From Bacteroidia bacterium (GTDB lineage Bacteria > Bacteroidota > Bacteroidia > J057 > JANRLA01): a stretch of 64,000 nt of DNA. A program made the position numbers and the translations under genes. Below are positions 1 through 64,000 of this stretch, in pieces; positions within the stretch are counted from its first letter, which is position 1, and each line of letters begins with the position of its first letter. The stretch covers positions 10,036 to 74,035 of the forward strand of contig JANRLA010000032.1 in NCBI GenBank assembly GCA_033763015.1, written 5' to 3'. The notes under the pieces were generated by a model. It was not told the origin of the DNA. It did no database searches and was given only the letters and a program-made list of their open reading frames with translations.

Positions 1-2
1 GG

Positions 3-1724
<1,722 letters not shown>

Positions 1725-1737
1725 CTTTGCCGTAACA

Positions 1738-1998
1738 ATGGACGACACCCCCACACCCGCCGTGGTGCCCCACTTCATCACCGACAAAAAGGGCAAGCGC
1801 CTGGCTGTCGTGTTGCCGCTGGCTCAGTACAAACGGCTGGTGCAAGTGCACAAACGCCTGGCACGGTTGGAGCGGCTGGCAGGCGCTTACCACGACATTG
1901 ACGCTGCCCTGGGTGAACTGCGTGACATATTGGCCAACACCGAGGCGGCCACCCCGCTCGACGAGCTTTTCGAACGCCTGCCCGCCGAGCGTCCATGA
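1738..1998 (+). CDS. putative type II antitoxin (Phd/YefM-like N-terminus)
   Basis: An 86-aa ORF from ATG 1738; the ORF-track start at 1699 would overlap ligA. The N-terminal ITDKKGKRLAVVLPLAQYKRLV looks like an antitoxin N-terminus. The stop overlaps the next start in ATGA (1995-1998). Confidence 0.5.
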   Translation: MDDTPTPAVVPHFITDKKGKRLAVVLPLAQYKRLVQVHKRLARLERLAGAYHDIDAALGELRDILANTEAATPLDELFERLPAERP

Positions 1999-2333
1999 GC
2001 TACCAGCCCCCGGTGTGCAGCACCCCCACCTTTGAGCGGCACTGCCTGGCGCTCGCTCCGCGCTACCCGGCCCTGCGGGAAGACATCGCCCACCTGGCCG
2101 AACTCCTCACCCTACAGCCCACCCAGGGCGAACTCCTGGGCGGCACCCTGTACTGGGCTCAATTGCCCCTAGCCGCCAAACCCAAGGCCAAACGGCTCGG
2201 GGTCGTGTGGGCCGTGCGGCGGGGTAAGGTCTTTCTGCTGCTGGCCTTTGAGCTTCGGCGCCTGGCGGGGTACGAAGAGCCGGTGCTCGACCGGCTGCGG
2301 GCCGAAGGCACCCGCCTGATGCTCGAAACCTAG
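1995..2333 (+). CDS. putative RelE/ParE-superfamily toxin
   Basis: 112 aa, translationally coupled to the upstream small ORF. The layout TFERHCLALAPRYPALREDIAHLAELLTLQP..G, then RLGVVWAVRRGKVFLLLAFELR, resembles RelE/ParE toxins by eye. Confidence 0.45.
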   Translation: MSYQPPVCSTPTFERHCLALAPRYPALREDIAHLAELLTLQPTQGELLGGTLYWAQLPLAAKPKAKRLGVVWAVRRGKVFLLLAFELRRLAGYEEPVLDRLRAEGTRLMLET

Positions 2334-2334
2334 G

Positions 2335-3864
2335 TTAGTCCTCGTCGCTCAGCGGCAGGGTAGCGGCTACGTCTTGGAAGGGGCGCACGGCGCTGTAACT
2401 CAGGCCAATACCCAACTGACCGGCGCGGTTGGCATAGCCCCACACGCCCACCTCGGTCGGCTCGCCGCCGCAGCTGTAGACCTCGCCCCGAAAGACGGGG
2501 GCAAACCCGTGGGCAAAGGGCTCGATCCAGTTAAAGCCCGGCCCGGTGTGCTGGCCCGTGCGCAGGTCGTAGAAATACCACGTGCCGGGCTCGAGCAGCG
2601 GGTCGGGGCATTCGGGGTCGTCGGGGTCTGGCACCCGGCCCTGGTTTACTGTGAGTAGGTTGTGTGCCAGTTCGCTACCGCCCTGCAGCAGCCCATAGGC
2701 CGGGTAGGGCGGCAGGGTCCGCGTGCCCTGGGCGTCGCGAGCCTCCAGGCGGTTCTGGCGGTCTTCGGTCAGTACCCAGCGCCCTGCCACCACACGCCGG
2801 GCGGCAACTACGGGTGCAAGGGCCCAGCTACCGCTGGGGAGCAGGGCCCCCAGGAGACTGTCTTGCCCGACGACGCTGCCTGTGGCGCGGGGAACGCGGC
2901 TGGCGCGGCTCTGGCCCTCGACCCAGGTGAAGGTGGGCGGTGCCACCCATCGGCCCAGGGTATCGAGCAGGCCCCAGGTACCGGTCAGATCGAGTGGGTA
3001 GGGGGATGCGGGGTCGTGTTCACGGGTGCAGAAGAGCGCCCAGTCGTCGCCGACGAGGTTCTCGCTGGCCCACGCGGCGCCATGCCCAAAGTCGCCCAGG
3101 TAGCGATAGAGGGCCGGGATGGCCTCGTGGCCCTGGTCATTGAGGGCGCCCCAGCGGTTGTACTCGGCGTCCCAGACTGCGCACCGGCCCTCGGCCAGCG
3201 GCCCGATGAAGCGGTAGCGCGCCGGGGTGAGGGCACGGCGGGTGGGCACGTGCCAGAGCAGCCAGCGCTCGTCGGCCTCGGCCAGGGCCAGGTGGGTAGC
3301 GCTGCCCAAGCCCCGCGCATCGCTAAAGCGGAAGGGCGCCAGGGTATCGCCCGCGGCAGTGAGCACGCCCCAGGCCTTGGCGGTGGGGTCGTAGGCGCCC
3401 AGTAGGCCGCCGCCCAGGTGCTTGAACTCGGTGCAGGGAGGGCCCAGCACCCGCTGGCCCGTGCGGTCGATGACCTCGCGCAAAGGGGCGTACACCGGCG
3501 TTTTGAGCACCGAATCGCCCACCGTCTGCAGCAGCGTATCAATGGCTGTGGTATCGGGCCGTGCGACAATGGCCAGGCCGTCGCGGAAGGGCTCGGTCAG
3601 CAAAAAGGCAGCGGGAATTGCCCAGCGACCCGCCGTATCCAGGTAGCCGCGTAGGGGCTGGGGGCCGGGCAGCGTATCGGTCACCTCGGCCAGGCCTTCG
3701 CTGTAGCGCAGGGGGCCCGGCCAGACGGGCGGGATACGCCAGTGGCCCAGGGTATCGATAAGCCCCCAACGGCCCTCTACTTCGGCTGTCGCCCGTACTT
3801 GGCCCAGCGCCGCGAGTGGCACGAGCAGCGTAAGCAGCACACCGACCGCTGGTTGGGCAAACAT
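2335..3864 (-). CDS. WG-repeat (KWG-type) secreted protein
   Basis: It has reiterated WG units (WGLIDTLGHWRIPPVW, WGVLTAAGDTLAPFRF, WGALNDQGHEAIPALY, WGLLDTLGRWVAPPTF). The start is set at ATG 3864, which gives a signal-like MFAQPAVGVLLTLLVPLAALGQ. Confidence 0.8.
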   Translation of the reverse strand: MFAQPAVGVLLTLLVPLAALGQVRATAEVEGRWGLIDTLGHWRIPPVWPGPLRYSEGLAEVTDTLPGPQPLRGYLDTAGRWAIPAAFLLTEPFRDGLAIVARPDTTAIDTLLQTVGDSVLKTPVYAPLREVIDRTGQRVLGPPCTEFKHLGGGLLGAYDPTAKAWGVLTAAGDTLAPFRFSDARGLGSATHLALAEADERWLLWHVPTRRALTPARYRFIGPLAEGRCAVWDAEYNRWGALNDQGHEAIPALYRYLGDFGHGAAWASENLVGDDWALFCTREHDPASPYPLDLTGTWGLLDTLGRWVAPPTFTWVEGQSRASRVPRATGSVVGQDSLLGALLPSGSWALAPVVAARRVVAGRWVLTEDRQNRLEARDAQGTRTLPPYPAYGLLQGGSELAHNLLTVNQGRVPDPDDPECPDPLLEPGTWYFYDLRTGQHTGPGFNWIEPFAHGFAPVFRGEVYSCGGEPTEVGVWGYANRAGQLGIGLSYSAVRPFQDVAATLPLSDED

Positions 3865-3882
3865 CTGTTCTAATTTACACCC

Positions 3883-5124
3883 GTGGGCCACCTGAGCATC
3901 CTATTGCACCTCGCTGTTGTGTTTGGCATTGCCGTGCTGGTGGTGCGGGTGTTTAAGCGCCTGGGCTTCCCGGTCGTCATCGCCTACCTGGTTACAGGCA
4001 TCCTCATCAGCCCTAACCATTGGGACTGGACCGGCAGCATGGCCGAGGCAGAGCAGTTCGCCGAGGTCGGGGTCATCCTCTTGCTCTTTACCGTGGGGTT
4101 GGAGTTCAGCGTAAAAAACCTCTGGAAGATCCGTCACCTGGTGCTCCTCGGTGGCGCGCTGCAGATGCTCTTTACCGTCGCCCTGGCGGCGCTCTTTGGG
4201 CTCCTCTTTGGCTTTACGCTCGTAGAGACGATTAACTACGGGTTCTTGCTCAGCCTCAGCTCCACGGCCATTGTTATCAAGCTGCTGCAAGAGCGCTACC
4301 AAATGGCCAGCGAGCACGGCAAGATTCTGCTCGGCGTGCTGCTCTTTCAAGACATCGCCGTGGTGCCACTGCTACTGGCGCAGCCGCTCCTGGCGGGCCA
4401 GGGCGGCGATGCCCCCCTTGCCACCCAGGTGGGCCTCTTGCTACTCAAGCTGGGGGGGCTGGGGGTGGTGGCCTGGCTGGCGGCGCGCTACGTGCTGCCC
4501 CGGCTCTTGTTCCAGGTGATGCAGATCAAGAGCCAGGAGGTGTTCCTCTTGGCCACAATATCGCTCGTGGGGTTCATCACGGCCCTGACCTCCGAGCTGG
4601 GCCTGTCGCTGGCGCTGGGGGCGTTCATTGCCGGGCTTATCATCTCCGAAACCGACTACAACCGCCTGGCCATCAGCTGCATGCTACCGTTCCGGTACGT
4701 ATTCCTGAGTTTCTTCTTCATCTCCCTGGGCATGCTCGTCGACCTGCGCTTTTTGTGGGAAGACCCCGTACGCCTCATCGGTACCGTGTTCTACATCGTG
4801 GCGCTGAAAGCCTTGGCGGCCTTTCTGGCCGTGCGGTTGCTGCGGGTGCCCGCCCGCACAGCCATCGTGGTGGGGCTGGGCATGGCCCAGGTGGGCGAGT
4901 TTGCTTTTGTTATGGCGGGTGCCAGCCTAGAGTATGGGCTGCTGCGCACCTTCTGGTACCAGCAGTTCCTCATCGCCAGCATAGGCACCATGGCCTTAAC
5001 GCCGCTGCTACTGGCCCGCGGTGGGCAGGTGGCCGACTGGCTGCTGGCACGTTTGGGGGGCCGCCGGCCGTTTAAGACCGTAGAAACCGCCGCCCCGCAG
5101 CCGCCACCACCCGACGAACTCTGA
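3883..5124 (+). CDS. cation:proton antiporter, CPA2/Kef-type membrane domain
   Basis: A polytopic 413-aa protein with a GTG start. The N-terminus AVVFGIAVLVVRVFKRLGFPVVIAYLVTGILISP and the internal LLFQDIAVVPLL are typical of Na+/H+-exchanger-family Kef proteins. No C-terminal KTN domain is present. Confidence 0.8.
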   Translation: MGHLSILLHLAVVFGIAVLVVRVFKRLGFPVVIAYLVTGILISPNHWDWTGSMAEAEQFAEVGVILLLFTVGLEFSVKNLWKIRHLVLLGGALQMLFTVALAALFGLLFGFTLVETINYGFLLSLSSTAIVIKLLQERYQMASEHGKILLGVLLFQDIAVVPLLLAQPLLAGQGGDAPLATQVGLLLLKLGGLGVVAWLAARYVLPRLLFQVMQIKSQEVFLLATISLVGFITALTSELGLSLALGAFIAGLIISETDYNRLAISCMLPFRYVFLSFFFISLGMLVDLRFLWEDPVRLIGTVFYIVALKALAAFLAVRLLRVPARTAIVVGLGMAQVGEFAFVMAGASLEYGLLRTFWYQQFLIASIGTMALTPLLLARGGQVADWLLARLGGRRPFKTVETAAPQPPPPDEL

Positions 5125-5137
5125 CGCCCCCCGAACC

Positions 5138-5398
5138 ATGGCCGATACGCCCCGCCCCCAGCTCTACGGCACGGCTTGGTGCCCCAAAAGCGCCAACCTG
5201 GCCGATTTCCTGCAGCGCGAGTTCATCGACCTCGACTTTCACGACATCGAGGCCAGCCAGGAAGCCGAATTCGCGGTGCGCAACATGAACGGCGGCGAAA
5301 TCAAGTTCCCCATGCTTGTGGTGGGCGATGCGGTGATGAAAAACCCCAAAATCGACCAGCTGCGCGAGGTGCTCCGCGCCAAAGGCCTGCTCAAGTAA
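5138..5398 (+). CDS. glutaredoxin-like protein (single-Cys WCPKS site)
   Basis: 86 aa. LYGTAWCPKSANLADFL and FPMLVVGD fit a thioredoxin-fold glutaredoxin/mycoredoxin layout. Only one active-site Cys is present. Confidence 0.6.
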   Translation: MADTPRPQLYGTAWCPKSANLADFLQREFIDLDFHDIEASQEAEFAVRNMNGGEIKFPMLVVGDAVMKNPKIDQLREVLRAKGLLK

Positions 5399-5401
5399 TG
5401 G

Positions 5402-5896
5402 CTACCGCTGCTTGGCCGCGGCGATGTCTTCGGCGCAAGGGGCGTAGCGCAGTTTGTCGAGCAGCCCCGACAGGGCCTGTTGTTCCTCGTGGCCCAGGCA
5501 ATGAATGGAGCCAATGACGGGGTCGAGGTCGAAACCCACCCGGTCGAGCAACTCGTGCCCCTTGGCCGTGAGGGTAAGGTCTACCTGCCGCCGGTCGTGG
5601 GCGCAGGGCTTGCGGTCGATGATACCCTTGCGCACCATGCGATCGATGATGCGGCTGGTGTCGCTGTTGGGCTCGAGCATCCGGTTCTTGACCGCGTTGA
5701 GCGAGATGGGCTTTTCCTTTTGGCCCCGGAGGATACGCAGGATGTTGTACTGCTGGGGCGTAAGCCCAAAGGGCTTCAAAAACGCCTGGAACCGGTTCTG
5801 GAACCAACTAGCCGTAAAAATGAGGTTCACGAACGCGCGCTCGGCCTCGCTGCGGAACTGCTCCTGGTGGAGCTCTTTCTCCAAAGACACGTGCAT
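5402..5896 (-). CDS. MarR family transcriptional regulator
   Basis: 164 aa. The winged-helix core LTPQQYNILRILRGQKEKPISLNAVKNRMLEPNSDTSRIIDRMVRKGIIDRKPCAHDRRQVDLTLTAKG is a classical MarR pattern. Confidence 0.9.
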   Translation of the reverse strand: MHVSLEKELHQEQFRSEAERAFVNLIFTASWFQNRFQAFLKPFGLTPQQYNILRILRGQKEKPISLNAVKNRMLEPNSDTSRIIDRMVRKGIIDRKPCAHDRRQVDLTLTAKGHELLDRVGFDLDPVIGSIHCLGHEEQQALSGLLDKLRYAPCAEDIAAAKQR

Positions 5897-6024
5897 GGGG
5901 CTGGGGCGTTAGGTGCTGTGCGCAACTGGTGGTGGGCGCAACTGCTGTTTATACACCCAACGGGGGTGCTAAGTTTCAGGGGCCTACGCCGATTTACCCA
6001 CCCAGGTGCTAGCTTGGGTGCGCT

Positions 6025-6423
6025 GTGCGCCTCGTTTACTTCATCCAGCTCCTGGCCCTTACCCTGGCCTTTCTCTACGGGTACTGGAAATACCTGACCC
6101 CGTGGCGGCTGGTCATTTCGGCGCTGGTACTGCAGTTGCTGTACGGTTTGGTGGTATTTCACCTGTACTACACCTGGGATGTGCTCTCGGTCTTCGATTT
6201 CAACCGGCTCGACAAAGAGACCTGGCTCATGGACCTCATCCTGTGGCTGGGCAAGCTCTTCGGGAACCGGCCCCGCATCCTGGTCGCCGACCACACCTGG
6301 TGGTGCACCATGTTTACCGGGGGCTTCTTGGTGAGCCTGAACACCATCTTGCTCGGGGGCCTGTTTGCCCGGGTGCTGCATGCCACCCGTGCCGACTACG
6401 CCCAGAGCAACCCGCAGGCATAA
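6025..6423 (+). CDS. hypothetical membrane protein
   Basis: 132 aa with a GTG start and several hydrophobic helices. It is divergent from the MarR gene. No family was recognised. Confidence 0.5.
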   Translation: MRLVYFIQLLALTLAFLYGYWKYLTPWRLVISALVLQLLYGLVVFHLYYTWDVLSVFDFNRLDKETWLMDLILWLGKLFGNRPRILVADHTWWCTMFTGGFLVSLNTILLGGLFARVLHATRADYAQSNPQA

Positions 6424-6451
6424 CCCCCCACTCCCCTACCTTTGGCCCGTG

Positions 6452-8575
6452 ATGGTACGCCGATTCTGCTTCGGCCTAGGGTTGCTGCTGTTGGCCACAC
6501 AGGCCCAGGCCCAGGGTCTTGACAAAGGCTTCGAGGCACTTGGCGTGTACAACTACTTCGAAGCCAAAGCCATTTTCGAAAAGCGGCTCGGCAAGGAGCC
6601 TGCCGGGGCAGGGTACGGCCTTTCAGTGCTGCATGCCCGGAGCGACAACCCCTTCTACGACATCGGCAACGCCTACCGGTATTGGCAACTGGCCGACAAG
6701 GCCTACCGCGGCCTCGACGAAAAGGAGGTGCTGCGCCTGAGCGCCCTCGGGGTAACCCCCCTGGCCATGGCCCAGCAAAAAGACCGCGTCGATTCGTTGG
6801 CCTACGCCGCAGCCCTGGCCGATGGCAGCTTTGCCGCATTCGTGGCTTTTGTCCGCGAGCACCCCACCGCGCGCCAAGTGCCTCAAGCCCTGGCCCGGCG
6901 CGACGAACTGGCCTGGGGCGCCACGCAGGCCGAAAACACCTACCAGGCCTACCGCACGTTCTACGAAACCTACCCCACCGCTACGCAGGCCGACGAAGCC
7001 CGCCGCCGCTACGCCCAGCGCCTGTTTGAAGCCGAGACCGGGGGCAGCAGTGAGCAGGCCTATGTGCAGTTCATTGCCAAAAACCCCAGCAGCCCCTACC
7101 GGCGGGCCGCCGAAGACAGCCTCTACGCCCGCGTTACGCAACCGGGCACCGTGGCAGCCCTGGCTCGGATGGTGCGCAGCTACCCCAAAAACCCCAATAC
7201 GCCTGCCGCCTGGGAGCGTTTGTACCAACTGGCGACTAGTGACGGGCGGCCCGAATCGTACCTGTTTTTCCTGGAGGACTTTCCTGACTACCCCGACAAG
7301 AACCGCGTCCGCCGCCACCTACAGGCCGCCTACACCACGCTGTACCCCATTCGGGTCGACAGCCTGTGGGGCTTCGTCGACTCTACAGGTGCACCGCAAG
7401 TAGAGCCGCAGTACAGTTGGGTAGACGACTACCACGAGAACTTTGCCCTCTACGAGGCAGGGGGCTACCTGGGCTACCTCAATAAGCAAGGTGTGGCCCA
7501 GATTCTGGCGCAATACGACGAAGCCGAGCCCTTTGCCGATGGCCTGGCCGTAGTATCGAAAGACGGGCGTTTCGGCCTCATCGACCCCTCGGGCCGCACG
7601 GTGCTGCCCATCCGGTACACGACCATCGGGCGGGTGAGCGAAGGGCTGATTGCCTTCCAGGAAGGGGGCAAGAGCGGCTTTGCCAACCGCCGGGGCGAGG
7701 TGGTTATTCCGGCGCAGTTTGCGCTCGTGGGCGCGTTTGCCGAAGGGGTTGCCTGGGCCCAAACCGACAGCGGTACCGTGGGGTTCATTGGGCCGCAGGG
7801 GCAGTGGCAAATACCCCCTGTCTACGACTGGGCCAGCGACATGGCCGGGGGCCTTGCGCGGGTGCGCGCGGGTGGTAAGCTCGGGGCCATTTCGAGCGCG
7901 GGCGATACCGTGATTGCCATTGAGTACGAGGTGCTCGATGCGTTCGTGGGCGGCTACGCCCAGGCCGTCAAGGGCGGCAAGGTGGGCTTCATCAACAGCA
8001 AGGGCCAAACGGTTATCCCCTTCAACTCGCCCTACGACCCCCTGGCGGCCCAACCCAACGTACTTACCCAGGGCCTGGCCCGGTTTCGGCTCAATGGCAA
8101 GCTGGGGCTCATAGACACCACCGGCCGGGTGGTAGTACCGGCGCGGTACGACGACCTGGGCTACCCCACCGAGGGCCGAATTGCGTACCAGCTAAAAGGA
8201 AAATGGGGGTTCCTCGATAGCCTGGGCAAACCTGTGGTGCCGGCGGTGTACCAGGCCGTAGGCCCGTTTGCCGAAGGGTTGGCGCGGGTACAAAAGGCCG
8301 GGAAGTGGGGCTTTGTAGACCCCGCCGGTGGGCTCAAAATCCCGTGCGTCTACGACAGCGCGGGCGACTTCCGGCACGGCCTAGCGCCCATCGCCCTGAA
8401 CGGGGGGCTGGGTTTTATCGACCGCGAGCAACTGCCCATCATCCCCGCCGAAATGGAACACCTCGAGGTGCTGCCCCAGGGCATCGTGCGGCTCCGGCGC
8501 AACGGCCGGGTGGCTTACTACCTCTTGCGCAAGCAGACCTACCTCTGGACCGAGGCCTACTTCCACGCCGACTAA
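6452..8575 (+). CDS. WG-repeat secreted protein with TPR-like N-terminal region
   Basis: ATG 6452 gives the signal peptide MVRRFCFGLGLLLLATQAQAQ. The C-terminal two thirds is a long array of units such as WGFVDSTGAPQVEPQY, FGLIDPSGRTVLPIRY, WGFLDSLGKPVVPAVY and WGFVDPAGGLKIPCVY. Confidence 0.85.
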   Translation: MVRRFCFGLGLLLLATQAQAQGLDKGFEALGVYNYFEAKAIFEKRLGKEPAGAGYGLSVLHARSDNPFYDIGNAYRYWQLADKAYRGLDEKEVLRLSALGVTPLAMAQQKDRVDSLAYAAALADGSFAAFVAFVREHPTARQVPQALARRDELAWGATQAENTYQAYRTFYETYPTATQADEARRRYAQRLFEAETGGSSEQAYVQFIAKNPSSPYRRAAEDSLYARVTQPGTVAALARMVRSYPKNPNTPAAWERLYQLATSDGRPESYLFFLEDFPDYPDKNRVRRHLQAAYTTLYPIRVDSLWGFVDSTGAPQVEPQYSWVDDYHENFALYEAGGYLGYLNKQGVAQILAQYDEAEPFADGLAVVSKDGRFGLIDPSGRTVLPIRYTTIGRVSEGLIAFQEGGKSGFANRRGEVVIPAQFALVGAFAEGVAWAQTDSGTVGFIGPQGQWQIPPVYDWASDMAGGLARVRAGGKLGAISSAGDTVIAIEYEVLDAFVGGYAQAVKGGKVGFINSKGQTVIPFNSPYDPLAAQPNVLTQGLARFRLNGKLGLIDTTGRVVVPARYDDLGYPTEGRIAYQLKGKWGFLDSLGKPVVPAVYQAVGPFAEGLARVQKAGKWGFVDPAGGLKIPCVYDSAGDFRHGLAPIALNGGLGFIDREQLPIIPAEMEHLEVLPQGIVRLRRNGRVAYYLLRKQTYLWTEAYFHAD

Positions 8576-8599
8576 AGGCCCCCCACGTATCTTTGAGCC

Positions 8600-9439
8600 T
8601 TGCAACGGCTCGTTTACGCACTGGCAGGCGCGTACCTGCAACCTGACCCGGGGGTCCGACCCCCGGTAGGGAGCGAACTGCCCGACGGCGGCCCGGTGTA
8701 CACCGAAACCAACCTGCGGCACCTGATCAAGGAGCCCTTCAACATGGTCTCGGCCGGGCTGTTCCTGCTGGTGGTGGGGTACTGGCTCTACCGGGCCTAC
8801 CCCAACTACAAGCGCTACTGGCTGGTGTCGGTTTCGGCGCCCATTCTGCTGGTGGGCGCAGTGGGCGGGATGCTCTACCACGGGCTGCGCACCTCGTCGC
8901 TGCTCTATTGGCTCGACTTTGGGCCCATTTTGGGCCTGGCGTTTTTGGCGGCGGTGTACTTCTGGTACCAGGTGCTGCAAAACCGCTGGTACGTGCTGGT
9001 ACTCATTGCCCCGTTCATTGTGCTGCGCATGACTATTATGCGCTACGTATACGACGAGCTGAACGAGCCCCATTTGGCGACCAACCTCGACTACTCAGTT
9101 TTGGGGCTGGGGCTGCTCATCCCACTGGTCATGAACCTGATCAGCACCCGGGCGCGGCACGTGGGTTGGTTCACGGGCGCGCTGGTATCGTTCGTGCTGG
9201 CGCTTACGTTCCGGGCCGTTGACGGGTGGCCTGAGTTCACGATGGTCTTCCCGATGGGTACGCACTTTTTGTGGCACGTCTTTGGGGCGCTCGTGACGCA
9301 TGCGCTCTTTGGCTACGCGTACAACTACGAGCGCAGCCGCCTGGGCCTGAGCATCCGGGTAGGCAAAAAGCGCCAGCTACTGGGCATCCGGGTGCGCATA
9401 CGCAAGCCCTTCGCCAAAGCCCAGCCCACCGAACCGTAG
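8600..9439 (+). CDS. polytopic membrane protein, possibly ceramidase-like hydrolase family
   Basis: It has seven or more hydrophobic segments. TETNLRHLIKEPFNMVSAGLF and THFLWHVFGAL resemble the N-terminal E-x-N-x-S and C-terminal H-x-x-W-H motifs of alkaline-ceramidase-like proteins, from memory. The start is uncertain: TTG 8600, or GTG 8696 as an alternative. Confidence 0.4.
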   Translation: MQRLVYALAGAYLQPDPGVRPPVGSELPDGGPVYTETNLRHLIKEPFNMVSAGLFLLVVGYWLYRAYPNYKRYWLVSVSAPILLVGAVGGMLYHGLRTSSLLYWLDFGPILGLAFLAAVYFWYQVLQNRWYVLVLIAPFIVLRMTIMRYVYDELNEPHLATNLDYSVLGLGLLIPLVMNLISTRARHVGWFTGALVSFVLALTFRAVDGWPEFTMVFPMGTHFLWHVFGALVTHALFGYAYNYERSRLGLSIRVGKKRQLLGIRVRIRKPFAKAQPTEP

Positions 9440-9449
9440 CCGACGCCCC

Positions 9450-10085
9450 GTGCTGCACATCCCGGCCCACTTTTCAGAAACACGGCCCGATGCCCTGCGG
9501 GCTGTCATTGAAGCCTACCCTTTTGCGTGGCTCATCGCCCCGGGCGAGGGCCCACTGCCCAACCTGAGCCCCGCGCCGCTGCTCTACCAGCCCGTGCCAG
9601 GCGGGCTGGGCAAGCTCATCGGTCACCTGGCGGTGACCAACCCCGTGGCGATTGCCATTGGCAGGGGCACCCCGGTGGCTGCACTCTTTCTGGGCCCACA
9701 CGCCTATGTATCGGTGCAGTGGTACCAGCACGCGCGCAACGTGCCTACCTGGAACCACCTGGAGGTGGCCTGCACCTGCCAGGGTCGGCTGCTTGAGACC
9801 GAGATTGAGACCTACGCGGCTATCGACCGACTGGTGCGCCACTACGAGGGCGACGCTTGGCGCCTGGCCGACCAGCCCGAGGGCTACATCCGGGGCCTGA
9901 TGAAGGGCATCTGGGCCTTTGAGCTCACCATTCTGGCCTGGGAGGGCCACTTTAAGCTCAGCCAAAACAAACCCGACACCGAGCGTGAACGTATTGTGGC
10001 CCAGTACCACGCCAGCCCCGATACCCAGGCAAACGCCCTGGCCCACTGGATGGTGCGGCACCACCCGCCGCCCACCCAGGGCTAA
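9450..10085 (+). CDS. FMN-binding negative transcriptional regulator (PaiB family)
   Basis: 211 aa with a GTG start. It begins MLHIPAHFSETRPDALRAVIEAYPFAWLI and contains WEGHFKLSQNKP, both characteristic of PaiB. Confidence 0.8.
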   Translation: MLHIPAHFSETRPDALRAVIEAYPFAWLIAPGEGPLPNLSPAPLLYQPVPGGLGKLIGHLAVTNPVAIAIGRGTPVAALFLGPHAYVSVQWYQHARNVPTWNHLEVACTCQGRLLETEIETYAAIDRLVRHYEGDAWRLADQPEGYIRGLMKGIWAFELTILAWEGHFKLSQNKPDTERERIVAQYHASPDTQANALAHWMVRHHPPPTQG

Positions 10086-10118
10086 GGCAGGGCCACCCCA
10101 CGGGCTTTCGTTACTTTC

Positions 10119-10634
10119 GTGGGCATGCAACACGACCCTGCGTACTGGAAAGCCCACCTTGGGCTGGAGCCCCACCCCGAAGGCGGCTTCTACCGCGAAA
10201 TCTACCGGAGTGCCGAGGTGCTGGACATGGACAGCCTGCCCGAGCGCTACCCCGGCGACCGCAACCTGGCGACGTGCATCTACTTCCTGCTCGAACAGGA
10301 TAGCTTCTCGGCCTTTCACCGCCTGGAGTCGGACGAGCTGTGGCACTACCACGCCGGCGACCCCTTGACCATCTACCTACTCGACCCCCGCACCAAGTCG
10401 CTCACAGCAGAGCACCTGGGGCCTCGCCCCGACCTGGGTCATGCCCTGACATCGGTCATCCCCCACGATACCTGGTTTGCCGCACGAGTCGATGCCGGGG
10501 GGGTATTCAGCCTCGTTTCGTGTACCGTGGTACCGGGCTACAACGACGAAGACTTCTTTTTGGCCGAACGCGACCTCTTGCAGACGGTCTTCCCGGAGCA
10601 CGCCGACCTCATTGCGAGCCTGACGCGGGGCTAA
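10119..10634 (+). CDS. cupin-fold protein (DUF985 family)
   Basis: 171 aa. HLGLEPHPEGGFYREIYRS, IYFLL and FHRLESDELWHYH match the DUF985 cupin pattern. Confidence 0.8.
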   Translation: MGMQHDPAYWKAHLGLEPHPEGGFYREIYRSAEVLDMDSLPERYPGDRNLATCIYFLLEQDSFSAFHRLESDELWHYHAGDPLTIYLLDPRTKSLTAEHLGPRPDLGHALTSVIPHDTWFAARVDAGGVFSLVSCTVVPGYNDEDFFLAERDLLQTVFPEHADLIASLTRG

Positions 10635-11410
10635 GCCTGACGGGGCTGCCAGGGGGCCCCTTCGGCCCAGAGTTTTTCAAGCTCCTGGCGGTCGCGCAGG
10701 GTATCCATCGCCTTCCAAAAGCCGGTGTGGCGGTAGGCCACCAGTTGGCCCTCGGCAGCCAACCGCTCGAGGGGCGCGCGTTCCCACGGCACGGCATCGG
10801 CGTTGGGCGGCAGGTAGTCGAAAACGTTGGGCTCGAGCACGAAAAAGCCGCCGTTGATCCAATTGCCGTCGTCGACGGGTTTTTCGCGAAACGCCTGCAC
10901 GTGGCCCGAAGGCCCCAGCTCGAGTACGCCAAATCGGCTACCGGGCTGGATGGCCGTGAGGGTGGCCGTTTTGCCGTGGGCCACGTGGAAGGCCTCCAGG
11001 GCTTTTAGGTCGATCGTTGCCAGCCCATCGCCGTAGGTGAGGTGGAACCGCTCGCCTGCCACGTAGGGCCGGATGCGCTGCAGCCGCCCGGCAGTTTGAG
11101 TTTCGAGGCCGGTATCGACAAGCGTAACGCGCAGGTCGTGCGCCGCAGAGCCATGGACCGTCACCGCATTGGTCGCCAGGTCAACGGTCAGGTCGGCGTG
11201 GTGGTAGTAGTAGTTCAGGAAGTATTCTTTGATCTGGTAGCCCCGGTAGCCCAGGCAGATCACAAACTCGCGCACCCCGTGGGCGGCGTAGAGCTGGAGG
11301 ATGTGCCACAGGATGGGCCGGCCCCCAATCTCGATCATGGGTTTGGGCTTCAGGTGGCTTTCCTCGCTGATGCGCGTGCCGAAGCCCCCGGCAAAGATGA
11401 CCGCCTTCAT
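10631..11410 (-). CDS. rfbF: glucose-1-phosphate cytidylyltransferase
   Basis: MKAVIFAGGFGTRISEESHLKPKPMIEIGGRPILWHILQLYAAHGVREFVICLGYRGYQIKEYF is a near-canonical RfbF N-terminus. The start is set at ATG 11410. Confidence 0.9.
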   Translation of the reverse strand: MKAVIFAGGFGTRISEESHLKPKPMIEIGGRPILWHILQLYAAHGVREFVICLGYRGYQIKEYFLNYYYHHADLTVDLATNAVTVHGSAAHDLRVTLVDTGLETQTAGRLQRIRPYVAGERFHLTYGDGLATIDLKALEAFHVAHGKTATLTAIQPGSRFGVLELGPSGHVQAFREKPVDDGNWINGGFFVLEPNVFDYLPPNADAVPWERAPLERLAAEGQLVAYRHTGFWKAMDTLRDRQELEKLWAEGAPWQPRQA

Positions 11411-11472
11411 GGGCGGCAAGGTAGAAAGCCCGTAGTTTTAAGGCGCGTATTCTGCGCCCAGCCCCACAACGT

Positions 11473-13239
11473 ATGATCGACCCCACGAGCAAGCTCAACA
11501 CGGTTTTGACCAAAAACCTGCAACAGATGGTCAAAGCCCAGCACAACATCCTCGAAACGCTGCCCAACCTGTCGGGGGCTGCTTTTCAGCAAATCACGGC
11601 CCAGGCCTGGGGCGAAATGGCGGGCGAAATCATGAAGAACCCCATGCCCTACCTGCAGCTGCAGCAGAACTGGTGGGAGCTGCAGTTCAAACTTTGGATG
11701 AGCTTTATGGAAGGTATGACCGGCAAGATTGAGCCTGTGGTGAGGCCCCACCCCAAAGACCGCCGCTTCGCCGATGAAGAATGGTACAAAAGCGCCGTCC
11801 ACAACTACCTGATGCAGACCTACCTGGTGAACACCCAGGCCCTGCAGCGGCTGGTAGATGCCTACGGCGGCAACGGCAAAACGGGCCGCACCTTGAGCTA
11901 CCAGGTGCGCCAACTCATCGAGGCCCTCTCGCCCAGCAACTATTTCTTGACCAACCCCGATGCCATTGCAAAGGCCATCGAGAGCCGGGGCATCAGCCTG
12001 GTGAACGGCTTTACCAACCTGGTGAATGACCTGAACCAAGGCCGGGTCACGATGACCGATACCAAGCCCTTCGAGGTGGGCAAGAACATCGCCGTCACGA
12101 AAGGCGCCGTGGTGTACGAAGACCCCCTGGTGCAGCTCTTGCAGTACAGCCCCACCACCGCCCAGGTGCACGAGCGGCCCGTGGTCATCCTGCCCCCGTG
12201 GATCAATAAGTTCTACATCCTAGACCTGCAGGCCAGCACCTCGTATGCCAAGTACAGCGTAGACCAGGGCTTTACCACGTTTATGGTCAGCTGGCGCAAC
12301 CCTTCCGACGAAATGGGTAACACCTCGTGGGAGGACTACATGACCTCGGCCCTCAGGTGCTTCGAAGCCGTACAGGCCATTACGGGCGCCAAAACCGTGA
12401 ATGCCGTCGGCTATTGCATTGGCGGCACCCTGCTGGCCTCGGTACTGGCCCACCTACAGGCCAAGAAGAAAGACTTCATTGGCGCCGTGACGCTCCTGGC
12501 CGCAATGGTCGACTTCACCGACCCCGGCGAGCTCTCGATCTTCATCGACGAGAAGCAGATTGGCGAGCGGGAACGCGAGTTCCTCGACGGCGGGGTATAC
12601 CCCGGCAACGTTATGGCCAATGCCTTTGCCTTCCTCAGGGCCAACGACCTGGTGTGGAGCTACGTGGTGAAAAACTACCTCAAGGGCGAAGACTACACGC
12701 CTTTCGACCTGCTGTACTGGAACAGCGACCCCACCAACCTGCCGGGCAACATGTACCTGTACTACATCCGGAACATGTACCTGAACAACGCCCTGGCCAA
12801 GCCCTGCGCCCTCGAGCTGCTCGGCACCAAGATCGACGTGAGCCAGGTAAAAAAGCCCCTGCTCATCGTGGCCTGCGAAGAAGACCACATCGCGCCCTGG
12901 CGTACGGTGTACAACGGCACCGAGGTGTTCGGGGGCCCCGACCGGCAATTCATCCTCTCCGAGTCGGGTCACATTGCGGGCATCGTCAACCCACCGGGCA
13001 AAAAGAAGCGTAAACACTACTACAACGGCCCCCTGGGGCAAGGCCCCGATGCCTGGCACGCGGGCGCACAAGTCGACGACGACTCGTGGTGGCCGCGGTG
13101 GGCCGAGTGGCTCAAGGGCCACAGCGGCAAGCAGGTGGCCGCACCTACAGCACTAGGCAGCAAGGACTACCCGGTCATAGAGCCAGCCCCTGGCCGCTAC
13201 GTTACCGAAGACGTAGACGTTACCGGGTGGGCCATGTAA
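11473..13239 (+). CDS. phaC: class I poly(R)-hydroxyalkanoate synthase
   Basis: 588 aa. It has the lipase-box-like GYCIGGT, the PPWINKFYILDL motif, and a C-terminal ESGHIAGIVNPP with the catalytic His. Confidence 0.9.
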   Translation: MIDPTSKLNTVLTKNLQQMVKAQHNILETLPNLSGAAFQQITAQAWGEMAGEIMKNPMPYLQLQQNWWELQFKLWMSFMEGMTGKIEPVVRPHPKDRRFADEEWYKSAVHNYLMQTYLVNTQALQRLVDAYGGNGKTGRTLSYQVRQLIEALSPSNYFLTNPDAIAKAIESRGISLVNGFTNLVNDLNQGRVTMTDTKPFEVGKNIAVTKGAVVYEDPLVQLLQYSPTTAQVHERPVVILPPWINKFYILDLQASTSYAKYSVDQGFTTFMVSWRNPSDEMGNTSWEDYMTSALRCFEAVQAITGAKTVNAVGYCIGGTLLASVLAHLQAKKKDFIGAVTLLAAMVDFTDPGELSIFIDEKQIGEREREFLDGGVYPGNVMANAFAFLRANDLVWSYVVKNYLKGEDYTPFDLLYWNSDPTNLPGNMYLYYIRNMYLNNALAKPCALELLGTKIDVSQVKKPLLIVACEEDHIAPWRTVYNGTEVFGGPDRQFILSESGHIAGIVNPPGKKKRKHYYNGPLGQGPDAWHAGAQVDDDSWWPRWAEWLKGHSGKQVAAPTALGSKDYPVIEPAPGRYVTEDVDVTGWAM

Positions 13240-13263
13240 CGCACGTATCCCCGTAACTGAAAT

Positions 13264-13292
13264 AAAAAGGGGGCCCAATGGGCCCCCTTTTT
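13264..13292. terminator. bidirectional rho-independent terminator between the convergent phaC and FecR/TPR genes
   Basis: AAAAAGGGGGCCCaatGGGCCCCCTTTTT forms a perfect 8-bp GC stem (13269-13276 / 13280-13287) flanked by an A-run and a T-run. Confidence 0.85.
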
Positions 13293-13315
13293 GTATCGTT
13301 TACGATGGCTACCGA

Positions 13316-14257
13316 TTAGTTGTCTAACCGAATCGTGCCCAGGATTTCTTTGGCGTAGCTGGCCAGGCCAATCTTGGCCAAAAACTCAGCGTAGATTTTG
13401 CGGTAACCTTCTACGTCGGGGTGGGCATTTACCGCGTTAGCGTAGGCCATCATGGCGCGGTCATACACCTGCTGCTCGGCGTAGTACTGGCCCAGGAAGA
13501 TGTTGCAGATGGCGCTGTTGGGGTCTTCGGCGTTGCCTTTAATCTCTTCGGCCGCTTTTTGGATGGCCGCGCGGTTTTCGGTGCCCAGCAGCACAAACGA
13601 AGGCTCGCCCGAGGGCATACCCCGCTTGCGGGTATTGGCAATCTGCCAGTAGTAGGGCTCGTTGGTGTTGAGCTTGAGCGGCAGCACGTCAACTACCACA
13701 AACGTGTCGGCCGTTTCGGTGGTGTAGAGCTCGTTGCCGTTGATGTCGGAGATCTTGAAGAAGTAGCTGGGGGCATCGTCCTGTTTGCGCCAGATGAAGG
13801 TCACCTGGTTGTCGATGATCTTCGAGTTCATGGGGCTGAGAGGCTGTGGGGCCAGCGAACGCTCTACGGCACCCAGGTTGGCCATGTTGTTGCCCGCCTT
13901 ATTGCTCGTGCTACGGTTTACAACGTAGTCTACGTACTTGCCGCTCACCGAACTGGAGGCTGTACCCGAGGCCGGCACCAGGTTGCGCAGGTTGTAGGTG
14001 CCACTTTGCTTCATCTCGAAGGTCTTCGTGTTGTTCAGGATGACCGCCGCGTAGGCCCCTTGGGCTACTTTGAGCTTGGCGTCTTCCTGCAGCTTCAGGC
14101 CCGTACGGGCGCGGTTCCAGCTGCTGCCATCGTCGGTATACTGCACATCGCCCGATACGGCCATGAGCAAGAACGTATTCTGCCCGTACGCGCGGGGCGC
14201 GGTGAGCGCAAGGCCTGCCAGGAGCAGGAGGCTTGCAAAGGTCAAGTTGCGTGTCAT
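13316..14257 (-). CDS. secreted FecR-domain / TPR protein
   Basis: Signal peptide MTRNLTFASLLLLAGLALTAPRAYGQ. There is a FecR-like segment AVSGDVQYTDDGSSWNRARTGLKLQEDAKLKVAQGAYAAVILNNTKTFEMKQSGTY and C-terminal TPR-like helices (GQYYAEQQVYDRAMMAYANAV). Confidence 0.65.
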   Translation of the reverse strand: MTRNLTFASLLLLAGLALTAPRAYGQNTFLLMAVSGDVQYTDDGSSWNRARTGLKLQEDAKLKVAQGAYAAVILNNTKTFEMKQSGTYNLRNLVPASGTASSSVSGKYVDYVVNRSTSNKAGNNMANLGAVERSLAPQPLSPMNSKIIDNQVTFIWRKQDDAPSYFFKISDINGNELYTTETADTFVVVDVLPLKLNTNEPYYWQIANTRKRGMPSGEPSFVLLGTENRAAIQKAAEEIKGNAEDPNSAICNIFLGQYYAEQQVYDRAMMAYANAVNAHPDVEGYRKIYAEFLAKIGLASYAKEILGTIRLDN

Positions 14258-14288
14258 CGAAAGTTAGAAGAAGTCTGTGTGTGGATGG

Positions 14289-15545
14289 CTACGTAGAGGA
14301 CTTACGCAAAGGCCGTACCAATTGCAGCCTGCCACCGGTAAAAGTTTTGTCGTAGAAAGGTAAAAAGATTTCGAGGATGATGGGGCCCAGAACCACACCA
14401 ACGGTCAAGAGCGTGAAGTCAACCTGGTACCTGGAGCGGTCAAAAATCCAGACCACCACGTACAGCAGCAGAAAGGTGAAGGCGATTTGTAGGATGGGCA
14501 CCACGATGTCGAACCAGTTGGGCAGCCGGTAGTGCAGCCACGTGAGCCCGGCCAGTACCAGGTGGGTAAGCACCAGCGCCAGTACGACACTCAGCCACGT
14601 GGGCATGGTGTCGATGTAGGCGTCTTTGAGCATCATAGACAAAAAGTTGGCGTGTACGTAGATACCGTACAGGTCTGGGAAGGTCTTGCCCGCGTACTGC
14701 TCGTTCATGGGCGTGAAGTACAAGTCCTCGAGGTCGCGCCGCCGCTCGTCGGCCTTCACGTAGGCCATAAGCACAATTTTGCCCTGGATAAAGCTCAGGT
14801 CTTCCGTGGGGTCGGCGGCGACTTCCTGTTCCAGAAAAAAGAAGTTGCGGATGTTGCCCTGCCAGTTGATGGTCTCGATACGGTTGCCGCGTTTCAGGCA
14901 GCGCTCGGCCACAGCGGGGTTGTAGAGCCGCATAATGGCCACCGAAAAGGACGGCTCCTCGTAGCGTCCGGCCACGGTTTGGATGGGGCTAACGCCCCGG
15001 ATGGTGCGCTTGGAGTAGTCGTCGTTGACGATGTTGGCGAAGCCAGTCTTGACGTAGCGGTTGTAGTAGGGATGCGAGGTCAAGACGGTATCGAAGGTGG
15101 CGGTCTTGGCGTCGTAACCACTGAGCTCGCTTACGAGCACAATGTTATCGTAGCGCTGAAAGGTGGCGGCTACCGCCGAGTCGCGGGCCTGGGCGGCCAG
15201 GCTATCGGCCCGGGTTGCACCGCGCATGAGCCGGTTTACTTCCAGTTCGCGGAACAGGGCATCAATGCCGATGACCTTGGGCTTAAAGCGCTGCAAGTTG
15301 TTTACCTGCGCCATGACCTCATCGCGCCGAAGCTGCCCTATGTTCACCACGACAATGTTGGTATCGACCCTATTGTCGTAGTCGGTCAGCTTCGAGAATA
15401 CGATGTCGGTGGTTTTAAAGTCGGCCAGCGCCTCGCTGATGGGGTCTATCGTGGCCGGGAGCGGGATTTTGCTCAGCGCCCACACGAAAAAGAACACCAG
15501 CGCTGTGGCGACCAGCACTTTCACCGAAACCAGGTACTTCAGCAT
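14289..15545 (-). CDS. CHASE2-domain membrane sensor without a recognisable output domain
   Basis: It has an N-terminal TM helix, then VVVNIGQLRRDEVMAQVNNLQRFKPKVIGIDALF, which is typical of CHASE2, and three C-terminal TM helices. The protein ends after the last helix (418 aa). Confidence 0.7.
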   Translation of the reverse strand: MLKYLVSVKVLVATALVFFFVWALSKIPLPATIDPISEALADFKTTDIVFSKLTDYDNRVDTNIVVVNIGQLRRDEVMAQVNNLQRFKPKVIGIDALFRELEVNRLMRGATRADSLAAQARDSAVAATFQRYDNIVLVSELSGYDAKTATFDTVLTSHPYYNRYVKTGFANIVNDDYSKRTIRGVSPIQTVAGRYEEPSFSVAIMRLYNPAVAERCLKRGNRIETINWQGNIRNFFFLEQEVAADPTEDLSFIQGKIVLMAYVKADERRRDLEDLYFTPMNEQYAGKTFPDLYGIYVHANFLSMMLKDAYIDTMPTWLSVVLALVLTHLVLAGLTWLHYRLPNWFDIVVPILQIAFTFLLLYVVVWIFDRSRYQVDFTLLTVGVVLGPIILEIFLPFYDKTFTGGRLQLVRPLRKSST

Positions 15546-15656
15546 CGCTCAATTAGTTGCGGGGGGCAAGTATGCCCCCCCAATGAGGTTACAAGTTACG
15601 CCTGAGGGCCTTATGTGGCCTGGGGGCTGAAGGATGGACGACTGCTGGCAGCGGCG

Positions 15657-16208
15657 CTAGTCGCAGTCGCAGTGGTAGTAGGCGTAGGTGGTGCGCTCGT
15701 AGTAGTCGGCCGTGGGGTGCTTTACCCAGTAGGTGATGTACAGGTTGTTGGCCACGCGGTGCAGCTGTACATACTCGTAGAACCAATTGCGCGTGGCGCG
15801 GAAGCGCACCACCTGGGGCCGTGCAAACTCGATGGCCAGTGGCGCCCCCTGCACCGAAAACGCAGGGGTATCGAAGACCAGTTTTTGAAGGGTGGGGTCG
15901 CCCTCGGTAAAGCGCAGGTCCGTCATTTCGAGCGGCTGTTGGGCCTGCTGGGCCAGGCGGGCGGCCCCGTCGATAACGTAGCTGTCGGGGCGGTCGTCTA
16001 CGCTTACCCAGACCATGGCCAGGCTGTCAGGGTGGCCTTCGAGCGAAAAGCACTCACTGAAGCGGTTCCAGTCTTCCAGCGGCAGCCAGGCCCCCACCAG
16101 CCACTGCAGGTCGGCCAGGCGGGTACTGTCGGGCTGCTGCGCCGTACCGGCTAGCGGCTTGGCCAGTAGCGCGAGTACCCATACGGCCACAGCTGTGCGT
16201 ATTTTCAT
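15657..16208 (-). CDS. hypothetical secreted protein
   Basis: 183 aa with the signal peptide MKIRTAVAVWVLALLAKPLAGTAQQ. No family was recognised. Confidence 0.55.
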   Translation of the reverse strand: MKIRTAVAVWVLALLAKPLAGTAQQPDSTRLADLQWLVGAWLPLEDWNRFSECFSLEGHPDSLAMVWVSVDDRPDSYVIDGAARLAQQAQQPLEMTDLRFTEGDPTLQKLVFDTPAFSVQGAPLAIEFARPQVVRFRATRNWFYEYVQLHRVANNLYITYWVKHPTADYYERTTYAYYHCDCD

Positions 16209-16261
16209 GGTCTGAAACCCCTCGCGGTTTGCTCGTCCAAGTTAAATGCCCCAGTTAGCCC

Positions 16262-17563
16262 ATGCCCGTTAACCTCATTAAGCTTTCGATACCCATTTTT
16301 TTGGGCCTGGTGGGGGTAGAGCTGATTGCCTTGTGGGTGCTGCGCAGGCCCTACATCCGCCTCAACGATTCGATTGCCGACCTGGCGTGCGGCATCCTGA
16401 GCCAGCTGGCCGACATTTTCACCAAGGGCGTTCAGATCTTCTTCTTTTACCTGGTCTGGCAGCACCTTAGGCTCCAGCACCTGGGCCTGCCCGAGCTGCC
16501 ACTCGACCACGCCACCCACGGCTGGGTCTGGGCAGCGGTCACCTGGTCGGTAGGCTTCGTGCTCATCGACCTGGCTTACTATTGGTACCACCGCACCGCC
16601 CACGAGGTGAACTTCTTTTGGGCCGTAAGCCACATTGTGCACCACCAGAGCGAGGAGTACAACCTGACCGTAGCCCTGCGGCAGAGCGCCTTTGGGGGGT
16701 TTGTCAGCTGGCTGTTTTACCTGCCCATTGCGCTGTTGGGCTTCCCGTGGGAGGTGTTTGCCACCTGCTACGCGCTTAACCTCATCTACCAGTTCTGGAT
16801 CCACACCCGGCTCATCGGGCGTATGCCCCGGTGGTTTGAGGCCGTCATGAACACCCCCAGCCACCACCGGGTGCATCACGGGCGCAACCCCAAGTACATC
16901 GACAAGAATTACGCCGGGGTGTTTATCGTGTGGGACCGCCTCTTTGGCACCTACCAGCCCGAAGAAGACGAGCCCGCCTACGGCCTCACCAAGCCCCTGC
17001 GTAGCTGGAACCCCCTCTGGGCCAACCTGCACGCCATTTGGGACCTCTTCACCGATGCCTGGCGTACCCGCCGCTGGGCCGACAAGCTGCGCGTGTTCTA
17101 CATGCCCCCCGGCTACAAACCGCCTGACCTGGGCGGGCCCGGCCCCCACGGCGGCGTACTGGCCCCGCCCTACGTAGACCGCAGCACCCAAACCCTGTTC
17201 AACCCGCCGGTGGTCTTGGGCGTACGGGCCTACGTGCTACTCCAGTTTGCGGCCATAGTGGCCGTAGCCCTGCCCTTGTTTGGTTACAGCTACCGGGAGC
17301 AGCCGCTTGAGGTAGGGGTGGGGGTCTTCTTCGTTACCCTGACGCTGGTTAACCTGGGCGGGCTGCTCGAAAACCGCCGCTGGGCCTACCTATCTGATCT
17401 GGCACGCCTGGCCACGGCCTGCGTGGCTGCCCTGTGGCTGCTGGTGGCCGACCCTGCCCAGTGGTTTACGCCCGCGGTGGGGGTACTGGGCCTAGCGGCG
17501 CTAAGCGGCCTGTGGCTCCTGCGGCTGGAAAAGCGGTTGGGCGAACCGGTGCAGGTGGCGTAA
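16262..17563 (+). CDS. fatty-acid hydroxylase / sterol desaturase superfamily protein with extra C-terminal TM domain
   Basis: It has the histidine boxes YWYHRTAHE, HIVHHQSEEYN and SHHRVHHGRNPKYIDKNYAGVFIVWDRLFGTY, giving an alkylglycerol-monooxygenase-like layout. The last roughly 130 aa form additional hydrophobic helices. Confidence 0.8.
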   Translation: MPVNLIKLSIPIFLGLVGVELIALWVLRRPYIRLNDSIADLACGILSQLADIFTKGVQIFFFYLVWQHLRLQHLGLPELPLDHATHGWVWAAVTWSVGFVLIDLAYYWYHRTAHEVNFFWAVSHIVHHQSEEYNLTVALRQSAFGGFVSWLFYLPIALLGFPWEVFATCYALNLIYQFWIHTRLIGRMPRWFEAVMNTPSHHRVHHGRNPKYIDKNYAGVFIVWDRLFGTYQPEEDEPAYGLTKPLRSWNPLWANLHAIWDLFTDAWRTRRWADKLRVFYMPPGYKPPDLGGPGPHGGVLAPPYVDRSTQTLFNPPVVLGVRAYVLLQFAAIVAVALPLFGYSYREQPLEVGVGVFFVTLTLVNLGGLLENRRWAYLSDLARLATACVAALWLLVADPAQWFTPAVGVLGLAALSGLWLLRLEKRLGEPVQVA

Positions 17564-17663
17564 GCGGGGTGTTACCAAGGCTTTAACACGCCCTCCGGCA
17601 GGGTATTGGGTAGTTCCTGCGACCAAAAACCGTGTACCTTACCGCCATTAGCCGCCCCTTGCA

Positions 17664-20504
17664 ATGGACAAGTTCAGCTACCTCTCCAACGCCGACCCCA
17701 CCACGCTCGATAGCCTTTACCAGCAGTACCTGGCCGACCCCACCAGCGTAAGCCTCGACTGGGCCCGCTTCTTCGAGGGCTTCGACCTGGCCAGCGCCCG
17801 TTTCCCGCAAAAGCCTGGCGCCAACGGCAGCCACGCCACAGCTACGGCGGCCACGCGCGGGTACTCAGACCAGCACGTACAACAGGAAATCAGCGTCCTG
17901 AACCTCATTGCGGGCTACCGCACCCGGGGGCACCTCTTTGCTAACATCAACCCCATCCTGCCGCGCAAGGAGTACCAGCCACCGCTGGACCTGAGCCAGT
18001 TTGGCCTATCGGTCGAGGCGCTCGACACCGTGTTTCAGGCCGGCGAGGTGCTCGGCATGGGCCCTTCTACCCTGCGCCAGATCCTCGAGCACCTGGAAGA
18101 GACCTACTGCGGCAAGGTGGGCGTAGAGTACATGTACGCCCGCATCCCGGCCATCGTCAAGTGGTTCCAGGAGCGCATGGAGCCCACCCGCAACCGGCCC
18201 AACTACCCGAGCGAGAAGAAGTACCACATCCTGCGCAAACTGGGCCAGGCCAACACCTTCGAGGCCTTTCTGCACAAAAAGTTCGTGGGCCAGAAGCGCT
18301 TTTCGCTCGAAGGGGCCGAGGCCCTGATACCGGCGCTCGATGGCATCATCGAGCACGGGGCCCAGTTGGGCATCGAAGAGTTTGTCATCGGCATGGCCCA
18401 CCGGGGTCGGCTCAACGTGCTGACCAACATCATGCAGAAGGAATACGATGTGGTGTTCGGCGAGTTTGAGGGCAAAGGCGTGGCCGACGACGTGTTCGAC
18501 GGCGACGTGAAGTACCACATGGGCTTCTCCTCCGATGTGCGCCTGGCTTTCGGCGACCAGGTGAAGCACGTGCACCTGAGCCTGCAGCCCAACCCCAGCC
18601 ACCTCGAGGCCGTAAACCCCGTCGTGCTGGGCGCCGCCCGCGCCAAGATGGACCAGCTCTACGAGGGCGACCACAACCGCATTTGCCCCATCCTCATCCA
18701 TGGCGACGCCTCGGTGGCCGGGCAGGGCATTGGCTTTGAGCTTATCCAGATGAGCCGCCTGAGGGGCTACGAGGTGGGCGGGGCCGTACACATTGTGGTG
18801 AACAACCAGGTGGGCTTTACCACCGACGAGAAAGACGCCCGCAGCAGCACCTATTGTTCCGACGTGGCCAAGGTGACCCTCAGCCCGGTCTTTCACGTCA
18901 ACGGCGACGATGCCGAGGCGGTGGTGTATGTCACGCAACTGGCCATCGAATTCCGCCAGCGGTTCAACCGCGATGTGTTTATCGACATCGTCTGCTACCG
19001 CAAGTACGGCCACAACGAGGGCGACGAACCGCGCTTCACGCAGCCGCGCATGTACGTCGCCATCGCCAAGCACAAAGACCCCTTTGCCCTATTGGCCGAG
19101 CGCTACCTGGCCGAGAAGAGCCTCACGCAGGCCCAGCTCGATGCCCTGAACCAGCAGCTGGCCGACAACCTGGACAAAGAGCTGGAAGAAAGCAAAGCCC
19201 ACCAGGCCGATGCGCCCCTCAACGTTAAGCTGCAGCGCATCTGGGAAGGCATTGAGTTCTACAACGACCACCAGCTAGAGGCCGACCCCGACACGCGCGT
19301 CAAGCGCCCCGTGCTCGACCAGCTCGCCAAACAACTGGCCCACATCCCCGAGGGGTTCGAGCCCCACCGCAACATCCAGAAGCTCTTCGAGCAGCGCGGC
19401 GAGATGCTCAAGAACGACGCTGTCGATTGGGGCATGGCCGAACTCATGGCCTACGGCAGCCTGCTGCTGGAGGGCTACCCGGTGCGCATGACGGGCCAAG
19501 ATGTCGAGCGAGGCACCTTCAGCCACCGCCACGCCGTGATCACGGACCAGAACACGGGCATGAAGTACATCGCCCTGAACGGCCTGGCCGAGCCGCAGCC
19601 CCAGTTCATGATTCACAACTCGCTGCTCTCCGAGTTCGCCGTCATGGGCTTTGAGTACGGCTACGCCAGCGCCGCCCCCAAAACCCTCACGCTCTGGGAG
19701 GCCCAGTTCGGCGACTTCGTCAACGGCGCGCAGATCATCATCGACCAGTTCCTTTCGGCCTGCAAAACCAAATGGCAGCGCATGAACGGCCTGGTGCTGC
19801 TGTTGCCCCATGGCTACGAGGGCCAGGGCCCCGAGCACAGCTCGGCGCGCATGGAGCGGTTCTTGACGCTCTGCGCCGAGAACAACATGTTCGTGTGCAA
19901 CATCACCAACCCGGCCAACTTCTTCCACGCCCTCCGTCGGCAACTGCTCACGCCCTACCGGCGCCCGCTGGTGGTCTTTACGCCCAAGAGCCTGCTGCGT
20001 TTGCCGGCAGCGGTATCGAAGGCCGATGAGTTTACCAAAAACCGCTTTAGGCCGCTCATTGACAGCAAAACCGCCGACCCCAAGCAGGTGACGCGCATTG
20101 TGCTGTGCTCGGGTAAGATCTACTACGACCTCAAGGCCAACCAGTTGCACCATGCGGCCGCCAACGTGGCCCTCGTGCGCCTCGAGCAGCTCTACCCCCT
20201 GCCCACCCAGGCCATCCTAGACCTCCTGGCCAAGTACAAAAAGGCCAAAGAGGTGGTCTGGTGCCAGGAAGAGCCCGAAAACATGGGCCCCTGGCCGCTC
20301 ATTGCCCGCAAGATGCTGCCCCTGGTGCCGCACCTGCAGGTAGTGGCCCGCAAAGAGAGCGCCAGCCCGGCCACAGGCTCTATCAGCCAGCACACGCGCC
20401 AGCAGCACTACCTGGTACGCAAGGCCCTGAACCTGGCCCCCGACGCCGAGATCGCCTACGCCAACAACCTGCGCCCCCAAGACATTTTTGTGGACACCGA
20501 CTAG
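17664..20504 (+). CDS. sucA: 2-oxoglutarate dehydrogenase E1 component
   Basis: 946 aa. It begins MDKFSYLSNADPTTLDSLYQQYL, and has the ThDP region GMAHRGRLNVL and the DAS..GQG..E and transketolase-like motifs typical of SucA. Confidence 0.95.
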   Translation: MDKFSYLSNADPTTLDSLYQQYLADPTSVSLDWARFFEGFDLASARFPQKPGANGSHATATAATRGYSDQHVQQEISVLNLIAGYRTRGHLFANINPILPRKEYQPPLDLSQFGLSVEALDTVFQAGEVLGMGPSTLRQILEHLEETYCGKVGVEYMYARIPAIVKWFQERMEPTRNRPNYPSEKKYHILRKLGQANTFEAFLHKKFVGQKRFSLEGAEALIPALDGIIEHGAQLGIEEFVIGMAHRGRLNVLTNIMQKEYDVVFGEFEGKGVADDVFDGDVKYHMGFSSDVRLAFGDQVKHVHLSLQPNPSHLEAVNPVVLGAARAKMDQLYEGDHNRICPILIHGDASVAGQGIGFELIQMSRLRGYEVGGAVHIVVNNQVGFTTDEKDARSSTYCSDVAKVTLSPVFHVNGDDAEAVVYVTQLAIEFRQRFNRDVFIDIVCYRKYGHNEGDEPRFTQPRMYVAIAKHKDPFALLAERYLAEKSLTQAQLDALNQQLADNLDKELEESKAHQADAPLNVKLQRIWEGIEFYNDHQLEADPDTRVKRPVLDQLAKQLAHIPEGFEPHRNIQKLFEQRGEMLKNDAVDWGMAELMAYGSLLLEGYPVRMTGQDVERGTFSHRHAVITDQNTGMKYIALNGLAEPQPQFMIHNSLLSEFAVMGFEYGYASAAPKTLTLWEAQFGDFVNGAQIIIDQFLSACKTKWQRMNGLVLLLPHGYEGQGPEHSSARMERFLTLCAENNMFVCNITNPANFFHALRRQLLTPYRRPLVVFTPKSLLRLPAAVSKADEFTKNRFRPLIDSKTADPKQVTRIVLCSGKIYYDLKANQLHHAAANVALVRLEQLYPLPTQAILDLLAKYKKAKEVVWCQEEPENMGPWPLIARKMLPLVPHLQVVARKESASPATGSISQHTRQQHYLVRKALNLAPDAEIAYANNLRPQDIFVDTD

Positions 20505-20513
20505 CGCGGCAAG

Positions 20514-20879
20514 GTGAGGCGGATAGTTGATTTCTTCCGGAGAGCTGAGCGTTTTTCGCTTATAGCGTTTTGGTTACTGTTAGCTATATTTATTCTTCGC
20601 ATTTTGATCCTATTAGAAGCGACCCGTGAATCATTTGCCTCATTTTTTGAATGCATATTTGGCGAAACGGGTGCTGTTGTTGGCTCTTTAGTCTATGTTG
20701 GTGCAGTCATATTAACTGCTACAGGCGCTATACGATACCGGCGATCGCTTCGACGTCACGGGGACAGGCAAATTCATGCTTTTTTCATCAAAGCCAATGC
20801 CATTATTATTGTGGCTATTTATGTTGTGCCAATTTATCTATTGATACTTGCTCATCTAATCTATGGCTTGACCCGCTAA
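20514..20879 (+). CDS. small hypothetical membrane protein (paralogue 1)
   Basis: 121 aa with a GTG start, in an AT-rich islet. The N-terminus RRIVDFFRRAERFSLIAFWLL is shared with the next ORF. It has 3-4 hydrophobic helices. Confidence 0.45.
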   Translation: MRRIVDFFRRAERFSLIAFWLLLAIFILRILILLEATRESFASFFECIFGETGAVVGSLVYVGAVILTATGAIRYRRSLRRHGDRQIHAFFIKANAIIIVAIYVVPIYLLILAHLIYGLTR

Positions 20880-20893
20880 ACTCCAGGTTACTA

Positions 20894-21220
20894 GTGCCGA
20901 TTATTCGCTTTTTGCGGCGTGCCGAGGGCTTTTCCCTTGTCGCTTTTCTTACTGGAGTAGCCCCCTACCTGTACTTCATGGGCGTATGGCTACGGTTTAA
21001 GCTATCTGGGGTCAAAGAATCCCTTAGCCTGGGTAGAATAGTTGTAGCTTATTCCGCGGCCTACCCGGGACTTAGCTACCTATGGTTGTGCGCTTTGATC
21101 TGCTTGTTCGTTAGTCTCTGCCGGTATTTTTTAGTTCTGCGGAAAACGAAAGAGCGGGATATGCACTTTCACTTCGTCTGGCTAAGTGCCCTCTTGGTAG
21201 TTCTGTTCTTTTCTCTGTAG
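20894..21220 (+). CDS. small hypothetical membrane protein (paralogue 2)
   Basis: This is in the frame of ORF-track 20651..21220, with a proposed GTG start at 20894 giving VPIIRFLRRAEGFSLVAFL, parallel to paralogue 1. The start is uncertain. Confidence 0.4.
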   Translation: MPIIRFLRRAEGFSLVAFLTGVAPYLYFMGVWLRFKLSGVKESLSLGRIVVAYSAAYPGLSYLWLCALICLFVSLCRYFLVLRKTKERDMHFHFVWLSALLVVLFFSL

Positions 21221-21280
21221 CGTAATGGGCTAGCGCTCTCAGAGCAATACGTCATGCTGGCTGGCGCGCGTCGGCCGCCC

Positions 21281-21994
21281 CTACACCTCCACTTCCTGCA
21301 AGAGCCGCCGTTTGGCGATGGGCAGCAGGGTTTCTTGTCGCGGGAAGGCCAGCTCGCTCTCCAGCGCGTACGTGGCCGGGTTGGGTAGCTCGGGCTCGGT
21401 GGCAATGAGGGCCCGCTTCATCTGTTCGTAGCCTTGGGTTAGCGTAGCGCTGTAGTTGGTTACGTAGTGCACGGCAATGCCCTTGCGCTTCTCCTCGCCG
21501 CCGTAAAAACTGCTTACCCGGAAGCGGTAGGCCGAAACCGTGCGGTTGTTGCCAATGCGGATGAGCAGGTAGCCCTCTTGGGTGTAGAGCGGCACCACCC
21601 CAATGGGGTAGAGCTGCAGGTTTTGCTCGACGTAGTCGTAGATCTCGCGCCCCTTGAGCAGGTACGCCTCCAGCATAGGCAGGGCGTAGGCCACCACGGC
21701 GTCGAGCTCCTGCAGGATAGCGGGGTCGTCTTCGGCGCGGGCGTAGAGAAGGGCCAGGTTTTGTAGGTCTATGCCTACCAGGTGGCGGGCCAGCTTGTGG
21801 GCCAGCTGTTCTTTCTGGGCGGCAAAGCCCAGCAGGGTACGGTGGTGGCCAATCACCTCTGAGAGGTGAGGGTAGAGCTTGAGGGCCCGGTAGGCGTCGT
21901 CTACCTGTTTCAGGTAGGCCAGCAGCACGTAGCGCTTGTACTCCAGGTCAATGGTGCCTTCGGCGAACCAGTTGGGCGAGAGGCGTTCGGCCAT
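21281..21994 (-). CDS. hypothetical protein
   Basis: 237 aa from ATG 21994 (MAERLSPNWFAEGTIDLEYKRYVLLAYLKQV). The upstream extension to 22114 would overlap the kinase gene. No family was recognised. Confidence 0.6.
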   Translation of the reverse strand: MAERLSPNWFAEGTIDLEYKRYVLLAYLKQVDDAYRALKLYPHLSEVIGHHRTLLGFAAQKEQLAHKLARHLVGIDLQNLALLYARAEDDPAILQELDAVVAYALPMLEAYLLKGREIYDYVEQNLQLYPIGVVPLYTQEGYLLIRIGNNRTVSAYRFRVSSFYGGEEKRKGIAVHYVTNYSATLTQGYEQMKRALIATEPELPNPATYALESELAFPRQETLLPIAKRRLLQEVEV

Positions 21995-22082
21995 AGCGGT
22001 GCGGGTCGGTGACAGACTGTATCTCCTTACTGCAACGCACGTGCCAGGGGCTGACGTGTGCCAGACAGGGCGCGGCTGGTGG

Positions 22083-23978
22083 TTAGTGCGCCGTAATGGT
22101 GCCCACGATGCCACCCTCCATGGGGCTACTGGCCTTGAGCTCGCCCGTGTACTCGGGCAGCTCTACGGTGAAGGTGGTGTTGCCGGGCTGCGACTCGACA
22201 CGGATGCTGCCGCCGTGCTTCTCGACAATCTTGCGCACAATGTCGAGGCCCAGGCCCGTGCCCTCGCCCTTTTTCTTGGTCGTGAAGAAGGGCTCGAAGA
22301 TCTTCTCGAGGTGCTCGGCGGGGATGCCCACACCCGAATCGGTGACCGAAACCGCGACCCGGCCCGGGGCCAGCCGCCAGAGGTGGATGTGCATTTTACC
22401 CTCGGCGTTCATGGCCTGGGCAGCGTTGTTCACCAGGTTGGTCCACACCTGCACCAGCTCATCGGCCACGCCCAGCACGGGGCTCAGGCCCTCTTCGTAC
22501 TCTTTGGTCACCTCTACGCCGTACTTGAGCTTGTTGTGGTAGAGCGTAAGCACAGTTTCGAGGCTTTCGCGCAGGTTGACGGGCTCGGTTTTGTCGCCCG
22601 CGCTGTGGCTGTAGTTGCGCAGGCCCTTCACCATGCGGTCCATCTTCTTGGCCGCGAGCTGGATGTTGTCGATGCCTTGGCGTAGCTTGACAGCCGTAGA
22701 GACCATCTCGAAAATCTGGTCGCGTTGGGGGTGTTTCAAGAGCGGTACATACGCCTCGTAGCCTTCGATGAGGCCACCTTTGACCAGCGTTTTGGCCACG
22801 CCATCGGGGTCGGGTACGCCCATGGCCATGAGCTTCTCGCCAATCTCCTTCTTGAACTGGCGCTCCTCGCGGCTGCTGAAGGCCCGCGGCGAGCCCGACG
22901 ACTGCTCGACCAGACTCAGGTAACTGGCCTTCTCTTCAGGGCCCAGGCTGTTGAACAGCTCGGGGTACTCGTTGATGAGGAAGGGCACAATCTTGACCAT
23001 GCTCTCGCCCGCGGCCGTAATGGCCCCCAGGGGGGTGTTGAGCTCGTGGGCCACCCCGGCCACCAGGGTGCCCAGCGTGGCCATTTTGCCCTGCTGGATC
23101 AAGATTTCGTGGGTGGCTTCTGAGACACCCTCTTCGTTGGTGCTGTGCAGCTCGTTCTCGGCATAGACCTTTGCCGCGGGGGCTGTGTGGGCCTGGGCCA
23201 ACTCGGCTTTCAGTCGTTCTACTTCCGCCTGCAGGGCCTCGCTAGGGGCCGGTGCAGGCGCGCTGGGCTGGGGGGGGAGCACGGCCCGCTCCAGATCGGC
23301 CTGCAGTTGGGCATTAGCCTGGCGAAGCTGCTGAAGCTCCATGCGCAGCTGAAGTGTTTCGGCCGTCTCGCCCGCGGGTTGGCTGGGGGCTGCGGCGGCC
23401 TTCTCTACCTCGGCCTGCAGTTGGGTATTGGCCTGGCGCAGCTGCTGAAGCTCCATGCGCAGCTGTAGCGTCTCGGGTGTTTCGCCCGCAGGTTGGCTGG
23501 GGGCGGCAGCGGCCTTCTCAGCTTCGGCCTGCAGTTGGGCATTGGCCTTGCGCAGCTGCTGGAGCTCTAACCGCAGCTGCACTGTCTCGGGTGTTTCGCC
23601 CACCGGGGCAGCGGGGGCCGCTTCGGCAGCCGCCAACTTCGTCTCAAGTGCTTTTATCTGGCCCTGTAGCATGTCTATGACCTGCTTCTGCTGCTCGAGG
23701 GCGGCTTTTAGCTCGGTCGTATCACCGCTACGCTTGCGCAGCGCTTCCAGCTCGGCAGCGGTCGTCTTGAGTTCGAGGGCCTGGGTGTTGAACTGCGCCT
23801 GTAGGGCTGCCAGCTTGCTCGTCTCGCTCGCCTCCGAAGATTTGGGCTGCAGCGACTTAAGCCGCTGCGTGAGGGTGCGCACCTGGGTCTGGTACCCCCG
23901 GCTTTGGCGCTGCGCTACCAGCCAGAGTACCAAGAAAAGTGCAGCGGCTGCAAACGCCCCAAGCGCGATGGGTTCCAT
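22083..23978 (-). CDS. membrane-anchored coiled-coil sensor histidine kinase (no adjacent response regulator)
   Basis: ATG 23978 gives one TM helix (MEPIALGAFAAAALFLVLWLV). It continues with a long Q/A/E-rich coiled coil, the H-box GTLVAGVAHELNTPLGAI, the N-box WTNLVNNAAQAM and the G-boxes DSGVGIP / GTGLGLDIV. Confidence 0.9.
   Translation of the reverse strand: MEPIALGAFAAAALFLVLWLVAQRQSRGYQTQVRTLTQRLKSLQPKSSEASETSKLAALQAQFNTQALELKTTAAELEALRKRSGDTTELKAALEQQKQVIDMLQGQIKALETKLAAAEAAPAAPVGETPETVQLRLELQQLRKANAQLQAEAEKAAAAPSQPAGETPETLQLRMELQQLRQANTQLQAEVEKAAAAPSQPAGETAETLQLRMELQQLRQANAQLQADLERAVLPPQPSAPAPAPSEALQAEVERLKAELAQAHTAPAAKVYAENELHSTNEEGVSEATHEILIQQGKMATLGTLVAGVAHELNTPLGAITAAGESMVKIVPFLINEYPELFNSLGPEEKASYLSLVEQSSGSPRAFSSREERQFKKEIGEKLMAMGVPDPDGVAKTLVKGGLIEGYEAYVPLLKHPQRDQIFEMVSTAVKLRQGIDNIQLAAKKMDRMVKGLRNYSHSAGDKTEPVNLRESLETVLTLYHNKLKYGVEVTKEYEEGLSPVLGVADELVQVWTNLVNNAAQAMNAEGKMHIHLWRLAPGRVAVSVTDSGVGIPAEHLEKIFEPFFTTKKKGEGTGLGLDIVRKIVEKHGGSIRVESQPGNTTFTVELPEYTGELKASSPMEGGIVGTITAH
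23296..23637. repeat. about three tandem copies of a 114-bp (38-aa) unit inside the kinase coiled coil
   Basis: TCGGCCTGCAGTTGGG(C/T)ATT recurs at 23296, 23410 and 23524. The protein unit is GETPETLQLRMELQQLRQANTQLQAEVEKAAAAPSQPA. The third copy degenerates at its distal end. Confidence 0.85.
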
Positions 23979-24075
23979 AGTGGGGGGGAGGACGGTAAGA
24001 CGTATCGTTTGTGTCGGGAAGTTAGGCAGAAGCCCTAACCTATGTATGTCCAACAGGTTAGGGAAATGCGCGCCG

Positions 24076-25455
24076 CTAGATTAAAGCTTCTGCCGCCACC
24101 GTACCCGTCAGGGCGGCCCCTTCCATAAAGCCCTGCCAATCTTCGCTCAGGTGCTCGCCCGCAAAGCGCACCCGCCCATGGGGCTGCTGCAAGGCCGGTA
24201 GCACGCTGTACCACTGCCCGGTATCGTAGATGGCATAGGCCCCACGCACGTAGGGGTCGCTGCCCCAGTGGTAGGCCACGTTGTGCAGCAGGCGCGCAGG
24301 GGCCTGGGGCCAGGCCGGGGCCAGCGCCTGGGCCAGTTGGCGGCCCCGCTCGTCGGTGCCGAGCTTGCTCAGGAGGTATGCGCGGTCGCCCACGGCGTAG
24401 CTGGTGAGCACCCCTGCCGCGCCGGGCTGCCCCTGGGTGGTGTGGAAGTAAAAGTGCCCCAGGGTGTCGGTGAGCAGGGCGTAGTCGGCCTCCTGCCAAA
24501 ACCGCTCGCCGAATACCAACTGCGTCTTGCTGATGCGGCAGTACTGCAAGGCCGTAAGGGCCCGCTGGTGCGCCTCTTGTAGTACCGGCTGCCACCTGAG
24601 CGATAGCAGGGCTGCCGTGGGCAGGGCGCAGACCACGTGGCTGGCCCGGTGCACCTCGCCGCCAGCGGTGTGCACCGTCACCTGGCCGCCGGTTTGGTCG
24701 ATGGCCACGGCGGGGGTGCTCAGGTGCACGTTGGCGGGCCCAATGGCCTGGACCAGGGCCTCGACCAGGCGGCTGTTGCCGCCCACTACCTTGAAGTCCA
24801 TTTCGTTGTTCGGCGAGCTACTGGCGTATTCCCACAGGGCCGAGAGTGCCGATACCTGGCGGATGGTCTCGCCAAAATCGGTGCTATCGGCCAGCTCGCG
24901 TAGCTCTAGCTCGGGCTCTGAGATGCCCTGCTGCACCAGGAAGCGCCACCAGTCTTGCCCATCAAGCGCCTTGAGCTGGGCGGGGCTGTAGCGCTCCAGC
25001 GCCCCAAAAATGCCGCTCAACTTGGCTTGCCACGCGGGCTCGGCGGGCCAGTTTTCGGCCCGCGTGTAGGTGCCGCCCACCAGCACGTGGCTCTTGAAGG
25101 TGTGGGGTTGCAGCGCCAGGCCCAGCGCGGCGCAGGTGGTGCGTAGCAGCGTGTGCGAGGCGCCAATCCATTCGGCGCCCAGCTCTACCGTCAGGGGCTC
25201 ATCGGTGCCCAGGCTGTGGCTGAAGACACGCCCGCCGGGCCGGCTGCGGGCTTCGAGCACCGTAACAGGTATACCCGCCTGCGTCAGGCGGTAGGCGGCA
25301 AACAGGCCCGCCAGGCCCGCCCCTAGCACCACGACCCGCGTGGCCCGGCCCACATCGGCGCCCTGTGGGGCCGTAGGTGCCGCGAGCGTACCCAAGGGCA
25401 CCTGGGTGGCCACGGCACCTGCCACGGCCCGGCGCAAAAACTCGCGGCGGTTCAT
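24076..25455 (-). CDS. Tat-exported FAD-dependent amine oxidase (flavin monoamine oxidase family)
   Basis: It has the twin-arginine leader MNRREFLRRAVAGAVA, the dinucleotide-binding VVVLGAGLAGLFAAYRL..VLEARSRPGGRV, and the C-terminal FAGEHLS. The start is set at ATG 25455. Confidence 0.85.
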   Translation of the reverse strand: MNRREFLRRAVAGAVATQVPLGTLAAPTAPQGADVGRATRVVVLGAGLAGLFAAYRLTQAGIPVTVLEARSRPGGRVFSHSLGTDEPLTVELGAEWIGASHTLLRTTCAALGLALQPHTFKSHVLVGGTYTRAENWPAEPAWQAKLSGIFGALERYSPAQLKALDGQDWWRFLVQQGISEPELELRELADSTDFGETIRQVSALSALWEYASSSPNNEMDFKVVGGNSRLVEALVQAIGPANVHLSTPAVAIDQTGGQVTVHTAGGEVHRASHVVCALPTAALLSLRWQPVLQEAHQRALTALQYCRISKTQLVFGERFWQEADYALLTDTLGHFYFHTTQGQPGAAGVLTSYAVGDRAYLLSKLGTDERGRQLAQALAPAWPQAPARLLHNVAYHWGSDPYVRGAYAIYDTGQWYSVLPALQQPHGRVRFAGEHLSEDWQGFMEGAALTGTVAAEALI

Positions 25456-25456
25456 G

Positions 25457-26410
25457 CTAGCGCGCCGCCTGGGCAATAAAGATGACGTTGATGATGAGGA
25501 AGATGACCACCAGCACCGCCGCCGCCGTGCGGTCTATGCGCTTGTAGGTGGCGGTGCGCTCCTGCTTGGCGTAGTAGAGCGAAATGACGCTGACCACCAC
25601 GTTACTCAGCAGCATGGCAAACGTCAGGCCGTGGATGCGGTCGGAGAGTGAGGTCGAGATGATGTCGGGCAAGATCGAGTCGACCAGGTACTTGTTCCCC
25701 ACCGCCCCAAAGAGGCCCCCCACCGAGAGGCCAAAGCGCGGGTCGACTTCAGTCGGCGGCACAAAAAAGGCCAGCCAGCTAATGAAAAACGCCACGTAGA
25801 CCCCCGTAAACAGTTTAAAGAAAAGGCCCCAGCCGTTGCGGCGGATGGTGAGCTGGGCCGTGAGCTGGGGGTAGTCGCTGCCGCCCTCGGCCAGGGTGGG
25901 GTCGCCAAAGTTGGTGGCGTAGTGGTGCTGCGTCGTCGATACCTCGAAGCTCTCGATCTTCCAGCCATCGAGTTCGATTTCCTTGCTGTAGGTGCTGTTG
26001 GCGGTGTCGGCCAGGTAGACCACGCTTTCCAGGTCGTTCTGGGCATCTTCCACTTCGATGGTAAGCACCTGGCGGTCGAAGGGGAAGTAGTTCACGTCCC
26101 AGATCTGCTTCATCTCGGCACGCACTTCCTGGCTGGCCCAGTTGAGACCACCTTTTTTCTCGACCGATGCCTGGGCGAACTCAAAGGCCTTGGCGTTGGT
26201 CACCTCGGCGCTCTCGGCCGGGGCGATCGAATCGCTTCGGTACACAAACCAGAGCCAGAAATTGGTGTTATAGGCCCCACCCGATAGGTCCATGTCGTAC
26301 AACGACTTGAGCCATAGGCCCACTTTTACGGTATCGGGCGACTGGGCCAGGAGCACGACAGGGGCCCCACCCAGGGCCAGGAGCAACACAAGGCGGCGTA
26401 GCAAAGGCAT
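25457..26410 (-). CDS. prokaryotic pentameric ligand-gated ion channel (Cys-loop receptor family) homologue
   Basis: ATG 26410 gives the signal peptide MPLLRRLVLLLALGGAPVVLLAQ. The ectodomain carries YFPFDRQVLTIEVED (compare ELIC FPFDRQ). M1 is FFISWLAFFV, the M2-M3 segment is DSILPDIISTSLSDRIHG, and there is a C-terminal M4 helix. Confidence 0.75.
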   Translation of the reverse strand: MPLLRRLVLLLALGGAPVVLLAQSPDTVKVGLWLKSLYDMDLSGGAYNTNFWLWFVYRSDSIAPAESAEVTNAKAFEFAQASVEKKGGLNWASQEVRAEMKQIWDVNYFPFDRQVLTIEVEDAQNDLESVVYLADTANSTYSKEIELDGWKIESFEVSTTQHHYATNFGDPTLAEGGSDYPQLTAQLTIRRNGWGLFFKLFTGVYVAFFISWLAFFVPPTEVDPRFGLSVGGLFGAVGNKYLVDSILPDIISTSLSDRIHGLTFAMLLSNVVVSVISLYYAKQERTATYKRIDRTAAAVLVVIFLIINVIFIAQAAR

Positions 26411-26550
26411 AGTAACACAAGAGGTTGATGTGGTACCCCGAAGTAACGTGTCTGCGTTGGCACCACCACCCGGGGCCCGGCAAAATCTTGGCCCGCCGTG
26501 CAACCCCGGGCTACAGGCCCCGCTCATTACCCCAGCAACCAACCCAAACT

Positions 26551-27846
26551 ATGAAGCTGACCCGTCTGATTAGCTGCCTTTCGCTTGCCAGCCTGCTGGT
26601 GCCCGCAGCCGCCCAAACCGATGCCACCCAACTCTATGGCACCGTAACCACCGTAGAGGGTACCCGCTACACCGGGCCCATTCGCTGGGGCAAGGAAGAG
26701 GCCAGTTGGTTCGATCTCTTCAATGCCAACAAAGACGAGAACCCCTACAGCCGCTACCTCACCGAGCGCGGCAGCACGAATACTGCACCACCGGCCCCCG
26801 GTACCCCGCCCACGCCACCCACACCGCCCACACCGCCCCAGCGTGGCGAGGACAACTGGAGCTGGAATTGGAATTGGGGCGGCAAACGCGTGTACGCCTA
26901 CGGCTCTGGCTACGCGGTCACCCACCTGTTTGCCGTGCCCTTTGGCGCCATCTCGAAAGTGGTTGTCATGGGCCGCGAAGAGGCCGAAGTGACCCTGCGC
27001 GACGGTAAGCGGTACACCTTCGATGGGGGCAGCAACGACCTGGGTGCCACGCTGCAGGTGGTCGACCCCGAAATTGGTACCCTGTCGCTGGAATGGACCC
27101 GCGTCCGGAGCGTCGAGTTCGCCGACAGCCCCGCCCGCACCGAAAAGCGCTTCGGCAACGTACTCTACGGTACCGTCGAAACCTATGCCGGCTCGTTTAC
27201 GGGGTTCATCCAGTGGGACCACGACGAGCGCCTCGACACCGATAAACTCGATGGCGACACCCGCGACGGCGACGTGGCCATCGACTTCGGCAACATCAAA
27301 ACCATCGCCCGCGATGGGCTGGGGGTAAACGTAGTCCTGAAAAGCGGGCGCGAACTGCGCCTGACCGGCAGCAACGACGTAAACAGCGACAACCGGGGCA
27401 TCATCGTGTACAGCCCCGAGAACGGCGGGGTAGATATCCCCTGGCGCGAGTTCCGCACCGTCACCTTTGCCAGTGCCGCCCCCAACCGCCCCACGTTTGC
27501 CGACTACAAATCGGTGGGCGCGCTCACCGGCACAGTCAAAACCCTTGGCGGCACTACCTACACCGGCCGCCTGGTGTACGACCTGGACGAAGAAGCCGGT
27601 TACGAGCTCATCCAGGGCAAAGAGAAAGGGCTCGACTTCGAGCTGCCGCTCTTCCTCATCAAGCGTATCCTGCCCAAGGGCTCGTACGGAGCCACCGTCA
27701 TCCTGAAAAGTGGTACAAGCCTCTTTCTGGAGGGCACCCAAGACGTAAGCGCAGACCACGACGGGGTGCTCATTTTCAAAAACTCAACCGATACCCAGCC
27801 CCAGTACGTGCGCTGGAACGACATCGAAGAAATCGTCTTCGACTAG
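26551..27846 (+). CDS. secreted protein built of three related modules (unknown family)
   Basis: ATG 26551 gives the signal peptide MKLTRLISCLSLASLLVPAAAQ. The module heads are LYGTVTTVEGTRYTGPIRW, LYGTVETYAGSFTGFIQW and LTGTVKTLGGTTYTGRLVY. It also has the PT-rich linker PPAPGTPPTPPTPPTPP and NWSWNWNWGG. Confidence 0.7.
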   Translation: MKLTRLISCLSLASLLVPAAAQTDATQLYGTVTTVEGTRYTGPIRWGKEEASWFDLFNANKDENPYSRYLTERGSTNTAPPAPGTPPTPPTPPTPPQRGEDNWSWNWNWGGKRVYAYGSGYAVTHLFAVPFGAISKVVVMGREEAEVTLRDGKRYTFDGGSNDLGATLQVVDPEIGTLSLEWTRVRSVEFADSPARTEKRFGNVLYGTVETYAGSFTGFIQWDHDERLDTDKLDGDTRDGDVAIDFGNIKTIARDGLGVNVVLKSGRELRLTGSNDVNSDNRGIIVYSPENGGVDIPWREFRTVTFASAAPNRPTFADYKSVGALTGTVKTLGGTTYTGRLVYDLDEEAGYELIQGKEKGLDFELPLFLIKRILPKGSYGATVILKSGTSLFLEGTQDVSADHDGVLIFKNSTDTQPQYVRWNDIEEIVFD

Positions 27847-27888
27847 CGCCCGCCTGCGAAGCTGTCTGTGTGAAGCCTGTGGTTGAAA

Positions 27889-27928
27889 CTGCCTGCCCAA
27901 CGGGGGAAACCCCAGACGGCAGGCAGTC
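27889..27928 (+). terminator. terminator-like hairpin downstream of the modular secreted protein gene
   Basis: ACTGCCTGCC (27889-27898) pairs perfectly with GGCAGGCAGT (27919-27928). The loop contains a nested GGGGaaaCCCC. Only a weak T-tract follows. Confidence 0.4.
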
Positions 27929-27941
27929 GTATGTTTAGGGT

Positions 27942-28367
27942 ATGGCCCCATCGCGCATTACCCGGCTGTTTTGCGGCATCACGCTCCTGAGTTTGCCCAC
28001 CGTGGCCTTTGGGGGTTACTTCCTGCTACAGGTTGCCACCCAGGCGGGGCTACAGGCGTCGCTTTCTGAGCTTCAGCGGTCGTTTTTCCGCGCAGGGCAT
28101 GCCCACGCGGGTGTACTCACGCTGCTGGGGCTAGTCGCGCAACTGCTCTGCGACCACACGTGCCTTCACCAGCGCTGGGTGTGGGTGGCGCGGGTGGCGT
28201 TTCCGCTGGCAGGGCTGTGCATCCCGGCAGGGTTTTTTTTAAGCGTACTGAGCACACCCACGGCCCCAGGCCCGCTGCTGGGGCTCATCTACGCCGGGGC
28301 GGGGCTGCTCGCACTGGGGTGCGCCGTGCTGGGTGTCGGGCTTATCTGGGCGGCGCGAAGGGGTTAG
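27942..28367 (+). CDS. hypothetical membrane protein
   Basis: 141 aa with four hydrophobic helices. No family was recognised. Confidence 0.5.
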   Translation: MAPSRITRLFCGITLLSLPTVAFGGYFLLQVATQAGLQASLSELQRSFFRAGHAHAGVLTLLGLVAQLLCDHTCLHQRWVWVARVAFPLAGLCIPAGFFLSVLSTPTAPGPLLGLIYAGAGLLALGCAVLGVGLIWAARRG

Positions 28368-28857
28368 TGTATTCGACGAGTACCGACCATTGAAGTACGC
28401 CGTAAGGGTCGGCGTGGCCCACGAAAATGCCGTAGATGATCGTGCGGGGGTTTTGGCGGGTGGTGCGCCTGAGTTGGCCCTGCTCGGTGGTGCGTACCAG
28501 AAAGTTGTAGGTGCCCTCGCCCACCCGAAAGCGGTGCGGCGCCCGGTAAAGCCGCATCCCTTCGGGGCTGCCGGTGCGCGAGCTGGTCACGAACTCGAGC
28601 ATGGCCTGGGTGGTGGGGTCGAAAAACTCGGCACCCCCCTGGTACAACGCCTCAAACCGGATGCGCTGCCACACTTCCTGCTTCGACCGTTCGGTCCCCG
28701 CACGTGCAAGACTATCGATCTGGGCCTGGGCCTGGGCTACCTGCTGGGCCAACACCACGGGGGTGTACAGCACCGTATCGGGCACCATACGCTGTGCCAA
28801 ACCAGACGCAGGCACCCACACGACCAGAACCCATAGCAGCCTCGTGTAGCATCGCAT
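28342..28857 (-). CDS. hypothetical secreted protein
   Basis: 171 aa with the signal-like MRCYTRLLWVLVVWVPASGLAQ. Its 3' end overlaps the convergent upstream gene by 26 nt. Confidence 0.55.
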   Translation of the reverse strand: MRCYTRLLWVLVVWVPASGLAQRMVPDTVLYTPVVLAQQVAQAQAQIDSLARAGTERSKQEVWQRIRFEALYQGGAEFFDPTTQAMLEFVTSSRTGSPEGMRLYRAPHRFRVGEGTYNFLVRTTEQGQLRRTTRQNPRTIIYGIFVGHADPYGVLQWSVLVEYTNPFAPPR

Positions 28858-28866
28858 GGGTACAAG

Positions 28867-30315
28867 TTACACCCGGCGGCGCGAGAGGGCCCAACACCCC
28901 AGGGCCGTAAACAAGCCATTGACCAGCAGGAGCTCGAAGCCAAACTGGTAGCCGCCGAGCAGTTGGCCGTCGTAGCGGCCCACCAGCCATGTGAGCGCCG
29001 GGGCCAGGGCGCACACCACGGGCAGCCAGCGGTCGGTGGGTTGCCAGCGGGTAAAGAGGCCCACGGCGTAGAGGCCCAAAAGCGGCCCGTAGGTGTAGGT
29101 GGCCAGGTCGAGTACCAGCTGGATGACCGACAGCTTGCCCGTACCCAGCCCCTCGGCGGCCCGGAAGCCCACGACAACCAGCAGCGTGGCCAGGGCCATG
29201 GCCAGGTGCGTTCGCTGGCGTGTCCGCCGTGCCGCCGAAGACTCGTCGTCGGGCGAAACGCGCAACAGGTCTACGCACGTGCTGGTGGTCAGGGCCGTCA
29301 GTGAACCATCGGCGCTCGAGTACGCCGCCGCCGTAAGGCCCACCAGAAACAGCGCCGCCGCCAACGGGCCCAGAGGCCCAAAAGCCAGTGCGGCATACAC
29401 TTGGTCGGTGCGCGCGGGTAGGGCAACCCCGGTCTGGTCGGCGTAGGCGTAGAGCACGACCCCCAGCCCGACAAACAAGAGGTTGACCACCACCAGGGCC
29501 CCGCCATACGTGAGCATACTGCGCTGGGCCAGGGGCAGGGTGCGGATGCTGAGGTTCTTCTGCATCTGGTCTTGGTCGAGCCCCGTCATCGTGAGGCAAA
29601 TCAGGGCGCCGGCCACCAGGTCTTTGAGGACAAAGTGGGGGTGGCTGGGGTCGGGCACCACCAGGTAGGCGTAGGGGCTCTGGCCGATGGCCTGTAGCAG
29701 CCCGCCACTGAGCTCGCGGCCCACGAGCCAGAGCGTCACGCCCACGGCCCCCAGAAAGGCGGTCGTCTGCAGGGTATCGGTCCAGAGCACCGTGCCCAGC
29801 CCCCCCCGGAAGGTGTAGAGCAGGATAAAGCCCACCGTGAGCGCAGCGCCCACCCAGAACGGCACCCCCCAGCCATCGAACACCAGGTACTGGAAGACCA
29901 CCGCCACCAGGTAGAGCCGCGCCGCCGAGCCCAGGCCCCGCGAGATGAGGAAGACCACCGCCCCCGTGGTGTAGGCCTGGGGCCCAAAGCGCTGGCCCAG
30001 GTAGCCGTAAATGCTCGTCAGCCGCAGCCGGTAGTAGAGCGGCAGGAGGATGTAGGCGATGGCGATGTAGCCCAGAAAATAGCCCACCACCACCTGCAGG
30101 TAGCTCATGCCCGTGGTACGCACCGCGCCGGGCACCGAGAGGAACGTCACGCCCGAAAGCGAGGTGCCAATCATGCCAAAGGCCACCACATACCAGGGTG
30201 CCGCGCGGCCGGCAAGGTAAAACTGCCCCGCGCCCTGGGCCCGTGTGCGCCACGCCACGGCCAGGAGCAGCGCCAAATACCCCACCAACACCCCAAGAAC
30301 CACCCAGCTGTGCAT
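28867..30315 (-). CDS. sodium:solute symporter family transporter
   Basis: A 482-aa polytopic protein. AGRAAPWYVVAFGMIGTSLSGVTFLSVPG and GGLGTVLWTDTLQ are typical SSF motifs. Confidence 0.85.
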   Translation of the reverse strand: MHSWVVLGVLVGYLALLLAVAWRTRAQGAGQFYLAGRAAPWYVVAFGMIGTSLSGVTFLSVPGAVRTTGMSYLQVVVGYFLGYIAIAYILLPLYYRLRLTSIYGYLGQRFGPQAYTTGAVVFLISRGLGSAARLYLVAVVFQYLVFDGWGVPFWVGAALTVGFILLYTFRGGLGTVLWTDTLQTTAFLGAVGVTLWLVGRELSGGLLQAIGQSPYAYLVVPDPSHPHFVLKDLVAGALICLTMTGLDQDQMQKNLSIRTLPLAQRSMLTYGGALVVVNLLFVGLGVVLYAYADQTGVALPARTDQVYAALAFGPLGPLAAALFLVGLTAAAYSSADGSLTALTTSTCVDLLRVSPDDESSAARRTRQRTHLAMALATLLVVVGFRAAEGLGTGKLSVIQLVLDLATYTYGPLLGLYAVGLFTRWQPTDRWLPVVCALAPALTWLVGRYDGQLLGGYQFGFELLLVNGLFTALGCWALSRRRV

Positions 30316-30351
30316 GGGCAGCGAAGCTACGACCCCCGCGCGGCCGGGCCG

Positions 30352-30834
30352 CTACAACGTACCTACCGCCGTGACCAGCTTGGCCGAGCCATCGGCCTGG
30401 AGGATGACGGTGATGGGGGCGGCCAGCTCGGTGTTCCCGTCTTTGCGGCCAATCCAGAGTTTGTACCAGGTGCCCTCTACACGGGCCGCGCCGTCGCCGT
30501 CGGCCTGGGTGCCGTTTACCTGCGCATGGGTGATGCGTGCGGGCACATGGTACTCGGCCACGTGGGCGTGGTCTTTGGGCAAGCCAAACCGCTCGACGGG
30601 GGTGCGCAGTTTGGCCCCGGTGCTCTCGAGCAGGCTACCGCCGAGCACGGGCAGGGCCTTGGCTGCTGCTGCGTTCACGTCGGGCAGTTGCAGGGCCATC
30701 AGGTAGGTATTGACTGCCCCTACGACCGCTGCGGGCAGGGCATCGGGGGCAATGTCGCGGGTTTCTTGGGCGTGGGCCGGGCTGCCCCATAGGGCCAGCG
30801 CCAGCGCCGCAGCACCCAGTAGGCGGGTGTGCAT
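30352..30834 (-). CDS. hypothetical secreted protein
   Basis: 160 aa with the signal peptide MHTRLLGAAALALALWGSPAHAQ. Confidence 0.55.
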   Translation of the reverse strand: MHTRLLGAAALALALWGSPAHAQETRDIAPDALPAAVVGAVNTYLMALQLPDVNAAAAKALPVLGGSLLESTGAKLRTPVERFGLPKDHAHVAEYHVPARITHAQVNGTQADGDGAARVEGTWYKLWIGRKDGNTELAAPITVILQADGSAKLVTAVGTL

Positions 30835-30929
30835 AGGTTGTGTGCAGTTTGTGTGCGGTAGGTATAACGAAAAAGTTACGTACGTGGTATAGCCTACTCT
30901 GGGTCTGCCTGTCGCCTTACTTTGTACCC

Positions 30930-33365
30930 ATGCCCGCTTCTGGCCCCCCCAACCGCACCCTCGTTACGGCTGCCCTTATTTACGCCAATGGGCCGGTGCA
31001 CATTGGTCACCTGGCGGGCTGCTACCTGCCAGCCGATATCTACGTGCGCTACCTGCGCAGCCGCTACGGGGCAGACAGCGTGCTCTTCGTCAGCGGCACC
31101 GACGAGCACGGCGTCGCCATCACGCTCAAGGCCCGCGCCGAAGGCAAAACGCCCCAGCAGGTTCTAGACCAGTACTACCCCCAGATCAAAGCCACGTTTG
31201 TGGGCCTGGGCATCTCGTTCGATGTCTTTTCGCAGACCCACGGCGCCGCAGGCCCCGCCCCGCTCGGCGAGGGACCCGTCGGCGAAGCCGAGTTGCCCCA
31301 CCTGCGCTACCACCTGCACACCGCCGTCAGCCAGGGTTTTTTTAGCCGGTTTGTAGACCAGGTGGCCGACAAGTACCGGTTTGTCACCCGGCAGGTGGAC
31401 CAGTTCTACGACCCCGAGGCCCAGCAGTTCCTCGCCGACCGCTACATCGTGGGTACCTGCCCGGTGTGCGCCAACCCCAATGCCTACGGCGACCAGTGCG
31501 AGCGTTGTGGCAGCACCCTGAGCCCCGACGAGCTCATCGGGCCCCGCAGCACGCTCTCGGGCGCTACGCCCGTCAAGCGGCCCACCACCCACTGGTACCT
31601 GCCGCTCGATAGCTTCCAACCCTGGCTCGAGCAGTACATCGAGGGCCATGCCAGCACCTGGAAGGCCAACGTCGTGGGCCAATGCCGCTCGTGGCTGCAG
31701 GCAGGCCTCAAGCCCCGGGCCATGACACGCGACCTCGACTGGGGCGTGCCCGTGCCCGCCACCATCCCGGGCCATGAGGGCAAAGTGCTGTACGTGTGGT
31801 TCGATGCCCCCCTGGGCTACATCAGCGCCACCCAAGAGTGGGCCCGCCAACGGGGCACGCCCGACGCCTGGCGCCAATGGTGGCTCACCGGCGGCGCCAC
31901 CGGCCCGGCCAGTGTTAGCGCGCGCCTCGGCCCATCCCCGGGCGCCGACGAGAGCACCCTCACGCCCCGCATCCCGCTCGAGGCCGGCGGCTGGGGCAAC
32001 CTCATGGGCCACCCCGGCCCGCGTACGCGCCTGCCCCGCGACATCGACTACGGCGGTACGCTTACACCCCGCATCCCCCTCAGCGAAGCCGACTGGGGCA
32101 GCCTAAGCCCGCACCCTGTCACCCCTGAGCCTACCGATGCCAGCCCGGCGACCGACCAGCGCCTGGTCCACTTCATCGGCAAAGACAACATCGTTTTTCA
32201 TGGGCTCATCTTCCCGGCCATGCTCCACGCGCACGGGGGCTACGTGGTGCCCACTACCGTGGCGGCCAACGAGTTCATGAACCTGGAGGGCGACAAAATC
32301 AGCACCAGCCGCAACTGGGCCGTGTGGGCCCACGAATACCTGGAAGACTTCGCCCACTACCCGCTGCACGCCGACATGCTGCGGTACTACCTCACGGCCA
32401 TTGCCCCCGAGCAGAAAGACTCCGACTTCAGTTGGAAGGATTTTCAGAAACGGGTGAACGACGACCTGGTGGGCGTCCTGGGCAACTTCATCAACCGCGT
32501 GCTAGTGCTGGCTAGCAAAGGCCTGCACAGTCAGGTACCCAGCGACATTGATCCCGCCCTGCCGACCTCGGGTTTCGGTGCAGTATACGCCGCACTAGAC
32601 GACTTCAGATTCAAAGAGGCCCAAGAGGCCTACTTTGCCTTCGTGCGCGAGGGCAATCAACTGCTCAGCGCCACCGAGCCCTGGAAGCTGGACACCAACT
32701 CGGCCGAATACCGCACAGTTCTCTACCAGTGCCTCCAGTTGGCGGCCCTGTACGCCGTTTTGGTCGAACCTTTCTTGCCCGCCACCAGCGAGCGGCTTAA
32801 GCGTGCGTTGAACCTTGAGGGTATACGGCTAGCAGATGTACCGGCCCTGCGGCCTTTGCTTGCCCCAGGCCATCAGGTAGGCGAGCCCTTCCACCTCTTC
32901 AAGCGGATCGAAGACGCCGACATCGAACGCCAACTGGCCAAACTGGCCGCCAGCAAGGCCCAGACCGCAGTGCAGGCCACACCCACCGCCGATGCCCCTG
33001 CGCCCGAAGCACCCGGCGCGCTGGCACCCTTCAAGCCCGTGGTCGAGTTCAGCGACTTCGAAAAGCTCGACCTGCGGCTAGGCACCGTCGTTAGCGCCGT
33101 GCCCGTGCCCAAAACCGACAAGCTGCTCAAGCTCACCGTAGATCTGGGCCACGAGGTGCGCACCATCGTCTCGGGCATCGCCGAACACTACCGACCTGAC
33201 CAGCTCGTGGGCCAGCAGGTAGTCGTGGTGGCCAACCTGGCCCCACGCAAGCTCCGCGGCATCGAAAGCCAGGGCATGATCCTGTTGGCCGAGGCCCCCG
33301 ATGGGGCCCTAAGCCGCCTGCACACCAGCACCGACACCCTGCCGCCGGGCAGTGTGGTACGCTAA
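30930..33365 (+). CDS. metG: methionine--tRNA ligase carrying in-frame insertions
   Basis: ATG 30930. It has the HIGH motif PVHIGHLAG, the zinc knuckle CPVCANPNAYGDQCERCG, HFIGKDNIVFH, a KMSKS equivalent KISTSRN, and a C-terminal tRNA-binding domain (LDLRLGTVVSA..ANLAPRKLRGIESQGMIL). At 811 aa it is longer than E. coli MetRS. Confidence 0.95.
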   Translation: MPASGPPNRTLVTAALIYANGPVHIGHLAGCYLPADIYVRYLRSRYGADSVLFVSGTDEHGVAITLKARAEGKTPQQVLDQYYPQIKATFVGLGISFDVFSQTHGAAGPAPLGEGPVGEAELPHLRYHLHTAVSQGFFSRFVDQVADKYRFVTRQVDQFYDPEAQQFLADRYIVGTCPVCANPNAYGDQCERCGSTLSPDELIGPRSTLSGATPVKRPTTHWYLPLDSFQPWLEQYIEGHASTWKANVVGQCRSWLQAGLKPRAMTRDLDWGVPVPATIPGHEGKVLYVWFDAPLGYISATQEWARQRGTPDAWRQWWLTGGATGPASVSARLGPSPGADESTLTPRIPLEAGGWGNLMGHPGPRTRLPRDIDYGGTLTPRIPLSEADWGSLSPHPVTPEPTDASPATDQRLVHFIGKDNIVFHGLIFPAMLHAHGGYVVPTTVAANEFMNLEGDKISTSRNWAVWAHEYLEDFAHYPLHADMLRYYLTAIAPEQKDSDFSWKDFQKRVNDDLVGVLGNFINRVLVLASKGLHSQVPSDIDPALPTSGFGAVYAALDDFRFKEAQEAYFAFVREGNQLLSATEPWKLDTNSAEYRTVLYQCLQLAALYAVLVEPFLPATSERLKRALNLEGIRLADVPALRPLLAPGHQVGEPFHLFKRIEDADIERQLAKLAASKAQTAVQATPTADAPAPEAPGALAPFKPVVEFSDFEKLDLRLGTVVSAVPVPKTDKLLKLTVDLGHEVRTIVSGIAEHYRPDQLVGQQVVVVANLAPRKLRGIESQGMILLAEAPDGALSRLHTSTDTLPPGSVVR

Positions 33366-34924
33366 CCGTATTGCGGGAACTGGCCCCAGTCCACCTCTGT
33401 GCCCTTGGGGTGCCGCACCTCAAAGCTGTAGGTGAGCGTGCGGCTCTTGCCGCCCTCCAGGGCAAACTGCCACGTGAGGTGGCCCCGCGCGGCATCGAGC
33501 ACCGCCCCGTGGCCCTCGGCCAGCTCTACCTTCACCTCGCTGTGGCGCGAGACGGGCAGGATGTCTTCTACCTTGAGCTGGATGGGCGTCTTCTTGGTGT
33601 TCTGCAGCGTGATTTCGAAGCCCAGCTTGCGCTTGAGCGTGCCCCCAAAGAGCGACTTGCCCTCGGTGTCGCGCAGCTCTTCGTAGCCCAGCAGCACCTT
33701 GGGGTCGGTGCCCAGCCCGATGCGCAGGCCCGTTTCGTGGGCCTGGGGCTGTAGGCGGGTTTCGCCCACAAAGTCGCCTTCAAAAAACACGTTGGCCAGG
33801 CCCGGCAGCAGGTTGAGCTCGCCCCAACCCTGCAACGTGCCCTGCAGGTACACCTCGGTGCCGAAGCGCGGAAGGGCGTAGTGCTCGTACACCAGCGGCA
33901 GGGGCAGGGTGCGCACCTGCAGGGTGGTGGGTTTGCCGCCGCTGGCGATGTCGTGGGGCACCTCTACCCGGTACTCGACGGCCAGGGTGGCCTCGGTCAC
34001 GGCGACAACGTCTTCGGTGGTGGCGGCGCGCTTCTTTTGGGGCACGGCAGCCATCTCGGCGGCTGGGGCGGCCATCGAGGCCATGACCGCGCCCCCCAGG
34101 TTCATTTCGTAGTCAATGGGCTCGTATTTGTCGATGCGCCAGACGGGCTTTTGGGGCAGGCTCTGGTTGCGCGTGGGCTGGGCCGTGCTCAGGCTGATGG
34201 GCACCTGGTGCCAGTCTACCTCGGTCTGGTTGTGCACCTGGGCGTAGAAGACCAGTTCGGCGGGCTGGTCGGTGCCGTGCACGCGCAGGTCGTAGCGGGG
34301 GCTCCACTGGGCGTGGGTGGCCACGTAGCGCAGTTGGAAGGCAAACTCGCCGGCCTCGGTGGCCTCGAAGCGCACCACGCAGGCGTCGAGCTCGTGCGTC
34401 GTAGGGTGGGCCTGCTGCTCAAGCTCCTGCTGCACCTGCTTGAGCTGGCGGCTTAGCTCGGTGCGCTGGCGCTGTGCGGCGCGTTGCCGCTCGGCGATGT
34501 CAGACAGCCGGGCGCGTACAAAGTCGGTCAGTGCCTTGAGCTCGGCGGCGTGGCCACCCTTTTCGTTGGGGTGCAGCGTGAGGTTGGCCCCCACGGCGCG
34601 GCGCTCTTCGTCGAGAATGGCGCTTTCGTCGGCCAGCACATCCAGTTGGTTCTGTAGCTCTTGGGCCCGCTGCTGCAGCTGGGCGATGTCGGGCAGGTAG
34701 GGGTGGTCGGGCTCGCGGAACACCTTCTTGTGCTGCACGCCCAGCACCATGCCCGTCCCCCAGGCCTTCAGGCGAAAGCTCTGGGTGTCGAGGTAGGGCG
34801 AGAGGCCCTCCAGGTGCAGCGTGTGCAGCCCGGCTTCGAGGTGGGTCTTGGCTTCGAGGGTCAGTTCGGCGCGGTTGGTGTACACCTTCACGTGCACCAG
34901 CCGGTGGTCTAGGGCCAGGTTCAT
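33362..34924 (-). CDS. DUF4139 / MuiA-like (mucoidy inhibitor A family) protein
   Basis: 520 aa. The N-terminus VKVYTNRAELTLEAKTHLEAGLHTLHLEGLSPYLDTQSFRLKA, a central coiled coil and a C-terminal beta-rich region fit the DUF4140/DUF4139 architecture, from memory. Confidence 0.7.
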   Translation of the reverse strand: MNLALDHRLVHVKVYTNRAELTLEAKTHLEAGLHTLHLEGLSPYLDTQSFRLKAWGTGMVLGVQHKKVFREPDHPYLPDIAQLQQRAQELQNQLDVLADESAILDEERRAVGANLTLHPNEKGGHAAELKALTDFVRARLSDIAERQRAAQRQRTELSRQLKQVQQELEQQAHPTTHELDACVVRFEATEAGEFAFQLRYVATHAQWSPRYDLRVHGTDQPAELVFYAQVHNQTEVDWHQVPISLSTAQPTRNQSLPQKPVWRIDKYEPIDYEMNLGGAVMASMAAPAAEMAAVPQKKRAATTEDVVAVTEATLAVEYRVEVPHDIASGGKPTTLQVRTLPLPLVYEHYALPRFGTEVYLQGTLQGWGELNLLPGLANVFFEGDFVGETRLQPQAHETGLRIGLGTDPKVLLGYEELRDTEGKSLFGGTLKRKLGFEITLQNTKKTPIQLKVEDILPVSRHSEVKVELAEGHGAVLDAARGHLTWQFALEGGKSRTLTYSFEVRHPKGTEVDWGQFPQYG

Positions 34925-34954
34925 GGGCTGTGGGGTTCGGGGCCCAAAAGGTAA

Positions 34955-35779
34955 CTACTGCGCCGGGCCGGTGGTAGCGGGCGGAGCGGTGGGGCCCATC
35001 AGCTCGGCGTACGCAGGCAGCGTGGCCAGCTCGGCGCGCACCTCGGCCTCGTCCAGGTACAGCTTTTCTACCCAGCCCATCTGATCAGCAAAGCCCGGCG
35101 GGGGCGCGATGGGCCCATCGGCCGAAAGCACCCGGCGCGTGTACTGCGTGTACTCGAGCATGTGCAGGCCCAGCCCCTGGTACAACACCCGCTTGTCGGT
35201 GGTACTCTCGTGGGCCGCCCGGTAGTCGAGGCTCGTAAAAAAGTGCAGCGGGAAGGCCAGCATCTCAATGCCACTGCGCTTCTGGTAGTACGCCGCGTGG
35301 CCCAGCTCGTGGGCAATAATGGCCACGCACGCGTTGAAGGGCAGCTTGTCGACGTTGATCTGGTTCAGGAAGTCGTTGCCCGTGTCGGTGCTCAAAAACA
35401 CATTGTAGCGCCGGCCACTGCACCCGCCCAGCAGCGTGAGCGGCTCGGGGCGGCTGGCCAGGGGGTAGATGGCCGGGCCCAGCACGAAGCTGACGTTGGC
35501 GTTCTGCAGGCTGGGGTAGTGGGCAATCGCCAACAGGCACTGCAGCTCGTACTGCGGGGGCAGCACCTTGTTTTTGCCGTAGAGGCGGCGCAGGCTATCG
35601 AGCTGGAGGGGCCCGAAGTCGGCGGGGTTGTACAGCGGGCTGGGGGCGCGGCCGGTCTCCCAGACCAGCAGCTGCTCGGGGGCCGGCTTGGCCAGGAAGT
35701 ACACCCCCACCAAAAAGGCCACCACCACACCAAGTACGGCACCAAGGATGACCAGCAGGCGCTTAAGGACGCGTTTCAT
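34955..35779 (-). CDS. membrane-anchored putative zinc metalloprotease (HExxH)
   Basis: It has the N-terminal TM helix LLVILGAVLGVVVAFLVGVYFL and IIAHELGHAAYY, which contains HELGH. The family was not recognised. Confidence 0.5.
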   Translation of the reverse strand: MKRVLKRLLVILGAVLGVVVAFLVGVYFLAKPAPEQLLVWETGRAPSPLYNPADFGPLQLDSLRRLYGKNKVLPPQYELQCLLAIAHYPSLQNANVSFVLGPAIYPLASRPEPLTLLGGCSGRRYNVFLSTDTGNDFLNQINVDKLPFNACVAIIAHELGHAAYYQKRSGIEMLAFPLHFFTSLDYRAAHESTTDKRVLYQGLGLHMLEYTQYTRRVLSADGPIAPPPGFADQMGWVEKLYLDEAEVRAELATLPAYAELMGPTAPPATTGPAQ

Positions 35780-35804
35780 GGCGCCAAACTACAACGCGGC
35801 AGTA

Positions 35805-36080
35805 CTACGGCTTCGGGAAGCGGCCCTCCAGCACGTGAGCAATGAGGATGTCTTCATCGAGGGCCTCCCACCGCAGGGCGGTCTGCTCGTAGCTGAAGGC
35901 CACCTCGGCCAGCTGGGCGTCGGTGGCAGCTCGCAGTAGCGGGTACCGGTCGGCAGGGAAGCCTACCGTACGGCCATCGGGCAGCAGCAAGAGCACCTGG
36001 CGACCCTCCACCCATACTTTCTCGGCCCGAGGCCTGCCGTAGACGTGGGTCTCAGTTTGAATGGTAGGTGCGGTAAGCAT
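35805..36080 (-). CDS. DUF2442 domain protein (copy 1)
   Basis: 91 aa. VWVEGRQVLLLLPDGRTVGFPADRYPLLRAATDAQLAEVAFSYEQTALRWEALDEDI matches the DUF2442 pattern. Its start overlaps the upstream DUF4160 ORF by 29 nt. Confidence 0.7.
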   Translation of the reverse strand: MLTAPTIQTETHVYGRPRAEKVWVEGRQVLLLLPDGRTVGFPADRYPLLRAATDAQLAEVAFSYEQTALRWEALDEDILIAHVLEGRFPKP

Positions 36081-36288
36081 CTAGGAGCATCTGTTGATTG
36101 TCTTTGGTGTAACGCAGTATTTGGTTCAGGCGGTGCGCAGGCAGGCCGCCATCTTCGGCGATTTTAAGTGTTTCAAGCCAGATTTTGCAGAGGTACTTCT
36201 CATAGCCTACATGAATGTGCGGTGGCTCACGGCCTTCGGCTGAAAAGAAGAAGAACTTATAGGGGCCAATTCTGAGTACTGTAGGCAT
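36052..36288 (-). CDS. DUF4160 domain protein
   Basis: 78 aa. MPTVLRIGPYKFFFFSAEGREPPHIHV is the characteristic DUF4160 N-terminus. The segment is visibly AT-richer than its neighbours. Confidence 0.7.
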   Translation of the reverse strand: MPTVLRIGPYKFFFFSAEGREPPHIHVGYEKYLCKIWLETLKIAEDGGLPAHRLNQILRYTKDNQQMLLDAYRTYHSN

Positions 36289-36345
36289 ACTGCTACACTA
36301 CTATTTTTCACTTGAGCTTTACCCAAAGGCAAGAACAACGTTTTG

Positions 36346-36621
36346 TCATTTCAATACTTCAAGCGGCAATTGAAAATACCCTCGCAACACCCCCGCTACC
36401 GTCAAATCTTCGTCCAACTCCTCCCAGCGCAAGGTCTCGCCGTAGCGTCTAATTTCTACTTGCTTGAGCTGCGCTTCGGTACCGGCCTTGAGCAGCTTGT
36501 AGCCATCGGCCGGGAAGCCCAGCAGGCGGCCATCCACCAGTTCCAGCCAAATCATCCGGCCCTCGGCCCAGGCACGCACGGCCCGCGCGTTTACCAGCTC
36601 GGTGTAGGTGGGCGTTTCCAT
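36346..36621 (-). CDS. DUF2442 domain protein (copy 2)
   Basis: 91 aa. AWAEGRMIWLELVDGRLLGFPADGYKLLKAGTEAQLKQVEIRRYGETLRWEELDEDL is paralogous to 35805..36080. Confidence 0.7.
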   Translation of the reverse strand: METPTYTELVNARAVRAWAEGRMIWLELVDGRLLGFPADGYKLLKAGTEAQLKQVEIRRYGETLRWEELDEDLTVAGVLRGYFQLPLEVLK

Positions 36622-36638
36622 ACCCGTAAACTACGCAG

Positions 36639-38939
36639 CTACCCCACAATCTTGAGTTTGGCGTAGCGCAGGAGCAGGGTTTTGTCGCCGCGGTGCTCAA
36701 AGCGGATGTGGGCGCGGCGGCCCTCGCCGGCGCCGTCTACGCCCGTTACCACCCCGCGCCCAAACTTGAAGTGCTCTACCTGCATGCCTTCGCAGAGGTC
36801 GGTCAGGTCGTCGCCCTCCAGCGGGTTCAGTGGGGCGCTGCTGGTGCGGGGTGCGGGCGTGGGCTGGGTGCGGTAGGGGCTCTGGGGGCTGCGGGGTGCG
36901 GCGGGGGTGGGGGTGCGCTGGGCCAGGGGCTGGCGCAGGTCGGCGCGGGCCTCTTTCAGGCTCTCCAGGTGCTGCACGCGCGGGGCGGGGGGCAGCTTCA
37001 GGTACTGGGGGTCTATCTCTTCTAAGAAGCGGCTCTGCTCGCCGAACTGCAGCTGCCCGTAGCGGAAGCGCTGCTTGGCCCAGCTCAGGGTCAGGGCCTC
37101 GCGGGCGCGGGTCACGGCTACGTAAAACAGGCGGCGCTCTTCTTCCAGGTCGGCGCGGTCTTGCATGGCCATCTGGCCGGGGAAGAGCCCCTCTTCCAGG
37201 CCCACCACGAACACCGACTTGTACTCCAGGCCCTTCGCGGCGTGGATGGTCATCAGGCTCACGTAGTCGTCGGTAGCGCTTTTCTCGTCGGCGTCGGTAA
37301 AGAGGGCTATCTCGGCCAAGAAGGCGGCCAGGCTGTGGTCGTCGCGCCGGTTGTCGTCGGCAAACTCGCGTGCGGCGTTGATGAGCTCCTGCACGTTCTC
37401 CCAGCGGCTCAGGCCCTCGGTGCTGTTGTCGCGGTGCAGCTCTTTTAGGATGCCGCTGTGCTTGGCAATGTGCTCTACGGCAGCATAGGCGTTCTCTTTG
37501 GCGGCCACGGCGCCAAAGCTTTTCACGAGCAGCACAAACTGCCTGATAACGCCACCCGTGCGGCCCACACCCAGCTCTTCGGCGCGTTGCAGGGCCTCCC
37601 AGAAGCCCAGGCCGCCCTCGTGGGCCGCCACCCGCACACGGTCTATGCTCGTATCGCCGATGCCCCGGGCGGGGTAGTTGATCACGCGCACCAGCGCTTC
37701 TTCGTCGCGGGGGTTGATGGCCAGGCGCAGGTAGGCCACCACGTCTTTCACTTCCTTGCGCTTGTAAAAGCTCAGGCCGCCAAAAATGCGGTACACGATG
37801 CCGGCACGGCGCAGCTGGTCCTCCAGTACCCGGCTCTGGGCGTTGGTGCGGTACAGGATGGCGAACTCTTTGTTGAGCAGCTGGCGGCCAAACTTCTGCT
37901 CGCGGATGCGGTCTACCACCCGCTGGGCCTCGTCCTGGTCGCTGGCAGCCTCCAGCACGTGGATGAGCTCGCCCCGTGGGTTTTCGGTAAACACCACCTT
38001 GGGTATCTGGTGCTTGTTCTGGGCAATGACCGCGTTGGCAACGTCTACGATGATGCCCGTGCTGCGGTAGTTCTGCTCCAGCTTGTACACCGCCGCATCG
38101 GGGTAGTCTTTCTGGAAGTTGAGGATGTTCTCAATGTTCGCACCCCGAAAGCTGTAGATGCTCTGGGCATCGTCGCCGACCACCGTCACGTTCTCGTGCA
38201 CCGCGCTCAGCTTGCGTGTGATGATGTACTGGGCGTGGTTGGTATCCTGGTACTCGTCTACCATGATGTAGCGGTAGCGGTGGGCCAGTTTGTGCTGCAC
38301 CTCGGGCGCGCGCTGGAAGAGGGCCACCATGTTGACCAGCAGGTCGTCGAAGTCCATGGCATCGGCGGCCACCAGGCGGCTCTGGTAGGTGTGGTACACC
38401 TTGGCGGCCACCTCGCTCATATGGTCGGTGGCGTATTTCTGGGCAAACTCGGCGGGCGTTACCAGGTAGTTCTTGGCGTTGCTGATGGTGCCGTGGATGT
38501 GGTTGGGCTTGTACTTCTTGTCGTCGAGGCGCAGCTCTTTGAGGATGGTTTTGATGAGCGAGCGGCTGTCTTCGGTGTCGTAGATCGTGAAGTTGGGCGT
38601 GTAGTCTACCTTCTCGGCGTAGATGCGCAGGATGCGGCTGAAGAGGCTGTGGAACGTGCCCATGGGGATGTTCCGGCTCTCGGGGCCCACCAGCTGCTCA
38701 ATGCGGGCGCGCATTTCGCGGGCGGCCTTGTTGGTAAAGGTCAGGGCCAGCAGCTCGAAGGCATCGGCCGCGCCGGTGGCCAAGAGGTAGGCCAGGCGGT
38801 GGGTGAGCACCCGCGTTTTGCCCGAGCCCGCCCCGGCAATGATCATGGCCGGGCCCGTGCCGTGCAGTACGGCGGCGCGCTGCTGGGGGTTGAGGCCCGC
38901 TACAAACTGGTCGGGGTCGGTGGGGGTGCTACGGGGCAT
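36639..38939 (-). CDS. ATP-dependent DNA helicase, UvrD/PcrA/Rep family
   Basis: The start is set at ATG 38939 (MPRSTPTDPDQFVAGLNPQQRAAV). It has the Walker A AGAGSGKTRVLTHR, MVDEYQDTN, the TIHAAKGLE motif, and a C-terminal Tudor-like VEHFKFGRGVV. The ORF-track extension to 39866 overlaps the opposite-strand AAA gene and is discarded. Confidence 0.9.
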   Translation of the reverse strand: MPRSTPTDPDQFVAGLNPQQRAAVLHGTGPAMIIAGAGSGKTRVLTHRLAYLLATGAADAFELLALTFTNKAAREMRARIEQLVGPESRNIPMGTFHSLFSRILRIYAEKVDYTPNFTIYDTEDSRSLIKTILKELRLDDKKYKPNHIHGTISNAKNYLVTPAEFAQKYATDHMSEVAAKVYHTYQSRLVAADAMDFDDLLVNMVALFQRAPEVQHKLAHRYRYIMVDEYQDTNHAQYIITRKLSAVHENVTVVGDDAQSIYSFRGANIENILNFQKDYPDAAVYKLEQNYRSTGIIVDVANAVIAQNKHQIPKVVFTENPRGELIHVLEAASDQDEAQRVVDRIREQKFGRQLLNKEFAILYRTNAQSRVLEDQLRRAGIVYRIFGGLSFYKRKEVKDVVAYLRLAINPRDEEALVRVINYPARGIGDTSIDRVRVAAHEGGLGFWEALQRAEELGVGRTGGVIRQFVLLVKSFGAVAAKENAYAAVEHIAKHSGILKELHRDNSTEGLSRWENVQELINAAREFADDNRRDDHSLAAFLAEIALFTDADEKSATDDYVSLMTIHAAKGLEYKSVFVVGLEEGLFPGQMAMQDRADLEEERRLFYVAVTRAREALTLSWAKQRFRYGQLQFGEQSRFLEEIDPQYLKLPPAPRVQHLESLKEARADLRQPLAQRTPTPAAPRSPQSPYRTQPTPAPRTSSAPLNPLEGDDLTDLCEGMQVEHFKFGRGVVTGVDGAGEGRRAHIRFEHRGDKTLLLRYAKLKIVG

Positions 38940-39134
38940 ACCCCGTAAAACTACGCCGCCCCGCGCGGCGTGCCCCGCTGGGTTATCAAGGGGTGGTAAA
39001 ACTGGTTGCCTAGCCTGCCGTTGGCATGGGTGATTGGGCAGAAGGCGGTTGCCCCAGTTTCGGTTATAGGTTGAAACCCTGACTGTGCTTGCACGGTCTG
39101 TAACTTTCGTTCGCCGAGACACACCCTGCCCCCA

Positions 39135-40901
39135 ATGACTGCTACGCCCACCGATACCCTGAACACCCCCGGCACCTACCGCCCCATGTGGGTCGATGAG
39201 TTTGCGCGCCTGTACTTCACCAAGACCATTGCGCAGTTCATCCTGCACGGCAACATCATCGACTTTGTCCGCAGCGCCGACCCCAAGGGCGGCTGGCAGT
39301 ACCACAAGCTGCCCGACTACCTGAAGCACGAGCTCTTCAAGCGCCGCGACCTGGTCATCAGCTACGACCGGGCCTCGGGCATCAGCTTCCGCGACGCCGA
39401 GATGAAGAAAGACTTCCTGCTCTCGGTTTCGGCCTACGACGCCCTGAACAAGACCACCTTCGCCCAGAGCCTGCCCAAAGACCCCGCCCGGGCCTTTGCC
39501 ATCCTCGAGAACTACTTCCGCATCCGGCTCATGGACGGCAAGAAGATTGCCTTCATCATCGACTACGCCGATACCGTGGTGCCCATGGGCCAGGCCGCCT
39601 TCGCCAACAACGAAGACCGCGCCATCCTGGTCTACTTGCTCAAGTGGGCCAAAGAGAGCCTGTTCCTCAACAGCGACATGACCACGGTGCTGGTCACCGA
39701 CAACGTGAACGACCTTAACCAGGCCCTCACGCGCAACCCCTACACCGCCGCCATCGAGATCGACTACCCCGAGGCGCCCGAGCGGCTGGTGTTCATCCAG
39801 CACACCCTGGCCAAAAACCCGGCCCTGCCCCCGCTCATGGAAATGAGCCCCGAGGTCATGGCCCAAAACACCGCCGGCCTGAACATCGTACAGCTCAAGA
39901 CCCTCTTGGCCGAAATCTCAGAGAACAAGCTCTACTTCACCTTCGAGGAGCTTACCCGGCGCAAAAAGACCATCATCGAGGCCGAAGCCGCCGGGCTCTT
40001 GGGCTTCGTCGAGACCAAGTTCAGCCTCGAAAACGTGGCCGGGCACAAGTACGCCAAGCAGAACCTGCTCTCGGCCGCCGCCGCCCTCAAGGCTGGCCGC
40101 CCCGACGTCATGCCCATGGGCTACCTCGTGGCCGGGCCCGTGGGTACGGGCAAGACGTTTCTGGTGAGCTGTTTTGCCGCCGACATCGGGGTGCCCATGG
40201 TCGAGCTCAAGAATTTCCGCAGCCAGTGGCAGGGCGTTACAGAAAGCAACCTCGAGAAGGTGCTCAAAATCCTGAAGGCCATGAACCCGGTGGCCGTGCT
40301 CATTGACGAGGCCGATGCCGCCCTGGGCAACCGCAGCGCCAGTGGCGACAGCGGCGTGAGCAGCCGCGTCTTTAGCATGATTGCCACCTTTATGAGCAAC
40401 ACCGAGCACCGCGGCAAGATCATCTGGTTCCTGCTTACCGCCCGGCCCGACCTCATGCCCGTCGACCTCAAGCGCCAGGGCCGTGCCGAAGAGCACATCG
40501 CCCTGTTCTACCCCGAAACCATCGACGAGAAGAAAGAGCTACTCCAGGTAATGCTCAAGAAGACGGGTATTAAAAACCTAGGCCCCGACAGCTTCGACGC
40601 ACATTTTTACGAAACGCTGAAGATCAACTCGGGCGCCGAGATGGAGGCGGCCCTCACGCGCGCCAAGTTCCGCGCCGCCGTGGCCGGTGCCCCCGAGGTG
40701 GGCGTCGAGCACGTGCGGCAGGCCTTCGACGACTTCATCCCGCCCACCTACCCCGAAGAGGTCGAGCTCATGAACTACGTGGCTGTGCTAGAATGCACCA
40801 GCCGCGAGCTACTACCCGAGCGCTTCAAGCACATGCCCCGCGAAGAAGTGGTCAAAAAGATCGCCGAAATCAAAGCCAGCCTGCCCCGCGGGAAGTTTTA
40901 G
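39135..40901 (+). CDS. AAA+ ATPase with a degenerate N-terminal AAA-like half
   Basis: The C-terminal half has the Walker A GPVGTGKTF, the Walker B VLIDEADA and a second region of homology TARPDLMPVDLKRQGR. The N-terminal half keeps the fold spacing but has FILHGNIIDF at the P-loop position and IIDYAD at the Walker B position. Confidence 0.8.
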   Translation: MTATPTDTLNTPGTYRPMWVDEFARLYFTKTIAQFILHGNIIDFVRSADPKGGWQYHKLPDYLKHELFKRRDLVISYDRASGISFRDAEMKKDFLLSVSAYDALNKTTFAQSLPKDPARAFAILENYFRIRLMDGKKIAFIIDYADTVVPMGQAAFANNEDRAILVYLLKWAKESLFLNSDMTTVLVTDNVNDLNQALTRNPYTAAIEIDYPEAPERLVFIQHTLAKNPALPPLMEMSPEVMAQNTAGLNIVQLKTLLAEISENKLYFTFEELTRRKKTIIEAEAAGLLGFVETKFSLENVAGHKYAKQNLLSAAAALKAGRPDVMPMGYLVAGPVGTGKTFLVSCFAADIGVPMVELKNFRSQWQGVTESNLEKVLKILKAMNPVAVLIDEADAALGNRSASGDSGVSSRVFSMIATFMSNTEHRGKIIWFLLTARPDLMPVDLKRQGRAEEHIALFYPETIDEKKELLQVMLKKTGIKNLGPDSFDAHFYETLKINSGAEMEAALTRAKFRAAVAGAPEVGVEHVRQAFDDFIPPTYPEEVELMNYVAVLECTSRELLPERFKHMPREEVVKKIAEIKASLPRGKF

Positions 40902-40919
40902 TTACCGACCCCTCACCCT

Positions 40920-41432
40920 ATGGCCCAGCAAAAGTTATTTATTAACGACAACGAAGTCGTCTTCGCCCGTACTAGCAAGTTGGCCTATATAGCCTTGTCG
41001 TTGGTGCCGATTGGCTTTTACCTTTTTAAGGTGGCTGGCGCTATTGATGAGGATAACTTCACGTGGGCCGATACGCTAGGCTTGGTTTTGATATTATCAG
41101 CGTTACCTGTGTTTTGGTTGTTGTACACTGGGCTGAAAGAAGTCTTTACAATTGAACGAGCTGGCCCAGTGCTGCACAGAAGTCTTACCTTTTTCGGTCG
41201 CCGTTTGCAGACTAAGCGTGTCCCAATTGACTTGATTAAAGTCGTCTACAAATCCAAGAAGTCTAGCCTTGATTTTTACGTGAGCCTAAAAACCGGCTCC
41301 TTGATGTATCAGGCATCGGTCGCCAACCCAAAGAACCGCGACCGGCTGCAACGCATCCTCGATTCGGTGGGTGCAAGTGCCGACGCCAAAATCGGGCTAC
41401 CCGAGCAGGACTACACCAAGCGGGCGCATTAG
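40920..41432 (+). CDS. hypothetical membrane protein
   Basis: 170 aa with two predicted TM helices (YIALSLVPIGFYLF, LVLILSALPVFWLLY) followed by a basic soluble tail. It lies 18 nt after the AAA gene and is AT-richer than that gene. Confidence 0.5.
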   Translation: MAQQKLFINDNEVVFARTSKLAYIALSLVPIGFYLFKVAGAIDEDNFTWADTLGLVLILSALPVFWLLYTGLKEVFTIERAGPVLHRSLTFFGRRLQTKRVPIDLIKVVYKSKKSSLDFYVSLKTGSLMYQASVANPKNRDRLQRILDSVGASADAKIGLPEQDYTKRAH

Positions 41433-41521
41433 TACAGTATTGAGGGCGTCTCCTGGTTTAATCTTCCCAGGTCTGGGCGGCGAGTTGCAGCAATTTTGGC
41501 CAGCTTTTTCGTTCTTCCGGT

Positions 41522-41725
41522 ATGGAAGCGACATTGCCCCTGCTGGATCGGGTAATTGATGAACTCCGGGCGCTGCCCCAGGCAGAACAGCAGGCTTTTG
41601 CCGAACTGATTCAGCACGAACTGAACTGGTCCCGTATCTACCAGACCTATGAACCTGCCATCCTGAAGATGGCCGAGGAAGCCTGGGCAGAGCATGAACA
41701 AGGGCTTTCCTTCCCACGTGGGTGA
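41522..41725 (+). CDS. putative type II antitoxin
   Basis: A 67-aa acidic helical ORF. Its stop TGA overlaps the GTG start of the next ORF (GTGA, 41722-41725). Confidence 0.45.
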   Translation: MEATLPLLDRVIDELRALPQAEQQAFAELIQHELNWSRIYQTYEPAILKMAEEAWAEHEQGLSFPRG

Positions 41726-41994
41726 TCTCGCGTACCTCCCGTTCGTTTTGGAAGGCTTACCAGGCCCTTCCTCGTGCCGTTCAACTGCGAGCGGTTAAGC
41801 AGTACCACCTTTGGCTAGAGAACCCGAAGCATCCCAGCTTACATTTTAAACTGGTGCTTACCAAAGGGCCAGTGTACAGTGTTAGAGTAACAGATAGTTA
41901 TAGAGCTCTTGGTATCCTTCACGCGGACACGATCCTTTGGTTTTGGATAGGCCTACACAGCGAGTACGAGCGCCAGCTTCAGCTACCCTCCTAA
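41722..41994 (+). CDS. RelE/ParE-superfamily toxin (putative)
   Basis: 90 aa. FWKAYQALPRAVQLRAVKQYHLWLENPKHPSLHFKLV..YSVRVTDSYRALGILHADTILWFWIGLHSEYERQL fits the ParE/RelE-like pattern (F.k.y..L, hPsL.fK, ysvRi...yRa.g, WfWIG.H.eY). Confidence 0.6.
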   Translation: MISRTSRSFWKAYQALPRAVQLRAVKQYHLWLENPKHPSLHFKLVLTKGPVYSVRVTDSYRALGILHADTILWFWIGLHSEYERQLQLPS

Positions 41995-43481
41995 AACTGC
42001 AGGTAGATAAACGGCTGCACTTCGCTGGAAGTAAATTGATATATACATAGCACAATGGTTGCAACCGCCAGGGCCTGAAGTGCCCAGTGCAGTTGGGTAA
42101 AGCGGTGCTTGAGCTTGGCTTTCCAGGCCGTGGGCAGGTAGTGTACCACAACTGCCACGGCCAGCATAGCCGCCACGCGCCAGTAGCCCGCCAGCCACGT
42201 GCCCACAAGGTGCCCATCGAAGGCTGTAAAGATTCTCGTGAGCATGAGGCGAAGCTGGCCCAGGTCGTCGGCCACGAAGAGCAGGTAGGTGGCGGCCAAA
42301 AAGCAATAGGTGAGCAGTACGCTGGCGCTTCGGTAGAGCCAGGGGGGCACACGCTGGGCCAGGCGGCGGCGCTGGGGCTGGGTCAGGGTATCCCAGCCAA
42401 TGGCCAGGCCGTGGCTCAGGCCCCAGAGCACGAACGTCCACGCCGGGCCGTGCCACAGACCCGAGAGCACGAACGTGAGCGTCACGGCCAGCACCGTAAA
42501 GAGCTTCCCCCGCCGCCGCCAGCGGAAGTTGAGCGGCAGGAACACGTAGTCGTTGAACCAGGTGCTTAGAGTGATGTGCCAGCGGCGCCAGAAGTCGGTC
42601 ACGTTCTGGGCCTTGAAGGGCTCGTTGAAGTTGCGGCCCAGCTCCAGGCCCAGCAGCAGCCCTACACCCAGGGCCATGTCGGTATACCCCGAAAAGTCGT
42701 AGTAGAGCTGAAAACCGTAGCTGAAGGCGGCCAGCAGGATCTCGAGGCCCGTGTACGACTCGGGGTAGTCGAACACCCGGCCCACGAAGTTGGCCGCCAG
42801 GTAGTCGGCGATTACCAGCTTTTTCACCAGGCCCGTCAGGAACAAAAACACCGCCGCGCCCACCTGCGCCTGGGTCAGGCGGTAGGGCTGGCGCAGCTGG
42901 CCCAGAAACGAAGCCGCCCGTGTGATGGGCCCGGCCAGTAGGCTCGGGAAGAACGTGACGTAGCACAGGTAGTTGAGGTAGCTGCGCTCGGGGGCCTCTA
43001 CCTCCTCCTGCCAGAGGCCGATGATGTAGCTCAGGCTCTTAAACGTGTAGTACGAGATACCCACCGGCAGTAGCCAGCCCAGGGGCGCTGGTGTGTAGGT
43101 GCCCGTCAGCAGCCAATCGTAGGTGCCCAGAAAAAAGAACTGGTATTTAAACCAGGCCAAAAGGCCTAGGTTCAGGGCCAGCGAGGCGTAGTAGTAGCCT
43201 CGCTTGCTGCGCGTGGGGCTGTCGTAGATGCGCTGGCCCAGCCACCAGTCGTAGGTAGCGGTGCCAAGAATGGCGAAAACAAACCACCCGCCGGCCTTCC
43301 AGTAGAAGTACAGGCTGAAGGCCGACAGCAGTGCCACGCGCCAACGGGGTTTGCCACTCAACGCCCACTGCAGCGCAAACAGGGCCGTAAAGACCGCGAC
43401 AAACAGCCGGGTGGTAAAAAAGAGCGTATGCTCAGAGCCGTGGCCCAGCGCCTGCAAAACGTGCCCCAGCGCCTCAGGCAT
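41991..43481 (-). CDS. MBOAT family O-acyltransferase (AlgI/DltB-like)
   Basis: A 496-aa polytopic protein. It carries FWRRWHITLSTWFNDYVFLPL and the conserved His in LSGLWHGPAWTFVLWG. Confidence 0.9.
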   Translation of the reverse strand: MPEALGHVLQALGHGSEHTLFFTTRLFVAVFTALFALQWALSGKPRWRVALLSAFSLYFYWKAGGWFVFAILGTATYDWWLGQRIYDSPTRSKRGYYYASLALNLGLLAWFKYQFFFLGTYDWLLTGTYTPAPLGWLLPVGISYYTFKSLSYIIGLWQEEVEAPERSYLNYLCYVTFFPSLLAGPITRAASFLGQLRQPYRLTQAQVGAAVFLFLTGLVKKLVIADYLAANFVGRVFDYPESYTGLEILLAAFSYGFQLYYDFSGYTDMALGVGLLLGLELGRNFNEPFKAQNVTDFWRRWHITLSTWFNDYVFLPLNFRWRRRGKLFTVLAVTLTFVLSGLWHGPAWTFVLWGLSHGLAIGWDTLTQPQRRRLAQRVPPWLYRSASVLLTYCFLAATYLLFVADDLGQLRLMLTRIFTAFDGHLVGTWLAGYWRVAAMLAVAVVVHYLPTAWKAKLKHRFTQLHWALQALAVATIVLCIYQFTSSEVQPFIYLQF

Positions 43482-43563
43482 CGAACAAAGTACCCCCTAC
43501 TCCGTGTTGTAACATTGATCTGGCGCAGAAAACGGCTCAAAACTACCGGCAAACTTTCGGTCC

Positions 43564-44190
43564 ATGGCACCCACCCTATCCACACCCCAGTCGGTTAGCT
43601 GGCGGCACCTGCCGCACTACAGCTACCCCGAGTACTGGGCGCTGTTTACCCGCGTCGTAGAGGACCGCGCCACCACGGGCACGGGCCCTGAACAAAACGA
43701 AGCCCTGGCCGACTACACACGCCTGAACCACACCCGCAGCAAGCGCCTAAACGGACGCGTCGTTGTGCCCGAACCGCTGAAAGAGCTACTTGCTACCCTG
43801 CAGTCGCCCCAGACCTGGCTCGTGCTCACCGAAGCCTGGTGCGGCGATGCGGCGCAGAACTTGCCCTACCTGAACGCCATGGCCGAAGCCAGCCAAAGCC
43901 GCGTGGACCTGCGGCTTTTACTGCGCGACGAGAACCTCGAACTTATGGACCGATTCCTCACTCGCGGCGGTCGGGCCATCCCCAAACTCATCGCCCTGGG
44001 CCCTCAAGACGAAGTGCGCTTCACCTGGGGCGCCCGCCCGGCCGAGGCCCAGGCCATTGTAAGCCGGTGGAAAGAAAACCCCACCGAGAGCAAAGAGGAG
44101 ATGTACCTGCGCCTCCACGCTTGGTATGCCGAAAACAAAGGCGCGGCGCTGTTTACGGAGTTTGCGGTGCTGCTGGGCCAGCCCGCATGA
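43564..44190 (+). CDS. thioredoxin-fold family protein
   Basis: 208 aa. WLVLTEAWCGDAAQNLPYL sits at the thioredoxin active-site position with a single Cys. PKLIAL is at the cis-Pro loop. Confidence 0.6.
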   Translation: MAPTLSTPQSVSWRHLPHYSYPEYWALFTRVVEDRATTGTGPEQNEALADYTRLNHTRSKRLNGRVVVPEPLKELLATLQSPQTWLVLTEAWCGDAAQNLPYLNAMAEASQSRVDLRLLLRDENLELMDRFLTRGGRAIPKLIALGPQDEVRFTWGARPAEAQAIVSRWKENPTESKEEMYLRLHAWYAENKGAALFTEFAVLLGQPA

Positions 44191-44678
44191 AAACCCTGGC
44201 CCTGTTGCGGCACGCCAAAAGCAGTTGGGCCGATCCCACCTGCCCCGATTTCGAGCGGCCGCTCAACCGCCGTGGCCAGCGCGATGCCCCCCGCATGGCT
44301 CAGCGGCTAGTTCAGCACCTGGGCCCCTCAACAGTGTGGATAAGCCCAGCGGTACGCACACAGGCCACGTGGGCGCTGCTCTGGGCCGTGCACCCGCTGG
44401 CAACTACGGTACACCACGTGCCCGAGATCTACGAGGCCTCGGCCGAGGACCTGCTCGGTCAGTTGCGGCAAGCCTCACTCGCCGTTGGCTCGCTAGTAGT
44501 CATCGGCCACGCCCCGGGCCTGCCCGACCTCGCAGCCCTGCTGACAGGCGGGCCACCCCTAGCCTTTCCCACCTGCGCGTTTGTCATTCTCCGGTGCGAG
44601 GTAGGTACCTGGGCAAGCCTTGCGCCGGGGTGTGCCACACAACTGCACTACGGTTACCCCAAAGACGGTGTGGATTGA
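44187..44678 (+). CDS. histidine phosphatase family protein (SixA-like)
   Basis: ATG 44187 overlaps the upstream stop (ATGA). MKTLALLRHAKSSW..RPLNRRGQRDAPRM carries the RHA/RHG catalytic motif, and VVIGHAP is also present. Confidence 0.8.
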   Translation: MKTLALLRHAKSSWADPTCPDFERPLNRRGQRDAPRMAQRLVQHLGPSTVWISPAVRTQATWALLWAVHPLATTVHHVPEIYEASAEDLLGQLRQASLAVGSLVVIGHAPGLPDLAALLTGGPPLAFPTCAFVILRCEVGTWASLAPGCATQLHYGYPKDGVD

Positions 44679-44907
44679 GCCACCGTTACCCCAACGTAAC
44701 GTGTGGATTACCGGGTGGCCATCGGGTGTGGATTTCGGGTGCATAGGTGAAGCCCAGGTTATGCACAGGTTACGTGCCTTTGGCCCAGGGTGCGTGTGTA
44801 CTATCACTACCCACACCCACCTGCCGAAAACTATCGTACCCTGTGAATAGCGTAGGTAGCTGCGCCTTGGCGGTCAGCAATTTAGGCGCAGCTCTTCATG
44901 TGGATTC
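44669..44907. promoter_or_regulatory. cluster of DnaA-box-like 9-mers in the nadA upstream gap
   Basis: The copies are TGTGGATTG 44669-44677, TGTGGATTA 44702-44710, TGTGGATTT 44727-44735 and TGTGGATTC 44899-44907, all in one orientation. TTATGCACA at 44759-44767 lies in the opposite orientation and matches TTATNCACA exactly. Confidence 0.35.
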
Positions 44908-45024
44908 CCGGTTTTGGGCCGTTACTTGGGTACCCAAAGTCGGTATGCAACAGCGGCGCTGGGTTTGTTTGCCGCTATTCACGCCCTAATAACCACCACA
45001 GAAAAACTACCTTAGAATCAAACG

Positions 45025-46032
45025 ATGACTATAGAAACGTTGGATGTGCAGGCCTCGGCGCGGCGGCTGGGGTTTGTCGATGCGCCGGTCGATCCTACGC
45101 TAGACCTGTTCGCCGAGATCGAGCGGCTGAAGCGCGAGCACAACGCCGTTATCCTGGCCCACTACTACCAGGATGCCGACATCCAAGACATCGCCGATTA
45201 CTTCGGCGACTCACTGGGCCTAAGCCAACAGGCGGCTGCTACCCAGGCCGAAGTCATACTTTTTGCCGGGGTCCATTTCATGGCCGAGACCGCCAAGATC
45301 CTCAACCCCCACAAGCAGGTGCTTCTGCCCGACCTCAACGCCGGGTGTTCGCTCTCCGATAGCGCACCGCCCGACCGTTTCCGGGCCTGGAAAGCCGCCA
45401 ACTACCCCGATCACAAGGTCGTTACGTACATCAACTGCACGGCAGCCCTTAAGGCACAAAGCGACGTGATTGTGACCAGCTCAAACGCTGTTCACATCGT
45501 GAAGTCGTTCCCCAAAGACCAGCCGCTCATTTTTGCGCCCGACCGCAACCTTGGGGCGTACGTTCGCAAGGCTGCCGACCGGCCCGATATGGTGCTCTGG
45601 GACGGCGCCTGCATGGTGCATGAGATTTTTAATGCCCAGAAGCTTTCCGACCTCCGGCGGCGCTACCCCACGGCACTGCTCATTGCGCACCCCGAGTGTG
45701 AAGAACCTGTCTTGGCACAAGCCGACTTTATTGGCTCTACAACGGGTCTACTCAAGTACGTGGTGGGAAGTACCCACAGTCAGTTCATCGTGGCTACCGA
45801 GCCAGGCATTTTACACCAGATGCGCAAGCAGGCGCCCGGCAAAGAACTTATTCCTGCGCCCAGCGACCACGCCTGCGCCTGCAACAACTGCCCGCACATG
45901 AAGCTCAACACCCTTGAGAAGGTCTACCTGACTCTCAAGTACCGCGCCCCTGAGGTCACCTTACCTGCCGATCTGCTGGCGCAGGCGCGGGTACCCATCG
46001 ACCGCATGCTCGAACTGAGCAAGACGCTGTAG
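45025..46032 (+). CDS. nadA: quinolinate synthase
   Basis: 335 aa. [36 protein letters not shown], the TYINCTA motif and C..M.H...CP.MK are characteristic of NadA. Confidence 0.95.
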
Positions 46033-46048
46033 CCTAGTTTTGCTGCCT

Positions 46049-47089
46049 ATGGCAACCGACTTGGCAGCATTGGGTGAGGTAGCTTTGATTCGTCGCTTGA
46101 CCGAGGGTTTCCCGTTGGCCGAGGACGTGGTGCAAGGCGTAGGCGACGATTGCGCGGTACTGGACGTCGACGGACCCGAGGTCGTTCTTCTATCCGCTGA
46201 TTCGCTGGTAGAAGGCGTGCATTTCGACGCGCGCCTGTCGCCCATGCCCCACATAGGTTTTAAGGCCATATCGGCGGCTGTGTCAGACATCTATGCCATG
46301 AACGGCAGGCCTACCGTGGCCACTGTGAGTTGTAGCGTGAGTAGCCGCTACACCGTCGAGCACCTCGATGAACTGTACCAGGGCATACGTGCTGCCTGCG
46401 ACTACTACGGCCTTAGTCTGGTGGGAGGCGATACCACCGGTAGCCTACGCGATCTGTTTTTGTCGGTTACGGTGTTAGGCACGGCGCTGCGTGAGTCGGT
46501 GGTGTATCGCACGGGTGCCCAGAGTGGCGATGTACTCTGCCTGAGTGCCGATGTGGGTGCTGCCTATGCTGGTTTACTCTTGCTGCAACGCGAGCAGCAC
46601 GTGCTGGTAGCTAACCCTGATGCCGAGGTGCAGCTGGATGGCTACCCGCATGCACTAGGTCGTCAACTGCGGCCGGTGCCCAGCCGCGAGGTAGTCTCAG
46701 CCTGGGCCGCTGCCGGGGTGCAGCCCACTGCGTTGATCGATGTGTCCGATGGCTTGGCCAGCGAGCTTCACCACCTGGCCCGGGCTAGTCAGGTTGGTTT
46801 TCGGGTGGTTCAAGCAGAACTCCCCATTCACGACGAGACACACGCCATTGCCCAGCTCATGAACCTGCCCGTGAGCACACTGGCCTTGTACGGCGGCGAA
46901 GACTATGTGCTGCTGTACACCCTAGCGCAGCCCGACTTCAACCGGTTTCAAGACTCGCCGTTCTGCCACCCCATTGGGTTTGTGACCGATACCGCCGGTG
47001 CAGTCCGTCTCTTTCAGCCCGACGGCAGCGAGGCAGACATTGCTGCGGGGTGGTTCGATCATTTCAACACAAAACCCACAAACCGTTAA
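46049..47089 (+). CDS. thiL: thiamine-monophosphate kinase
   Basis: LGEVALIRRL....GVGDDCAVLD, the HF region and GGDTT are ThiL/AIR-synthase-like motifs. ATG 46049 is preferred over TTG 46040. Confidence 0.85.
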   Translation: MATDLAALGEVALIRRLTEGFPLAEDVVQGVGDDCAVLDVDGPEVVLLSADSLVEGVHFDARLSPMPHIGFKAISAAVSDIYAMNGRPTVATVSCSVSSRYTVEHLDELYQGIRAACDYYGLSLVGGDTTGSLRDLFLSVTVLGTALRESVVYRTGAQSGDVLCLSADVGAAYAGLLLLQREQHVLVANPDAEVQLDGYPHALGRQLRPVPSREVVSAWAAAGVQPTALIDVSDGLASELHHLARASQVGFRVVQAELPIHDETHAIAQLMNLPVSTLALYGGEDYVLLYTLAQPDFNRFQDSPFCHPIGFVTDTAGAVRLFQPDGSEADIAAGWFDHFNTKPTNR

Positions 47090-47146
47090 TACCTTCCACA
47101 GTTCGCAGACGTCGGTACTGGCGTGCGTTCTTGTGCTAGTTCTTGT

Positions 47147-50100
47147 ATGATGACCCTACGCGACCACCTGGCAGCCTTTAGAAGTGCCTACTACCGCAAC
47201 GAACTGCTGCGCGGCCTGTGGCTTACACTCGCTATAGGTTTATTCTGTGGGCTATCGATTGTTGTTCTTGAGGGCTATTTCTGGTTTTCTGGCAGCGTAC
47301 GCACTTTTTTATTTTATTCATTTTTGGCTATATTTTTGTATCTTATTTTTAAGTTTATATTTATACCTGTTTACTATCTTTATTTCGATAGTAGCCATTT
47401 GTCCGATGAAACAGCGGCTCGTATCATAGGGCGTTTCTTCCCGCATGTTTCCGATCGGCTGCTCAATGCGCTACAGCTAGACGCCTCGTCATCGCAAGGT
47501 TCAGAGCTACTACGGGCTGCTGTTGCCCGCCGCACCTCAGAGTTAGCAACACTTCCGTTTGTTCAAGCCGTAGATCGTCTGAAGCGACAGGTCGCGCTGC
47601 GGTACCTGGGGTATGCCGTAGGACTAGGGGCTTTGGCATTTGCTCTTATCCCGACCTGGGTTTCACAGGGTTCGTACCGGCTGGTCAAACACAACCAACC
47701 CTTCCAGAAGCCCGCCCCGTTTCAAGTAACTGTTGATGGGCTTGAAGCCAACTACGTTGAGCACAGCGATGTTCCGCTCGTGTTTCGGCTTTCGGGCCGC
47801 GAGTTACCCAGTGAGCTCAAATTGTACCAGCGGACTGGCGGTGAGGGCCCCTTTTACCCCGCTACCCTGCAGCGTGTTTCGGCTACAGAGTACCGCTACA
47901 CTTTCGAGCATGTTTCGCTAGCGACCGAGTTTTACCTCGCGAACGAGACTTGGCGTTCGACAGGGTTTGAGTTCGAGGTCCTGCGCCAGCCCATCACCCC
48001 TGGTTTCCGAATTCGGGTAGAATACCCCGCATATACAGGTCTAGCGCCCGACACCTTGCCGCGCAACCAGGGCGATGCCTCTGTGCTGGTAGGTAGCCGC
48101 CTTACTTGGCTATTTGATTCGCCATCTAGTACTGATACGCTTCGGCGCTGGGTATTCGGAACCTCAAGACCCGACCAGCGGCAGGTAACCCAAGCCTTGA
48201 TACGTGAGACCGAGGAGTACTACTTCGGTCTCACGTCTAACGATGGCGTACAGAACCAAGATACCATCCGCTACCGCATTACAGCCGAGCCCGATCGGTA
48301 CCCCAATCTTCGTATCATCCAACCAGTTCCTAACGAAACCCTTTCAGAATCGAACAGCCTTCGTCTGGTTGGGTTGGCCGAGGATGATTTTGGAATTGCT
48401 AAAGCCGAGGCCCGTTTTCGGGTGCTGGGGGATGGGCGCACAGATACCAGTCTCACCGTAGTACCTGTACCTATCCGGGGGGGGAAAGAGGTTAGCCTAG
48501 AGAGTATCTTTTCTCTGGCGCAGTTTTCTCTTAGGCCCGGCGACGAGCTGGAATTGGTCGTACGTGTCTACGATACCGACCGTTTCAGGGGCCCCAAGTT
48601 TACCGATAGCCCCGCCTACCGGTTACCCTACCTGCGTCGGTCGGAACAGCTTACCCAGTTCAATGCCTCGAGTGAGTCTGCGGCCAAGGACCTCGAGTCT
48701 TTGGTAGATGAGGCCCGTTCGGTCAAAGAGGCTATCGAGAACCTACAACGCAAACTGCTCGACAAGAAGTCGCTGAGTTACGATGACCGTCAGGAGCTTC
48801 AACGTTTGCTCAATCGGCAGCAAGAGTTACAGGAAGACATCCAGAAGACCGAGCAGCTGCTACAGCGACAACAGCAGCGCGGGAATAGCCAGCAAGTGCT
48901 CGATCCTCAGAGCACAGAGGAGCTTGAACAGCTGCAGGATTTTCTGAAGCAGACCCAAGACCCCGACTACAAAGAGTTTGTCAAAGAGCTCCAGGAGAAC
49001 CTGGAGCGGTATTCCAACCGCAGCCTACAAAACCTGTTGCGTCAGCTCACAGAACAGAACCTCACCCAACAACAGCAGTTAGAACGCACACTCGAGCTGT
49101 ACCGCCAGTGGCAGGCCAAGCAAAAGACCAACGAAGTACTTGAGCGGATTCGCAACCAGCGTGAGCGCCAGCAGCAACTCCAGAACCAGACGGAGGATGC
49201 CCGTACACCCGAAGAAGCCCAAGATCTGGCCCGGCGGCAAGAAGAGCTCGCAAAGGAAGCCGAAGCCTTGCAGAAGGAGTTAGAGCGCCTCGAGGAGCTC
49301 AAGTCTGCAACCCAGTCACCCGAGCAAGCAGCTCTCGATAGCCTGCAGCAGCTCAATGAGGAGGTGAAGCAAGCACAAGAAGAAAGTACAGAGCAGCTCG
49401 ACCAGGGCAAGCCCCGGCAATCGAGCAAGACCCAAGAAGGCGCCTTGCAAAAGCTCGATCAGATGGAGCAGCGGCTTAGCCAAATGCAGAGCCAGCAGGA
49501 GCAGCAGCAAGCCGAGGAGAATTACGAAAACCTGCGCATGTTACTTGAGAACCTGTTGGCGCTTTCGTTTGACCAAGAGCGGCTTAGGGACGAGATCAGC
49601 CAGTTGCGGTTCAACGATCCCGCGATGAACGCGAAGGTCCAGCAGCAGAACAAACTTCGCGACGACATGCAGGTCATTGACGATAGCCTTGTCGCACTTA
49701 GCAAACGAGTCATTCAGATTAAGCCACTGGTGCTGGAGGAGCTGCAGTCTATCCGGCGCAGCATGCGCCTGTCGGTCGAAGACCTGGCCGAGAAGCAACT
49801 CTCACGGGCCGCTGCCAACCAGCACCAGGTGATGACAAGCCTGAATACTCTCGCCAATCTGATGGTTGAAAGCCTGACCGAATTGCAAGATCAAATCAAC
49901 CAGATGCGTAGCGGCCAGGGCAAACCCCGACCCAAGGGCAACCCCAGTTTGGGCCAGCTTATACAGCAGCAAATGGAGCTCAACCAAGAGCTACTGGAAC
50001 AGTTGCAGCGTGGTGAAGGCCAGCTAAGCCCAGAACAACAGGCGCAATTGGCCCAGGAGCAAGAGGCTATCCGGCGCCAGCTTCAGGAACTTTACCAGAA

Positions 50101-50452
50101 GCTTCAGAATGGCGAGGGTAGCGGTGGGCTTCAGAAAGCATTGGAGGAGATGGCCGAAACCGAGGCAGAACTCCGCGCCAAAGAGCTGGGTGCCGAGACG
50201 CTCGAGCGCCAGCAACGCGTACTGAATAGGCTACTGGATTACGACAAAAGCATCCGGGAACAGGAGTGGGATACCCAGCGACAATCAGACGCAGGCACCA
50301 CGGGTAAGGGTACCACCCCCGCCGAGTGGGACGCCCAGGCCGTTGAGCGCGCCCGTCAAGCCGAGCTCCTTCGGGTGCGTCGGCTTCGGTATGCGGGTTA
50401 TTACCAGTCTCTCATTGATGCCTACTACAACCGCATTGGCCCACAACAGTAA
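47147..50452 (+). CDS. giant membrane-anchored coiled-coil protein (DUF4175-like)
   Basis: ATG 47147. It has two N-terminal TM helices encoded by a very AT-rich stretch (47270-47400), a central beta-rich region, and then about 450 aa of Q/E/L-rich coiled coil. The size and layout recall Bacteroidota DUF4175 proteins, from memory. Confidence 0.7.
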   Translation: MMTLRDHLAAFRSAYYRNELLRGLWLTLAIGLFCGLSIVVLEGYFWFSGSVRTFLFYSFLAIFLYLIFKFIFIPVYYLYFDSSHLSDETAARIIGRFFPHVSDRLLNALQLDASSSQGSELLRAAVARRTSELATLPFVQAVDRLKRQVALRYLGYAVGLGALAFALIPTWVSQGSYRLVKHNQPFQKPAPFQVTVDGLEANYVEHSDVPLVFRLSGRELPSELKLYQRTGGEGPFYPATLQRVSATEYRYTFEHVSLATEFYLANETWRSTGFEFEVLRQPITPGFRIRVEYPAYTGLAPDTLPRNQGDASVLVGSRLTWLFDSPSSTDTLRRWVFGTSRPDQRQVTQALIRETEEYYFGLTSNDGVQNQDTIRYRITAEPDRYPNLRIIQPVPNETLSESNSLRLVGLAEDDFGIAKAEARFRVLGDGRTDTSLTVVPVPIRGGKEVSLESIFSLAQFSLRPGDELELVVRVYDTDRFRGPKFTDSPAYRLPYLRRSEQLTQFNASSESAAKDLESLVDEARSVKEAIENLQRKLLDKKSLSYDDRQELQRLLNRQQELQEDIQKTEQLLQRQQQRGNSQQVLDPQSTEELEQLQDFLKQTQDPDYKEFVKELQENLERYSNRSLQNLLRQLTEQNLTQQQQLERTLELYRQWQAKQKTNEVLERIRNQRERQQQLQNQTEDARTPEEAQDLARRQEELAKEAEALQKELERLEELKSATQSPEQAALDSLQQLNEEVKQAQEESTEQLDQGKPRQSSKTQEGALQKLDQMEQRLSQMQSQQEQQQAEENYENLRMLLENLLALSFDQERLRDEISQLRFNDPAMNAKVQQQNKLRDDMQVIDDSLVALSKRVIQIKPLVLEELQSIRRSMRLSVEDLAEKQLSRAAANQHQVMTSLNTLANLMVESLTELQDQINQMRSGQGKPRPKGNPSLGQLIQQQMELNQELLEQLQRGEGQLSPEQQAQLAQEQEAIRRQLQELYQKLQNGEGSGGLQKALEEMAETEAELRAKELGAETLERQQRVLNRLLDYDKSIREQEWDTQRQSDAGTTGKGTTPAEWDAQAVERARQAELLRVRRLRYAGYYQSLIDAYYNRIGPQQ

Positions 50453-50453
50453 G

Positions 50454-50876
50454 ATGGTTGCCTACGACTACTACGACACCGGCTTCCGCCTAGACTTGGC
50501 CGATGAGACCGAACGCTGGCTGCTTACCGTTGCTACTCACCATGGCCGGCACGTGGGCCAGCTTACGTACATCTTTACCAGCCGCGAGCACCACCGGTAC
50601 CTGAATGAAAAGTACCTCTCGCACACCGACGACACCGACATCTTGACCTTCGATTACAGCGAGGGGCCCACCAGCCCAGTCGTAGCCGATGTGTTCATTA
50701 GCATTGACCAAGTAAAGGACAATGCCCGTGAGTTTACCGTACCCTTTGTAGACGAGCTACACCGGGTGATGGTGCACGGCTTGTTGCACCTGATGGGCTA
50801 TGACGACCATTCGCCCACCGATAAAGCACGGATGCAGCAGCAAGAGGACCTCGCCCTAAACCTCCGTCTGTTCTAG
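50454..50876 (+). CDS. ybeY: rRNA maturation RNase YbeY
   Basis: 140 aa. It has the zinc motif HGLLHLMGYDH. The start at ATG 50454 lies directly after the upstream stop. Confidence 0.9.
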   Translation: MVAYDYYDTGFRLDLADETERWLLTVATHHGRHVGQLTYIFTSREHHRYLNEKYLSHTDDTDILTFDYSEGPTSPVVADVFISIDQVKDNAREFTVPFVDELHRVMVHGLLHLMGYDDHSPTDKARMQQQEDLALNLRLF

Positions 50877-50880
50877 TGAC

Positions 50881-50938
50881 GTTCCACGTGGAACAGGCTA
50901 CCGCGCTGACCTAGGGGGCGTTCCACGTGGAACGCCCC
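50881..50938. promoter_or_regulatory. two copies of the 14-bp palindrome GTTCCACGTGGAAC
   Basis: The copies lie at 50881-50894 and 50920-50933, a 39-bp centre-to-centre spacing. The second extends to a perfect 10-bp stem with a 4-nt loop, GGGGCGTTCC-ACGT-GGAACGCCCC (50915-50938). Confidence 0.5.
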
Positions 50939-50989
50939 ACCCCACCCCACCCCAGCCCCGCACGCCTGCTCCACCCCGCCCCCAAGCCG

Positions 50990-50997
50990 TACCTTTG
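50990..50997 (+). promoter_or_regulatory. candidate Bacteroidota-type -7 promoter element
   Basis: TACCTTTG matches the TAnnTTTG consensus exactly and ends 7 nt before the mnmG ATG (51005). No clear -33 TTG was identified. Confidence 0.3.
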
Positions 50998-51004
50998 CTG
51001 TGGT

Positions 51005-52885
51005 ATGACAACCCGCAACACCACTTCTACCCACTACGACGTCATTGTGGTAGGCGCAGGCCATGCGGGCTGCGAGGCTGCCGCTGCCGCCGCACACCTG
51101 GGCTGCCGTGTGCTGCTGGCCACCATGAACCTGCAGACCATTGCCCAGATGTCGTGCAACCCAGCGATGGGCGGCGTGGCCAAGGGCCAAATCCTGCGCG
51201 AAATCGATGCCCTGGGGGGCTATTCGGGCATCGTGACCGACGAGACGATGCTCCAATTTCGGATGCTCAACCGCTCGAAGGGCCCCGCGATGTGGAGCCC
51301 CCGGGCCCAGAGCGACCGGATGCGCTTTGCCGAAACCTGGCGCCTGAAACTCGAAAGCCTACCAACCCTGCATTTCTGGCAAGACCGCGTCGAGGCCCTG
51401 CACATTGAGGGCCGTCGGGTAACGGGCATCCGTACCGCGACGGGCCACTCCTTTTTTGCTACCACCGTCGTGCTCACCAACGGCACGTTCCTCAATGGCG
51501 TGCTGCACACGGGCCGGGTAAACTACAGTGGTGGCCGTGCCGGCGAGGCAGCGGCTACCGGCATTACCGAGCAGCTCAGGGCCCATGGTTTTGAGACCGG
51601 TCGCATGAAGACCGGCACCCCACCCCGCATCGACGGCCGTTCGATCGACTACAGCCAGCTCGAAGTCCAACCCGGCGACACCCCGGCTGGGCGCTTCTCG
51701 TTTACCGACACCCCACCGCTCACCCGGCAGCTGCCCTGCTACATTGGGTACACCAACCCTATGGTGCACGCCATTCTGGGCGAGGGTTTTGCCGACAGCC
51801 CCATGTTCAGTGGCCGCATTCAAGGCACCGGCCCGCGCTACTGCCCCTCGATCGAGGACAAAGTGGTGCGCTTCGCCGAGCGCGAACGCCACCAGCTTTT
51901 TGTCGAGCCCGAGGGCTGGCAGACCATCGAGGTGTACCTGAACGGGTTCTCGACGAGCCTGCCCGCCGAGGTGCAACAGCGTGCGTTGGAGGCCATCCCG
52001 GGGTTTGCCGGCGCTCGGATGTTCCGGCCGGGCTACGCCATCGAGTACGACTACTTCCCGCCCCACCAATTGCGGCTCACGCTCGAGACCCAACCTCTCG
52101 AAAACCTGTACTTCGCCGGCCAGATCAACGGCACCACGGGCTACGAAGAGGCGGCCGCCCAGGGGCTGATGGCGGGGCTGAACGCTGGCCTACGCGCCTT
52201 GGGCCGCGAGCCGGTGGTCTTGGGCCGTGACCAGGCCTACATTGGCGTTCTTATCGACGACCTGATTACGAAAGGTACCGACGAGCCGTACCGGATGTTC
52301 ACCTCACGGGCAGAGCACCGCATCTTGCTTCGGCAAGACAACGCTGACCTGCGCCTCACCGAGCTGGGTCACCAGGCCGGGCTGGTCACCGAAGACCGCT
52401 ACGCCCGCTACCAGGCCAAGGTGGCGGCGCTAACCGCGCTCGACCAGGCCCTAGATGCCGTAGACCTCGCACCCGAAGCTGTCAACGGCCAACTGGCCCT
52501 GCTCGGGACGGCGCCCATCGCGCAAAAGACCAAGGCGCGCACCCTGCTGGCCCGGCCACAGGTAACCCTGCCCGACCTGGCCGCCCTGCACCCCACCCTG
52601 GCCCAGGCCCTCACCACATCGGGCCCCGAAGTGGCCGAGCAGCTCGAAATCCAGGTGAAGTACGCCGGCTACATCGCCAAAGAAGCCGAGCTCGTAGCCA
52701 AGATGCGTCGGCTGGAAGACACCCCCTTACCCGAAGCGTTCGACTACGAGCGCCTGACATCGCTAAGCAATGAGGCACGCACCAAACTGGCCCGTATCAA
52801 ACCCACCAGCATCGGCCAGGCATCGCGCATCAGTGGCGTTAGCCCTTCCGACATCTCGGTCCTCCTCGTTCACCTGGGTCGCTAG
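51005..52885 (+). CDS. mnmG: tRNA uridine 5-carboxymethylaminomethyl modification enzyme MnmG (GidA)
   Basis: ATG 51005. YDVIVVGAGHAGCEAA is the FAD fold. GPRYCPSIEDK, NGTTGYEEAAAQG and the C-terminal ISGVSPSDISVLLVHL are also present. Confidence 0.95.
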   Translation: MTTRNTTSTHYDVIVVGAGHAGCEAAAAAAHLGCRVLLATMNLQTIAQMSCNPAMGGVAKGQILREIDALGGYSGIVTDETMLQFRMLNRSKGPAMWSPRAQSDRMRFAETWRLKLESLPTLHFWQDRVEALHIEGRRVTGIRTATGHSFFATTVVLTNGTFLNGVLHTGRVNYSGGRAGEAAATGITEQLRAHGFETGRMKTGTPPRIDGRSIDYSQLEVQPGDTPAGRFSFTDTPPLTRQLPCYIGYTNPMVHAILGEGFADSPMFSGRIQGTGPRYCPSIEDKVVRFAERERHQLFVEPEGWQTIEVYLNGFSTSLPAEVQQRALEAIPGFAGARMFRPGYAIEYDYFPPHQLRLTLETQPLENLYFAGQINGTTGYEEAAAQGLMAGLNAGLRALGREPVVLGRDQAYIGVLIDDLITKGTDEPYRMFTSRAEHRILLRQDNADLRLTELGHQAGLVTEDRYARYQAKVAALTALDQALDAVDLAPEAVNGQLALLGTAPIAQKTKARTLLARPQVTLPDLAALHPTLAQALTTSGPEVAEQLEIQVKYAGYIAKEAELVAKMRRLEDTPLPEAFDYERLTSLSNEARTKLARIKPTSIGQASRISGVSPSDISVLLVHLGR

Positions 52886-54491
52886 TGCGCTGATCGGTGT
52901 GGCCGCCCTCGTTGCGGCAGGCTGCGCGACGGTGAAGGCCCCCGAGGGGGGCGCCCGAGACCGCGTAGGCCCACAACTTGTAGCCGTAGACCCCCCCGCC
53001 GGAGGGCTGCTGTTCCGTGCACGCAAGGTGGTATTCACCTTCGACGAGCACCTGCGGGTCAACCTTACCGCACGCGACCTGTTCCTTTCGCCACGGCCCG
53101 AAGGTGTGTTTGAGGCCTACCCACTCGGTAAAAAGCTGGTCGTTCGCCTACCCGAGCGCCTGGCCCCCAACCGCACCTATGTACTCACCCTCACGCAGGC
53201 GGTAAAAGACTTCCACGAGGGCAATTCGCTGGCCCGTTCTATCGCCTACCCCTTTTCTACGGGCGAGGTGCTCGATTCGCTGTCGTTTCGTGGCCAGGTG
53301 CTCGACATAACTAGCGGCGCCCCCAAGTTCGGTTACCTCGTTGGCCTCTACGAAGCCGACAGTGTCGCGGGCGAGGCGTACGCCAAGCGTAGACCGACCT
53401 ACCTGGCCCAGACCGATAGCCAGGGTGTCTTTGTCTTTGGTTTTCTGGCCCCGGGCCGTTACCGCGTGCTGGGCTTTGCCGATGCCGACCAGTCGTTTGC
53501 CTGGAGCGGGCCCAGCGAGCCTGTGGCGCTCGACGACCTCGACGACCTTATCCTTAGTGCCGAGGCGGCCCCCGAGATCCGCGCGCTGGTCGTCACCACG
53601 CTTGATACGCTGCGGCCCCTGCTTACCGGGGTGCGCGAGCTCAATGCCACCACGTTCCGGCTCGACTTTTCAGAGCCCCTGCGCACCCTTGCCGTCGGCT
53701 ACCGCGATAGCACCTGGGCCTACCACGCCGACAGCCTGTATGCCCCCTTTTACCGCGACACCACCTCGGCCATCGTCCTGGGCCTACCCACCCCACCCCC
53801 GTCCGATTCGTTTGCCGTACGCCTGCAGGCCACCGATACCCTGGGCAACGCCCTCGATAGCCTACTGTGGCTGCGACGACCCGACACGACGCTCACCGAC
53901 TACCTGGGCCTCTACCTCGGCCCCGAGCAGCCCAACCCCCACGACCAGCGCTTTTACCTTACCGACTACCTAGACCCCGACAGCCTGCAGGCTCACCTCG
54001 TGCTCCGCGACACGGCGGGTGCGGCCATCCCCTACACCTTCCGCCTCACCGAGCACCGGCTTACGGTAACCCTGCCCCCGGGCCTAGACCCCAAGCAACC
54101 CTACGAACTGGCTTTCGATTCCCTGCTGGTCTCGCGCAGCGGCTACCGGCTTGAGCGGCCCAAGGTGTACGCGCTACAGGCCCCCCGACCCGAACAGTAC
54201 GGCACCCTCTCGGGCGCGGTCGAGACCGAGGCGCCCAACCTCGTCGTAGAGCTGCTCCGGTCGGGGGCTGTGGTGCGCCGCAGCCGAGGGCCGGCCTTTC
54301 GGTACACCTTTTTGCCGCCAGGCACCTACTACCTGCGGGTGTTCGAGGACCAAGACGCCGACGGCCGCTACACGCCGGGGCGGCTTTTCCCCAAGCGCCT
54401 CTCCGAGCCCATCTACCGCTACCCTGCACCCATTGTCGTCCGGGCCAACTGGGACACCGAGGGCCATACCGTAACCTACCCCCCCAACTAG
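52833..54491 (+). CDS. Ig-like-domain lipoprotein (SbsA/BIG-type N-terminal domain)
   Basis: It has the lipobox-like ALIGVAALVAAGC, then RDRVGPQLVAVDPPAGGLLFRARKVVFTFDEHL, which is typical of Ig-like surface-protein domains. The start is uncertain: GTG 52833 is proposed, while ATG 52770 would overlap mnmG by 116 nt. Confidence 0.6.
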   Translation: MALALPTSRSSSFTWVASALIGVAALVAAGCATVKAPEGGARDRVGPQLVAVDPPAGGLLFRARKVVFTFDEHLRVNLTARDLFLSPRPEGVFEAYPLGKKLVVRLPERLAPNRTYVLTLTQAVKDFHEGNSLARSIAYPFSTGEVLDSLSFRGQVLDITSGAPKFGYLVGLYEADSVAGEAYAKRRPTYLAQTDSQGVFVFGFLAPGRYRVLGFADADQSFAWSGPSEPVALDDLDDLILSAEAAPEIRALVVTTLDTLRPLLTGVRELNATTFRLDFSEPLRTLAVGYRDSTWAYHADSLYAPFYRDTTSAIVLGLPTPPPSDSFAVRLQATDTLGNALDSLLWLRRPDTTLTDYLGLYLGPEQPNPHDQRFYLTDYLDPDSLQAHLVLRDTAGAAIPYTFRLTEHRLTVTLPPGLDPKQPYELAFDSLLVSRSGYRLERPKVYALQAPRPEQYGTLSGAVETEAPNLVVELLRSGAVVRRSRGPAFRYTFLPPGTYYLRVFEDQDADGRYTPGRLFPKRLSEPIYRYPAPIVVRANWDTEGHTVTYPPN

Positions 54492-54964
54492 GTGTACCCA
54501 ATGGGCCCGTGGCCCAGCAGTTGGTGGATGACCGACAGCTGGCCAATGTGGTAGCTCTCGTGCTGCAACCAGAACGCCAGCAGCCCCCGCTGCGTCTGCT
54601 CGCCCGTGGGCAAGGTATAGGGTGCCGGGGCGTCGAGGACTTCGAGTGGCAGTTGAAGTACCGCCGCCTCTACCTGGGGTGCGACGACCTTCCAGTCTTC
54701 GAGTAGCGCAGAGATAAGCGGGTATTGCGTGCTGGCCGTCAGGGCTTTACCAGCGCCATAAGCCGCAGCAAAGGCAAAGGGCCCTGCCTGGCCGCTCCAC
54801 GCCGCCAGCATCTCGTAGCGCGAGGCCAACACGTGCCCTGCCACCCAGTGCGCGGGGTTGATGGCGGGGTGCACCAGCGCGGTGCCCTGCTCGTCGGTGA
54901 TGTCGCGCACGGCGCGCACAAACAGCTTACCATTGAGCTGGAGCTGTCGCTGCGCCACACGCAT
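54488..54964 (-). CDS. DinB family protein
   Basis: It has four-helix-bundle His motifs (HWVAGHVLASR, LQHESYHIGQL). ATG 54964 is preferred over TTG 54997. Confidence 0.75.
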   Translation of the reverse strand: MRVAQRQLQLNGKLFVRAVRDITDEQGTALVHPAINPAHWVAGHVLASRYEMLAAWSGQAGPFAFAAAYGAGKALTASTQYPLISALLEDWKVVAPQVEAAVLQLPLEVLDAPAPYTLPTGEQTQRGLLAFWLQHESYHIGQLSVIHQLLGHGPIGYT

Positions 54965-55087
54965 TACTTCGGGTACTACCACGGGCGTAAGTAACAACTG
55001 CGCCGTGGCATGGCAGGTTAGCCAAGGGTTACGAAACGCAAACGCCCAGCTGTTAGGGCCGGGCGTGCGCGGTAGGGTGCAGACGTA

Positions 55088-55645
55088 CTAGCGCTCGTTG
55101 AGCGGCGTGGGCAGCTGGGCTACTGCGGGCCAGTCGATCGGCGTGTTGCTCAGGTGGTTCAGGTAGTTGTTCATGGTGTTCAGGGCAATGAAGCCCACCA
55201 GCTCGACCACAGCGTCGTGCCCAAAGCCCTGGGCATAGAAGTTCTGCACGGCGGCCTCTGAGGGGTAACCGCGCTTCTCGACGATTTCGCGCGTCAGGCG
55301 TGCAATGGCCTCGATCTTGGCGTCGGGGTGGCCGCCGAAGCGCACCTGCTCGGTAGCCTCTTTGCTAAAGCCCAGGCTTTGCAGGATGGCACTGTGGGCC
55401 GAGATACAGTAGTGGCACGCATTGGCTTCTGAGGCCGCGAGCTTGATCACCTCGCCGTGCTTGAAGTCGAAGTTGCCTTTTTCGAGCGCGGTGCCGAAGT
55501 CGAGGTTGGCCTGCAGCCCGATGGCCGAGTTGCCAATCACGCTGTAAAGGTTGGGTAGGCGGCCCACCATCTTGGTGATGGCTTGGAAGAGGGGCTTGGT
55601 GGCCTCGGGGGCCGTTTCCAGGGTTAGTACGCCAGGCGTTTGCAT
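55088..55645 (-). CDS. carboxymuconolactone decarboxylase / AhpD-like alkylhydroperoxidase family protein
   Basis: SEANACHYCISAHS contains the CxxC-type AhpD motif. ATG 55645 is preferred over the TTG at 55693. Confidence 0.8.
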   Translation of the reverse strand: MQTPGVLTLETAPEATKPLFQAITKMVGRLPNLYSVIGNSAIGLQANLDFGTALEKGNFDFKHGEVIKLAASEANACHYCISAHSAILQSLGFSKEATEQVRFGGHPDAKIEAIARLTREIVEKRGYPSEAAVQNFYAQGFGHDAVVELVGFIALNTMNNYLNHLSNTPIDWPAVAQLPTPLNER

Positions 55646-55923
55646 GGGGTGTGGGGTTGGTGGTAAGGGTTGGTTATGTGTTTGAACAGACAACCAAACC
55701 CCACCCCGCGCCGTTCAATGTTTGAACACCCATGCTGTGAATGGGTCGTTAAGGGCTACTTGGGACGCGCTTTGGTTTTCAAAGTGCTTTGGAAATGCAG
55801 AAAGGCATTAGCAAGTTTGAATAATCATTCGCTTGTACGCTTGCTGGTATTTAGAAGATTTTCAAGTAACTACGTCCAGACAACGGCCAATTAGCTTTCA
55901 GACTATTCCCAAGACGATTAGCT

Positions 55924-64000: not shown

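Follow-up and report, generated by a model that had tools for sequence, protein, structure and literature searches.

Judged from its sequence and predicted fold, the gene at 25457..26410 on the minus strand of the window (the whole 64,000-nucleotide stretch of DNA analysed here) encodes a true homologue of the pLGICs (pentameric ligand-gated ion channels), a bacterial relative of the channels that neurotransmitters gate in animals, with a similarity far beyond chance, and it directly precedes the gene of a flavin amine oxidoreductase of the monoamine oxidase (MAO) type that carries a twin-arginine (Tat) leader. The pairing is a lineage-restricted operon, an exception in both protein families and not a fixed module of either. 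A channel-oxidase operon has apparently arisen two or more times, and a working partnership of the two products is plausible.

The channel gene starts with an ATG at 26410, and its product of 317 aa, a length on which the NCBI annotation agrees, is composed of a Sec signal peptide (aa 1-23), a β-rich periplasmic domain for ligand binding with a β-sandwich fold (aa ~24-192) and the membrane segments M1-M4 (aa 194-316), as judged from sequence, model and hydropathy, with a very short loop between M3 and M4. The initial annotation had recognised this open reading frame as a pLGIC by the peptides YFPFDRQVLTIEVED, FFISWLAFFV and DSILPDIISTSLSDRIHG, and both the reading frame and the identity are borne out, since the three peptides are confirmed and map to the Pro-loop, M1 and the M2-M3 loop of GLIC in the HMMER alignment, GLIC is matched over aa 68-311 at E 1e-10 in a sequence search and at E 2e-17 by a channel-family profile, and the fold agrees as well. 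Indeed, the AF2 monomer model (pLDDT 89) has strands within aa 26-191 followed by helices at 194-216, 222-246, 255-282 and 286-316, and its best match in Foldseek is GLIC, with a TM-score of 0.77 over 312 columns, that is, over the full length. Profile searches of the kind that had been proposed for the channel likewise gave matches, to NCBIfam LGIC_1 (E 6e-12), TIGR00860 (E 2e-11) and Pfam Neur_chan_LBD (E 7.8e-6), where the 25.9 bits obtained stay just below the gathering score of 26 bits, while Neur_chan_memb found no match in the channel in the Pfam search. The trusted cut-offs of Neur_chan_LBD, LGIC_1 and TIGR00860 are all missed, and it is because the scores fall under these curated cut-offs that databases label the protein as hypothetical.

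The conserved positions are in agreement with this assignment. The Pro-loop, the equivalent of the Cys-loop, reads Y108-F-P-F-D-R-Q114 (26069..26089, minus strand) and aligns to Y119-P120-F121-D122-S-Q of GLIC; among 33 members of the channel family P110 and F111 do not vary, and conservation reaches at least 90% at F109, D112 and Q114. The arginine preceding M1, R191, aligns to R192 of GLIC and is, across the family, either fully conserved or conserved to at least 90%, and the proline of the M2-M3 loop is P248. The pore helix M2 comprises aa 222-246 (25673..25747, minus strand), as placed by the mapping onto GLIC, by invariant columns and by the helix of the same limits in the model. It is glycine-rich and amphipathic, and no other segment of the family is as strongly conserved. 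Its residues D223 (-2'), R225 (0'), G227 (2'), G231 (6'), F234 (9'), G238 (13'), Y241 (16') and D244 (19') were placed by mapping positions onto E222, T226, S230, I233, A237, I240 and E243 of GLIC, and in view of acidic rings at -2' and 19' the pore is probably cation-selective. The proton-gated GLIC of Gloeobacter violaceus thus resembles the window channel in length class and whole-chain fold, and both possess the Pro-loop, the arginine before M1, the M2-M3 proline and a minimal M3-M4 loop, but the two are only about 21% identical and differ in how M2 lines the pore, where G2', G6', F9', G13' and Y16' of the window channel correspond to T, S, I, A and I in GLIC. A glycine-rich pore helix with Phe at 9' is unusual, and within the family it is nearly invariant.

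The oxidase gene (24076..25455, minus strand) encodes 459 aa, and Pfam, PDB matches and conserved residues all identify the product, by sequence, as a MAO-type flavin amine oxidoreductase. Pfam Amino_oxidase (PF01593), the model proposed for checking this second gene, matches at E 1.7e-60 over profile positions 1-443 of 443. The closest solved structure is 7EME (E 3e-43), MAO-B (E 1e-30) and structures of NicA2 (E ~1e-21) are matched as well, and full-length matches in the PDB include MAO-A/B, L-amino-acid oxidases and putrescine, cyclohexylamine and nicotine oxidases. A functional name cannot be taken from 7EME, which bears a generic one only and for which a literature search gave nothing relevant, and none of the curated equivalog models reaches its cut-off on the oxidase. 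The sequence features that the initial annotation gave for this protein are confirmed, as it starts with MNRREFLRR and contains VVVLGAGLAGL. MNRREFLRR is followed by the hydrophobic stretch AVAGAVATQVPLGTLAAP, the leader occupies aa 1-~30, and the GxGxxG motif lies at aa 45-50. The motif RRxF(L/I) is found in 118 of 120 homologues, on several of which Pfam TAT_signal is precomputed, K310, Y407, F443 and W96 are present in all 120, and G45 is invariant. A phytoene-desaturase-like identity, considered at the outset as an alternative, was rejected along with that of a protoporphyrinogen oxidase, the corresponding models matching only aa ~40-80 in the N-terminal dinucleotide fold.

Human MAO-B aligns to aa 40-457 of the oxidase, with its flavin-N5 lysine K296 corresponding to K310 and its aromatic cage residues Y398 and Y435 to Y407 and F443. 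Unlike MAO-B, the window enzyme has an alanine at the position of C397, and thus no cysteine for covalent FAD attachment, lacks the C-terminal membrane anchor and is predicted to be exported by the Tat route. This export is predicted from the conserved twin-arginine leader, by virtue of which the enzyme would take up FAD and fold in the cytoplasm before being moved to the periplasm, and both the channel and the oxidase are predicted to act on the periplasmic side of the inner membrane. An N-terminal twin-arginine leader and periplasmic location are shared by NicA2 and Pnao of the same superfamily, which are dehydrogenases requiring an operon-encoded cytochrome c, whereas Tat-leader enzymes of the superfamily that had no cytochrome c beside them reacted fast with O2 (PMC12224317). 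In contrast to NicA2 and Pnao, the window oxidase has no CxxCH reading frame within 5 kb, the motif being found in no ORF of at least 60 aa between 20000 and 31000 of the window, and we accordingly rejected a NicA2-type cytochrome-c dehydrogenase. By the data of PMC12224317 the lack of a nearby cytochrome c gene makes an O2-using enzyme the most likely prediction, one whose products from an amine would be ammonium and H2O2 besides an aldehyde or imine.

The two genes meet at 25453..25459 (minus strand), where the TAG stop of the channel (25459..25457) is separated by a single C (25456) from the ATG of the oxidase (25455..25453); the spacing of one nucleotide claimed in the initial annotation can thus be read directly. 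This spacing makes transcription of both genes as one unit almost unavoidable, and translational coupling may be supposed from the spacing alone. Immediately after the oxidase stop a hairpin may mark the end of a two-gene transcript (24033..24063, minus strand). The hairpin has the stem CCCUAACCU / AGGUUAGGG, lacks a U-tract and gives an RNA fold of -20.7 kcal/mol (z = -2.1). It was not called by a consensus terminator scan, and the closely related locus described below has no comparable significant fold after its oxidase. Scans for sigma-70 promoters and intrinsic terminators, which suit Bacteroidota poorly, gave nothing above shuffled expectation, and Rfam found nothing in the window.

A histidine kinase gene follows on the same strand (22083..23978), about 100 bp downstream as had been noted, or precisely 97 nt from the start called by NCBI (23978) and 22 nt from an upstream TTG (24053). 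Its product has an N-terminal membrane segment, a coiled coil with tandem 38-aa repeats, and the Pfam domains HisKA (E 3e-6) and HATPase_c (E 2.4e-30). As the kinase is close by, on the same strand and without a recognisable sensor domain, it could be imagined to receive a membrane potential, H2O2 or aldehyde signal from the channel and the oxidase, all three forming a signalling unit, and it may be added that a canonical terminator was not found between the genes and that the kinase is kept in one close relative of the window locus. That relative is fully syntenic and therefore uninformative, and the link of the kinase to the pair consists of nothing but this synteny. Furthermore, the pair of a distant genome is followed by a convergent ribonucleotide reductase and not by a kinase, a stable hairpin stands after the oxidase stop, and a response regulator is absent nearby, so that membership of the kinase in the unit is doubtful and signalling through all three genes is very improbable.

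The pair of channel and oxidase is known from three loci. In a 73%-identical relative (L081) it is kept within complete synteny, for which reason this locus is not independent evidence. The other occurrence, in contig JAESFG010000173 (L087), has the two genes in the same order and on the same strand, but the channel is only 49% and the oxidase 46% identical to the window proteins, the genome has 37% GC against 62% in the window, and the flanking genes differ, with an Asp/Glu-racemase-family gene located 53 nt upstream in the same orientation and the ribonucleotide reductase next after the pair. The gap between channel and oxidase measures 1 nt in the window, 6 nt in the syntenic relative and 19 nt in the distant genome. 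The nearest relatives of the distant channel and oxidase are unpaired, and in NJ trees of both proteins they never grouped with those of the window (bootstrap 0/50 and 0/40), although, with the window lineage placed on a long branch, these trees are weak and cannot securely rule out that the two pairs had a common origin. Nor does GC content give a signal that the pair was transferred together, as the two genes lie at 0.60-0.68 and the window at 0.62. Whether the adjacency recurs had been raised in the initial annotation, and the answer is divided: it does recur in this second, distant genome, but among 126 further channel-family loci whose downstream gene could be called, not one has the oxidase next door, in tblastn and HMM searches alike, and a channel is nearby in none of five distinct oxidase loci, the closest relatives of both paired oxidases included. 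Moreover, a 70%-identical channel (L082) has no oxidase beside it and is instead followed 16 nt downstream by a cNMP-binding gene.

These counts bear directly on the notion that the adjacency is incidental, in which case a chemosensory channel and a periplasmic amine oxidase, each of the stand-alone kind, were joined by rearrangement in two lineages and are co-transcribed while having unrelated ligands and roles. Both families are overwhelmingly unpaired with variable neighbours, the pair is missing even beside the 70%-identical channel, and since the same groups of Bacteroidota commonly carry both families, occasional contact by chance is to be expected. Less easily accommodated are the conserved order and strand and the tight spacing in genomes that differ in composition and flanks, as well as the fact that both products are expected to face the periplasm; the chance expectation for one further adjacency in the same order is low, about 0.02-0.1 by a rough post hoc estimate for the few hundred loci inspected. 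On balance we give the incidental explanation close to an even chance of being correct.

When neighbours were compared over 80 loci from genomes and 67 from metagenomes, none proved to be shared across the channel family. The largest neighbour clusters are an enolase, a large secreted protein, a membrane protein and a TetR-like gene, each confined to one lineage. An aminotransferase that in six loci lies immediately upstream of the channel was considered as a second link to amino-group metabolism and rejected as independent support, the six channels being 65-92% identical to one another and hence a single lineage.

If the adjacency is functional, the pair could be a receptor and a ligand-processing enzyme that share a small-molecule amine, a proposal that we consider possible but rather less likely than not. 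The periplasmic domain of the channel would bind the amine and open a pore that is probably cation-selective, and the co-expressed oxidase would remove the amine, whereby activation of the channel could be limited or ended, or the amine detoxified; conversely, it might be the product of the oxidase that gates the channel. The closest precedent is ELIC of Dickeya/Erwinia, which is opened by primary amines such as GABA, cysteamine, propylamine and putrescine and whose gene adjoins one for a presumed amino-acid decarboxylase; processing of the ligand by this neighbour was the authors' proposal (PMC3119659). In both cases a bacterial pLGIC is thus found beside an enzyme of amine metabolism, but the neighbour of ELIC would make the amine and is cytoplasmic, whereas the window oxidase would destroy it and is predicted to be exported to the very compartment of the ligand-binding domain. 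Tasneem et al. 2005 described operon or fusion partners of bacterial pLGICs, namely PBP-I/II, Cache, MCP-N and a Na+/H+ transporter (PMC549065), which resemble the window oxidase in suggesting accessory handling of small molecules in the periplasm within a predicted operon, but these partners are binding or sensor domains and not enzymes, and the word oxidase occurs nowhere in that paper (PMC549065). The initial annotation was not aware of a described functional pairing of this kind, and our literature search likewise found no description of a pLGIC paired with an amine oxidase. As to its suggestion of an amine-sensing or detoxifying module, the pair has proved not to be unique to the window genome, but the pairing is rare and the suggestion is weakly supported.

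The predicted chemistry of the oxidase also allows for a role in nitrogen scavenging, in which the enzyme would deaminate amines or amino acids in the periplasm and the channel, opened by substrate or product, would pass ammonium or small organic cations across the inner membrane. An exported oxidase would indeed free ammonium in the periplasm, a cation pore would fit the acidic rings at -2' and 19', and an Asp/Glu-racemase-family gene lies 53 nt upstream of the pair in the distant genome. Periplasmic L-amino-acid oxidases of algae do serve nitrogen scavenging. Nevertheless, the expected route for ammonium is a dedicated Amt transporter, and genes of nitrogen regulation (Amt, GlnB/GlnK) are absent beside the pair both in the window locus and in the distant genome. 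Furthermore, the oxidase has an invariant tryptophan at what we take to be the position of the carboxylate-binding arginine in snake-venom L-amino-acid oxidase, and a scavenging function therefore seems improbable.

Irrespective of the function of the pair, the channel belongs to a large family with 908 representatives at E<=1e-30, unannotated, mostly from Bacteroidota and usually occurring as stand-alone channels, which current annotation overlooks because scores fall just under curated thresholds. For bacterial pLGICs in general, little is known about natural ligands and cellular roles, although structural work on human neurotransmitter receptors takes GLIC and ELIC as its chief models, and a co-transcribed enzyme with predicted export to the ligand-binding compartment may offer a cheap route to candidate ligands by way of its substrate range, with the rarity of the pairing limiting how far any result would extend to the family as a whole. 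In its most far-reaching form the receptor and enzyme proposal would describe a minimal periplasmic unit of reception and transmitter clearance that has been assembled more than once, in which an amine-gated channel is co-translated with a Tat-exported MAO-type enzyme that destroys the amine. This form we consider rather unlikely, but if true it would constitute a prokaryotic counterpart of the synaptic logic of receptor and degrading enzyme, and it would indicate a natural ligand class for a large and unannotated family of bacterial pLGICs.

On the minus strand of the window the channel gene extends from an ATG at 26410 to a TAG stop at 25459..25457 and is followed, after a single C at 25456, by the oxidase gene (ATG 25455, end 24076), and re-reading confirmed the coordinates and sequence features that the initial annotation had assigned to both ORFs. 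The NCBI annotation of a Bacteroidia metagenome-assembled genome (GCA_964440845.1, CAYTTT010000004.1) contains the same products, named 'hypothetical protein' (317 aa) and 'FAD-dependent oxidoreductase' (459 aa). Since the genes are separated by just 1 nt they should be co-transcribed, unless there is a promoter inside the channel gene, and the export signals on both products predict that the channel's ligand-binding domain and the enzyme are both located in the periplasm. The upstream gene indeed encodes a pentameric ligand-gated ion channel (pLGIC) homologue, with scores slightly below curated thresholds: Pfam Neur_chan_LBD matches at E 7.8e-6 and 25.9 bits (gathering score 26), Neur_chan_memb gives no match in the protein, and NCBIfam LGIC_1 and TIGR00860 match at E 6e-12 and E 2e-11. 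The known bacterial channel GLIC matches residues 68-311 at E 1e-10 (phmmer, PDB), and at E 2e-17 using a profile of 33 family members. The AlphaFold2 model (pLDDT 89, pTM 0.78) comprises a signal helix, a beta-rich domain (aa 26-191) and helices at 194-216, 222-246, 255-282 and 286-316, and its best PDB fold matches are GLIC chains (~312 columns, TM 0.77, E 1e-21), with GABA-A and glycine receptors lower in the list. In the HMMER alignment the family-conserved residues F109-P110-F111-D112 correspond to Y119-P120-F121-D122 in the Pro-loop of GLIC, the Cys-loop equivalent, R191 corresponds to the pre-M1 Arg192 of GLIC, and P248 corresponds to the M2-M3 proline. Conservation within the family peaks in the pore helix, whose make-up is unusual: D(-2'), P(-1'), R(0'), G2', G6', F9', G13', Y16' and D19'. 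Its acidic rings, one at each end, may point to cation selectivity, and the Asp-Pro-Arg start is neither a textbook cation nor a textbook anion motif.

The downstream product is matched end to end by Pfam Amino_oxidase (E 1.7e-60), and its assignment as an amine oxidoreductase is borne out by its full-length PDB relatives, which are all amine-oxidising: the top one is the unnamed oxidoreductase 7EME (E 3e-43), MAO-B and MAO-A follow at ~1e-30, and the others are L-amino-acid, cyclohexylamine, putrescine and nicotine oxidases, polyamine oxidase and LSD2. A phytoene-desaturase-like activity, which would have spoken against the initial proposal, does not apply, because the models for carotenoid desaturase, HpnE and protoporphyrinogen oxidase cover the N-terminal dinucleotide fold only. 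Residues K310, Y407 and F443 are found at the MAO-B positions K296, Y398 and Y435 and are, together with W96, invariant in 120/120 homologues, whereas the covalent-FAD cysteine of MAO-B is replaced by Ala. The leader reads M-N-R-R-E-F-L-R-R, and since 118 of the 120 homologues have an RRxF(L/I) motif the entire orthologous group appears to be Tat-exported. According to a 2025 study of the superfamily, enzymes that have a Tat leader and a neighbouring cytochrome c were dehydrogenases, and those without the cytochrome reacted fast with O2 (PMC12224317); because no CxxCH-containing ORF is found between 20000 and 31000, the window enzyme is by this criterion most likely a periplasmic O2-using oxidase. 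That the channel would take up ammonium or organic cations following periplasmic deamination is an improbable role.

The channel family is large and unannotated. A word-indexed search returned 652 relatives, labelled 'hypothetical protein' and with named sources chiefly among Saprospiraceae, Lewinellaceae, Cytophagales and other Bacteroidota, of which the nearest beyond the window's own clade are ~50% identical, and an exhaustive profile search found 908 representatives of 50%-identity clusters at E<=1e-30 and 2778 at E<=1e-10. To examine neighbourhoods we took 80 family-encoding loci of species-representative genomes and a further 67 of metagenomes, to which we added loci of the closest channel relatives and of oxidase homologues; across the 80 and 67 loci no neighbour is conserved in the family as a whole. 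At L070, L080, L127, L132, L133 and L135, where the channels share 37-41% identity with that of the window, the gene immediately upstream of the channel match encodes a class I/II aminotransferase and has the same orientation (gaps 11-121 nt), but since these six loci are one lineage, with channels 65-92% identical to one another, the link counts as a single event.

The pair is present in the window's own species (L083-L086) and at L081, where channel and oxidase are 73% and 54% identical to the window's and 6 nt apart. The L081 neighbourhood is wholly syntenic (symporter, two unknown genes, channel, oxidase, kinase, unknown gene, 2-oxoglutarate dehydrogenase E1), and this pair therefore reflects shared ancestry and is not independent evidence. 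The adjacency is nevertheless not unique to this genome, since the pair is also found, in the same order and strand with a 19-nt gap, at L087 (identical to L088 and L092; JAESFG010000173.1, also JGI Ga0401337_00148), where channel and oxidase share 49% and 46% identity with those of the window, the flanking genes are completely unlike, with a convergent ribonucleotide reductase downstream, and genomic GC is 37% vs 62% for the window. That channel is preceded, at a distance of 53 nt and on the same strand, by a gene of the Asp/Glu/hydantoin-racemase family (L087:9180-9947, Pfam E 7e-17), and the locus may thus be an amino-acid-related three-gene unit. The same assembly carries two tandem pLGIC paralogues on one strand (L125:5950-7943, JAESFG010000069.1; 5950-6939 and 6936-7943, 4-nt overlap), which could form a heteromeric bacterial pLGIC and which, beside the L087 channel, bring the assembly to at least three family members.

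At L082, a 1.7-kb contig with a channel 70% identical to the window's, a cNMP-binding (Crp-like) gene starts 16 nt after the channel; on so short a contig the oxidase is absent from the sequence immediately downstream, and it may lie further on. Furthermore, the oxidase is found at 0/126 other channel loci with a callable downstream gene (tblastn and oxidase-family HMM), and the channel at none of five distinct oxidase loci (HMM), which include the closest relatives of the window oxidase (P0127, P0128, P0134) and of the L087 oxidase (P0208, P0218). That both families are almost always unpaired favours incidental co-transcription of two normally independent genes, the main rival explanation, to which we would give nearly an even chance.

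Neighbour-joining trees were built for each protein from its best 120 hits (50 bootstrap replicates for the channel, 40 for the oxidase). The window clade has bootstrap 1.0 in both, and it groups with the L087 protein in 0/50 and 0/40 replicates. The locus set's closest relatives of the L087 channel, at 54-58% identity, lack the pairing, as do the closest relatives of its oxidase. The simplest reading would be two separate juxtapositions of channel and oxidase; a common origin followed by many losses is a possible alternative, the window lineage being a long branch about equally far from everything. Either way, two very different genomes have kept or re-created the pair, tightly spaced and with the gene order unchanged. 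By a rough, post hoc and only suggestive estimate, the expectation of finding one further adjacency in this order by chance, across the few hundred loci that were inspected, is ~0.02-0.1; the estimate assumes one oxidase copy in about half of genomes, ~4500 genes in each genome and a shared strand for about half of downstream genes.

A histidine kinase gene (22083-23978, minus) does lie downstream on the same strand, as first reported, with a gap of 97 nt from the NCBI start at 23978. It contains a tandem repeat (23296-23601; 114-nt unit, 2.7 copies, 87% identity) encoding 38-aa Ala/Gln/Leu-rich coiled-coil repeats between membrane anchor and kinase core, and no recognisable sensor domain. A three-gene signalling unit including this kinase is very unlikely, as no kinase follows the independent pair at L087 and the oxidase stop is followed by a stable hairpin (-20.7 kcal/mol, z = -2.1). 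This hairpin, a near-perfect inverted repeat (CCCTAACCT ... AGGTTAGGG; 24033-24063, minus) directly after the stop codon, lacks a T-tract and may act as a terminator or as a palindrome bound by a protein; the same place in L081 has no comparable significant fold. A gene divergent from that of the channel (26554-27846, plus) encodes a secreted ~430-aa protein that contains the Pro/Thr-rich repeat PPTPPTPPTPP and matches no family significantly; it is kept in L081 (3523-4770), missing at that position in L082 and without detectable homologue in L087. A low-GC patch (20500-21500; 0.51 vs 0.62 for the window), flanked by the 2-oxoglutarate dehydrogenase E1 gene and an unknown gene, holds small, very hydrophobic ORFs, e.g. 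20514-20879 (plus), with no Pfam match.

Bacterial pLGICs are known to be fused to, or to share operons with, PBP-I/II, Cache and MCP-N domains and a Na+/H+ transporter, and a chemoreceptor role has been proposed for them (Tasneem et al., PMC549065), in a paper that mentions no oxidase. The nearest precedent is ELIC, which is opened by primary amines and whose operon includes a putative amino-acid decarboxylase gene, a possible ligand-processing enzyme (Zimmermann and Dutzler, PMC3119659); the partner enzyme of ELIC would however make an amine, whereas that of the window would destroy one. A literature search of incomplete coverage found nothing relevant on a pLGIC and amine-oxidase pairing. 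The gene identities of the initial annotation are right, and its amine-sensing or detoxifying module stays plausible, but it rests on two lineages of families that are otherwise almost always unpaired. We consider it possible, if tentatively so, that both proteins act on the same amine, in which case the channel would sense the amine and the oxidase would limit or end channel activation or detoxify the amine, or that the enzyme product would instead gate the channel. The pair is of a known kind, in which a bacterial pLGIC has an accessory partner in its operon; an amine oxidase as that partner is apparently undescribed, and a functional channel-oxidase module is a plausible, testable and apparently likewise undescribed proposition.
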